Assembly: GCA_017463665.1 (NCBI GenBank)
Contig: JAFTOT010000095.1
Location: forward strand, 1 to 44,749
Length of the DNA: 44,749 nt
Origin: Clostridia bacterium
GTDB taxonomy: Bacteria > Bacillota > Clostridia > Oscillospirales > CAG-272
Reading direction: 5' to 3'
The notes beneath the pieces are model-generated. The model saw only the letters and a list, made by a program, of their open reading frames with translations, was not told the DNA's origin and searched no databases. The translations under genes and the position numbers were made by a program. Positions 1 through 44,749 of this stretch are shown piece after piece. Numbering within the stretch: position 1 is the first letter of the stretch; every line of letters begins with the position of its first letter.

Positions 1-30
1 AATGATTGGTTAGGAAGTTGTGCTATCGCC

Positions 31-104
31 GTAGGGGAGGCGTTTCGCCTCCCGCTTGTACAACATCTCGCCGAAGCCTGCGGGAGGGGGGACCCCTCCC
101 CTAC
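31..104. repeat. GTAG-type REP-like palindromic doublet
   Basis: GTAGGGGAGGCG-TTT-CGCCTCCC ... GGGAGGGG-GGA-CCCCTCCCCTAC: two hairpins bounded by GTAG/CTAC; similar element at 24409-24481. Confidence 0.7.
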
Positions 105-228
105 AAGATTTGTTTGACCGCCGTTACACACATAAACAATCATTTACTTCTTATGCAGCCTTTACCTTTACCGGCATAATTTTGTACTAATATAAAGGAA
201 GAAAAATTTTTCCACTTGGGAAAACGCA

Positions 229-257
229 TTGACAGTACATAAAAAAAGTAGTATAGT
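229..257 (+). promoter_or_regulatory. sigma-A promoter of the rnf operon
   Basis: TTGACA(229-234)-17 bp-TATAGT(252-257). Confidence 0.75.
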
Positions 258-338
258 ATAAAGTGCATAATCATGTGCTTAAATAGGATGCGTTTTTTTG
301 ATAAAAAGCATTAAAATTCTGGAAAGGAAGGTCACAAT

Positions 339-1664
339 ATGGCTTTTTCTCTTCATGGCGTGCATGTGCCGCATAGAAAGAAAACTGCCGCGATGCCTGC
401 CGTACGGATGGGCGTGCCGAGTTCGGTAACGCTGCCGATGGTCATGCATATCGGCAAGCCTGCGATCCCGGTCGTCAAAGTCGGCGACCACGTGGATGTC
501 GGAACGCTGATCGCCGAGCAGGACGGCAAGATCTCCTCGCCCATTTACGCAAGCGTATCGGGTAAGGTGAGCAAGATCGGCGACATGCTGCTGTCAAACG
601 GTTCCACCGCTCCCGCTGTTACGATCGAATCGGACGGCGAGATGACGGTGAGTGAAACGGTCGTTCCGCCCACGGTGGAAAACGGTTCCCATCTCATCGA
701 GGCGATCCGCAAGAGCGGTATCGTCGGACTCGGCGGTGCGGGATTCCCAACCTATGTTAAATTTGACGTGGGCGACCCGTCGAAGATCGAGGAACTGATC
801 ATCAACGGCGCCGAGTGTGAGCCGTACATCACCAGCGATACCCGCACGATGATCGATCGTGCGGACGATATGGCATTTGCTCTTCGTGCACTCGAGAAGC
901 ATCTCGGCATCAAAAAGATTTTGATCGGCATTGAAAACAACAAAAAAGAAGCGATTGCGAGCATGCAGAAGCTGGCTGCTGCGGATGAACACGTAAAGGT
1001 CTGCACGCTGCCCGCACTGTATCCGCAGGGCGGTGAAAAGGTGCTGATCTATCACACCACGGGCAAGACCGTGCCCGCGGGCAAGCTGCCGATCGACGTC
1101 GGCTGCGTTGTCTGCAACTGCACTACGCTCGCAGAGATCGGCAGATTTCTGCAGACGGGTATGCCGCTTGTCGAAAAGTGCGTTACGGTAGACGGCGGTG
1201 CGGTCAAGGAGCCGAAAAATGTGATCGTTCCCATCGGCACGGCGCTTTCGGACGTCTTTGACTTCTGCGGCGGCTTTACCGCCGATCCCGAAAAGGTTCT
1301 CTACGGCGGACCGATGATGGGCATTGCCGTGCCCGACATCACGGTTCCTGTGCTCAAGCAGACCAACGCGATCCTTGCCCTTGACAAAAAGGAAGCCGCA
1401 CCCAAAAAGACAACGGCGTGTCTGCGCTGCGGTGCTTGCGCCAACCACTGTCCCTTCCGTCTCGATCCCTGCGCGATCGCTTTTGCGTATAAGAAGCGCG
1501 ATGTGGAGGAGCTGGAGAGACTCGCGGTGGATGTTTGCATGGAATGCGGCAGCTGCGCCTTTAACTGCCCTGCGGGCAGACCGCTGATCGAGAACCACCG
1601 CCTTGCCAAGGCGCTTGTACGCGAGGCGCGCGCCGCGAGAAAAGCAAAGGAGGCGACAAAATAA
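339..1664 (+). CDS. rnfC: Rnf electron transport complex subunit C
   Basis: GIVGLGGAGFPT, INGAECEPYITSD, YPQGGEK motifs; two 4Fe-4S motifs CLRCGACANHCP and CMECGSCAFNCP. Confidence 0.97.
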   Translation: MAFSLHGVHVPHRKKTAAMPAVRMGVPSSVTLPMVMHIGKPAIPVVKVGDHVDVGTLIAEQDGKISSPIYASVSGKVSKIGDMLLSNGSTAPAVTIESDGEMTVSETVVPPTVENGSHLIEAIRKSGIVGLGGAGFPTYVKFDVGDPSKIEELIINGAECEPYITSDTRTMIDRADDMAFALRALEKHLGIKKILIGIENNKKEAIASMQKLAAADEHVKVCTLPALYPQGGEKVLIYHTTGKTVPAGKLPIDVGCVVCNCTTLAEIGRFLQTGMPLVEKCVTVDGGAVKEPKNVIVPIGTALSDVFDFCGGFTADPEKVLYGGPMMGIAVPDITVPVLKQTNAILALDKKEAAPKKTTACLRCGACANHCPFRLDPCAIAFAYKKRDVEELERLAVDVCMECGSCAFNCPAGRPLIENHRLAKALVREARAARKAKEATK

Positions 1665-2593
1665 TGGATTCTAAGCTGCATGTTTCTGCGTCCCCGCACA
1701 TTCACAGTGCGCGCACCACACAGAGCGTTATGCTCGATGTGGTTATTGCGCTCGTGCCCGCGGCGGTCGCAGGCGTGATCCTGTTCGGACTTTCGGCACT
1801 GTGGGTGATCGTTTGCTGCGTTGCGGCGGCGGTGCTGTCCGAATTTATCTTCAATTTGATTCTCAAAAAAGAACAGACGGTCGGTGACCTCAGTGCCGTC
1901 GTTACGGGACTTCTGCTCGCACTGAATCTGCCCGCGAATATCCCGCTGTGGCAGGCGGCGGTCGGCTCGGTATTTGCCATCATCGTGGTCAAATGTCTCT
2001 TCGGCGGGCTCGGTCACAACCTTGTGAACCCCGCCATCACCGCGCGCGTGTTCATGCTGGTTGCCTTTGGCTCAATGGCACAGGCGGCATTCCCCGTGGA
2101 TGCGGTCGCAGGTGCAACGCCGCTGGTAGAGCTGGCGGCAGGGAACAGCCCCTCGCTGCTCGATCTTTTCCTCGGCAACACAGGCGGCGCGATCGGCGAG
2201 ACCTGCACATTAGCACTGCTGATCGGCGGTATCTATCTGCTCGTGCGCCGCGTGATCTCCTGGCATCTGCCTGTAGCTTTCATCGGTACGGTATTCCTGT
2301 TTACATTGGCACCGGTCGGCTTTGACTTCACCAGCGCGCTTGCATGGACGCTCTCGGGCGGACTGTTTATCGGCGCGATCTTTATGGCGACCGACTACGT
2401 CACCTCTCCCGCAACGCCGCTCGGCATGTTCGTGTTCGGCGTACTGGCGGGTGTACTTACCGTTGTGATCCGCTTCTATGGCAACTATCCCGAGGGCGTA
2501 TCCTTCGCGATCCTGTTTATGAACATCCTGACGCCCTTTATCGACAAATGGACGGCGCGCAAGCCCTTCGGTACGGGAGGTGTCAAAGCATGA
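1664..2593 (+). CDS. rnfD: Rnf complex subunit D
   Basis: Polytopic membrane protein with SPHI, FGGLG.N..NPA, FMN site DAVAGATPL, MATDYVTSP, YPEGVSFAIL. Confidence 0.96.
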   Translation: MDSKLHVSASPHIHSARTTQSVMLDVVIALVPAAVAGVILFGLSALWVIVCCVAAAVLSEFIFNLILKKEQTVGDLSAVVTGLLLALNLPANIPLWQAAVGSVFAIIVVKCLFGGLGHNLVNPAITARVFMLVAFGSMAQAAFPVDAVAGATPLVELAAGNSPSLLDLFLGNTGGAIGETCTLALLIGGIYLLVRRVISWHLPVAFIGTVFLFTLAPVGFDFTSALAWTLSGGLFIGAIFMATDYVTSPATPLGMFVFGVLAGVLTVVIRFYGNYPEGVSFAILFMNILTPFIDKWTARKPFGTGGVKA

Positions 2594-3762
2594 ATAAGAA
2601 TGTAAAAAACATTGTAGTGCTCACGTCGGTCTGCGCAGTCGTTGCGCTGCTCTTGGCGGTGACAAACTACATCACGGCTCCCATCATTGCAAAGCAGCAG
2701 GAGGCTGCCGCCAATGAGGCATTGCTGGTGGTTATGCCGGGCGGTGAGGACTTCGCTGCGGTAGACCTCTCGGCTTATGCGCTGCCCGCTACGGTCACCG
2801 AGGCGTACAGCGAAAAGAACGGCGGCTATGTATTCAAGCTCACCACGGCGGGCTATTCCTCGGGCATGGTCATCATGTGCGGCGTGGATGCAAGCGGCAA
2901 AGTAACGGGCGCAACCTGCCTTTCCAGCGGCGAAACGCTCGGATATGAAAAGACCTACGGCGACACGGTCGTCGGCGCAACTGCGGACAGCGTGGATGCG
3001 CTCGATACGGTCGGCGGCGCGACCAAGACCACTGCGGCATACCGCGGCGCGGTCAAGGATGCGCTGAACGCGGCGATCATTCTCGGCGGCGGCTCGGTCG
3101 ATATCCGCAGCGAGGAGGAGATCCTTGCCGACAACCTCACCGCGGCGTTACCCGCAGGCGATGGAAAATTCACTTCGGTATTCATTACCGAGGAGCTGAA
3201 CGATATCTCCGCGATCTACGCGGCGGATAACTGCGCAGGCTACGTCTATGTCAGCGGCGAGCATTTCGTCGGTGTGGACAAGGACGGAAACGTCGTTTCC
3301 GAGGTTTCCGAAGAGCTGCGCACCAAGGTTTCCGATGCGGCAAAGATCATGCTGGCATCCACGACCGAAGATATCGACCTCAGCGCGTATGCGGATATGC
3401 CTTCGCAGGTTCTTTCCGCAAAGAAGACTGCAAGCGGCAACTATGTATTCGAGCTGCGTGCAGCGGGCTTTGGCATTAACGGTAGCGCCTACTACAATCC
3501 CTCGGGCGAGTATATCTATATTCGCGTTTTGGCGACTGCGGCGGGCAAGATCATTGCCTGTGAGACGGTTTCGCAGAAGGAGACCGACGGCGTCGGCTCG
3601 GCTTGCGCGAACGCAGACTTCTATACACAGTTCAACGGAAAAGAAGAAAGCAACTATAAGGAGATCGACGCGATCAGCGGCGCGACCGTCACGACAAACG
3701 GCTATAAGACGGCAATTTCCAAGGTGTTTACCGCCGTTAAAATTCTGGAAGGAGAGGCTTGA
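2590..3762 (+). CDS. rnfG: Rnf complex subunit G with two FMN-binding domains (390 aa)
   Basis: ATG 2590 overlaps the rnfD stop; N-terminal TM then TAPII; ETLGY...DTVGGATKTT and a second ETDGVG...DAISGATVTT; sits between rnfD and rnfE. Confidence 0.88.
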   Translation: MNKNVKNIVVLTSVCAVVALLLAVTNYITAPIIAKQQEAAANEALLVVMPGGEDFAAVDLSAYALPATVTEAYSEKNGGYVFKLTTAGYSSGMVIMCGVDASGKVTGATCLSSGETLGYEKTYGDTVVGATADSVDALDTVGGATKTTAAYRGAVKDALNAAIILGGGSVDIRSEEEILADNLTAALPAGDGKFTSVFITEELNDISAIYAADNCAGYVYVSGEHFVGVDKDGNVVSEVSEELRTKVSDAAKIMLASTTEDIDLSAYADMPSQVLSAKKTASGNYVFELRAAGFGINGSAYYNPSGEYIYIRVLATAAGKIIACETVSQKETDGVGSACANADFYTQFNGKEESNYKEIDAISGATVTTNGYKTAISKVFTAVKILEGEA

Positions 3763-3764
3763 GT

Positions 3765-4460
3765 ATGCAAAAGAACAGTAACGCTTCCGTTTTACTCCGA
3801 GGTCTCCTTTTGGAGAACCCGGTTTTCGTCCTGATCCTCGGCACCTGCCCCACGCTCGCCACCACTACAACGGTGATCGGCGCGCTCAGCATGGGACTTG
3901 CGGCAATGGCGGTTCTGATCTGCTCCAACGCGGTCATTTCGCTGCTGCGAAAAGTGATCCCCGACGGTGTGCGCATCCCTTGCTACATCGTCATCATCGC
4001 GGGCTTTGTCACCATGGTGCAGATGTTCGTGCAGGCGTTTTTGCCTGAGATCTATGAGCTGCTCGGCGTGTATCTCGCGCTGATCACGGTCAACTGCATC
4101 ATCCTCGGCCGCGCCGAGATGTTTGCAAGCAAAAATACCGTGGGCAAATCCGTGCTCGACGGCGTGGGCATGGGACTCGGCTTTACGCTGGCTTTGCTTG
4201 CGATGGCGACCGTGCGTGAAGTGCTCGGCAGCGGCTCCTTTGCGGGCATTGCGCTTCCGTTTTTCAGCACGCACACTATTTCGTTCTTTGTGAAGGCTCC
4301 CGGCGGCATGCTGGTCTACGGCGTGATGATCGCCATTGTCACAAAGCTTACCCACGGCAAAGCGCCGAAGAAAAAGAGCTTTGCCTGCGCGGGATGCCCC
4401 TCGGCTGCCATGTGCAATGCTTCGGCATGCGAAACTTCTGCTGTAAAGGAGGACAACTGA
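3765..4460 (+). CDS. rnfE: Rnf complex subunit E, with Cys-rich C-terminal tail
   Basis: ENPVFVLILGTCPTLA, LITVNCIILGRAE; RBS GGAGAGG at 3751. Confidence 0.95.
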   Translation: MQKNSNASVLLRGLLLENPVFVLILGTCPTLATTTTVIGALSMGLAAMAVLICSNAVISLLRKVIPDGVRIPCYIVIIAGFVTMVQMFVQAFLPEIYELLGVYLALITVNCIILGRAEMFASKNTVGKSVLDGVGMGLGFTLALLAMATVREVLGSGSFAGIALPFFSTHTISFFVKAPGGMLVYGVMIAIVTKLTHGKAPKKKSFACAGCPSAAMCNASACETSAVKEDN

Positions 4461-4461
4461 G

Positions 4462-5061
4462 ATGGATACATTTAAGAATTTGATCGTGATTCTGATGTCC
4501 TCGGTACTGGTCAATAACTACGTGCTCAGCCGCTTCCTCGGCATCTGCCCGTTCCTCGGCGTTTCCAAGAAGCTCGGACAGGCAACGGGTATGGGCGTTT
4601 CGGTCATCTTTGTCATGCTGATCGCAACGCTTGTGACCTGGCCCATCCAGCACTATGTTCTCGATCCGATGAACCTCGGCTACATGCAGACCATCGTGTT
4701 TATCTTGGTTATCGCGGCGCTCGTACAGTTCGTGGAGATCGTGCTCAAAAAGTTTATGCCCGCGCTCCACAAGAGCCTCGGCGTATACCTGCCGCTGATC
4801 ACCACCAACTGCGCCGTGCTCGGTGTCACCATCAACAATATTACCGACGGCTACAACTTCGTAGAGTCGATCGTCAGCTCGCTCGGCTGCGGTCTCGGCT
4901 TCCTGCTTGCGATGGTTCTGTTCGCGGGCGTGCGTTCGAGACTCGACGAGAGCGACGTGCCCGAGTGCTTCAAGGGGCTGCCCGTCACGCTGATCGCGGC
5001 ATCCTTTGTCTCGCTTGCATTCTTTGGCTTTGCGGGTGTTGTAGACAACCTGTTTGCGTAA
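4462..5061 (+). CDS. rnfA: Rnf complex subunit A
   Basis: VNNYVLSRFLGICPFLGVS, YLPLITTNCAVLG. Confidence 0.97.
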   Translation: MDTFKNLIVILMSSVLVNNYVLSRFLGICPFLGVSKKLGQATGMGVSVIFVMLIATLVTWPIQHYVLDPMNLGYMQTIVFILVIAALVQFVEIVLKKFMPALHKSLGVYLPLITTNCAVLGVTINNITDGYNFVESIVSSLGCGLGFLLAMVLFAGVRSRLDESDVPECFKGLPVTLIAASFVSLAFFGFAGVVDNLFA

Positions 5062-5076
5062 AGGGGGAAGTGCGAT

Positions 5077-5877
5077 ATGATGAGTATTCTAACGGCACTC
5101 CTTGTGGTTGCCGCGGTCGGTCTGATCGCATCGGTTCTGCTCACCCTTGCGGCGCATTTTCTGCATGTGGATGAGGATGAAAAGGCAAAGCTGATCCGCG
5201 AGTGCCTGCCCGGTGCAAACTGCGGCGCCTGCGGCTTTACAGGCTGTGATTCTTACGCAAAAGCACTTGCTGATGGCGATGCAAAGGCAAACCTTTGCGT
5301 TCCCGGCGGTGCGGATACAGCGGGCAAGCTGTCCGAAATTCTCGGCGTTGCAGTCGAGGCGGTCGAGGCGAAGGTCGCTTTCGTGCACTGCAACGGCAAC
5401 TGCGAGGCAGCGCCCCAAAAGATGATCTACGACGGTACGCACTCCTGTAAGACGGCATCCATGCTGTACGGCGGCCCGAACGCTTGCCGCTTTGGCTGTC
5501 TCGGCTGCGGCGACTGTGCCGCTGTCTGTCCCGCGCATGCCTTCTGCATGCAGGACGGCATCGCACACGTAGACAGCCGCGCTTGTATGGGCTGCGGTGC
5601 TTGCGTAAGTGCCTGCCCCAAGCATCTGATCACGCTGGTGCCGAGGGCTGCAAAGACAGTGGTGATGTGCAGCAACACCGAAAAGGGTGCTGTTGCACGC
5701 AAGAACTGCCGAAACGCCTGCATCGGCTGCAAAAAGTGCGAGCTGAATTGCCCCGAAAAGGCGATCACGGTTACGAATAATCTCGCCGCAATTGATTACG
5801 ATAAATGTAACGGCTGCGGTGCATGCGTGGAGCTTTGCCCCATGCACTGCCTGAAAACGGCGGATTTCTCCGCGTAA
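5077..5877 (+). CDS. rnfB: Rnf complex subunit B (polyferredoxin)
   Basis: N-terminal TM, LPGANCGACGFTGC, several CxxCxxCxxxCP motifs. Confidence 0.96.
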   Translation: MMSILTALLVVAAVGLIASVLLTLAAHFLHVDEDEKAKLIRECLPGANCGACGFTGCDSYAKALADGDAKANLCVPGGADTAGKLSEILGVAVEAVEAKVAFVHCNGNCEAAPQKMIYDGTHSCKTASMLYGGPNACRFGCLGCGDCAAVCPAHAFCMQDGIAHVDSRACMGCGACVSACPKHLITLVPRAAKTVVMCSNTEKGAVARKNCRNACIGCKKCELNCPEKAITVTNNLAAIDYDKCNGCGACVELCPMHCLKTADFSA

Positions 5878-5891
5878 AATTCGGGTAAGAG

Positions 5892-6278
5892 ATGGGAACA
5901 AACGATCGTAAAAAAATTCGCAATGACATCATCCTTGCCGTCGTCCTGCTTGCAGTGGCGGCGGCAGCGATGCTGTTTTGGCATTTCGGCAAAGTCGAGG
6001 GCGACTTCGCCGTGGTGCTGATCGACGGCGTCGAGACCGCGCGCTATGCGCTGGATACCGACACCGAGGTGGTCATCCATACCGACAACGCGGGCGAAAA
6101 CACGCTCGTGATCGCGGGCGGAAAAGCATATGTAGGAGCGGCAAACTGCCCCGACCTTGTTTGCGCGGGGCACCGCGCGATTTCCCGCGTGGGGGAAACC
6201 ATCGTCTGCCTGCCGCATAAACTGGTCATCAAGATCACGGCGGCATCGGACGCGGGCGGCGTGGATATGGCGGCATAA
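5892..6278 (+). CDS. NusG domain II / DUF1312 membrane-anchored protein (EetA-like)
   Basis: N-terminal TM; N.L.I..G...V..ANCPD..C...G.TIVCLPHKLVI signature. Confidence 0.85.
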   Translation: MGTNDRKKIRNDIILAVVLLAVAAAAMLFWHFGKVEGDFAVVLIDGVETARYALDTDTEVVIHTDNAGENTLVIAGGKAYVGAANCPDLVCAGHRAISRVGETIVCLPHKLVIKITAASDAGGVDMAA

Positions 6279-6297
6279 TATAAAGTAGGAGAGGGAC

Positions 6298-6801
6298 ATG
6301 CAAGGAAAAGCCAAAAAACTGACCTTTTTGAGCCTTGCGGCGGCGGTCGCGCTGATTCTCTCCTATGTGGAGGTGCTCCTGCCGCCGATCGTCACGGCAG
6401 TGCCGGGGATAAAGATCGGGCTGCCCAACATTGTGATTATCTTTCTGCTCTACCGCTTCGGCGTAAAGGACGCAGCCGCCGTGTCGGCGGTTCGCCTTGC
6501 GGCGGTAACGCTGCTGTTCGGCAATCCCGTGATGCTCATTTACAGTATCGCGGGCGCGGCACTCAGCCTTGCGCTGATGGCGCTGTGCAAAAAATGCGGA
6601 CTCTTTTCCGCTGTAGGCGTGAGCATCGTCGGCGGCGTTTCGCACAATCTCGGACAGATCCTTGTGGCAATGCTGCTGCTGGAAACGGCGGAGATCGGCT
6701 ATTATATGATCGTTTTGGCGGTCAGCGGTACTGTGGCGGGTATTTTCATCGGTCTTGCCGGTATGGCTGTATTAAAAGCGATGAAAAATGTACGATTCTA
6801 A
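6298..6801 (+). CDS. Gx transporter family protein (ECF S-component-like, EetB-like; often annotated heptaprenyl diphosphate synthase component I)
   Basis: LSYVE.LLP...PGIKIGLPN, GVSIVGGVSHNLGQ; hydrophobic; follows the NusG-II gene as is usual. Confidence 0.85.
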   Translation: MQGKAKKLTFLSLAAAVALILSYVEVLLPPIVTAVPGIKIGLPNIVIIFLLYRFGVKDAAAVSAVRLAAVTLLFGNPVMLIYSIAGAALSLALMALCKKCGLFSAVGVSIVGGVSHNLGQILVAMLLLETAEIGYYMIVLAVSGTVAGIFIGLAGMAVLKAMKNVRF

Positions 6802-6819
6802 GCATTTTGGGTATAATAG

Positions 6820-6848
6820 TTGACAAAGCAGTGCTTTTATGGCATAAT
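6820..6848 (+). promoter_or_regulatory. Internal sigma-A promoter for the lipoprotein gene
   Basis: TTGACA(6820-6825)-17 bp-CATAAT(6843-6848) with extended -10 TG. Confidence 0.7.
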
Positions 6849-6896
6849 CTTTTTAGTATGATATCCCCAAAAATTGTAAACAAGGAGAAAATCAAC

Positions 6897-7895
6897 ATGA
6901 AGAAGATCCTTACATTGGCGCTTGCCGCGCTCATGCTGCTGTCGGCGCTGTCGCTGACCGCTTGCGGCAAGGCAGAAGAACTGAAGCTCGGTATGGGCGT
7001 ATACGCTTATATGAGCAAGGCGACCGATGCCGACGGTGATACCAACGGCGAGGGCGAAGTTGTCGCAACCGCGGCGGCTGTTCTGGTTGATGCAAGCGGC
7101 AAGATCCTCAAGTGCGTTATCGACACCGCAGACAACAAGGTTGCATACACCTCCGCGGGTGAGGCTGTTGCAGCAGGTGAGTTCAAGACCAAGTATGAGC
7201 AGGGCGATGCATATGGCATGAAGGCGTATGCAGGTTCCGCGAAAGAGTGGTATGAGCAGGCAGACGCTTTTGCAGCGTTGACCATCGGCAAGACGGTCGC
7301 TGAGGTCAAGGCGCTGGTTGCCGACGGCGGCAAGGGTACCGACGCTGTCATCAGCGCAGGCTGCACCATCGCTGTTACCGATTTTGCGATGGCAGTGGAA
7401 AAGGCAGTAGCAAACGCCGCTGATTCGTCCGCGACCAAGGACGATGCACTGCAGATCGGCGTTGTCACCGCGCAGACCACCAAGAATGCATCCGAAGAAG
7501 CCAACGGTGCAAACGAAGTCGTGACGACCTTTGTTGCAGCGGCTGTTAAGGAAGGCAAGGTTACCGCGCAGACGACCGATGTTCTGGACGTTACGTTCAC
7601 CTTTGATGCAAAGGGTGCTTCCACAGCCGATACCGCTGCCGCACTCACCACCAAGAAAGAGGCGGGTGCTAACTACGGTATGGCAAGCTACGGCGCTGAC
7701 CTCAACGGCGACGGTACCGTGAAGGAGTGGTATGAGCAGGCAGACGCATTCAACACTGCATGCGTTGGCAAGACCTCTGCTGAGATCGCTGCACTGGCAG
7801 TAGATACCGGTTACGGTGTGGAGTCGCTCCAGACCGCAGGCTGCACCATCAACGTCAGCGACCTGGTAAAAGCTGCTGTTAAAGCTGCAAAATAA
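6897..7895 (+). CDS. Lipoprotein with two tandem FMN-binding-type (flavinylation) repeats
   Basis: RBS AAGGAG; lipobox LTAC; two ~160-aa repeats K.....YGM...KEWYEQADAF...GKT...[S/T]AGCTI; next to apbE. Confidence 0.75.
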   Translation: MKKILTLALAALMLLSALSLTACGKAEELKLGMGVYAYMSKATDADGDTNGEGEVVATAAAVLVDASGKILKCVIDTADNKVAYTSAGEAVAAGEFKTKYEQGDAYGMKAYAGSAKEWYEQADAFAALTIGKTVAEVKALVADGGKGTDAVISAGCTIAVTDFAMAVEKAVANAADSSATKDDALQIGVVTAQTTKNASEEANGANEVVTTFVAAAVKEGKVTAQTTDVLDVTFTFDAKGASTADTAAALTTKKEAGANYGMASYGADLNGDGTVKEWYEQADAFNTACVGKTSAEIAALAVDTGYGVESLQTAGCTINVSDLVKAAVKAAK

Positions 7896-7905
7896 TAGTG
7901 TACGC

Positions 7906-7935
7906 ACAAAAGGGTGCCGGATGGCACCCTTTTGT
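7906..7935 (+). terminator. Terminator-like hairpin between lipoprotein gene and apbE
   Basis: ACAAAAGGGTGCC-GGAT-GGCACCCTTTTGT. Confidence 0.7.
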
Positions 7936-7954
7936 TGTAAATGAAAGGCGAAAA

Positions 7955-9025
7955 ATGATGCGTAAAATGCGTTTTGCGGCTTTGCTGCTGGCACTGCTGC
8001 TTTTTTGCAGTATGGTTGCCTGCAAAAAACAGAGCGGAAAAACCAAATATTCGGCGTACTATTTTGATTATTTTGACACGGTGACCACGGTGGTCGGCTA
8101 TGCCGATTCCAAGGACGAGTTTGACCGCGTCTGCGCGAGCATCACGGCGCAGCTGGAGGAATACCACCGTCTGTATACGATCTACAACCGCTATGAAGGG
8201 TTAAACAATCTGTATACTGTCAACGAAACAGAGGACGGTGTGCACAATGTCGTACAGGTGGATGAAAAGATCATGGATCTGCTCCTCTATGCCAAGGAGA
8301 TCTATACGCTGACGGGCGGCAGGACCAATATAGCCATGGGCAGTGTGCTCTCGATATGGCACGAGTACCGCGAAGCGGGGATGCATGATCCTGCAGGGGC
8401 AGAATTGCCGCCCATGGACGCGCTGCGCGCCGCAGCGGAGCATACCGATATCGAGCAGATGATCCTCGACACCGAGAATAACACGGTGTTCCTTGCCGAT
8501 CCCGAAATGCGTCTGGACGTCGGGGCGATCGCAAAGGGATACGCCGTGGAGATGGTTGCGCAGCAGCTTACGGCGGATGGCATCGAGGGGTACATCCTCA
8601 ATGTCGGCGGCAATGTGCGCGCCATCGGCACTGCCGATGGCGACGAGCCGTGGTCGGTCGGCATCGAGAATCCCGATACCGAGGATACCGAAACGCCGTA
8701 CATCGCCTATCTGCATCTGTCGGATGCCGCAGTCGTGACCAGCGGCTCCTATCAGCGCTACTATGTGGTGGACGGCAAAAACTATCATCACATCATCGAC
8801 CCCGAAACGCTGCTGCCCGGTGAAAAATACCTCGCGGTCTCCGTGTTGTGCCGTGACAGCGCCCTCGGCGACGCGCTTTCCACCGCGCTCTTTCTCATGG
8901 ATTGGGAAGAGGGGCGCGCGCTCGTAGAATTCACTCCCAATGTTGAAGCCATGTGGACGCTCCCCGGCGGCGAGCAAAAGTATTCCTCGGGATTTGAAGC
9001 CTATACGTTTGCAATGGAAAAGTAA
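7955..9025 (+). CDS. apbE: FAD:protein FMN transferase (ApbE), lipoprotein
   Basis: Lipobox MVAC; FDT, LDVGAIAKGYA, NVGGNV, VVTSGSYQRY, YHHIIDP.T, DALSTALF. Confidence 0.95.
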   Translation: MMRKMRFAALLLALLLFCSMVACKKQSGKTKYSAYYFDYFDTVTTVVGYADSKDEFDRVCASITAQLEEYHRLYTIYNRYEGLNNLYTVNETEDGVHNVVQVDEKIMDLLLYAKEIYTLTGGRTNIAMGSVLSIWHEYREAGMHDPAGAELPPMDALRAAAEHTDIEQMILDTENNTVFLADPEMRLDVGAIAKGYAVEMVAQQLTADGIEGYILNVGGNVRAIGTADGDEPWSVGIENPDTEDTETPYIAYLHLSDAAVVTSGSYQRYYVVDGKNYHHIIDPETLLPGEKYLAVSVLCRDSALGDALSTALFLMDWEEGRALVEFTPNVEAMWTLPGGEQKYSSGFEAYTFAMEK

Positions 9026-9053
9026 GCAAAAACCGCCGCAAGGCGGTTTTTGC
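9026..9053 (+). terminator. Rho-independent terminator after apbE
   Basis: GCAAAAACCGCC-GCAA-GGCGGTTTTTGC. Confidence 0.85.
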
Positions 9054-9087
9054 GTTGGGAGAAAAATGTGTAAATGTTACCAGACTA

Positions 9088-9120
9088 TTGTAGGGCGCGT
9101 CGGGACGTCGCGCCCTACAA
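9088..9120. repeat. Short GTAG-type REP-like palindrome
   Basis: TTGTAGGGCGCG...CGCGCCCTACAA. Confidence 0.6.
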
Positions 9121-9181
9121 TGTGTCAGCATAGCCTTTGTCTGCATAAACAATTCTTCCTCGCACTACAACTTTTCGTTGC

Positions 9182-9210
9182 TTGACAAAGTTACCGATGT
9201 TTTGTATACT
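9182..9210 (+). promoter_or_regulatory. sigma-A promoter
   Basis: TTGACA(9182)-17 bp-TATACT(9205-9210). Confidence 0.75.
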
Positions 9211-9257
9211 GAAGCTGCCGATGCAAACGGCAATTTCAGCAACAGAGGTATAAGGCA

Positions 9258-9773
9258 ATGAAAAAACACATATATCTCATCGGCGGGACGATGGGTGTCG
9301 GCAAGACGACCACCTGCCGTTATTTAAAAGAAAAACTGCCAAACAGCGTATTTCTCGACGGCGATTGGTGCTGGGATGCCAGCCCCTTTGCGGTGACCGA
9401 GGAGACAAAAGCAATGGTCATGGACAACATCTGCCATCTGCTCGGCAATTTTCTCCGCTGCAGTGCCTATGATAACGTGATCTTTTGCTGGGTGATGCAT
9501 GAGCAAAGCATCATCGACGACATTGTTTCGCGGCTGGATCTGTCCGATTGCATGCTGCATTGCATTTCGCTCGTTTGCACCGAGGACGCATTGCGCCGGC
9601 GGCTTACCCGTGATGTAGAAGCGGGCATTCGCCGTGCAGACGTGATCGAGAGAAGCGTAGCCCGAATCCCGCTGTATGACAGTCTCCATACCGTCAAAGT
9701 AGACGTGTCAAGCATTACGCCCGAAGCTGCGGCGGAGAAGATTGCTGACATCTTACAGCACGCAAAGTCATGA
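9258..9773 (+). CDS. P-loop nucleotide-kinase-like (AAA family) protein
   Basis: Walker A GGTMGVGKTT, FLDGDWCW. Confidence 0.85.
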   Translation: MKKHIYLIGGTMGVGKTTTCRYLKEKLPNSVFLDGDWCWDASPFAVTEETKAMVMDNICHLLGNFLRCSAYDNVIFCWVMHEQSIIDDIVSRLDLSDCMLHCISLVCTEDALRRRLTRDVEAGIRRADVIERSVARIPLYDSLHTVKVDVSSITPEAAAEKIADILQHAKS

Positions 9774-9824
9774 AACCGTGATCGCTTTCCGCTATACTGT
9801 AGATACACAGAAAGGACGAGAGGT

Positions 9825-10697
9825 ATGGATTGGATCACGGGACTGCAGAGGGCAATTGATTACGTTGAGGAGCACATCACCGAGGAAGTAGATTATGAAG
9901 AAGCGGCAAAGCGCGCGTATTCGTCGAGTTTTCATTTTCAGCGGGTCTTTGCGGTGATCTGCGGCTTTACCCTCGGCGAATATATTCGCTGCCGCAGGCT
10001 CTCGCTTGCGGCAAAGGCGCTGATCGAGTCGGATGCCAAAGTGATCGACATTGCGCTGCAATACGGGTACGATGCGCCCGAAAGCTTTTCCCGCGCGTTT
10101 ACCAAATTTCACGGTATCAGCCCCTCGCAGGCGAGATGCGGTGCCTCAGTCAAATCCTTTTCCCGCCTTTGTGTGAAACTTTCATTACACGGAGGAACGA
10201 CTATGGATTACAGGATCGAAAAGAAAGAAGCATTTGATATCGTCGTGCGAAAAAAGAACTTCGCAAAACCGGGGGAGCAGACCGGTAAAGAGATTCCTGC
10301 GTTTTGGGGCGAGTGCCACGCGGACGGAACCATCCGCGAGCTGATCGGCTATATCCCAAAAGAAGATGTGTTCGGACTCATGGGTATCAGCCGCTATGAC
10401 ATGGAAGCGCCCGATTTTTGCTACGGTATCGGCGTAAGCTACGCGGGCGGTGAGATCGCGGACAAAACGCTGTGCATCGAGCGGATCCCTGCGCACACCT
10501 ATGTCGTGTTCAAATGCGTCGGCAAAATGCCCCAAGCATTTCAAGAGCTGTATCGCTATATCTGCACCGAGTTTTTCCCGACAAGCACCTATATGCCCTG
10601 CGGCGTGGAGATCGAGGCATATCCGTCCGACGACGTACAAAATCCCGACTATACCTGCGAACTTTGGATCGCGGTAGAGAAAAAAACAGTAATGTAA
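9825..10697 (+). CDS. AraC-family regulator with C-terminal GyrI-like effector domain
   Basis: AIDYVEEHI, FHFQRVF, IDIALQYGYDAPESFSRAF; C-terminal IPAHTYVVF...CELWIAV. Confidence 0.92.
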   Translation: MDWITGLQRAIDYVEEHITEEVDYEEAAKRAYSSSFHFQRVFAVICGFTLGEYIRCRRLSLAAKALIESDAKVIDIALQYGYDAPESFSRAFTKFHGISPSQARCGASVKSFSRLCVKLSLHGGTTMDYRIEKKEAFDIVVRKKNFAKPGEQTGKEIPAFWGECHADGTIRELIGYIPKEDVFGLMGISRYDMEAPDFCYGIGVSYAGGEIADKTLCIERIPAHTYVVFKCVGKMPQAFQELYRYICTEFFPTSTYMPCGVEIEAYPSDDVQNPDYTCELWIAVEKKTVM

Positions 10698-10725
10698 AAT
10701 TTTCAAAAAATTTTTTCTTCGCCTA

Positions 10726-10754
10726 TTGACAGCGGCAAAAAAACGTGCTAAACT
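10726..10754 (+). promoter_or_regulatory. sigma-A promoter of the T-box/trp leader
   Basis: TTGACA-17 bp-TAAACT with extended -10 TG. Confidence 0.75.
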
Positions 10755-10764
10755 TTGCACATCA

Positions 10765-11047
10765 AACCGTTGAAGCGGAGATAATGGCGATGATGCCTTC
10801 ACAGAGAGCCCGTGGTGCTGAGAGTCGGGTAAGAAACAAGTCGTCAAATGGACCGCGGAGGGTGCAGTCAAATGCGCGCGAGCGCAGAGTATTCTGCAAC
10901 GTGTGGGCATACGTCAGTTGCCGGGGATATGTGGGTATCCTGCTAAGTGCACAGCCGAAAACAGGTTGTGAATCAAGGTGGCACCGCGGATAGTAATTCG
11001 TCCTTGACAGAGAAAGTATTTTTGCTGTCAAGGGCGTTTTTGTTTTC
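10765..11047 (+). ncRNA. T-box riboswitch with Trp (UGG) specifier
   Basis: Stem I with AGAGAGC and GCTGAGA motifs; specifier TGG at 10849-10851; T-box AAGGTGGCACCGCG at 10975-10988; terminator stem 10999-11036 plus U-tract; upstream of trp genes. Confidence 0.92.
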
Positions 11048-11049
11048 AT

Positions 11050-11090
11050 ATACTCCTTTGACAGAGAGGTCAAAGGAGTATTTTTGCTTT
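11050..11090 (+). terminator. Second terminator-like hairpin after the T-box
   Basis: ATACTCCTTTGAC-AGAGAG-GTCAAAGGAGTAT followed by TTTTGCTTT. Confidence 0.55.
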
Positions 11091-11106
11091 CAGAGGAGAT
11101 ATGACC

Positions 11107-11214
11107 ATGATTAAAGAAGCAATCGTAAAGATCGTTAATAAAGAAGACCTTGCCTATGATGAGGCATATACAGTGATGAATGAGATCACGAGTTGCGAGG
11201 TGTATGATGACTAA
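11107..11214 (+). pseudogene. trpD: 5' stub of anthranilate phosphoribosyltransferase
   Basis: RBS AGGAG; [27 protein letters not shown] resembles the TrpD N-terminus; stops after 35 codons, overlapping the trpF start. Confidence 0.8.
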
Positions 11215-11815
11215 GATCAAATTATGCGGCCTTTCGCGGCTGTACGACATCGCCGCCGTTAATGTGCTGTTGCCCGAATATGTCGGCTTTGTCTTTGTTG
11301 AGAAAAGCAAGCGATATGTTTCCCCCGAGAGAGCGGCGGAGCTGAAAAGCCTGCTGCATCCTGTCGTGCAGGTGGTCGGCGTGTTTGCCAACGCTGCGCC
11401 CGAAACCGTTGCGGCACTGCTGTGCCGAGGTACGATCGACATAGCGCAGCTGCACGGCAACGAGGATGAGGATTACATTCGCCGTTTGCGAATGCTCAGT
11501 ACGGGACCGATCATCCAGGCTTTCACGATCCGATCCGAAGAAGATGTTCGGCTTGCCGAGCAAAGCTCCGCCGATTTTGTACTGCTCGATTCGGGCGCGG
11601 GAACAGGCGCGGTATTCGACTGGAATTTGCTAAAGAATATCCATCGACCGTATTTTCTCGCGGGCGGGCTTGGCATCGACAATGTAGAAAACGCGATCGG
11701 TGCCTTGCACCCGTATGCGGTGGATGCCAGCTCGGGCGTCGAGACCGACGGCTTTAAAGACAGAATGAAAATGGCGGAATTCGTCTCCGTCGTGAGAAAG
11801 GAAGAACAAAAATGA
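11207..11815 (+). CDS. trpF: Phosphoribosylanthranilate isomerase
   Basis: [41 protein letters not shown]. Confidence 0.93.
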
Positions 11816-13002
11816 CAAATCCAAGCGGACGCTTCGGCATACACGGCGGACAGTACATCCCCGAAACGCTGATGAACGCGGTCATGGAGCTGGAAGCGGC
11901 GTATGATCACTATAAAAACGATCCCGAATTTCAGAGGGAGCTTTCCGAGCTGTTCAACGAATACGCGGGCAGACCGTCCGGACTCTACTATGCGGAAAAG
12001 ATGACAAAAGACCTCGGCGGCGCGAAGATCTACCTGAAACGCGAGGATCTCAATCACACGGGTGCCCACAAGATCAACAACGTGCTCGGGCAGGCACTCT
12101 TAGCAAAGAAAATGGGTAAGACGCGCCTGATCGCCGAGACGGGTGCGGGGCAGCACGGCGTTGCCACGGCGACCGCCGCTGCGCTGATGGGCATGGAATG
12201 CGTGGTGTTCATGGGCGAGGAGGACACGATCCGTCAAGCGCTCAACGTTTACCGCATGCGCCTGCTCGGCGCGGAGGTCATTCCCGTAAAATCGGGCACC
12301 GCCACGCTGAAGGATGCCGTTTCGGAAGCAATGCGCGAATGGACCTCCCGCATTGACGACACGCACTATTGTCTCGGCTCGGTCGTGGGGCCGCACCCGT
12401 TCCCGACGATCGTACGCGATTTTCAGGCGGTGATCTCGGCGGAGATCAAGGAGCAGATGCTTGCAAAAGAGGGCAGACTGCCCGACGCGGTGATCGCCTG
12501 TGTGGGCGGCGGCTCCAATGCCATTGGAAGTTTTCACCATTTTATAGAAGATAAGGACGTTCGGCTCATCGGCTGCGAGGCTGCGGGACGCGGCATTGAT
12601 ACCTTTGAGACAGCAGCGACCGTCAACACGGGCAAGGTCGGCATTTTCCACGGTATGAAGTCCTATTTCTGTCAGGACGAGTACGGGCAGATCGCGCCTG
12701 TCTACTCCATCTCCGCAGGACTCGATTACCCCGGCATCGGTCCTGAGCACGCGCATCTGCACGATATCGGCAGAGCCGAGTATGTGCCCGTGACGGACGA
12801 TGAAGCAATTTGCGCCTTTGAGTACTTGGCAAAGACCGAGGGCATCATTCCCGCCATCGAATCGGCGCACGCCGTTGCACATGCCATGAAGATCGCACCG
12901 ACGATGGGCAAAGACAAGATCATCGTTATCACCATTTCGGGCAGAGGCGACAAGGATTGCGCCGCCATCGCCCGCTACAGAGGGGAGGATATCCATGAGT
13001 AA
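11812..13002 (+). CDS. trpB: Tryptophan synthase beta chain
   Basis: [15 protein letters not shown] (PLP Lys), [25 protein letters not shown]. Confidence 0.97.
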
Positions 13003-13765
13003 CATTGCATCTGCCTTTGCAAACGGAAAGGCGCTTATTCCGTTTATCACCTGCGGCGATCCCGATCTTGCGACCACTGCCGCCGCGATCCGCGCCGCAG
13101 TCGCAAACGGCGCTGATCTCATCGAGCTCGGCATTCCGTTTTCCGATCCCACGGCGGAGGGATCGGTTGTTCAAGGGGCAAACCTGCGCGCACTGCGCGG
13201 CGGCGTGACCACGGACAAGATCTTTGACTTTGTACGCGAGCTTCGCCGCGATGTCAAGGTGCCGATGGTGTTTATGACCTATGCCAACGTGGTGTTCTCC
13301 TACGGTGCCGAGCGGTTTATCTCCGCCTGCCGCGAGACTCGGATCGACGGCTTGATCCTGCCCGATCTGCCATTTGAAGAAAAAGAGGAGTTTGCGCCTA
13401 TCTGTCACCAATACGGTGTTGATCTGATCTCTCTGATTGCACCTGCTTCCGAAAATCGCATTGCAATGATCGCAAAAGAGGCGGAAGGCTTTCTCTACAT
13501 TGCCTCCGGCCTCGGTGTAACGGGAACGCGCGGTGACATCAAGACCGATCTTGCCGCGATCGTGGATGTCATCAGACAGAACACGAGCATCCCCTGTGCC
13601 ATCGGATTTGGCATTTCCACACCCGACCGGGCAAAGAAGATGGCTGCCATCTCCGACGGCGCCATCATCGGCTCCGCGATCGTCGAACTGCTCGAAAAGT
13701 ACGGCACCCAAGCGCCGAAATATATCGGCACGTACGTAAAGTCCATGAAAGATGCGATAAAGTAA
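12995..13765 (+). CDS. trpA: Tryptophan synthase alpha chain
   Basis: [30 protein letters not shown]. Confidence 0.95.
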
Positions 13766-13916
13766 AGGAAAAGGTGTATCCAAAACGATCGGCCTGTAGA
13801 GATACTCCCGACGCGAACCGATGATCATTTTATATTAAAACTTCTTTTCTATTTTACTTGCTTTTTTTGTCGGATCTATAGTAAAATAATAAGAATACAA
13901 TTTAGGAGCAAGAGAC

Positions 13917-14624
13917 GTGAAAAAGAAACCGATCATAGGTATATGTCCGCTGTGGGACGAGGAAAAGAACAGCTATTGGATGCTGCCCGGATATATGGAT
14001 GCCGTTTTGGCTTCGGGTGGTGTGCCGATCATGCTGCCGTTCGCAGAAGAGGATGCTTGTATCGAGCAGCTCGTTGAGATGTGCGACGGCTTTGTGTTTA
14101 CGGGTGGGCAGGATGTTTCGCCCGAGATCTACGGAGAAACTGTAAAATTTGACAATGTGGGATGCTGCAAAAAGCGCGATGCCTTGGAGCTTGCACTGCT
14201 GGAAAAAGCTTTGCAGCAGGACAAATCCATCCTCGGTGTTTGCCGCGGTGTGCAGTTCATCAATGCTGCCCTCGGCGGTACACTGTATCAGGATCTGCCG
14301 AGGGAGATATCTTCGCCGCTGGAGCATCATCAGACACCGCCGTATGATGTGCCGATCCATACCGTGGAGGTAACCCCCGGAACACCGTTGCATACATTGA
14401 GCGGAAAAGAGGAGATTGCAGTCAACAGCTATCATCATCAAGCCATCAAGACCCTTTCGCCGAAGCTCGCATGCATGGCGACTGCCTCGGATGGAATCAT
14501 GGAGGCAGTATATATGCCGGGCAAAAAGTTTGTTTTTGCCGTGCAGTGGCACCCCGAGTTTTTGTATGCAGTCGATGAAACCAGCCGAAAGATCTTTCGC
14601 GCTTTCGTCGAAAGCATGCAATAA
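13917..14624 (+). CDS. Gamma-glutamyl-GABA hydrolase family (peptidase C26) glutamine amidotransferase-like protein
   Basis: FTGGQDV.P..YG, LGVCRG.Q, VNSYHHQA, VQWHPE; GTG start with AGGAG RBS. Confidence 0.92.
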   Translation: MKKKPIIGICPLWDEEKNSYWMLPGYMDAVLASGGVPIMLPFAEEDACIEQLVEMCDGFVFTGGQDVSPEIYGETVKFDNVGCCKKRDALELALLEKALQQDKSILGVCRGVQFINAALGGTLYQDLPREISSPLEHHQTPPYDVPIHTVEVTPGTPLHTLSGKEEIAVNSYHHQAIKTLSPKLACMATASDGIMEAVYMPGKKFVFAVQWHPEFLYAVDETSRKIFRAFVESMQ

Positions 14625-14632
14625 AGCGGAAG

Positions 14633-14884
14633 AATGATTGGTTAAGAGACGCAGCAAACATCTCCCCGCGAGATCCCGCATAGCGTCCTACGGACGCTAT
14701 GGCGCTATTGAGGCTACGCCTCAAAGTTCGACTACGGACTTCGTCCTTCGCTCAGGATGACAAGCGGGGGATCGTGCGGAGAAATATATTAGGCTTTTTA
14801 AGCACTTGGCTTAAACCCGCCCTGTCATCCTCGAGCGAAGCGAAGGATCTCGGGCGGTGATGTTAGTTGCCCTAACCAACCATT
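14633..14884. repeat. CGTC-type palindromic MITE-like element, copy A
   Basis: CGCTCAGGATGAC and GTCATCCTCGAGCGAAGCGAAGGATCT halves; nested hairpins; homologous in inverted orientation to 25251-25440; outer TIR AATGATTGGTTA/TAACCAACCATT. Confidence 0.75.
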
Positions 14885-14973
14885 TTTCGCTTTTGCCTTT
14901 GTGCAAGATGAATATTGCCCGAATCTCTTTTTGCGCATCCTGCACAAAAATCAAGAAAAACGCCGAACAGGTA

Positions 14974-15002
14974 TTGACTATTGTGCTGACTTGTGCTATA
15001 GT
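14974..15002 (+). promoter_or_regulatory. sigma-A promoter of the PTS operon
   Basis: TTGACT-17 bp-TATAGT with extended -10 TG. Confidence 0.75.
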
Positions 15003-15037
15003 GTTTATAGTGAAAAGAATATTTAGATACCATATTG

Positions 15038-15112
15038 GGGTGTTACCGTGAGGGCATGACCAACTTTCTACGCGATTTTTGTATGGAATTGTGTATAAGG
15101 TTGGCTTTTTTA
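15038..15112 (+). promoter_or_regulatory. RAT (ribonucleic antiterminator) overlapping a leader terminator
   Basis: GGTGTTACCGTGAGGGCATGACC resembles BglG/GlcT RATs; overlaps CCAACTT...AAGGTTGG-CTTTTTT terminator; directly upstream of a PRD antiterminator gene. Confidence 0.75.
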
Positions 15113-15134
15113 TTTTCAGACACAGGAGAAAGTT

Positions 15135-15977
15135 ATGAAAGTTATTAAAGCCATCAATAATAATAATCTGTGCGTTTTGGATGACGCGGGCAGAGAACAG
15201 ATCGTTTCGGGAAAAGGCATCGGCTTTGGGAAAAAGTACGGCGACACGGTCGATCCGTCGCAGATTCAAAAGACGTATCTGATCACCGATTCCGAATTGC
15301 AGAAAAAAATGATCACCATGCTCAAAGAAATTCCGTTTGAATACATGGTTTTTGCGAATGATATAGTAGAGCATATTAAAAATACGTATTCGGGCAAGCT
15401 GAGTGAATCGCTTCTGGTTACGCTCAGCGACCATATCTCTTTTGCCATCGAGCGCAAGAAAAGCGGCATGGAATTTACAAATCCTTTGCTGGATTCCATC
15501 CGCGAATCGTATCCCGAGGAGCTGCAGCTCGGCAAGTATTGTGTGGAGCAGATGGAGACGCAGCTCGGTATTGCCATGACAGAGGATGAAGCTGCCTTTA
15601 TTGCCATGCACATCATCAACGCAAGTCTGGGAACAAAAATGGACGATGTGTACAAAATTACAAAATTGATAAATGGATGCATTGAGATCGCGGAATACTA
15701 TTGTAAGGAAAAGTTTGATCGGGACAGCGTGGAGTTTGAACGCTTTCTGGCGCATCTCAAATATCTTGCGCAAAGATTGTTTCAAAATAAACCGCTGCCG
15801 AATGCGCTCAACGATGATGATGCGTTTGCAATCATGATCCGCAAGACCTGTGCCGAGCAGTACAAATGCGCCCTCTGCATACATGAATATATCGCAAAGA
15901 CCTATCGAAAAAGTATTAACAGTGACGAACTGATCACGCTTACCATTCATCTCAAAAAGCTCACCAAAAAAAGTTAA
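15135..15977 (+). CDS. BglG/LicT/GlcT-family PRD antiterminator
   Basis: CAT domain MKVIKAINNN...GKGIGFGK; PRD histidines in LSDHISFA, IAMHII, FLAHLK, LTIHLK. Confidence 0.93.
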   Translation: MKVIKAINNNNLCVLDDAGREQIVSGKGIGFGKKYGDTVDPSQIQKTYLITDSELQKKMITMLKEIPFEYMVFANDIVEHIKNTYSGKLSESLLVTLSDHISFAIERKKSGMEFTNPLLDSIRESYPEELQLGKYCVEQMETQLGIAMTEDEAAFIAMHIINASLGTKMDDVYKITKLINGCIEIAEYYCKEKFDRDSVEFERFLAHLKYLAQRLFQNKPLPNALNDDDAFAIMIRKTCAEQYKCALCIHEYIAKTYRKSINSDELITLTIHLKKLTKKS

Positions 15978-16043
15978 TGCAGCGAGACGCTGCGGCGGCA
16001 GGATCCGGTACCGATCGTGACGGCGCGGTGTACCGCAGAATAA

Positions 16044-18191
<2,148 letters not shown>

Positions 18192-18209
18192 GGAAAAGGA
18201 GATCCTACC

Positions 18210-18467
18210 ATGAAAACATTTGAGTATACCATCAAAGACGAACTGGGCATCCATGCAAGACCTGCAGGTCTGCTCGCAAAAACGGCGAAGAATTACGCAA
18301 GCGAGATCACCATTACCAAAAACGGTAAATCGGTCGTCTGCACCAAGCTCATGGCACTGATGGGTCTCGGCGTAAAGTGCGGCGACACCGTCACCGTCAC
18401 CGTAAACGGTGCGGATGAGGACGCTGCAGAAGCAGGCATCAAGGCTTTTCTCGAAGCAAATCTGTAA
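18210..18467 (+). CDS. ptsH: Phosphocarrier protein HPr (Lys in place of Ser46)
   Basis: GIHARPA with His15; 85 aa. Confidence 0.95.
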   Translation: MKTFEYTIKDELGIHARPAGLLAKTAKNYASEITITKNGKSVVCTKLMALMGLGVKCGDTVTVTVNGADEDAAEAGIKAFLEANL

Positions 18468-18480
18468 TTGAGGTATTCCT

Positions 18481-20112
18481 ATGATGAAGTTTACCGGAAA
18501 AGGCGTGTACGGTGCGATCGCCATCGGCAAGCTCTCTGTTTTTGAGCGGCAGGGTATGCGCGTAAAGCGTGTGCCCATCAGCGATCCCGCCGCTGAGATC
18601 GAACGGCTCGAAGCGGCGAAAGCTGTCGCGATTCGGCAGCTCGGCGAGATCTACGAAAAGGCGCTGAAGGAAGTCGGCGAGGCAAATGCGCAGATCTTTG
18701 AGATCCACAGCATGATGGTCGAGGACGAGGATTACAACGACGCGATCGCCGAGATGATCCGTTCGCAGAGCATCAACGCCGAGTACGCGGTGGCAATGAC
18801 GGGCGAAAACTTTGCAGAGATGTTTGCCTCCATGGATGACAGCTATATGCAGGCGAGAGCCGCCGATGTCAAGGACATCTCCAACCGTATTATCGCATGT
18901 CTTGCAAGTGAGGTGGGCGGCGATGTCGTCTCGGACGAAAAGGTGATCCTCTGCGCGGACGATCTTGCCCCCAGCGAAACCGTGTCGCTCGATAAAGACA
19001 AGATCCTGGCATTTGTCACGGCAAACGGATCGGCAAATTCACACACGGCGATCTTGGCAAGAAATATGAACATTCCCGCCATTATCGGTCTTGGCGAGGA
19101 ATTCCTCGCCGAGGTCAAAAACGGTGTCATTGCAATTGCCGACGGCTTTACCGGCGAGCTCATCGTGGATCCCGATGCCGCGACCTTGGCGGCTTATGAG
19201 AAGAAGCAGCAGGAGGAGATCGAAAAGAAACTCCTTTTGCAGCAGTTAAACGGCAAAGAGAACATCACGCTCGACGGCACCAAGATCAACGTTTTTGCCA
19301 ACATCGGCAGCGTGGATAATATCGGCGCCGTGCTGCTCAACGACGCAGGCGGCATCGGTCTGTTCCGAAGTGAATTTTTGTATCTCGAAAAGTCCGATTA
19401 CCCTACTGAGGAAGAGCAGTTCCGCGTGTATAAAAAGGTGCTCGAGAGCATGGCGAGCAAAAAGGTCATCATCCGCACGCTGGATATCGGCGCGGATAAG
19501 CAGGCGGATTATTTCCATCTCGAAAAAGAAGAAAACCCTGCGCTTGGACTCCGTGCCATCCGTCTGTGCCTAAAACGCCCCGAGATCTTCAAGACGCAGC
19601 TTCGTGCCCTCTACCGCGCGTCGGTGTACGGCAATCTCGGCATCATGTTCCCGATGGTCGCAAACCGGTGGGAGCTGCAAGAGATCCTCGCAATGTGCGA
19701 GCAGGTGAAAGAAGAGCTCACTGCCGAAAATCTGCCCTATGCCAAGGTGGAGCTCGGCATCATGATCGAGACACCCGCAGCGGCGATCATCAGCGACAAG
19801 CTGGCGCCGATGGTGGACTTTTTCAGCGTCGGCACCAACGACCTCACGCAGTACACGCTCGCTTGCGACAGACAAAATCCGTTGATCGAGCATTTCTGCG
19901 ACACGCATCACGAAGCCATCCTGCGCCTGATCGAGTTTTCGGCGAAAAACGCGCATGCAAACGGCGCGTGGATCGGCATCTGCGGCGAGCTCGCCGCGGA
20001 TACCACCCTCACCGAAACGTTCCTGCGCATGGGCATCGATGAACTTTCGGTATCCCCCACCTTTGTCCTGAAGGTGCGCGATACCATCCGTAAGATCGAT
20101 CTGCGGAAATAA
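18481..20112 (+). CDS. ptsI: PEP-protein phosphotransferase, enzyme I
   Basis: SHTAILAR, GIGLFRSEFLY, EENPALG.RAIR, FSVGTNDLTQY, ICGELAAD. Confidence 0.97.
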   Translation: MMKFTGKGVYGAIAIGKLSVFERQGMRVKRVPISDPAAEIERLEAAKAVAIRQLGEIYEKALKEVGEANAQIFEIHSMMVEDEDYNDAIAEMIRSQSINAEYAVAMTGENFAEMFASMDDSYMQARAADVKDISNRIIACLASEVGGDVVSDEKVILCADDLAPSETVSLDKDKILAFVTANGSANSHTAILARNMNIPAIIGLGEEFLAEVKNGVIAIADGFTGELIVDPDAATLAAYEKKQQEEIEKKLLLQQLNGKENITLDGTKINVFANIGSVDNIGAVLLNDAGGIGLFRSEFLYLEKSDYPTEEEQFRVYKKVLESMASKKVIIRTLDIGADKQADYFHLEKEENPALGLRAIRLCLKRPEIFKTQLRALYRASVYGNLGIMFPMVANRWELQEILAMCEQVKEELTAENLPYAKVELGIMIETPAAAIISDKLAPMVDFFSVGTNDLTQYTLACDRQNPLIEHFCDTHHEAILRLIEFSAKNAHANGAWIGICGELAADTTLTETFLRMGIDELSVSPTFVLKVRDTIRKIDLRK

Positions 20113-20113
20113 C

Positions 20114-20150
20114 AAAAAAGCCTTGAGACACCTCGCCTCAAGGCTTTTTT
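20114..20150 (+). terminator. Rho-independent terminator after ptsI
   Basis: AAAAAAGCCTTGAG...CTCAAGGCTTTTTT. Confidence 0.85.
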
Positions 20151-20211
20151 CTGTTGCGGCAACCGATTTTTTGTGGTACAATGGATGTAATCTATCACGG
20201 AGATGTATGGT

Positions 20212-20625
20212 ATGATCCAAGAACTTATGCACGATCCGATCTTTCTTGCGCAGAAGTCGGAGAGGGCAACACAAGAAGATCTGCAAGTCGCAAAGGACTT
20301 GCTGGATACGCTGATCGCCAACCGCGAAAACTGTGTCGGCATGGCGGCAAACATGATCGGCGTGCGCAAACGCATTATTGTTTTCGACAATGACGGCGAA
20401 TATATGACCATGTTCAACCCCGAGATCCTGAAAAAATCGGGTGCGTACGACACTGAGGAAGGCTGCCTGTCTCTGCTCGGCGGACCGCGCAAGACAAAGC
20501 GGTTTCAAACCATCAAAGTGCAGTACCAAACCGAATCTTTTGCGACTCGCGTGAAAACTTTCACCGGCTGGACGGCGCAGATCATCCAGCACGAGATCGA
20601 CCATTGCGACGGGGTGCTGATATGA
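20212..20625 (+). CDS. def: Peptide deformylase
   Basis: GMAANMIG, EGCLS, QHEIDH motifs. Confidence 0.9.
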   Translation: MIQELMHDPIFLAQKSERATQEDLQVAKDLLDTLIANRENCVGMAANMIGVRKRIIVFDNDGEYMTMFNPEILKKSGAYDTEEGCLSLLGGPRKTKRFQTIKVQYQTESFATRVKTFTGWTAQIIQHEIDHCDGVLI

Positions 20626-21025
20626 AGATTCGTCTTGCAACAATAGAGGACCTTGCGCTTTTATCCGAACACGAAAAACATATCCCGCGTGCGGAGCTGG
20701 AAAACTGCGTCCGACAGGGAAGAGTATATATGGCGTTTGACGGCGGCGAATTTGTCGGCTGGCTGCGGTATAATCTCTTTTGGGATCTTGTGCCGTTTAT
20801 GAACATGCTGTACATGCTTGATGGTCGGCGCGGCAAGGGATACGGAACGCAGCTTGTCGCGCGGTGGAAAACGATATGCGGGCGCAGGGGTATGAAGTGG
20901 TGATGACCTCGACCGCGTCCGATGAATACGCGCAGCATTTTTACAACAAGATCGGGTACAAGACCATCGGCGGCTTTACACTGAAAGACGACCCGTATGA
21001 GATCATTTTGAGTAAACAACTATGA
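20622..21025 (+). pseudogene. GNAT N-acetyltransferase split by a -1 frameshift near 20867
   Basis: First frame gives MKIRLAT...RRGKGYG..LVARW; the -1 frame continues ENDMRAQGYEVVMTST..DEYAQHFYNKIGY...EIILSKQL* and ends overlapping the next ATG. Confidence 0.8.
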
Positions 21026-21792
21026 CAAACGAAGAAATTTGGAAAATTGCACTGCAGCAATCGGCATACGATTGTAATTGTGCGCCCGAGGATTTTTTCT
21101 CGGGAAAGAATATTGTAACAACTTCTAAGAAACATCCGAGGGCGCGCAAATATCTGCCGCTGCCGTTTGAGTGCGACATGGTGTCCTACGGCAGTAACAT
21201 CGTCGCGCAGACGAGCGTGCGCCTTGCCGAGGTCGCGCGCGAGTACATCGACAAATATGACACGGCATACGCTTTTGAGACACCGCATATCAACGCGCTG
21301 AATGATGCGCTTTTGCCGCATGGCTTAAAAGTCTGCTTTATGGCGGAGTATTTTTTGCCCGATGTCACCGCGGTCAAGGCTTTACCTTGTAAGTATGAGA
21401 CGCGCGTGCTGCACCAAGCGGATTTTGCCGATCTCTATACCGAGCAGTGGAGCAACGCGCTGTGCGAGCAGCGCAGGGAGCTGGACGTGCTCGGCGTCGG
21501 CGCATACGACGGTGGAAAACTGATCGGGCTTGCGGGCTGTTCGGCGGACTGCGAGGAAATGTATCAGATCGGCGTGGATGTCCTGCCCGAATATCGCAGA
21601 CAGGGCATTGCCTCCGCGCTCACCAGCCGCCTTGCGCTCGAGATCTTCGCGCTCGGCAAAGTGCCGTTTTACTGCGCCGCGTGGTGCAATATCAAGTCCG
21701 TCCGCAACGCCATCAAATGCGGCTTCCGCCCCGCCTGGGCAGAGCTCACCGCAAGGGATATCGTGTTTGTCGATGGGTTGAATACACGATAA
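21022..21792 (+). CDS. GNAT family N-acetyltransferase
   Basis: QIGVDVLPEYRRQGIASAL, N..S.RNA.K.GF. Confidence 0.9.
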   Translation: MTNEEIWKIALQQSAYDCNCAPEDFFSGKNIVTTSKKHPRARKYLPLPFECDMVSYGSNIVAQTSVRLAEVAREYIDKYDTAYAFETPHINALNDALLPHGLKVCFMAEYFLPDVTAVKALPCKYETRVLHQADFADLYTEQWSNALCEQRRELDVLGVGAYDGGKLIGLAGCSADCEEMYQIGVDVLPEYRRQGIASALTSRLALEIFALGKVPFYCAAWCNIKSVRNAIKCGFRPAWAELTARDIVFVDGLNTR

Positions 21793-21825
21793 AAACAAAG
21801 CCGTGGAGTTCCACGGCTTGTTTTT
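21791..21825. terminator. Bidirectional terminator between convergent genes
   Basis: AAAAACAAAGCCGTGG-AGTT-CCACGGCTTGTTTTT. Confidence 0.8.
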
Positions 21826-22009
21826 ATCCCTGCGACGACAGGGTGTTGACCAGCGACTGCATTTCGCTTTTGGAGGATGCGCCGTGCGCTTTTTGCAGGA
21901 TCGCGGCTTGTTCGGCTTCGGAGAGGGCGGAGAATTTTTCCATCGCCTGTGGGTTTTGCGCCAGCGCAAAGCTGAATCCCAGCGGCATTTCGTTATGATC
22001 CATTTTCAT
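21824..22009 (-). CDS. Small hypothetical protein (61 aa)
   Basis: RBS GAGGT upstream; MPLGFSFALAQNPQAMEKF...SKSEMQSLV looks like a real helical protein; ends at the shared terminator. Confidence 0.7.
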   Translation of the reverse strand: MKMDHNEMPLGFSFALAQNPQAMEKFSALSEAEQAAILQKAHGASSKSEMQSLVNTLSSQG

Positions 22010-22203
22010 TACCTCGGTTTATAGAGTGGCAAGAATAGAGTGCCCTGTATGATGCAGTTTATACGAAGTAAATATTCATTTTTCTTCCCATTTTGCATTT
22101 CTGTCCTGTTTATTGGACACTTTATGTGGTAGAATGATAATGGAATGCCGGAGTGCCAAGTATACATCTTTATGATACAATACAATCAAACGGAGGTGCG
22201 GTT

Positions 22204-24363
22204 ATGCTTGCATACGATCTTTTAGAGGGGCTGAATGATGCGCAGCGGGAGGCGGTTACTTTTACAGAGGGATTCGTCCGCGTGATCGCGGGGGCGGGCT
22301 CGGGCAAGACGCGGGCGCTTTCGCACCGCTTTGCCTATCTCGTAAACGAACTCGGCATCCTGCCCGGAAACATTCTCTGCGTTACCTTTACGAACAAATC
22401 GGCAAATGAGATGCGGCAGCGCATCCACAACCTCACGGGCGACAACGACACAGGGTACATCAATACTTTTCACGGCTTTTGCGTCTCGATCCTGCAGGAG
22501 GACAGCCATGCCGTGCAGTATCCCAAGAGTTTCCTTGTGCTCGACAACTCGGATATTGACGCGATGCTCAAGATCATCTATGAGGAGCGCGGACTCACAC
22601 TGCGCGACATGACCTTCTCGAACGCCCGCGATATGATCGAGATCCGCAAGTGCATCAAGGAGCCGGAGTATTACCTCGACATGATCACCATGTCGCTCGA
22701 CACACTGCGCGAGAAGTACGACAGGGCGACCAATCCGAGCGACATCATTTTTTACGGCTATCTCTATCAAGAGAAAAAGTGCTTTGCCCTCGACTACAAC
22801 GACCTCATCAAGTTTTCGCTGTATATCTTTGAGCAGTACGAAGACATCAAACTGAAATGGCAGCAGCGGCTGGAATACATTATGATCGACGAGTTTCAGG
22901 ACATCGACCCGCTGCAATATCAACTCATGGAAGTGCTGTGCGGCTATCACAAGAATCTGTTCATCGTCGGCGATCCCGACCAGACCATCTACACCTGGCG
23001 CGGTGCAAATGTGGGGTATCTGCTGGGATTTGACACGGTGTTTCCCGACGTCAAAACCATTATGATGATGCAGAATTACCGCTCCACGCCGCAGATCCTT
23101 GCGGTGGCGAACTCACTGATCGAAAAGAACAAAACGCGCATGGCAAAATCGCTGCTCCCCACGTTGCAGGGTGGCGAGACCGTGGTCTGCCATCACGGCG
23201 ACACCGCCGAGGGCGAGGCGCTGTGGATCGCGGAGCGGATCAAAACGCTCGCAGAGCAGGGCGTACCCTACCGCGACATGACGGTGCTCTACCGCGCGCA
23301 TTACATCACGCGCAATGTGGAAGAAGCATTTCTTAAAGAGAAGATCCCGTACACGATCTACAGCGGCGTGCAGTTTTTTGACCGCATGGAGATCAAGGAC
23401 GCGCTGTCCTACCTGCGCATGATCGCCTACAAGGACGATCTGTCGTTTGCAAGGATCGCTAACGTGCCAAAACGCAATCTCGGTCAGCGGCGCATGCAGT
23501 TTTTGCGGGAGCGAGCCGAGGCGAGCGGCAATACGCTGTATGAGACACTTGCGGCAAATCTGGATAACGAGATCTTCAAGGGCACTAAGGCGGAAAAATT
23601 CGTGTCGCTGATCGAGCGGTTTTCCGCCATGTACGCGGGGCATCCGATCTCCGAGGTGCTGTCTGCGATCCTCAACGAGAGCGGTTACGAAAAAATGCTG
23701 CGTACCGAGGGCGCGCAGGACAGGCTCGACAACCTCGCTGAGCTCAAACAGTCGGTGCATGAATACGAGATCTCCTGCGGCGAGGAGAGCATGCTCGAGC
23801 ATTATCTCGCGCATGTCGCGCTGTTCACGAACAGTGACGCCGAGGACACGGGCGACAAGGTCAAGCTGATGACCGTGCACACCGCGAAGGGACTCGAGTT
23901 CCCGTATGTGTTCCTCTGCGCGATGAACGAGGGCATCTTCCCGTCGAAGAAAGTGCAGACGATGCAGGGCATGGAGGAGGAGCGCAGGCTCGCGTTCGTT
24001 GCCGTGACGCGCGCGAAAAAGATGCTGTATCTCTCCGAAGCCGAGGGCAGGAATTTTGACGGTTCGCCTCGCTATCCGTCCCGCTTTATTTTAGATATTG
24101 ACCAATCGCTGCTTGCCTATACGCACAAGCCGAAGGACACGCTGATCGCCGAGGCGCGGCATCATATCACCTACAGCGACCGCTGGCTCACCGATGAAAA
24201 GGAGCAGACGCTGTTCGCCGTCGGTCAGCGCGTGCGCCACAGCATTTTCGGCGACGGCACGGTCGTAGATGTGGATACAAACAAGTCTGCATATGTCGTG
24301 CAGTTTGATTCCATGTCCACCCCGCGCGCAATTGCGTTTAAAGCAAAATTGGAGAAGGGATGA
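22204..24363 (+). CDS. pcrA: UvrD/PcrA superfamily-1 DNA helicase
   Basis: AGAGSGKT, TFTNK.A.EM, IDEFQD, VGDPDQTIY.WRGA, NYRST, TVH.AKGLEF, EERRLAFVAVTRA; C-terminal Tudor-like VGQRVRH..FG.G. Confidence 0.92.
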   Translation: MLAYDLLEGLNDAQREAVTFTEGFVRVIAGAGSGKTRALSHRFAYLVNELGILPGNILCVTFTNKSANEMRQRIHNLTGDNDTGYINTFHGFCVSILQEDSHAVQYPKSFLVLDNSDIDAMLKIIYEERGLTLRDMTFSNARDMIEIRKCIKEPEYYLDMITMSLDTLREKYDRATNPSDIIFYGYLYQEKKCFALDYNDLIKFSLYIFEQYEDIKLKWQQRLEYIMIDEFQDIDPLQYQLMEVLCGYHKNLFIVGDPDQTIYTWRGANVGYLLGFDTVFPDVKTIMMMQNYRSTPQILAVANSLIEKNKTRMAKSLLPTLQGGETVVCHHGDTAEGEALWIAERIKTLAEQGVPYRDMTVLYRAHYITRNVEEAFLKEKIPYTIYSGVQFFDRMEIKDALSYLRMIAYKDDLSFARIANVPKRNLGQRRMQFLRERAEASGNTLYETLAANLDNEIFKGTKAEKFVSLIERFSAMYAGHPISEVLSAILNESGYEKMLRTEGAQDRLDNLAELKQSVHEYEISCGEESMLEHYLAHVALFTNSDAEDTGDKVKLMTVHTAKGLEFPYVFLCAMNEGIFPSKKVQTMQGMEEERRLAFVAVTRAKKMLYLSEAEGRNFDGSPRYPSRFILDIDQSLLAYTHKPKDTLIAEARHHITYSDRWLTDEKEQTLFAVGQRVRHSIFGDGTVVDVDTNKSAYVVQFDSMSTPRAIAFKAKLEKG

Positions 24364-24408
24364 GGAACATGGTTGTTTCGCGAAGTGCGTAGAGGCGCAT
24401 GACCCAAT

Positions 24409-24481
24409 GTAGGGGAGGATATCATCCTCCCGTTTTGCGAGCAGCGATGTACGGCAGACGGGCGGGGCTATCTTCCCCTAC
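24409..24481. repeat. GTAG-type REP-like doublet between convergent genes
   Basis: GTAGGGGAGGAT-ATC-ATCCTCCC ... CGGGCGGGG...CCCCTAC; same layout as 31-104. Confidence 0.7.
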
Positions 24482-24528
24482 AATATTTGTGCGTCTTCGT
24501 TACACCGCCAAAACATTCATTTCTCTTG

Positions 24529-25176
24529 TTAATGAACCGAGCCATTCCGCACGCGGGTGGATTGCTTTTCATATGCTTTTAATTCCTCTGCGATATTCTC
24601 CGCTTTATGCGCGTCGATGGGGCAGTATTTGCGTTTCTTGCCAATCTTCAGCAGTTTTCCGACATGCGAATAGCCGAAGACACGCGGCGGCAGGTGCGTG
24701 ACGAGGTCATCGATGTTGCGGATGACCGTGAAGTTTTCGAAACGGCGTTTCAGATTGGGGGACGGTATGCCCCAAAACACGCGCGGGCAGCCGAAGCCGT
24801 ACCCCTCGACCGTCTCTCGCAGATCGGGGCGGTTGTACCACACGTATTCATGGCAGAGCACTGCGACCGCCGCGCCGTGCGAATAGCCGGTGATCACGAT
24901 CTTGCGGATGCTCGCATCCGCGATATGCGGCGCAAGCGTCGGTTCGATCTCTTTCCATACCGCCAGAAATCCGCGGTGCGCAAACCATGCCGTCTTATCC
25001 ATGCGCTTGTACGCTTTGGCGGGGAAGTCGAGATTGCTTTTCCAATCCGCCGCGCCGTCCGACTTTTCAAAAAATATGTACAGCACATCGCCACCCCGCC
25101 GCACCGCATAGTTGGCACAGCATCCCGCCACAGCATACGGTATGTGTACGCACTCCGAAAACAATTCGTAAAGCAC
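24529..25176 (-). CDS. Lipase class 3 (alpha/beta hydrolase)
   Basis: W..NLDF, HRGF, nucleophile ITGYSHGAAVA, FGCPRV, DLVTHLP; GTG start with GGAGGT RBS. Confidence 0.85.
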   Translation of the reverse strand: MLYELFSECVHIPYAVAGCCANYAVRRGGDVLYIFFEKSDGAADWKSNLDFPAKAYKRMDKTAWFAHRGFLAVWKEIEPTLAPHIADASIRKIVITGYSHGAAVAVLCHEYVWYNRPDLRETVEGYGFGCPRVFWGIPSPNLKRRFENFTVIRNIDDLVTHLPPRVFGYSHVGKLLKIGKKRKYCPIDAHKAENIAEELKAYEKQSTRVRNGSVH

Positions 25177-25250
25177 TCTGCCACCTCCGTTTTTAAACAG
25201 TATATGCGGAGTGTTGGGAAATGTTAGGGAAAAATGAAATGAAAGTTCAG

Positions 25251-25440
25251 GGGACTAACTTCCCCGCCCGAGATCCGACGGCTTTGCCGTCGCCCTCCGG
25301 GTTTCGATTCCGCTACGCTACGCTCAAGATGACAAGGGCGGGTTTAAACGGATGCTTATAGAAGCTTTTATTATCACTATGCGTAATCCCCCGCTTGTCA
25401 TCCTTGAGCGACAGCGTTTCGATCTTGCGGGGAGATGTTT
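25251..25440. repeat. CGTC-type palindromic MITE-like element, copy B (inverted relative to A)
   Basis: Reverse complement shares AAACATCTCCCCGC, GGATGACAAGCGGGGGAT, TTAAACCCGCCC and GGATCTCGGGCGG with 14656-14867. Confidence 0.75.
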
Positions 25441-25564
25441 ATTCCCCTAAACATTCATAAACTTCTATACCGTCGTACACCCGCGAGGATTTTTGAAAAA
25501 TTCTCGCGGTTTTTCTGCGAAAAAACAATTTAAGCCGCGTTTTGTAAACATCGACCGCTTGTTA

Positions 25565-25593
25565 TTGACAATCAAGTGACCGCGTGATATACT
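25565..25593 (+). promoter_or_regulatory. sigma-A promoter
   Basis: TTGACA-17 bp-TATACT with extended -10 TG. Confidence 0.75.
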
Positions 25594-25629
25594 GTAGGTA
25601 GTACAAACGATTGTATGGGAGGTGAGAGA

Positions 25630-26169
25630 ATGGCAACGACGTTTCCGGGAACAACGATTGAGACCCGTGCACTGGAAAAGGGAAGTTCCAAATTGCTGTT
25701 TGACGGAATTTTTGCCACAGGAGGAATCACACTGTCACAGGTATCGATCATGACGGGGCTTGAGCCGTATCTCATCCAGAACTGGATCAAGCGCGGATTT
25801 GTCGCACCGCCGCAAAAAAGGGTGTACGGCAAGGAGCAGTTTGCGCGCATCATTATCATCAATATGCTGCGTGAGGCATTGCAGATCGAGCGGATCTGCA
25901 CGTTGATACAGGTCATGGGCAGCGGCGAGGACCGCATCCGTGACGACGAGCTGTATCACCGCTATGTAGATATGCTCGCGGAAAATGAGATCAACATGAT
26001 GGATGAAAAGTCGGTTTCGGCGGCGGTGGAGAGCGTAGCACTTGTGTCCGAGACGCACGATCCCGGTCTGAAAAAGCAGCTCGAACGCATTTTGCAGGTC
26101 ATGCTGTATGCGCATGCTGCGTCGCAGTTCCGAGACTCGGCAGAGCAGATTCTGGCAACTTTGCAGTAA
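25630..26169 (+). CDS. DUF1836-like putative DNA-binding protein
   Basis: LSQV..MTG.....IQNWIKRG.V.PP.K..Y..EQ. Confidence 0.75.
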   Translation: MATTFPGTTIETRALEKGSSKLLFDGIFATGGITLSQVSIMTGLEPYLIQNWIKRGFVAPPQKRVYGKEQFARIIIINMLREALQIERICTLIQVMGSGEDRIRDDELYHRYVDMLAENEINMMDEKSVSAAVESVALVSETHDPGLKKQLERILQVMLYAHAASQFRDSAEQILATLQ

Positions 26170-26190
26170 TTTTAGAAAGGAAATAACCGT

Positions 26191-26844
26191 ATGTTTATCA
26201 TTGAATGGTGGAATTCACTCGCTATGGCAGCGCAGGTATTTTACTGCATAGCAATTCCCGCTACGCTTGTTTTGCTGATCCAGACCGTACTCATGTTTCT
26301 CGGCCTCGGCGATGATGCCGACGGTATCGAGGACGCGGATTTGGACGGTATGCTCGACGACGTGGATGTGCCCGACGCGGGCGAAGGCGTATTCGGCGAG
26401 GATATGGTCTCCGAGGCGGCAGATGCCTTCGGTCTTGACGGGCTGCGCATCTTTACGATCCGCGGACTGGTGGCATTCTTCGTCGTATTCGGCTGGGTCG
26501 GCGCGGCAATGCAGAGCGCGGACGTCAGCCTTTGGATCACGGTACCCGTCGCTGCCGTCTGCGGCTTTGCCATGATGGTTGTGCTTGCTCTATTGCTCCG
26601 TGCGGTGATGAAGCTGCGCAGCGACGGCAACACCGATAACCGCAATGCGGTCGGCACTGCGGGCAAGGTGCATCTTACCGTTCCCCCGCGACGCAGCGGC
26701 GAGGGCAAGGTGCATGTGATGCTGCAGGGCGCGTATGTCGAGCGAGGTGCCGTGACCGACAGCGAAGAAGCCATCCCGACGGGCTGCGAGATCGTCGTGG
26801 TCGGTGTCAGCGGTCAGACAGACCTTGTGGTCAAAAGAAAATAA
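26191..26844 (+). CDS. NfeD-like membrane protein (flotillin partner)
   Basis: TM, acidic loop, two TMs, C-terminal OB-like G..GKV.LT.P...G.GKV; directly upstream of flotillin. Confidence 0.82.
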   Translation: MFIIEWWNSLAMAAQVFYCIAIPATLVLLIQTVLMFLGLGDDADGIEDADLDGMLDDVDVPDAGEGVFGEDMVSEAADAFGLDGLRIFTIRGLVAFFVVFGWVGAAMQSADVSLWITVPVAAVCGFAMMVVLALLLRAVMKLRSDGNTDNRNAVGTAGKVHLTVPPRRSGEGKVHVMLQGAYVERGAVTDSEEAIPTGCEIVVVGVSGQTDLVVKRK

Positions 26845-26868
26845 TTACATATACGGAGGAAAACATTT

Positions 26869-28281
26869 GTGAAGTACGAAGTTGTTATTCTGGTTTGTGC
26901 CATCGTTTTGGTACTTGTGTCGTTCATTGCTTGGATCTGCTCCAGATACAAGAAATGCCCGTCCGATAAGATCATGGTCGTTTACGGTTCGATCGGTAAA
27001 AACAAAGACGGCACCAACCGCAGTGCAAAATGTATCCATGGCGGCGCCGAATTTGTTATTCCCGTATTCCAGTCGTATGCGTATCTCGACCTGACGCCCA
27101 TCTCCATTCAGGTCGATCTGAAAAACGCACTTTCGAGACAGAACATCCGTATCGATGTTCCGTCCCGCTTTACGGTTGGTATCTCTACCGAACCCGGTGT
27201 TATGCAGAATGCGGCTGAGCGCTTGCTCGGTCTGCAGCTTTCCGAGATCCAGGAGCTCTCGAAGGATATCATCTTCGGTCAGCTCCGTCTGATCATTGCA
27301 ACGATGGATATTGAGGAGATCAACACCGACCGTGACAAGTTCTTGGCGGCAGTGAGCAGCAACGTGGAAACCGAGCTCAAGAAGATCGGTCTGCGCCTGA
27401 TCAACGTAAACGTAACCGATATCAGCGACGAGTCGGGCTACATCGCAGCGCTGGGTAAAGAAGCGGCTGCAAAGGCGATCAACGACGCGAAGAAGAGCGT
27501 TGCAGAGCAGGACAGAGACGGTTCGATCGGTGAAGCAAATGCGAGAATGGATCAGCGTATCAAGGTGTCCGAGGCAGACTCCATCGCGATCCAGGGTGAA
27601 AACGAAGCGAAAATGAAGATCGCGATGTCCGAGGCGGCTCTGAAGGAAAAAGAGGCTGAGGCGATGAAGATCGCGACCACGGCAGAGAAGATCCAGGCTG
27701 CAAAGGCGCTGGAGGAATCCTATGCCGCAGAGCAGGCAGCCGAAGAAGCAAGACGTGCAAAAGAGCAGGCAACGCTCGAGGCGGATATCATCGTTCGCGC
27801 TGAGGCGAAGAAGCGTGAGCTGGAGCTTGCGGCAGAGGCTGAGGCAGAGCAGATCCGCAGAAGAGCAAAGGGTGAAGCGGATGCTATCTATGCAAAGATG
27901 GAAGCAGAAGCACGCGGCGTTGAGGAGATCCTCAAGAAACAGGCAGCCGGTTTTGCAGAGATCGTTAAGTCTGCAAACGGTGACGCGGATGCAGCTCTCA
28001 AACTGCTGATCGCAGATAAGCTCGAAGAGCTGATGCGCGTACAGGTTGACGCGATCAAGAATATCAAGATTGACAAGGTCACCGTTTGGGACGGCGGTCA
28101 AAGCGGCGACGGCAAGACTTCTACCGCGAACTTTATCTCCGGCATGATGAAGTCTGTGCCTCCGCTCGAAGAGGTCTTTTCTATGGCGGGCATGCAGCTC
28201 CCCTCGCTCCTCGGTCAGAAGATCGCGGAACCCGCTCCCGCAGCAGAAGAAACTCCCGCAGAGGCAGAAGTAACCGAGTAA
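26869..28281 (+). CDS. Flotillin / SPFH (band 7) family protein
   Basis: N-terminal TM; SPFH domain (GG..V.P..Q, GQLR.I.A.M..EEIN.DR..F); AE-rich coiled coil; GTG start with GGAGG. Confidence 0.92.
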   Translation: MKYEVVILVCAIVLVLVSFIAWICSRYKKCPSDKIMVVYGSIGKNKDGTNRSAKCIHGGAEFVIPVFQSYAYLDLTPISIQVDLKNALSRQNIRIDVPSRFTVGISTEPGVMQNAAERLLGLQLSEIQELSKDIIFGQLRLIIATMDIEEINTDRDKFLAAVSSNVETELKKIGLRLINVNVTDISDESGYIAALGKEAAAKAINDAKKSVAEQDRDGSIGEANARMDQRIKVSEADSIAIQGENEAKMKIAMSEAALKEKEAEAMKIATTAEKIQAAKALEESYAAEQAAEEARRAKEQATLEADIIVRAEAKKRELELAAEAEAEQIRRRAKGEADAIYAKMEAEARGVEEILKKQAAGFAEIVKSANGDADAALKLLIADKLEELMRVQVDAIKNIKIDKVTVWDGGQSGDGKTSTANFISGMMKSVPPLEEVFSMAGMQLPSLLGQKIAEPAPAAEETPAEAEVTE

Positions 28282-28296
28282 AATACAGATGACAGC

Positions 28297-28329
28297 AAAA
28301 GCAGCACACCGTTTGGGTGTGCTGCTTTT
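28297..28329 (+). terminator. Rho-independent terminator after flotillin
   Basis: AAAAGCAGCACACC-GTTTG-GGTGTGCTGCTTTT. Confidence 0.85.
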
Positions 28330-28397
28330 ACATAAACACATTGTTTTTACAATGCGTTTGATGTATAATGATGATATGCAGAATGGTGGTGGATTTC

Positions 28398-29237
28398 GTG
28401 GATATGGTTGTAAAAAAGAGGTTTTTAGAGCTTAAGCTGTGCGGTCAGCGGTGCGATATAAGCGTAGAGGAAAAGCGGAAATACGATCGGCAATGTATAG
28501 AGTATCTGTTGTCGCTTTTGCAAGACGGAAAATTGACGTGTGCGGAGGACATCGGCTTTTGCTATTGGAATCTTTCGGACAACTATGCCTTTTTACGTGA
28601 TGGTGATGCGCTTTTGGAAAATCATATGCGATTCTATCAACATCTAAAGAGCATGCCTACGCAATATCTTTATTGGGCGGTATGCGACGGAACGCAAAAA
28701 TGTATGCTGGAAAACAGTGGGCATGCGGATTTTTGGTGGAGATTATACCGCGAAGCTAATGAGAAAAATCAAGATGTTACCGCCTGCGAAGCGGTTGCTT
28801 TTGCTGCGCATAGAGCAGCATTGCATCCCGATCCGAATAAAAATACGGACGCGAATCTTTTATATGCAAAAGAATCCTTTACAGCTTTTTTAAGAATGAC
28901 TGCCGATTCTATAAATTTTGCATTTTATAACATCATTTATCAAGCCGAATGCTTGCATGCTTTCGGTTCCTGCGAGGATGATCTCGCGGTGCTGTGTCAA
29001 GAATTCTATCCAAAGCTTGCTTTACCGAAAGTGCCGACCGCGTATGTCTGCGGCGAATGGATGGATTTTATCACCGCAAATGAGGAAGTCTGCCGCCAAG
29101 CCCGCGTAGGCATTTGCGCCGCTGTGAATGCTTTGATCTATACGGATCAACAAGAAAAAGCACGGCAGATTTATACCGAGGCGCGAGAGTGCGGATTGCC
29201 GAAGAATACGTACATAGAAAAGAGGCTGAATACTTAA
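28398..29237 (+). CDS. Hypothetical protein (about 280 aa; start uncertain)
   Basis: Long open frame filling the gap; closely followed by the mtnN RBS; no recognisable motif. Confidence 0.7.
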   Translation: MDMVVKKRFLELKLCGQRCDISVEEKRKYDRQCIEYLLSLLQDGKLTCAEDIGFCYWNLSDNYAFLRDGDALLENHMRFYQHLKSMPTQYLYWAVCDGTQKCMLENSGHADFWWRLYREANEKNQDVTACEAVAFAAHRAALHPDPNKNTDANLLYAKESFTAFLRMTADSINFAFYNIIYQAECLHAFGSCEDDLAVLCQEFYPKLALPKVPTAYVCGEWMDFITANEEVCRQARVGICAAVNALIYTDQQEKARQIYTEARECGLPKNTYIEKRLNT

Positions 29238-29251
29238 AGGAGGTATCACAA

Positions 29252-29947
29252 ATGAAGATTGGAATTCTATGCGCAGGGGACAGGGAAGTTGCCCCTTTTA
29301 TTCCGATGATACAGGAATGCAAAATAACAGAGAAAGCTATGCTGAAATTCTACGAGGGGAAAATCGACGGTGTCGATATTGTCACTTTGTTTTCCGGCGT
29401 CTGCAAAGTCAATGCAGCTATAGCTACGCAGATTCTGATTGATACATATAAATGTGATGTGATCATCAATTCCGGTACGGCGGGCGGCATGGTCGGAAGT
29501 CTACATATTCTCGATACTGTTATTTCCGAAGAAGTAGCATATCATGATGTGGATGAAGGTATTTTAACAGAGTTTCATCCTTGGCTGGACAGCATCTACA
29601 TCAAGGCTGACGAGCGACTTGTAGGTATAGCGAAAGAAACTGCAAGCAATCTGCACGCAGAGCATAACATTGCTTTTGGCAGAATGGTTACGGGTGAGAA
29701 GTTTATTGCGGATGAAAAAAGAGATTACATCAACGAAAAGTTTGCGCCGCTGAGCGTGGATATGGAGACCGCTGCCGTCGCGCATGTTTGCTATGTGAAC
29801 AAGATACCGTTTATCGCAGTACGAACCATCACGGATACGCCCGATCACAGTGGCGTAGGGGCTTTTGAAGAGAATTGCCCGAAAGCTGCGCAGATTTATG
29901 CAAATTTTGTACGAACTATGCTGAAAAGTATTGTGGCGGAAATTTGA
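29252..29947 (+). CDS. mtnN: 5'-methylthioadenosine/S-adenosylhomocysteine nucleosidase
   Basis: MKIGI..A...E, SGVCKVNAA, IINSGTAGG, TGEKFI, VDMETAAVAHVC, R.ITD. Confidence 0.9.
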   Translation: MKIGILCAGDREVAPFIPMIQECKITEKAMLKFYEGKIDGVDIVTLFSGVCKVNAAIATQILIDTYKCDVIINSGTAGGMVGSLHILDTVISEEVAYHDVDEGILTEFHPWLDSIYIKADERLVGIAKETASNLHAEHNIAFGRMVTGEKFIADEKRDYINEKFAPLSVDMETAAVAHVCYVNKIPFIAVRTITDTPDHSGVGAFEENCPKAAQIYANFVRTMLKSIVAEI

Positions 29948-29984
29948 TAAAGGTACGAAGTGACTGCAATAAAAGCTTCCCCTG

Positions 29985-30254
29985 CGCGTCATCCTGAGCA
30001 ACGCGACCCCGACCTTAGATCGAAAAAGACTTTTGGTTCTGTCGCGTACCAATCATGCCTACGGCGTGCTTGATGCACTATGCAGGGGGAGCAACGTCGA
30101 ACTTTCGGGCTTGCCCGAAAGCACGAGCGCAGCGAGTGGGATCTCGCGGGAGCAGTAAGCAAAGTGCTTCACCCGAGATCCCCATGCGCCGTGGCGCATG
30201 GGTTTGGCATTTGCAATGCAAATGCCAAACTTCGACTCCGCTCAGGATGACGCG
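29985..30254. repeat. CGTC-type palindromic element, copy C, with 15-bp perfect TIR and nested hairpins
   Basis: CGCGTCATCCTGAGC (29985-29999) / GCTCAGGATGACGCG (30240-30254); internal perfect hairpins. Confidence 0.75.
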
Positions 30255-30313
30255 GGTGAGGTGTGCTTGTGCGTTTTTCAGAACTTTTTTGCTGCAAAGA
30301 GTTGTTTTTCACT

Positions 30314-32257
30314 TTATAACCGCATGTCGCTTAACTCATTCGTCGGGGGCAGGCAGGATTGGTTATGGCAGACGTAGTAGGTGGTTTGGTCGTTTAAGCG
30401 TTTGTAGGTGTCTGTTTCCTCGGGCAGCACGGTCACATCTGCGTACAGGGGGAGCTGTTCTACGATGGAGTGCATGACTGCGTCCTTGCCGCATACGACG
30501 GTAATTTTCGGCGGGGGATCTTCGGAAAAGAGCAGTGAGAGCAGATACATGCTGTGTCCTACGGGATACTCGGCGGATTCGCGGCGCAGAAATTCTATCT
30601 GCTGTTCTTTGGCATCTTCCCACTCGCCCGATGCATCCAGCTGTGAAAGCCTTGTCAGCACGTACAGCAGCACGGCGTTGCCGCTGGGCAGGGCACCGTC
30701 GTAGGTTTCTTTGGCGGCGAGGATAAGTTCCTCGTTTTCCTTGCCGTTCATCGTATAGCCGCCCGCGGGATCGCGGAACTGTTCCAGCGCGGCGCGGCAA
30801 AGTGTGTTTGCACGATCGAGATATGCCGCTTCGCCTGTGGCGCTGTACAGACTGATGAGTGCTACGCAGTAAAATGCGTAGTCATCGAGGAAGCCTTTTT
30901 CGGAACGCACGCCGTTTCGGTGGCTGACATACAGTTGATCGTTTTCGCAAAGGTGGGTTTCGATACATCCGGCTGCACGGCGGGCGGCACTCAAATAGCA
31001 GGGATCGCCGCTGACGCGGTATACATAGGTCAGCGCCGCGATCATCAAAGCATTCCACGCAGTGAGGATCTTATCATCCAAGTGCAGCTGCATTCGCGCT
31101 TTGCGGTAGGTATACAGCTTTTGCCGCTCCTCGGTGAATGCATCGGCTTCCGCTTCGCCGTGGAGACGGTTCGGGATGTTTTTGCCCGCAAAGTTGCCGT
31201 CTTGTGTGATGCCGAAGTATGCGTTGAACTGCTTTCCTTTTTCCTCGCCCAGTACCGACAGGATCTCGTCATAGCCGAACACATAGTACATGCCTTCGCC
31301 GCCCTCGCTATCGGCATCCTGTGCGGAATAAAAGCCGCCGCACTCGTCGGTCATCTCGCGCAGGACATACGCGGCGCAGTCTTCTGCGGTGCGCAAAAAC
31401 AGTTTGTTCTTGCTTACGGAATACGCCGCAGCGCAGGCCATCATCAAAAGGGCGTTGTCGTACAGCATCTTTTCAAAATGCGGCACCAAAAAGATCGCAT
31501 CCGTAGAATAGCGGGCAAATCCGCCGCCGATGTGGTCGTAGATGCCGCCTTTGCGCATCTGCGTCAGCGTATGCAGCGCCATGTCGATGGCATTTCGGTC
31601 ACCTTTCTGCTTTCCGTACAGCATTAAAAACAGCAAATTATGCGGTGTAGGGAACTTGGGCGCTCTGCCGAAACCGCCGTTTTGTTTGTCGTACATGCGG
31701 GCAAACTGCGAAGCGGCTTTTTGCGGCAAATTTTCTGTCTCGGCGGTTGGTGTTTGCTGCGGCTGATGCAGATAGGAGAGGATCTTATCCGCCGAGCGGA
31801 TGAGGCTGTCCCGATCGGCATGCCATTGCTCCGCGATATGCAGGAGCAGATCATAAAATCCGATCATTCTGCGGCTGCCGCGCGGCGGGAAGTAGGTGCC
31901 CGCGTAAAACGGCTTTCGGTCGGGCGTCAAAAACAAGCTGGTGGGCCAACCACCGCTGCCCGTCATGGCTTGGCATGCGGTCATATACACCTGATCGATA
32001 TCGGGACGCTCCTCGCGGTCTACCTTGATGCAAACGTAATCCCGATTCAGCACCTCTGCGATCTGTTCGTTTTCAAAGCTTTCGTGCGCCATGACATGGC
32101 ACCAGTGGCAGGTGCTGTAGCCGATGCTCAGAAAGATCGGCTTGTCTTCGCGCATGGCTTTGTCAAACGCTTCTTTCCCCCAAGGATACCAGTCTACCGG
32201 GTTTTCGGCATGCTGCAATAAATACGGGCTTGTTTCATACTGCAAACGGTTGGGCAT
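30314..32257 (-). CDS. YyaL / DUF255 thioredoxin-domain protein
   Basis: [52 protein letters not shown]. Confidence 0.93.
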
Positions 32258-32351
32258 AAGTTACCTCCTGTGTTTTAGCATAGTATTTCCGATTTTCGGG
32301 AGGATATGTCGGGGGAATGTATGATATAGCTTTAAATTTTGAAAATTTTTC

Positions 32352-32380
32352 TTGACATCTGCCCATGAAATGTGTATACT
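32352..32380 (+). promoter_or_regulatory. sigma-A promoter upstream of the riboswitch
   Basis: TTGACA-17 bp-TATACT with extended -10 TG. Confidence 0.8.
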
Positions 32381-32399
32381 GTATATATTAAGAGATAAT

Positions 32400-32490
32400 A
32401 CAGCATTTAAGCAAACCTGCCGAAAGACAGGGACGCAAAGCCACGGTGTCTAACCGATTTTATTCGTACGTTCGACCGGTTGCAACTTTT
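32400..32490 (+). ncRNA. GEMM-I (c-di-GMP-I) riboswitch, A20 variant
   Basis: GCAAACCTGCC-GAAA-GACAGGGACGCAAAGCC...TCTAA...CCGGTTGC matches the GEMM-I P2/GNRA/P3 pattern; P1 pairing is not clear by eye. Confidence 0.85.
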
Positions 32491-32522
32491 TTCGAAGTGT
32501 TGCAGCCGGTTTTTCTTTTTTT
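32475..32522 (+). terminator. Riboswitch expression-platform terminator
   Basis: ACCGGTTGCAAC...GTTGCAGCCGGT followed by TTTTCTTTTTTT; the 5' arm overlaps the aptamer 3' strand. Confidence 0.85.
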
Positions 32523-32540
32523 CGCATGGGAGGTGAAGCG

Positions 32541-33236
32541 ATGCATACGGTCTTGCGAGAAGAAAAGAAGTTTTTGATCGGCATACATGAATTTATTTCC
32601 AAGAGCCATCAGCTCCGGCAGGTACTTTTGCAGGATGAACACAACGGAACGCACGGGTATATGATACGGTCGCTGTATTTTGATACGCCTTTTGACAGAG
32701 ACTTTTTTGAAAAGCAGGCGGGAACGGAAGTGCGAAGAAAGATCCGTCTTCGCATCTACGATCCGAAACAGGATTTTGCCATGCTGGAGATGAAGCAGAA
32801 GCAGGGGACGCAGCAGTTGAAGCGCTCGCTTCGAGTATCCCGCGCCGATGCGGAAAAATTGATCCGCTGCGACTTTTCGCCGCTGCTGATGTACAGGGAG
32901 CCTTTCGCTGCGGAGATGTACGGCTTTTTGCAGATGCACTGCTATCGGCCGAAAACCATCGTGCAGTACACCCGAAAAGCCTTTATTGCAAAAGAGAACA
33001 AAATACGCATTACGTTCGATCACCGCATCGTCGCCACCGAAAGCTCATTTGATCTGTTCTCGGAAAACTTGAATATGGATCCGATTTTGGATCCGTACGA
33101 TGTGGTTATGGAAGTCAAGTTCAACGGCTTTTTGCTGTCGTATGTGCAGCAGATAATCAACAGCATCGACAAAAGCGAGCTGTCGGTCAGCAAATACGCA
33201 CTTGCCCGCCAAAACGCGTATCAGACACATATTTAA
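32541..33236 (+). CDS. VTC-domain (polyphosphate polymerase-like, CYTH/TTM fold) protein
   Basis: R.E.KF, IRSLYFDT, R.KIRLRIY, LEMK.K, Y.R.A, RITFD, MEVKF, SKY. Confidence 0.88.
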   Translation: MHTVLREEKKFLIGIHEFISKSHQLRQVLLQDEHNGTHGYMIRSLYFDTPFDRDFFEKQAGTEVRRKIRLRIYDPKQDFAMLEMKQKQGTQQLKRSLRVSRADAEKLIRCDFSPLLMYREPFAAEMYGFLQMHCYRPKTIVQYTRKAFIAKENKIRITFDHRIVATESSFDLFSENLNMDPILDPYDVVMEVKFNGFLLSYVQQIINSIDKSELSVSKYALARQNAYQTHI

Positions 33237-33247
33237 GGAGAAGTTTT

Positions 33248-33925
33248 ATGAAAGACAAACTGTTTAGTTTATTGGAGAGCGGCGGCGAGCTGCCTTTGCA
33301 GGAGGTCACTGCCAATATCCTCATGGCGGCGGTACTCGGCTTTTTGATCTTTGTGTCCTATTCTATATCGCATCGCGGCACGATCTACAGCAAAAAATTC
33401 AATGCATCTCTGGTGGTGCTGACCGTGCTGACAGGGACGGTCATGACTGTCATCGGCAATAACATTGCGCTCTCGCTCGGTATGGTTGGTGCGCTGTCCA
33501 TCGTTCGTTTCCGTACGGCGATCAAAGACAGCCGCGACACCGTGTATATTTTCTGGACGGTCATTGTCGGCATCTGCTGCGGCGTGGGCGACTATACCGT
33601 TGCGGCGATCGGCAGTGTCGCCACCTTCGTTGTTCTGCTTCTTTTGGGATGTATCAAAAATGACAATCGGATGCTGCTGATCATCCGCGCCTCGCGCAAT
33701 CGGCAGGCGGTGATCCAAGCGCATATTTTCAAGCTGTTTCAGCGTAAAGCGATCCTCAGAGTGCGCAACACGACGGATCAGACCGTGGAATTTATCTATG
33801 AGATCACCTCGAAGCAGTTAAGGCGCGCGGAAAGTGTAAACACGGATCTTGTGGATTCGATCTATGCGATCGGCGGCGTGGAGTATGTGAACATCGTGAT
33901 GCAAAACGACGAGGTATCAGGCTGA
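33248..33925 (+). CDS. DUF4956 membrane protein
   Basis: IG.NIALSLGMVGALSIVRFRTAIKD.RD..YIFW signature; TMs plus soluble C-terminal domain. Confidence 0.88.
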   Translation: MKDKLFSLLESGGELPLQEVTANILMAAVLGFLIFVSYSISHRGTIYSKKFNASLVVLTVLTGTVMTVIGNNIALSLGMVGALSIVRFRTAIKDSRDTVYIFWTVIVGICCGVGDYTVAAIGSVATFVVLLLLGCIKNDNRMLLIIRASRNRQAVIQAHIFKLFQRKAILRVRNTTDQTVEFIYEITSKQLRRAESVNTDLVDSIYAIGGVEYVNIVMQNDEVSG

Positions 33926-33968
33926 ATGCATGCGTGATCATTTTTAAACGAAGAAGGGAGCGGTAGTG

Positions 33969-35447
33969 ATGCGAAAAACAATCCTCGGCTGTATTGCCTG
34001 TGTGCTGGCACTGGCGATCACCTTCATCACCGCAGCCGTACGATCGGATACAAACGACCGCTTCCATCAGCACATGGATGCAGAACCCAAGACGGCATGT
34101 ACGCACGGGGACGATCGCTTCTGCACGCATTTGCCGCTGGTGCAGATCGATACGGGCGGCGAAGACATTCCCGGAGTCCCCATACCCGACGCAGATGGGC
34201 GCCAGATCGGCTTTACAACGACCGAAAGCGGCGAGACCGAGCTGCTCTGCAATATCAAAATTACCGATAACCCGAGTGAAAACAATCATATCGGCGATAC
34301 CCCTGCCGTAGACAGCGCCGCGCGGGTGCGTGTCCACGGTAACTCCTCCCGCTTTTTTGACAAGCATAATTACAGTGTCACGTTCGTGACAGAAAGCGGT
34401 GAGAACAACCCGCTTTCGGTCATGGGCATGGATGCGCACCACGAATGGGTGCTGCACGGACCGTTTTTGGATAAGACGCTGCTCCGCAATTATCTGTGCT
34501 GCAATATCGCGGGCGAGATCATGGATTGGGCACCGAACGTCCGCTTTTGTGAGGTTATATTGAGCGGAGAATACAATGGACTCTATCTGATGACCGAGAG
34601 CATCACCGCCGGTCAGGACGGTGCCAGACTCAATATGACGGTCGATAAAAAAGACAACTCTTTTTCGGGCTACATTCTCCGTCTGGATCGCGGCAGTGCA
34701 AATGCGCTCAAAAATATCGAACCCTTTTCGCTGTATTCCGACCGCATTGCAAACGGTCATATCAATATCGTGTACCCCGGTGCGGCAAATCTGACCGAAG
34801 AGCTGCGCGAAAGCATACGGCAGGATTTTTCCGACTTTGAGCACATGCTGTATTCTTTCGACTTTGACCACAGCGAATACGGATACTCGCAGGCGATCGA
34901 TGTCGATTCCTTTATAAACTACTTTTTGCTCAACGAATTCACCTGCAATTACGACGCGGGCACGTATTCTACCTATATCTACAAAGGCATCGACGGCAAA
35001 TACCGCATGTGCGTGTGGGATTTCAACAACGCCTTTGACAATTATCAGGAGCAGCGGACAGATGCCGAGATGTTTACGCTGCAGGAGTGCCTTTGGTACT
35101 ACATGCTCATCAAGGATGACGATTTCACCGATACGCTGATCGATCGGTACTATGCGCTGCGGCAGACCTATTTCAGTGAAGAATATCTGGATACGTATAT
35201 AGATGATACGATCGCATACCTCGGCGACGCCATCGACCGCAACTTTGAAAAGTGGGGCTATACATTCGAGTCGGACGAAGGGCTGTTAAGTCCGCATTCC
35301 CGCAATCCGCACAGCTATGCAGAAGCGGTGGAACAGCTCAAAGCATTTATTGCAAAGCGCGGCGGCTGGATGGATGAAAACATCGAGGCGCTGCGGCAGT
35401 ATTCGGCAAATTCCAAGACCAAGCTGTATAAGGAACATACCAAATAA
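33969..35447 (+). CDS. CotH kinase family protein (secreted or membrane-anchored)
   Basis: N-terminal hydrophobic leader; HGNSS...K..Y, W.L.....DKTLLRN, Y.GLY.M.E.I, N.D....S.Y.YK, WDFNNAF. Confidence 0.88.
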   Translation: MRKTILGCIACVLALAITFITAAVRSDTNDRFHQHMDAEPKTACTHGDDRFCTHLPLVQIDTGGEDIPGVPIPDADGRQIGFTTTESGETELLCNIKITDNPSENNHIGDTPAVDSAARVRVHGNSSRFFDKHNYSVTFVTESGENNPLSVMGMDAHHEWVLHGPFLDKTLLRNYLCCNIAGEIMDWAPNVRFCEVILSGEYNGLYLMTESITAGQDGARLNMTVDKKDNSFSGYILRLDRGSANALKNIEPFSLYSDRIANGHINIVYPGAANLTEELRESIRQDFSDFEHMLYSFDFDHSEYGYSQAIDVDSFINYFLLNEFTCNYDAGTYSTYIYKGIDGKYRMCVWDFNNAFDNYQEQRTDAEMFTLQECLWYYMLIKDDDFTDTLIDRYYALRQTYFSEEYLDTYIDDTIAYLGDAIDRNFEKWGYTFESDEGLLSPHSRNPHSYAEAVEQLKAFIAKRGGWMDENIEALRQYSANSKTKLYKEHTK

Positions 35448-35460
35448 GGAGAAAAAGGAT

Positions 35461-37638
35461 ATGAAAAAGTTTATCATCATCGTGTCCTGTGTGGTGTGCC
35501 TTGTGCTGCTGTTTCACTATTTATACTATTATCAAGGCTGCTATATTGATTTTTCGCCCAATACGGCTGTCACCACCTTTGTGCGCACGGAGAATGACAA
35601 GATCTATCTGGATCGGGGCGACGGATATCGGGAATTTGAGATCAAAGGTGTGGACCTCGGCTCGGGTGTTCCCGGCAAGTGGTCTACGGACTTTGCGGCG
35701 AGCAAGGAAGATTACCTGCGCTGGTTTGCGCTGATCCGGGAGATGGGCGCAAACACGATCCGCGTATATACCATCCACGATGATGCGTTTTACGATGCCT
35801 TTTATGCGTACAACATCGACAATCCCGAACCGCTGTATCTGCTGCACGGTGTATGGGTGAACGACTATCTGTATAATTCCCGCAAGGATGCTTTTGACGA
35901 TGAGCTGCTCGGCAATTTCGTCCGCGATTGCAAGAGGATGGTCGATGTCATTCACGGCAATCGGAAGATCCCGCACGGAAGCTTGGAATCTGCGGGCTCG
36001 GGTACCTATACCAAGGACATTTCACAGTGGGTGATCGGCTATATTCTGGGCGTAGAATGGGAAGATGTCATGGTGGTGTATACCAACGAAAAATTTAAGA
36101 ATAACGATGCCTACCATCGCTATTACGGAAAATATATGTACACCACCGAGGATGCAACCCCGTTTGAAGCGATGCTGGCGCGTGTCGGGGATTCGATCAT
36201 CGAATATGAGTCCGAGCGATACAAGGTGCAAAAGCTGGTCGCGTTTTCCAACTGGCCCATCACCGATCCGTTTACATATCCGGACTATCTGACCGACTTT
36301 TTCCATAAATGTGCGCGTGTGGATGTGGAGCATATCGGCTGTACAGAGGCGTTTTTGTCCGGACAGTTTGCCTCGTATCATATCTACCCGTACTACAGAG
36401 ATTATCTCGCCTATGTAACCGACTTTTCCGCGCTGGATTTCGATGTGGATGTTGCCGCTTGCCTCGAGGACGGCGTCCTCAATACCTATAAGCTGTATTT
36501 GAAGGCGATCGCCGACCACCACCGGATGCCGGTCATCATTTCGGAATTCGGTATTCCAACGGGGCGCGGCATTGCCCATGTGGACGTCAATACGGGAAGA
36601 GATCAGGGGCATATGTCGGAGACCGAACAGGGAAAAGCGCTCGTCGAATGCTATAATGACATTATGGAAGCGGGGTGCGCGGGAAGCTGTTTGTTTTCCT
36701 GGCAGGACGAGTGGTTCAAGCGAACATGGAACACGAACTACGCGGTGGATCTTGCAAGAACGCCGTATTGGTCGGATATGCAGACCAATGAGCAGTATTT
36801 CGGTCTGCTTGCCTTCGATCCGGGAGAAGAGACCTCTGTTTGCTATGTAGACGGCAATGTTTCGGAATGGGGAGAAGAGGACATTGTTGCGCAGAGCAGG
36901 GACATGTCGCTGTCGATGCAATACGATGAAGCGGCGGTATATTTTCTGATCCGAAAAGAGGATCTGGATTTTGAAAATGAAACGCTGTATATTCCCGTGG
37001 ACGTAACCCCGAAAAGCGGCAGCAGTTATTGCGAGAACTATGGCTTGCTGTTTGACCGTGCGGCGGATTTTGTGATCGTCATCGACGGCAAAAGCAACAG
37101 CCGCATTCTGGTACAGGAACGCTACGAGGTCCTTCGCGCCAACTATGCGCAGTCGGTTTACGGATTTGACACCTATGTAAAGGGAAATATCCCCGATGTG
37201 GATTCTCCGAAGTTCGTGGATGTCGATATGATCCTGCAACTGACACAGCTGCAAAACGGAGCAAAGGTAGCACTTGCCGAGGTGTTCCCGACGGGACGCC
37301 TGACATACGGAAATGCCGATCCGGACAGCGAGGACTATACCTCTCTGGCGGATTTCATTTGCAGCGGAGATCATGTGGAGATCCGCATTCCCTGGGCGCT
37401 GCTCAATTTCTCCGACCCCTCGCACATGCAGATCCACGACGACTATTACGACGGTAACTACGGTATCGAGGCGATCACCGTTGACAGCATCTATGTCGGC
37501 ATTGCTTCCGATATTGCCGCAGGGCGCATCCATCTTGCGGAAAAGAAAATGCAGGGATGGGGAAACGATGTGACCTACCATGAGCGGCTGAAACCTGCTT
37601 ATTATGTAATGAAAGGCATTTGGGGGAACGACGAATGA
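35461..37638 (+). CDS. Membrane-anchored GH-A clan TIM-barrel glycoside hydrolase-like protein
   Basis: N-terminal TM; IKGV, MGANTIRVY, GYILGVEW (acid/base), SYHIYPY, PVIISEFG (nucleophile), FSWQDEW. Confidence 0.75.
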   Translation: MKKFIIIVSCVVCLVLLFHYLYYYQGCYIDFSPNTAVTTFVRTENDKIYLDRGDGYREFEIKGVDLGSGVPGKWSTDFAASKEDYLRWFALIREMGANTIRVYTIHDDAFYDAFYAYNIDNPEPLYLLHGVWVNDYLYNSRKDAFDDELLGNFVRDCKRMVDVIHGNRKIPHGSLESAGSGTYTKDISQWVIGYILGVEWEDVMVVYTNEKFKNNDAYHRYYGKYMYTTEDATPFEAMLARVGDSIIEYESERYKVQKLVAFSNWPITDPFTYPDYLTDFFHKCARVDVEHIGCTEAFLSGQFASYHIYPYYRDYLAYVTDFSALDFDVDVAACLEDGVLNTYKLYLKAIADHHRMPVIISEFGIPTGRGIAHVDVNTGRDQGHMSETEQGKALVECYNDIMEAGCAGSCLFSWQDEWFKRTWNTNYAVDLARTPYWSDMQTNEQYFGLLAFDPGEETSVCYVDGNVSEWGEEDIVAQSRDMSLSMQYDEAAVYFLIRKEDLDFENETLYIPVDVTPKSGSSYCENYGLLFDRAADFVIVIDGKSNSRILVQERYEVLRANYAQSVYGFDTYVKGNIPDVDSPKFVDVDMILQLTQLQNGAKVALAEVFPTGRLTYGNADPDSEDYTSLADFICSGDHVEIRIPWALLNFSDPSHMQIHDDYYDGNYGIEAITVDSIYVGIASDIAAGRIHLAEKKMQGWGNDVTYHERLKPAYYVMKGIWGNDE

Positions 37639-38732
37639 AGGTCGAAATGCTGATTTATGCCTATCTTGCCGTATGTGCGGCAATGATCGTGTTTAATATC
37701 GCATGTATCTTTGTGTTCCGCCATAAGGACAAAAAGCTGGATGATCGCAGCAGTGCCTTTACAGACAAAGTAAGAAAGCAGACAGCTACGGATGAGATTA
37801 CCGAGGCGCATCGGAAATATCTTTGCAAAAAGCTGCGGCACGTAAACCATCTGATGGCATTTGACAAAACGCTCGAGGCGCTTTACATAGAAGATCCGCA
37901 AAAGATCAAGGCCTATGTTGAAAAGCTGTCTGCGGTGTTTATTTATCTCACATTTGTTTATCGGAAGAAAAACAAACTGCAGATGGCGTATTTCCCTTAC
38001 ATCATTAAAAAGTATCAGCTTTTCAGGGGATATAACATCAGCATCGTTACCGACGTTATGCTCGATCTGGTGCGCGAGCCCGCTCTGTATTGCCGTGAAA
38101 ATGCGCTGCAAGCACTGTATTCTATCGGAGATGCGGACAGTGTGATCGAGGCGCTGTGCATTTTGGATGTCGGTGCGTACTACCACCATCCGAAGATGAT
38201 CACGGACGGTTTGCTGTCCTTTTGCGGCGACCGCGAAAAGCTTGCCGATAAGCTGTGGGACAAGCTACCCACTTTCTCCGAGCGGATGCAGGTAAGCGTT
38301 TTGGATTATTTCCGCTTTTGCAGCGGAGAATACTGCGAGCCGATCCTGCGCTTGCTTGCGTCGGGCGATCTCGGCGATGAAGCGACGTACAGTTGTATCC
38401 GTTATTTCGGAAAATATGCATACGAGCCTGCCTTGCCGCAGCTTTTACGCTTTGCGGAAATTACGGATGAGAACCGCTGGGAGTATACCGCCATTACCGC
38501 TACGGCTTTGGCGATCTATCCCTGCAGAGAAACGGAAGCTATCCTGCGCTCCATGCTGCACAGCCGCAATTGGTATGTGCGCTTTAATGCGTCCCAAAGT
38601 CTGGAGCGGCAGGGACTGGAGTACACCGATCTGGTGGATATTTTTGAAGGCGACGATCGCTACGCGGGCGAGATCATGCGGTATCGCTTCGATCAAAAGA
38701 AAATGCGCGAAAAGGAGGCGGCTTTCCTGTGA
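37635..38732 (+). CDS. Membrane-anchored HEAT-repeat protein
   Basis: N-terminal TM; helical repeats RENALQAL, ATALA.Y, L...NWYVRFNASQSL; overlaps the GT2 start. Confidence 0.78.
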   Translation: MKVEMLIYAYLAVCAAMIVFNIACIFVFRHKDKKLDDRSSAFTDKVRKQTATDEITEAHRKYLCKKLRHVNHLMAFDKTLEALYIEDPQKIKAYVEKLSAVFIYLTFVYRKKNKLQMAYFPYIIKKYQLFRGYNISIVTDVMLDLVREPALYCRENALQALYSIGDADSVIEALCILDVGAYYHHPKMITDGLLSFCGDREKLADKLWDKLPTFSERMQVSVLDYFRFCSGEYCEPILRLLASGDLGDEATYSCIRYFGKYAYEPALPQLLRFAEITDENRWEYTAITATALAIYPCRETEAILRSMLHSRNWYVRFNASQSLERQGLEYTDLVDIFEGDDRYAGEIMRYRFDQKKMREKEAAFL

Positions 38733-40144
38733 GAGGAGAGATCTTCCGCCTTGTGCAGTCGGTTCTGGACGGCATCGACATCTTTTTTGTGATCTACATG
38801 ATCGGCTACTCCTCCTTTTTGTTCCTCGCTGTGGTGATCGGTTCCTCGGAGCTGTATAAAAAGCGGCAGCAGGAAAAACTCAAGAACACGCTTTTGCAGG
38901 ATTATTATATACCGATCAGCATTATCGTTCCGGCATACAACGAGGAAGTAACGGTGGTCGAAACCGTACGATCGCTGCTGGCGCTGGAGTACACGCTTTA
39001 CGAGATCATCGTTGTGGATGACGGCTCCACGGACACCACTTCGCAAAAACTGATCGAAGCCTTTCATATGCACCCGATCCGCCGTCCCATTCATCGAAAG
39101 ATCAGCTGCCTGCCCGAAGAATTTGTGTACGAGACCGCGGCGCAAAAAGTATCGCTGACGCTCATCCGCAAGAAAAACGGCGGCAAAGCCGATTCCCTGA
39201 ACATGGGCATCAACGCCTGTCGGTATCCGTATTTTATTTGCATGGATGCCGATTCCGTACTGCAACATGACTCGCTTAGCAAGATCGTGCGCCCGATCAT
39301 CGAGTGCAAAAATGTTGTTGCGGTCGGCGGTGTGATCCGCCCCGGCAACAGTGTAGAGCTGGAATGGGGACATGTGGTAAAGTATCGGCTGCCGAGAAAC
39401 ATTCTTGCCTGCATGCAGGTGCTGGAATACGACCGATCGTTTTTGGCTTCCCGCATCCTGTTTGACAAATTCAACGGTTCGTTGATCATTTCCGGCGCGT
39501 TCGGTCTGTTCAAAAAGGATGTTGTCATTGCGGCGGGCGGATACGATCGTTCGACGATGGGCGAGGACATGGAGCTGGTCGTGAAGCTGCATGAATACTG
39601 TGTGGCAAACGATATGCCCTATACGATCAAATATGCTACGGATGCCATCTGCTGGTCACAGGCGCCCGAAAGACTGCGGGATCTCTGCAAGCAAAGAAGG
39701 CGGTGGCATTTAGGCTTGTTTCAGAGCCTGTGGAAGCATAAAGTGCTGCTTGCCAATCCGAGATTCGGCGCGGTCAGCTTTATCTCCTACTTCTATTTCC
39801 TGCTGTATGAATTATTGTCACCGTTTATTGAGATCTTGGGTATCGCCTCTATGATGGCGGCTTTTTCGCTGGATCTGATCGACGTTCCGTTTACGGCGTT
39901 GTTCTTTTTGATCTATGCGGTGTTTGGATGTGCACTTACCCTTACGGCGTTTTTTGCCCGTATACAGACGATCGATCTGAAGATATCGTTTATGGATGCG
40001 CTCAAGGCTGTGGTGTTGTGCTTCTTTGAGATCTGCGTTCTGCGATTGATTATGGCGTTTGTACGGGCGACTGCCTTTATCGGCTACAAGAAGAAAAAGC
40101 TGGATTGGGGACATATCGAGCGTAAAAAAATCAATATCCAATAG
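38729..40144 (+). CDS. Processive GT2 glycosyltransferase (beta-glycan synthase-like)
   Basis: IIVPAYNEE, VDDGS, NGGKADSLN, DADS, GED, QRRRW; one N-terminal and about three C-terminal TMs. Confidence 0.92.
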   Translation: MRGEIFRLVQSVLDGIDIFFVIYMIGYSSFLFLAVVIGSSELYKKRQQEKLKNTLLQDYYIPISIIVPAYNEEVTVVETVRSLLALEYTLYEIIVVDDGSTDTTSQKLIEAFHMHPIRRPIHRKISCLPEEFVYETAAQKVSLTLIRKKNGGKADSLNMGINACRYPYFICMDADSVLQHDSLSKIVRPIIECKNVVAVGGVIRPGNSVELEWGHVVKYRLPRNILACMQVLEYDRSFLASRILFDKFNGSLIISGAFGLFKKDVVIAAGGYDRSTMGEDMELVVKLHEYCVANDMPYTIKYATDAICWSQAPERLRDLCKQRRRWHLGLFQSLWKHKVLLANPRFGAVSFISYFYFLLYELLSPFIEILGIASMMAAFSLDLIDVPFTALFFLIYAVFGCALTLTAFFARIQTIDLKISFMDALKAVVLCFFEICVLRLIMAFVRATAFIGYKKKKLDWGHIERKKINIQ

Positions 40145-40306
40145 AAGATAGCGTGAAAGTTTAATTTGCAATATGTTTTGTATGGATGATTTCACGCCTA
40201 ACTCCTCGCAAAATGGGACCCGAACCCATTTTACCGCACAAAGTGCGGTGCCGAGGATTTCATTTTACGATTTGTGCCGCCGCTTGGCGGCGGAATGGAG
40301 ATTACC

Positions 40307-40756
40307 ATGAAGAACTGTTTGTTGAAAAACGCGCTGTTCGGCTATTCCAAATTGAGTGTTTGCGAATATATCGCTTCTGTGAACGAGGAGTTCAGCCAAA
40401 AGCTTTTGCAGGAGGCAGCGGAATATAAAAAAGACAAAGAGGAATTGAAAGCGAAGATCGCCGCGCTCGAAGAAGAGCTTGTGCAGTACAGAAAGGCGCA
40501 CAGCGATGTGGCGACGGTCCTCTTCGAGGCGCAGCAGTATGCGGACATCTTAAAGCGGCAGGCAGAAGCGGAGAACAACCGTGTATGTGCCGAACTTGCA
40601 GAGCAGCATAAGGCGCAGACCGAAAAGCTCACGGCGTATGCTGCCGCGATCGCCGAATTGCGCGAAAATCTAAAGGCGTTTGTCGAGGAGACGGACGAGA
40701 AGCTTTTGGTCTATATGCAGCGCGGTAGTGAGATCGTCGAAGCATTCAAGGAGTAA
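40307..40756 (+). CDS. DivIVA-like coiled-coil protein
   Basis: LK.ALFGYSK..V.EYI N-terminal motif, then coiled coil with L.EAQ..AD....QAE; GGAG RBS. Confidence 0.65.
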   Translation: MKNCLLKNALFGYSKLSVCEYIASVNEEFSQKLLQEAAEYKKDKEELKAKIAALEEELVQYRKAHSDVATVLFEAQQYADILKRQAEAENNRVCAELAEQHKAQTEKLTAYAAAIAELRENLKAFVEETDEKLLVYMQRGSEIVEAFKE

Positions 40757-40760
40757 GTTT

Positions 40761-40868
40761 ATGAAACGAGGGCTTACGGCGTCTTGCTTGCTTTGCTTAT
40801 TTGGCATATGCTTGTCGGTGCCCGCGTTTGCCGCAGTACATATGCTGTTCACGATACCGTTAAGATAA
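40761..40868 (+). pseudogene. Truncated secreted protein (signal peptide only)
   Basis: RBS AAGGAG; MKRGLTASCLLCLFGICLSVPAFAA is a Sec signal with an A-F-A site; the frame then runs into antisense sigma remnant and stops. Confidence 0.6.
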
Positions 40869-40963
40869 AGAATCAAATCGTCTCTGTAATCCCTTACGAT
40901 TTCCGCTAAGCCTTTGTCATCACCATCAAGGAAACGGCGGTAGCTACTTGCACCGTTGTCCAT
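40830..40963 (-). pseudogene. 5' remnant of an ECF RNA polymerase sigma factor
   Basis: RBS AAAGGAG; MDNGASSYRRFLDGDDKGLAEIVRDYRDDLILYLNGIVNSICTA resembles the start of ECF region 2; similarity ends where AE-D/E would follow. Confidence 0.7.
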
Positions 40964-41007
40964 TGACTTACTCCTTTCCGAAAGGTTCTTTTTGCCCTTT
41001 CACTTAT

Positions 41008-41035
41008 TAAACGGATGAGAGCACAAAAGGTCTCA
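41008..41035 (-). promoter_or_regulatory. ECF-type (autoregulatory) promoter
   Basis: TGAGAC-16 bp-CGTTTA on the minus strand, like TGAAAC-N16-CGT ECF promoters. Confidence 0.5.
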
Positions 41036-41075
41036 CTATTTTTGAAAAATTACAAAATGTATTATACCAAAAATA

Positions 41076-41112
41076 TCAAAGGCACCGCAATTATAAGTTG
41101 CGATGCCTTTGA
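41076..41112. terminator. Terminator-like hairpin
   Basis: TCAAAGGCACCGCAA-TTATAAG-TTGCGATGCCTTTGA. Confidence 0.55.
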
Positions 41113-41349
41113 CACTGTTATTTTGTTTATCCTATTCGGTTTTCGTTTTCTCCGTTAAGGACATCCCGCTTTATATGCAGGGCTTTTACTATGCGTGTGT
41201 ATTGCCGCAGGAAGAGGCGGAATCGTTCTATACCGGATTCGGTCGCCGCGAATAAGGTATAGGAAATAAAAACAAATTTTGTATTGATTCGAAACCGAAA
41301 GTGTACTATACTATACATAAAGTTACAGTGGTTAAAAGAGGGGACATCC

Positions 41350-43197
41350 ATGGATAAGCACGAGATACTCCGACGTTATTTCGGATATACCGAGTTTCGG
41401 CGCGGACAAGCCGAGCTGATAGATGCACAGCTTGCAGGCAAAGATGTATTTGGGATCATGCCCACAGGCGGCGGAAAAAGTCTTTGCTATCAGATCCCCG
41501 CACTTTTGATGGATGGAATCACCCTCGTGGTTTCGCCGCTCATATCTTTGATGAAGGATCAGGTCGCGGCGCTGAAAAACGCGGGTATTGCGGCAGCGTA
41601 CATCAATTCGTCTCTGACCTATGAGCAGATACAGCTTGTCTATAAAAATATGCTTGTCGGCAAGTATAAGATCATTTATATCGCACCCGAAAGACTGCTG
41701 ACAGATGGCTTTCTTGAAACGGTGCAGTACCTCAGAATTGCAATGGTTGCCGTGGATGAAGCACATTGTATTTCCCAATGGGGACAGGATTTTCGTCCGA
41801 GCTATTTAAAGATCGTCGATTTCTTAAAAGAGCTGGAATACAGACCGATCGTTTCCGCTTTTACCGCCACCGCAACACAGCAGGTGCGCGAAGATGTACA
41901 GCGGATATTGGAGCTTGCAGCGCCGCTTTGCGTCGTTACGGGATTTGACCGACCGAATCTTCGGTTTGAAGTCATGCGCCCGAAGAATAAGCCTGCGGCG
42001 CTTTTGGAACTGGTGTCGGAGCGCCGCGGCAAAAGCGGTATTGTATACTGCGCAACGCGCAAAGATGTGGAAAAGGTTTGCGAGCTTTTGCAGCGTCAAG
42101 GATATGCGGCAACCCGATATCACGCGGGTCTGCCCGAGGTGGAGCGACACGCAAACCAGGACGATTTCGTTTACGACAAATACGACATTATGGTCGCGAC
42201 CAATGCTTTCGGCATGGGAATCGATAAGTCCAACGTGGCGTATGTACTGCATTATAATATGCCGAAAAGTATGGAGGCGTATTATCAGGAGGCAGGGCGC
42301 GCGGGCAGAGACGGAGAGGGCGCGGAATGTATCCTGCTGTATTCTGCTGGCGATGTGCAGACGGCAAAATTCCTGATACAGCATACATCCGAAAATGAGG
42401 AACTGTCCGACAAACAGCGGCAGGCGGTTATCGAGCAGGATATGGCACGGCTCGATAAAATGATCGGCTATTGTAAGACCGATCGGTGTCTGCGCGGATA
42501 TATTCTGGATTATTTCGGCGAGCCGCACGCTGTTTCTTGCGGAAACTGCGCAAACTGTGAGACTGCCGTGGAACGGGATATCACTACGGAGGCAAAGATG
42601 ATTTTGTCGTGTGTGCGTCGGATGCACGATTATCTCGGATATTCACTCGGTGTTACATCTGTTGTGCGTGTATTGCACGGCAGCAGTGAAAAGCGCATTA
42701 TGCAGTTGGGACTGAACACCCTCTCTACGTACGGTCTTATGCAAAATGCCGCTCGTGATTGGATCGGGGATATGATAGAGTGCCTGGAAATGCAGGGGTA
42801 TTTGCATATTGATACCGCGCACGGCGGGGTTGCGCTTACCCAGCGCGCAGGAGCAATCCTTTTTCACGGCGAGACCGTAAAAATGCGGGTGCATGCAAAG
42901 CCCCAAAACAAGAAGAAACACACTTCGGATGTTCCTGCAAGCACTCCGGATGCAGACCTTCTTTTTGCCCTCAAAAATCTTCGTCTGCAGTTCGCAAGAG
43001 CGGAAAATGTGCCTGCCTATATCGTATTTTCCAATGCCGCATTGCAGGATATGGCAGCCAAGCGCCCCGTGACAATCGAAGATTTTCTCTCGGTTTCGGG
43101 CGTAGGCAAACATAAGGCCGATCGTTACGGCGAAGCGTTTGTTGCGGAGATTAAAAGGTACATAGTCAAGCAGGAGACGGATAAGGACATTGGATGA
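41350..43197 (+). CDS. recQ: ATP-dependent DNA helicase RecQ
   Basis: MPTGGGKSLCYQ, VDEAHCISQWG.DFRP.Y, QEAGRAGRDG, RQC Zn motif C..CGNCANC, C-terminal HRDC. Confidence 0.96.
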   Translation: MDKHEILRRYFGYTEFRRGQAELIDAQLAGKDVFGIMPTGGGKSLCYQIPALLMDGITLVVSPLISLMKDQVAALKNAGIAAAYINSSLTYEQIQLVYKNMLVGKYKIIYIAPERLLTDGFLETVQYLRIAMVAVDEAHCISQWGQDFRPSYLKIVDFLKELEYRPIVSAFTATATQQVREDVQRILELAAPLCVVTGFDRPNLRFEVMRPKNKPAALLELVSERRGKSGIVYCATRKDVEKVCELLQRQGYAATRYHAGLPEVERHANQDDFVYDKYDIMVATNAFGMGIDKSNVAYVLHYNMPKSMEAYYQEAGRAGRDGEGAECILLYSAGDVQTAKFLIQHTSENEELSDKQRQAVIEQDMARLDKMIGYCKTDRCLRGYILDYFGEPHAVSCGNCANCETAVERDITTEAKMILSCVRRMHDYLGYSLGVTSVVRVLHGSSEKRIMQLGLNTLSTYGLMQNAARDWIGDMIECLEMQGYLHIDTAHGGVALTQRAGAILFHGETVKMRVHAKPQNKKKHTSDVPASTPDADLLFALKNLRLQFARAENVPAYIVFSNAALQDMAAKRPVTIEDFLSVSGVGKHKADRYGEAFVAEIKRYIVKQETDKDIG

Positions 43198-43309
43198 GCA
43201 TAAAAGGCTGCGGTCGGCAGTGCAGCAATGAGATGCAGATGTATATAAAAGTCAAGTAAAACTTCGCACATCGGCGGTTGAATTTTATATAAAAAATATA
43301 ATAAAAGTA

Positions 43310-43340
43310 TTGACACTGACGTAACGTTATACCTTATACT
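43310..43340 (+). promoter_or_regulatory. MerR-type promoter with 19-bp spacer and dyad operator
   Basis: TTGACA(43310)-19 bp-TATACT(43335); spacer contains the dyad TGACGT-A-ACGTTA. Confidence 0.85.
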
Positions 43341-43361
43341 TTGTAGAAGAGAGGTGATTTT

Positions 43362-44099
43362 ATGAAAATGCATATCAAAGAATTCGCCGAGCTCACCGGG
43401 GTCAGCGTGCGCACACTGCATTATTACGATGAGATAGGGCTATTAAAGCCCGCATCTGTCGAGGAGCATAACGGTTATCGCTTTTACGACGAAAAATCCG
43501 TTGAGCGCATGCAAGAAATACTTTTCTACCGTGAACTTGACTTTGAACTCAAAAGCATTTCAGAAATTCTGTCCTCGCCAAATTATGATAAAAGGCAGGC
43601 GCTTTCCGATCAGAAAAGGCTTTTGATACTCAAAAAGGAACGGCTTGAAAGACTGATCGGCGCCATTGATCTTGCCGAGAAAGGAACCGTTACAATGAAC
43701 GCATTTGACAATACCGATTATGAAACCGCCCGTAAGCAATACGAAGCTGAGGCTAAACAAAAATGGGGCGATACCGACGCTTATAAAGAGCATGAAAAGA
43801 AAACCGCAGGCTACACAAAAGACAAATGGCAGCAGGTAAACGATGCATTAAACGCTGTCCTTGCCAAATTCGGTGAGCGTAAGAACGACGGATACACTCC
43901 CGACGCATCCGAGATTCAGGCACTTGTCAAAGAATTGCAAAACCATATAACCGAAAATTACTACACCTGCACCGATCAGATCCTTGCATGCCTGGGGCAA
44001 ATGTATGTTGCCGATGAACGTTTTAAAAACAATATCGACAAAAATGCCTCGGGCACTGCTGAATTTGTTGCAAAAGCAATAGAAATTTACTGTAAATAA
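43362..44099 (+). CDS. MerR-family regulator with TipAS domain (TipA/Mta-like)
   Basis: GVSVRTLHYYDEIGLLKP, LFYRELDF.L..I; C-terminal Y..EA..KWG.T...LGQMYVADERF. Confidence 0.93.
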   Translation: MKMHIKEFAELTGVSVRTLHYYDEIGLLKPASVEEHNGYRFYDEKSVERMQEILFYRELDFELKSISEILSSPNYDKRQALSDQKRLLILKKERLERLIGAIDLAEKGTVTMNAFDNTDYETARKQYEAEAKQKWGDTDAYKEHEKKTAGYTKDKWQQVNDALNAVLAKFGERKNDGYTPDASEIQALVKELQNHITENYYTCTDQILACLGQMYVADERFKNNIDKNASGTAEFVAKAIEIYCK

Positions 44100-44100
44100 C

Positions 44101-44135
44101 GAAAACCCGATGCGCTGAAAAGTCATCGGGTTTTC
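44101..44135. terminator. Bidirectional terminator
   Basis: GAAAACCCGATG...CATCGGGTTTTC between convergent genes. Confidence 0.8.
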
Positions 44136-44153
44136 TATTGCAAGCCAAGAGCG

Positions 44154-44684
44154 TTATCCGTTCAATCCGTATGTCCCCGTAAGTGGGTCTTGGAACAGCG
44201 GTATTTGCGGTGTGGCAAAAGTAAATACCACAAACGACATTCCGATCAAGCAGATTACCGCAAATGCAAGCCACGATCTCTTGCACCGCAGACGATCCTT
44301 TTGGAAAAGCCGTGTTTCTAAAAGAAACGCCACCGCCGCCGACACGAAGAAGATCGCAATGTTGACCCAGTCGGGAGATTTGCCAAATACGCCGTTGTAG
44401 GTGTAAAACAGGACGGGGATCAATACGAGTCCTGTCGCGATGCCTGCGAGCTTCACACACCAAAAGTTTTCGCTGTCTTTGAAAAATCGGCTCTGTATCA
44501 AAGCAAAAATAAACAGCGGAAAGAACAGCAGCTTCATGTGCTCCCAGGTGGATTCGTTCACGCCGGAAAACGGAGCAATCAGGATGCTTTGATCCATCCA
44601 GTCGTACAGAAAATGCAGCAGCGTTCCACCAAGCGTCGTCGCAGCAAAGCCCACAAATTGCCAAAGTGATAAATCTCGTTTCAT
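44154..44684 (-). CDS. Conserved membrane protein (DUF6512-like)
   Basis: GTLLHFLYDW, VNESTWEHMKL, P.IPLF.DP motifs; about five TMs. Confidence 0.8.
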   Translation of the reverse strand: MKRDLSLWQFVGFAATTLGGTLLHFLYDWMDQSILIAPFSGVNESTWEHMKLLFFPLFIFALIQSRFFKDSENFWCVKLAGIATGLVLIPVLFYTYNGVFGKSPDWVNIAIFFVSAAVAFLLETRLFQKDRLRCKRSWLAFAVICLIGMSFVVFTFATPQIPLFQDPLTGTYGLNG

Positions 44685-44749
44685 ATACTCGCCTTCTGTA
44701 ATGCGTGATATGATATAGTATGCAGCAAAGTCATGAAAAAGAACAGGGA

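What the first reader, a model, noticed from the sequence alone, without database searches (positions are those of the whole stretch)
32541..40756. Riboswitch-controlled VTC-DUF4956-CotH-GH-HEAT-GT2-DivIVA operon: candidate phosphorylated exopolysaccharide system
Seen: six tightly spaced or overlapping genes plus a seventh 160 bp downstream, under one promoter and riboswitch. They encode a VTC-type enzyme, a DUF4956 membrane protein, an exported CotH kinase, an anchored GH-A hydrolase, an anchored HEAT protein and a processive GT2 (D,D,D,QRRRW; no PilZ evident). Established: synthase-dependent EPS systems combine a GT2, a scaffold, a hydrolase and a modifying enzyme; yeast VTC couples polyP synthesis to a membrane channel; CotH is an atypical kinase. 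Inference: VTC plus DUF4956 make or export a phosphoryl donor that lets extracellular CotH phosphorylate the nascent beta-glycan or surface proteins, producing a cyclic-dinucleotide-induced anionic matrix. The gene set does not match cellulose, PNAG or Pel operons as I know them.
Basis: partly seen in the sequence, partly recalled or inferred. Interest (0 to 1): 0.82.

Follow-up and report, generated by a model that had tools for sequence, protein, structure and literature searches.

The report
Riboswitch-controlled sugar-polymer operon with phosphate module
A gut Clostridia bacterium puts seven genes under one c-di-GMP-sensing RNA switch: three that probably make and trim a sticky amino-sugar polymer, and three phosphate-handling genes (plus a coiled-coil gene) whose role nobody has yet worked out.

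Summary
A promoter, a c-di-GMP-I riboswitch (58 bits) and a terminator that overlaps the aptamer's 3' end precede seven same-strand genes. These are VTC, DUF4956, CotH, a 725-aa TIM-barrel protein, a HEAT protein, a processive GT2 and a DivIVA-like protein.

The six-gene order recurs in 60 of 80 related Clostridia loci. Nineteen of the other 20 end at a contig edge.

- **Two modules.** GH-HEAT-GT2 occurs without the trio in Deinococcus and Paenibacillus. The trio occurs with two-component systems, with Pel genes or alone.
- **Polymer.** The GT2 is closest to PNAG synthase PgaC/IcaA. A CE4 deacetylase sits in 22 of 73 related loci, and GH-CE4 and GH-HEAT fusions exist. This points to a PNAG-like polymer.
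- **c-di-GMP link.** It is robust: a riboswitch in 68 of 80 loci and an adjacent GGDEF gene in 6 more.
- **Prior print.** The cassette is listed as C. perfringens NELoc-2, and the trio is described beside Gram-positive pel loci. No function is given in either case.

Glycan phosphorylation remains untested.

The parts
32352..32380 (+). sigma-70-type promoter-like site (TTGACA, 17 nt, TATACT)
   Evidence: 11 of 12 matches, the best site in the scanned region. This is a consensus match only.
32400..32487 (+). c-di-GMP-I riboswitch aptamer
   Evidence: RF01051, 58 bits (gathering score 35), full-length model match. It is the only RF01051 match in the 84%-complete genome.
32474..32522 (+). intrinsic-terminator hairpin (13 bp, 32474-32511) plus U-run. 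The 5' arm overlaps the aptamer's 3' end, which implies an ON switch.
   Evidence: MFE fold, z = -2.75; by my own heuristic, an equivalent overlapping hairpin plus U-run occurs in 57 of 68 leaders that carry the CGCAAAG motif.
32541..33236 (+). cytoplasmic VTC-domain protein (Vtc4-type triphosphate-tunnel polyphosphate polymerase homologue), 231 aa
   Evidence: PF09359, 130 bits. K10, K67, R69, R71, E83, K85, K94, R145, R156, E191, K193 and K218 are invariant in 58 sequences; no TM segment.
33248..33925 (+). DUF4956 membrane protein (MgtC-like, about 5 TM segments plus a soluble C-terminal domain), 225 aa
   Evidence: PF16316 3.5e-13, weak MgtC matches. TM segments at 22-136. G81, R87, F88 and R89 are invariant. 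tblastn finds it next to VTC in 72 of 76 sampled loci.
33966..35447 (+). extracytoplasmic CotH-family kinase homologue with an N-terminal signal anchor, 493 aa
   Evidence: PF08757 1.2e-58 over the whole model. TM segment at 6-24. N328/D330 and W351/D352 are invariant, and the profile hits B. cereus CotH 5jd9 at 7.1e-5.
35461..37638 (+). membrane-anchored extracytoplasmic TIM-barrel glycanase-like protein of an unnamed family, 725 aa
   Evidence: no Pfam family, and no PDB hit with the single sequence; the profile hits 9fz9 at 9.1e-4, including ISEFG (E362); weak GH72 match in 13 of 36 members; fusions to CE4 and to HEAT.
37635..38732 (+). single-pass membrane protein with a cytoplasmic HEAT-repeat domain, 365 aa
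   Evidence: HEAT_2 8.3e-7. TM segment at 15-33 with a positively charged C-flank; matches only its own family. GH-HEAT fusions.
38729..40144 (+). processive family-2 glycosyltransferase (synthase), PgaC/IcaA-like, 471 aa
   Evidence: Glycos_transf_2 4.9e-29; TIGR03937 1.1e-40 but 139.9 bits against a cut-off of 422.3; D, D, D and QRRRW motifs. TM segments before and after the catalytic domain.
40274..40756 (+). DivIVA-like coiled-coil protein, 160 aa (the start may be 40295 or 40307)
   Evidence: PF05103, 30.4 bits against a cut-off of 28; a homologue directly follows GT2 in 33 of 55 related loci that have room for it.

Best explanation
This is a c-di-GMP-induced exopolysaccharide operon assembled from two separable modules.

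Regulation:
- Shown: a c-di-GMP-I aptamer whose 3' strand is also the 5' arm of an intrinsic terminator.
- Inferred: ligand binding prevents termination and switches on all seven genes.

Module A, the synthase module:
- The GT2 is a PgaC/IcaA-like processive synthase. I infer that it polymerises and translocates an N-acetylhexosamine polymer resembling PNAG.
- It works with a membrane-anchored cytoplasmic HEAT-repeat partner. I infer that this partner takes the place of PgaD/IcaD.
- An anchored extracytoplasmic TIM-barrel glycanase trims or releases the chain. This parallels the hydrolase half of PgaB.

Module B, the phosphate module:
- It contains a cytoplasmic Vtc4-type polyphosphate polymerase, its invariable DUF4956 (MgtC-like) membrane partner, and a surface-exposed CotH kinase.
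- This module occurs on its own in many Clostridia. It was recruited separately to GT2-type and to Pel-type loci.
- Its most likely role (inferred, unproven) is to deliver phosphate or polyphosphate chemistry to the cell surface or matrix. Either polyP is exported, or CotH phosphorylates surface or matrix targets, or both. Either route would tune the amount and charge of an amino-sugar matrix.

The DivIVA-like gene is a frequent seventh member of unknown role.
For: Regulation:
- Aptamer, promoter and overlapping terminator are present.
- A riboswitch lies just upstream of VTC in 68 of 80 related loci by my model R1. Fourteen of those sequences built the model.
- As an independent check, Rfam finds it in 14 of 18 loci.
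- A terminator overlapping the aptamer occurs in 57 of 68 leaders.
- Of the 12 loci without a riboswitch, 6 have a GGDEF gene directly upstream.
- The window's own genome, 84% complete, has one GGDEF gene and one c-di-GMP-I riboswitch. No EAL, PilZ or class II riboswitch was found.

Cassette:
- All six genes are collinear in 60 of 80 loci.
- The same set occurs on a Planococcus maritimus plasmid at 30-51% identity.

Two modules:
- GH-HEAT-GT2 occurs without the trio in Deinococcus radiophilus pRadio2 and Paenibacillus cellulosilyticus.
- In 76 sampled VTC loci, 45 have CotH within 7 kb. Of these, 16 sit with a two-component system, 7 with Pel genes, 5 with a GT2 and 17 with none of these.
- Genomic context maps onto VTC clades: the GT2 group has support 92/83 and the Pel group 99/88.

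Polymer:
- PgaC_IcaA is the best NCBIfam match at 1.1e-40, against CelA at 1.1e-10 and NodC at 1.5e-7.
- An FN3-CE4 lipoprotein is inserted in 22 of 73 loci. Six were tested by Pfam and all six matched.
- GH-CE4 fusions (1 of 9 long forms tested) and GH-HEAT fusions (3 of 9) exist.

Active sites and topology:
- Tunnel residues of VTC are invariant.
- N328/D330 and W351/D352 of CotH are invariant. D228 and D251 are the inactivating positions in B. subtilis CotH (PMC7821199 passages).
- Topology was estimated.

Literature (passages seen): S. intermedius CotH and DUF4956 homologue deletions change Pel amount and aggregation (PMC12345266).
Against: - No structure or complex model could be made.
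- The GT2 scores far below the PgaC/IcaA equivalog cut-off (139.9 against 422.3).
- The window's own locus has no CE4 gene.
- The TIM-barrel protein matches known hydrolases only at profile level (E 9.1e-4). Its acid/base residue could not be placed.
- Most trio loci have no synthase nearby, so the trio's link to the polymer is not obligatory.
- In S. intermedius, all four accessory mutants still aggregated and made Pel. The VTC mutant is not named among the two with reduced aggregation.
- The VTC profile reaches solved Vtc4 only at E 0.11.
- Co-transcription is inferred from gene spacing only.
- Two more distant six-gene loci (L090, L104) have no riboswitch.
Confidence: 0.6

Rival explanations
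1. VTC and DUF4956 make and export a phosphoryl donor (polyP). Extracellular CotH uses it to phosphorylate the nascent glycan, producing an anionic phosphorylated EPS.
For: - CotH carries a signal anchor and is extracytoplasmic, where ATP is scarce.
- A VTC-DUF4956 pair precedes CotH within 5 kb at 49 of 81 VTC places.
- The trio lies beside two unrelated synthase systems.
- Some CotH proteins in trio loci carry carbohydrate-associated modules (LTD, CHB_HEX_C, Fn3_assoc).
- Where CotH is missing, a Cthe_2159 carbohydrate-binding-family protein often follows the pair (9 loci).
- Glycan kinases exist among secretory-pathway kinases (recalled, not checked here).
Against: - 33 of 45 trio loci have no recognised synthase within 7 kb.
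- The S. intermedius VTC mutant is not named among the two with reduced aggregation; those two were the CotH and DUF4956 mutants.
- CotH is so far known only as a protein Ser kinase that uses ATP (passages).
Confidence: 0.15
2. The trio is a regulatory device. CotH phosphorylates surface or secreted proteins, possibly the anchored hydrolase or other envelope proteins. DUF4956/VTC adjust phosphate or energy status. Together they set how much polymer is made, without modifying it chemically.
For: - In S. intermedius, the DUF4956 homologue deletion gave more Pel and the CotH deletion gave less Pel.
- The trio frequently sits next to two-component systems (16 of 45).
- CotH is a proven protein kinase.
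- DUF4956 resembles MgtC. The authors of PMC12345266 link MgtC to phosphate metabolism.
Against: - No conserved candidate protein substrate is encoded with the trio. My clustering found none beyond two-component-system genes and Cthe_2159.
- The model gives no role to an intact polyP polymerase tunnel.
Confidence: 0.2
3. The polymer is not PNAG-like. The GT2 makes a beta-glucan or chitin-like beta-1,4 polymer, and the TIM-barrel protein is a glucanase or transglycosylase.
For: - Weak GH72 (beta-1,3-glucanosyltransferase) matches occur in 13 of 36 family members.
- The GT2 has a weak Chitin_synth_2 match.
- The NELoc-2 homologue was annotated as chitin synthase.
- The GT2 score is far under the PgaC/IcaA cut-off.
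Against: - PgaC_IcaA scores about 100 bits above CelA and NodC.
- CE4 deacetylase genes and a GH-CE4 fusion argue for an N-acetylated sugar. Chitin-like chains would also fit that evidence.
Confidence: 0.2

Closest known systems
Clostridium perfringens NELoc-2 (CP4_0463-CP4_0468; Lepp et al. 2010, PMC2879425; table and passages seen)
   Same: The same six products appear in the same order with near-identical lengths. NELoc-2 has VTC 230, membrane protein 222, CotH 497, hypothetical 685, HEAT 377 and glycosyl transferase 466 aa. The window has 231, 225, 493, 725, 365-370 and 471 aa.
   Different: - NELoc-2 carries an extra VTC/membrane-protein pair, a resolvase and a sigma factor gene.
- No riboswitch or EPS role is reported for it.
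- I compared annotations only, not sequences.
Gram-positive pelDEADAFG loci with accessory cotH, polyP polymerase, DUF4956 and DUF4832 genes (Whitfield 2020, PMC7112168; S. intermedius 2025, PMC12345266; passages seen)
   Same: The same trio, plus an anchored TIM-barrel hydrolase, sits beside a synthase-dependent system for an amino-sugar polymer. I found the trio next to PelF/PelG in 7 of 76 sampled loci.
   Different: - The synthase here is a GT2 with a HEAT partner, not PelF/PelG/PelD/PelE.
- The hydrolase shows no DUF4832 match.
- Control here is by riboswitch.
- The 2025 paper states that the trio's synteny was not found outside Pel loci. This locus, NELoc-2 and the stand-alone loci contradict that statement.
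PNAG systems pgaABCD / icaADBC
   Same: - GT2 synthase of the PgaC/IcaA type (best NCBIfam match).
- CE4 deacetylase in 22 of 73 relatives.
- A hydrolase domain, fused to CE4 in one relative as in PgaB.
- c-di-GMP control.
   Different: - The GT2 scores below the equivalog cut-off.
- There is no PgaD/IcaD or PgaA/IcaC; a HEAT protein is present instead.
- c-di-GMP acts on the mRNA rather than on the synthase, as far as can be seen here.
- The phosphate trio is added.
Yeast VTC polyphosphate polymerase complex (Vtc4 catalytic domain)
   Same: Membership of the Pfam VTC family with conserved tunnel residues, and an obligatory membrane partner encoded next to it.
   Different: - The membrane partner is DUF4956/MgtC-like, not the VTC transmembrane domain.
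- There is no SPX domain.
- Similarity to solved Vtc4 is only E 0.11.
- Polymerase activity and translocation are untested.
Bacillus CotH spore-coat kinase (5jd9)
   Same: CotH Pfam domain over its full length. The Asp positions that correspond to the inactivating D228 and D251 positions are invariant.
   Different: - This protein is exported with a signal anchor.
- It has a conserved Cys/His-rich N-terminal extension.
- It lies in a non-spore operon.
- Its substrate and donor are unknown.

Membership tests
c-di-GMP-I riboswitch (RF01051) | Covariance-model score at or above Rfam's gathering score over the full aptamer | tested here: met
   58 bits against 35, model positions 1-87 of 87.
c-di-GMP-I riboswitch (RF01051) | An expression platform that competes with the aptamer | tested here: met
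   the terminator's 5' arm overlaps the aptamer's 3' end; the same layout occurs in 57 of 68 related leaders.
c-di-GMP-I riboswitch (RF01051) | Binds c-di-GMP and changes transcription | not testable with these tools
   Needs in-line probing and a termination assay.
VTC / Vtc4-type polyphosphate polymerase (PF09359) | Pfam score above the cut-off over the whole domain | tested here: met
   130.3 bits against 23, positions 2-232 of 235.
VTC / Vtc4-type polyphosphate polymerase (PF09359) | Conserved basic and acidic tunnel residues | tested here: met
   17 invariant columns, mostly K, R, E and Y, in 58 sequences down to 22% identity. Assigning them to the tunnel wall is an inference.
VTC / Vtc4-type polyphosphate polymerase (PF09359) | Recognisable similarity to the solved Vtc4 catalytic domain | tested here: inconclusive
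   E 0.11, 56 residues aligned, including the YxR...RI..D segment.
VTC / Vtc4-type polyphosphate polymerase (PF09359) | Coupled to the VTC-type transmembrane channel | tested here: not met
   the partner is DUF4956/MgtC-like. No other membrane domain is present in the operon's VTC gene.
CotH kinase (PF08757) | Full-length CotH domain | tested here: met
   199.6 bits, positions 1-322 of 322.
CotH kinase (PF08757) | Catalytic and metal-binding Asp (D228 and D251 of B. subtilis CotH) | tested here: inconclusive
   D330 and D352 are invariant and align with the N-x-D and W-D motifs of 5jd9. That part of the alignment scores only 1.1 bits on its own.
Processive membrane GT2 synthase (BcsA/PgaC/IcaA type) | D, D, D, Q(Q/R)xRW motifs, with transmembrane helices after the catalytic domain | tested here: met
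   DDGS97, DADS173, GED278, QRRRW322; TM segments at about 362-445.
PNAG synthase PgaC/IcaA (TIGR03937 equivalog) | Score above the curated equivalog cut-off | tested here: not met
   139.9 bits against 422.3. It is the best match of 26 families.
PNAG system (pga/ica) | CE4 de-N-acetylase in the locus | tested here: not met
   None in the window's locus. Present in 22 of 73 related loci. Three CE4 genes lie elsewhere in the genome.
Pel system | PelF (GT4 with DUF3492) and PelG in the locus | tested here: not met
   none of the seven products or the two flanking genes matches these. Pel-linked trios are a separate VTC clade.
Clan GH-A glycoside hydrolase | TIM barrel with the nucleophile Glu on strand 7 and the acid/base on strand 4 | tested here: inconclusive
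   invariant E362 (ISEFG) aligns with the Glu of 9fz9 that is Ala in entry 9g4n. The acid/base residue was not located, and no fold could be predicted.
DivIVA (PF05103) | Pfam score above the cut-off | tested here: met
   30.4 bits against 28, a marginal match for a coiled-coil protein.
NELoc-2 cassette | Same products in the same order | tested here: met
   the paper's table compared. Sequence identity was not tested.

The most novel reading that the evidence does not exclude
VTC plus DUF4956 is a bacterial polyphosphate synthase-translocase that threads polyP to the outside of the membrane.

There the polyP could serve two purposes:
- as the phosphoryl donor for the surface kinase CotH;
- as a polyanion that cross-links cationic, partly deacetylated amino-sugar polymers.

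The two EPS types that recruited the trio, Pel and the PNAG-like polymer, are both of that kind (their cationic nature is recalled, not checked here).

That would be a self-contained extracytoplasmic phosphorylation and charge-tuning system. By my sample it is present in roughly one in eight genomes of this phylum, switched on by c-di-GMP here and by two-component systems elsewhere.
Probability: 0.15. Interest if true: 0.9.

Novelty: new variant of a known kind. Interest (0 to 1): 0.6.

Why it matters
**How common it is.**
- Close relatives of the VTC gene were confirmed at 303 places in a collection holding one genome per species.
- The cassette also sits in the necrotic-enteritis-associated NELoc-2 of C. 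perfringens. No function has been assigned to it in the papers I could search.

- Showing that the cassette is a c-di-GMP-controlled, PNAG-like synthase module joined to a portable phosphate module gives a concrete experimental handle on three uncharacterised families:
  - DUF4956;
  - the 725-aa hydrolase-like family, with at least 1876 clusters at 50% identity;
  - the HEAT partner.
- The result corrects a published statement that the trio is confined to Pel loci.
- The window's genome has one diguanylate cyclase gene and one riboswitch. That looks like a minimal c-di-GMP circuit suitable for study.

Tried and rejected

Fold searches were therefore impossible.
- Complex prediction of VTC with DUF4956 was not available.

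**Searches that gave nothing**
- No RNA holder was listed for the operon.
- Single-sequence PDB searches found nothing for the 725-aa protein, CotH or VTC. Profile searches were needed.
- No paper citing PDB entries 9fz9, 9g5g or 9g4n was found, so that enzyme's substrate is unknown to me.
- Literature searches for DUF4956, for riboswitch plus VTC/CotH, for HEAT plus pgaC/icaA and for NELoc-2 found no functional study of this cassette.
- Supplementary figures S4 and S5 of PMC7112168, which draw the accessory-gene loci, could not be seen. They may already show GT2-type neighbours.

**Readings I rejected**
- Cellulose or Pel system: there is no BcsB, PilZ, PelF or PelG.
- Spore-coat role for CotH: the protein carries a signal anchor and sits in an EPS operon.

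**Limits of my methods**
- My context tally uses my own ORF calling and blastp clusters. EPS genes that stayed as singletons would be missed.
- 25 of the 76 sampled loci were left out of the tree because their VTC or DUF4956 ORF fell outside my length filters.
- Model R1 was built from 14 of the sequences it later found. It found nothing in the 76 sampled loci.
- One locus (L064) loses the end of HEAT and has no GT2. I did not follow this up.

Full report
**What is in the window**

A strong sigma-70-like promoter lies at 32352-32380 (11 of 12 matches). It is followed by a full-length c-di-GMP-I aptamer at 32400-32487 (RF01051, 58 bits against a gathering score of 35).

Folding 32395-32530 gives a 13-bp hairpin at 32474-32511 followed by a U-run (z = -2.75). 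Its 5' arm is the last 14 nt of the aptamer. Aptamer and terminator therefore exclude each other. I infer that the ligand-bound state lets transcription proceed, making this an ON switch.

Seven genes follow on the same strand:
- VTC, 32541-33236.
- DUF4956, 33248-33925.
- CotH, 33966-35447.
- A 725-aa protein, 35461-37638.
- A HEAT protein, 37635-38732.
- A GT2, 38729-40144.
- After 130-162 nt, a DivIVA-like protein ending at 40756.

The flanking genes are a divergent DUF255/thioredoxin-like gene and recQ.

A hydropathy scan suggests this topology:
- VTC has no membrane segment.
- DUF4956 has about five membrane segments plus a soluble C-terminal domain.
- CotH and the 725-aa protein each have an N-terminal signal anchor, so their bodies lie outside the cell.
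- The HEAT protein has one membrane segment followed by a positively charged flank, which places its repeats in the cytoplasm.
- The GT2 has membrane segments before and after its catalytic domain.

The GT2 carries DDGS97, DADS173, GED278 and QRRRW322 and has no PilZ domain.

**Conservation of the cassette**

The VTC protein has 3113 database relatives at E <= 1e-5. The named ones are called 'polyphosphate polymerase domain-containing protein' and come from Acutalibacteraceae and other Clostridia MAGs.

A scan of one genome per species confirmed 303 places that encode a close relative. I examined the best 80, at 66-79% identity.
- All six genes are collinear in 60 of the 80.
- In 19 of the other 20, the contig ends within 1015 nt of the last detected gene.
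- One locus (L064) loses the end of HEAT and has no GT2.
- GT2 is the most conserved gene (66-84% identity) and HEAT the least (38-67%).
- A homologue of the DivIVA-like gene directly follows GT2 in 33 of 55 loci that have room for it.
- In 22 of 73 loci, a 1.4-1.7 kb insert sits between DUF4956 and CotH. It encodes a lipoprotein with FN3 and polysaccharide deacetylase (CE4) domains. I tested 6 by Pfam and all 6 matched, at E 1e-11 to 1e-17.

**The c-di-GMP link**

- Rfam finds a c-di-GMP-I aptamer just upstream of VTC in 14 of 18 short loci. One of these is the GGC variant.
- My covariance model R1, built from the window and 13 of those hits, finds it in 68 of the 80 loci. One locus has a tandem pair and one has a second, divergent copy.
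- By a heuristic of my own, a terminator-like hairpin whose 5' arm overlaps the aptamer's end occurs in 57 of 68 leaders. The arm sequences differ between loci but stay complementary.
- Twelve loci have no riboswitch by R1, and Rfam also found none in the 11 of them I gave it (L077 was not scanned). In 6 of the 12, a GGDEF diguanylate cyclase gene lies directly upstream: five on the same strand and one divergent.
- Altogether, 74 of 80 loci are tied to c-di-GMP by one of two independent genomic arrangements.
- The window's own genome is 84% complete. It has one GGDEF gene (233 aa, two membrane segments, GGDEF motif intact) and exactly one c-di-GMP-I riboswitch, which is this one. No EAL, PilZ or class II riboswitch was found. 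HD-GYP was not tested, and absence cannot be claimed for an incomplete genome.

**Two modules**

I sampled 401 genomes spread evenly across the phylum, including the window's own.
- VTC occurs in 68 and CotH in 62; 55 have both.
- 49 of 81 VTC places have a CotH match within 5 kb.
- 65 of 100 CotH match rows lie within 5 kb of a VTC.

I fetched 76 VTC loci and clustered their ORFs.
- tblastn finds DUF4956 beside VTC in 72 of the 76.
- Within 7 kb of VTC, 45 loci have CotH. Their neighbours are a two-component system in 16, PelF/PelG/DUF2194 in 7, a GT2 in 5, and none of these in 17.
- Nine loci have a Cthe_2159-family protein instead of CotH, and 8 of those 9 also have a two-component system.
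- 22 loci have neither, and some of these are cut by contig ends.
- None of the 76 has a riboswitch by R1.

A maximum-likelihood tree of 58 VTC proteins puts each genomic context on its own branch. Support is 92/83 for the GT2-linked group, 99/88 for the Pel-linked group and 100/100 for the Cthe_2159-linked group. The groups were defined by me from context, the tree is unrooted, and related sequences tend to share labels.

The other half of the operon also occurs alone.
- In Deinococcus radiophilus plasmid pRadio2, a TPR protein that contains the 725-aa family's domain is followed by HEAT and a glycosyltransferase, with no trio.
- Paenibacillus cellulosilyticus has two copies of the hydrolase-like gene, then a weak HEAT match and a GT2, with no trio within 9 kb.
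- A Planococcus maritimus plasmid carries the complete six-gene set at 30-51% identity. It is annotated as polyP polymerase, DUF4956, CotH, hypothetical, HEAT and glycosyltransferase.

**What polymer**

- The GT2's best curated match is PNAG synthase PgaC/IcaA (1.1e-40, 139.9 bits). This is well above CelA (1.1e-10) and NodC (1.5e-7), but far below the equivalog cut-off of 422.3.
- The 725-aa family has no Pfam model and is often mislabelled as a glycosyltransferase.
- A profile of that family reaches PDB entry 9fz9, a 'glycoside hydrolase family 2 catalytic domain-containing protein', at E 9.1e-4. The invariant ISEFG glutamate (E362) aligns with the residue that is alanine in the companion entry 9g4n.
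- Weak GH72 matches occur in 13 of 36 family members.
- An exhaustive profile search finds 1876 clusters at 50% identity.
- I tested nine long forms by Pfam. One is fused to a CE4 deacetylase, as in PgaB. Three are fused to HEAT repeats. Five have N-terminal extensions with no Pfam match.
- Together with the CE4 insert in 22 of 73 loci, this points to an N-acetylated amino-sugar polymer handled as in PNAG systems, with HEAT as a physical partner of the hydrolase and synthase. The window's own locus has no CE4. Three CE4 genes lie elsewhere in the genome.

**The phosphate trio**

- VTC is a full-length member of the Pfam family. Seventeen columns, mostly Lys, Arg, Glu and Tyr, are invariant down to 22% identity. 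This fits an active triphosphate-tunnel enzyme. Similarity to solved Vtc4 is only marginal (E 0.11).
- DUF4956 keeps a G...RFR motif. By my topology estimate, this motif lies at the cytoplasmic end of a membrane segment.
- CotH has the full Pfam domain. A profile of it hits B. cereus CotH (7.1e-5). N328/D330 and W351/D352 are invariant and align with that protein's N-x-D and W-D motifs. D228 and D251 are the positions whose mutation inactivates B. subtilis CotH (PMC7821199 passages). That stretch of the alignment is weak on its own.
- What the trio does cannot be settled here.

**What is in print**

- Lepp et al. 2010 list the same six products in C. perfringens NELoc-2, with no functional reading (PMC2879425, table and passages). 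Later NELoc-2 papers, seen in a search listing plus passages of one paper, add no function.
- Whitfield et al. 2020 describe cotH, a polyP polymerase gene, DUF4956 and DUF4832 as accessory genes of Gram-positive pel loci (passages).
- The 2025 S. intermedius paper makes several relevant points (passages):
  - Deleting the CotH and DUF4956 homologues changes Pel level and aggregation.
  - The VTC deletion is not named among the two mutants with reduced aggregation.
  - The DUF4832 protein is an active hydrolase.
  - The authors did not find the trio's synteny outside Pel loci. My data contradict this last statement.
- I found no paper linking a c-di-GMP riboswitch to this cassette, none on the GH-HEAT-GT2 module, and only five papers that mention DUF4956 at all.

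**Verdict**

The finding is real and well conserved. It is best read as a new variant of the synthase-dependent, PNAG-like exopolysaccharide systems. It is switched on by c-di-GMP at the RNA level and joined to a portable phosphate module of unknown chemistry.

Noticed in passing
G000:C102 (L158:3921-4622, - strand) and whole genome G000: In this 84%-complete genome, the only GGDEF gene found is a 233-aa protein with two TM segments and an intact GGDEF motif. The only c-di-GMP riboswitch found is the one in the window. No EAL, PilZ or class II riboswitch was found. This may be a one-cyclase, one-riboswitch circuit.
   Followed up: partly
window:10761-11008 (+): A T-box leader, 97.4 bits against a gathering score of 93. 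It is unrelated to the finding.
   Followed up: no
L006, L013, L030, L032, L079 (same strand) and L024 (divergent), just upstream of VTC: Loci of the same cassette that lack the riboswitch carry a GGDEF diguanylate cyclase gene in its place, with Cache or MASE6 sensor domains in some. In L029, L030 and L032 the leader still ends with what looks, by eye, like the terminator's 3' arm and U-run.
   Followed up: partly
L020:1772-1860; L078:9664-9757 and 9800-9896; L003:1664-1761 (-): Riboswitch variants in front of the cassette: a c-di-GMP-I-GGC variant aptamer in L020, a tandem pair in L078, and a second aptamer in L003 on the opposite strand, facing away from the cassette.
   Followed up: no
P0242, P0266, P0304, P0316 (relatives of window:35461-37638): Natural fusions of the 725-aa hydrolase-like domain exist: one to a CE4 deacetylase and three to HEAT repeats. 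Five other long forms have N-terminal extensions of about 350-400 aa with no Pfam match.
   Followed up: partly
L082, L085-L088, L095, L100 and others in the phylum sample: In these loci a VTC-DUF4956 pair is followed by a Cthe_2159-family protein (carbohydrate-binding family) instead of CotH, usually beside a divergent two-component system. They form their own VTC clade (100/100).
   Followed up: partly
L139, L152, L154: A third arrangement: a different GT2 (24-25% identical to the window's) and a BspA-type leucine-rich-repeat protein lie upstream of VTC-DUF4956-CotH. There is no hydrolase-like gene and no HEAT gene.
   Followed up: no
L109, L113, L119, L135, L142: The order is inverted here, with CotH followed by DUF4956 and then VTC. 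The CotH is a roughly 995-aa protein with Lamin-tail, CHB_HEX_C and Fn3_assoc domains.
   Followed up: no
window:40670-40963 (-) and 40762-40869 (+): A 97-aa ORF on the opposite strand overlaps the end of the DivIVA-like gene. Its N-terminus looks, by eye only, like sigma-70 region 2. A short ORF on the + strand, with a hydrophobic N-terminus, starts 6 nt after the DivIVA-like stop codon. Neither was tested.
   Followed up: no
window:41072-41116: A 19-bp hairpin lies between the operon and recQ. It was reported on the - strand with a weak T-run, and may be a bidirectional terminator.
   Followed up: no
L064:11866-17489: This is the one related locus where the cassette is broken. The HEAT match stops at 65% of its length, and no GT2 is found in the remaining 4.9 kb.
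   Followed up: no
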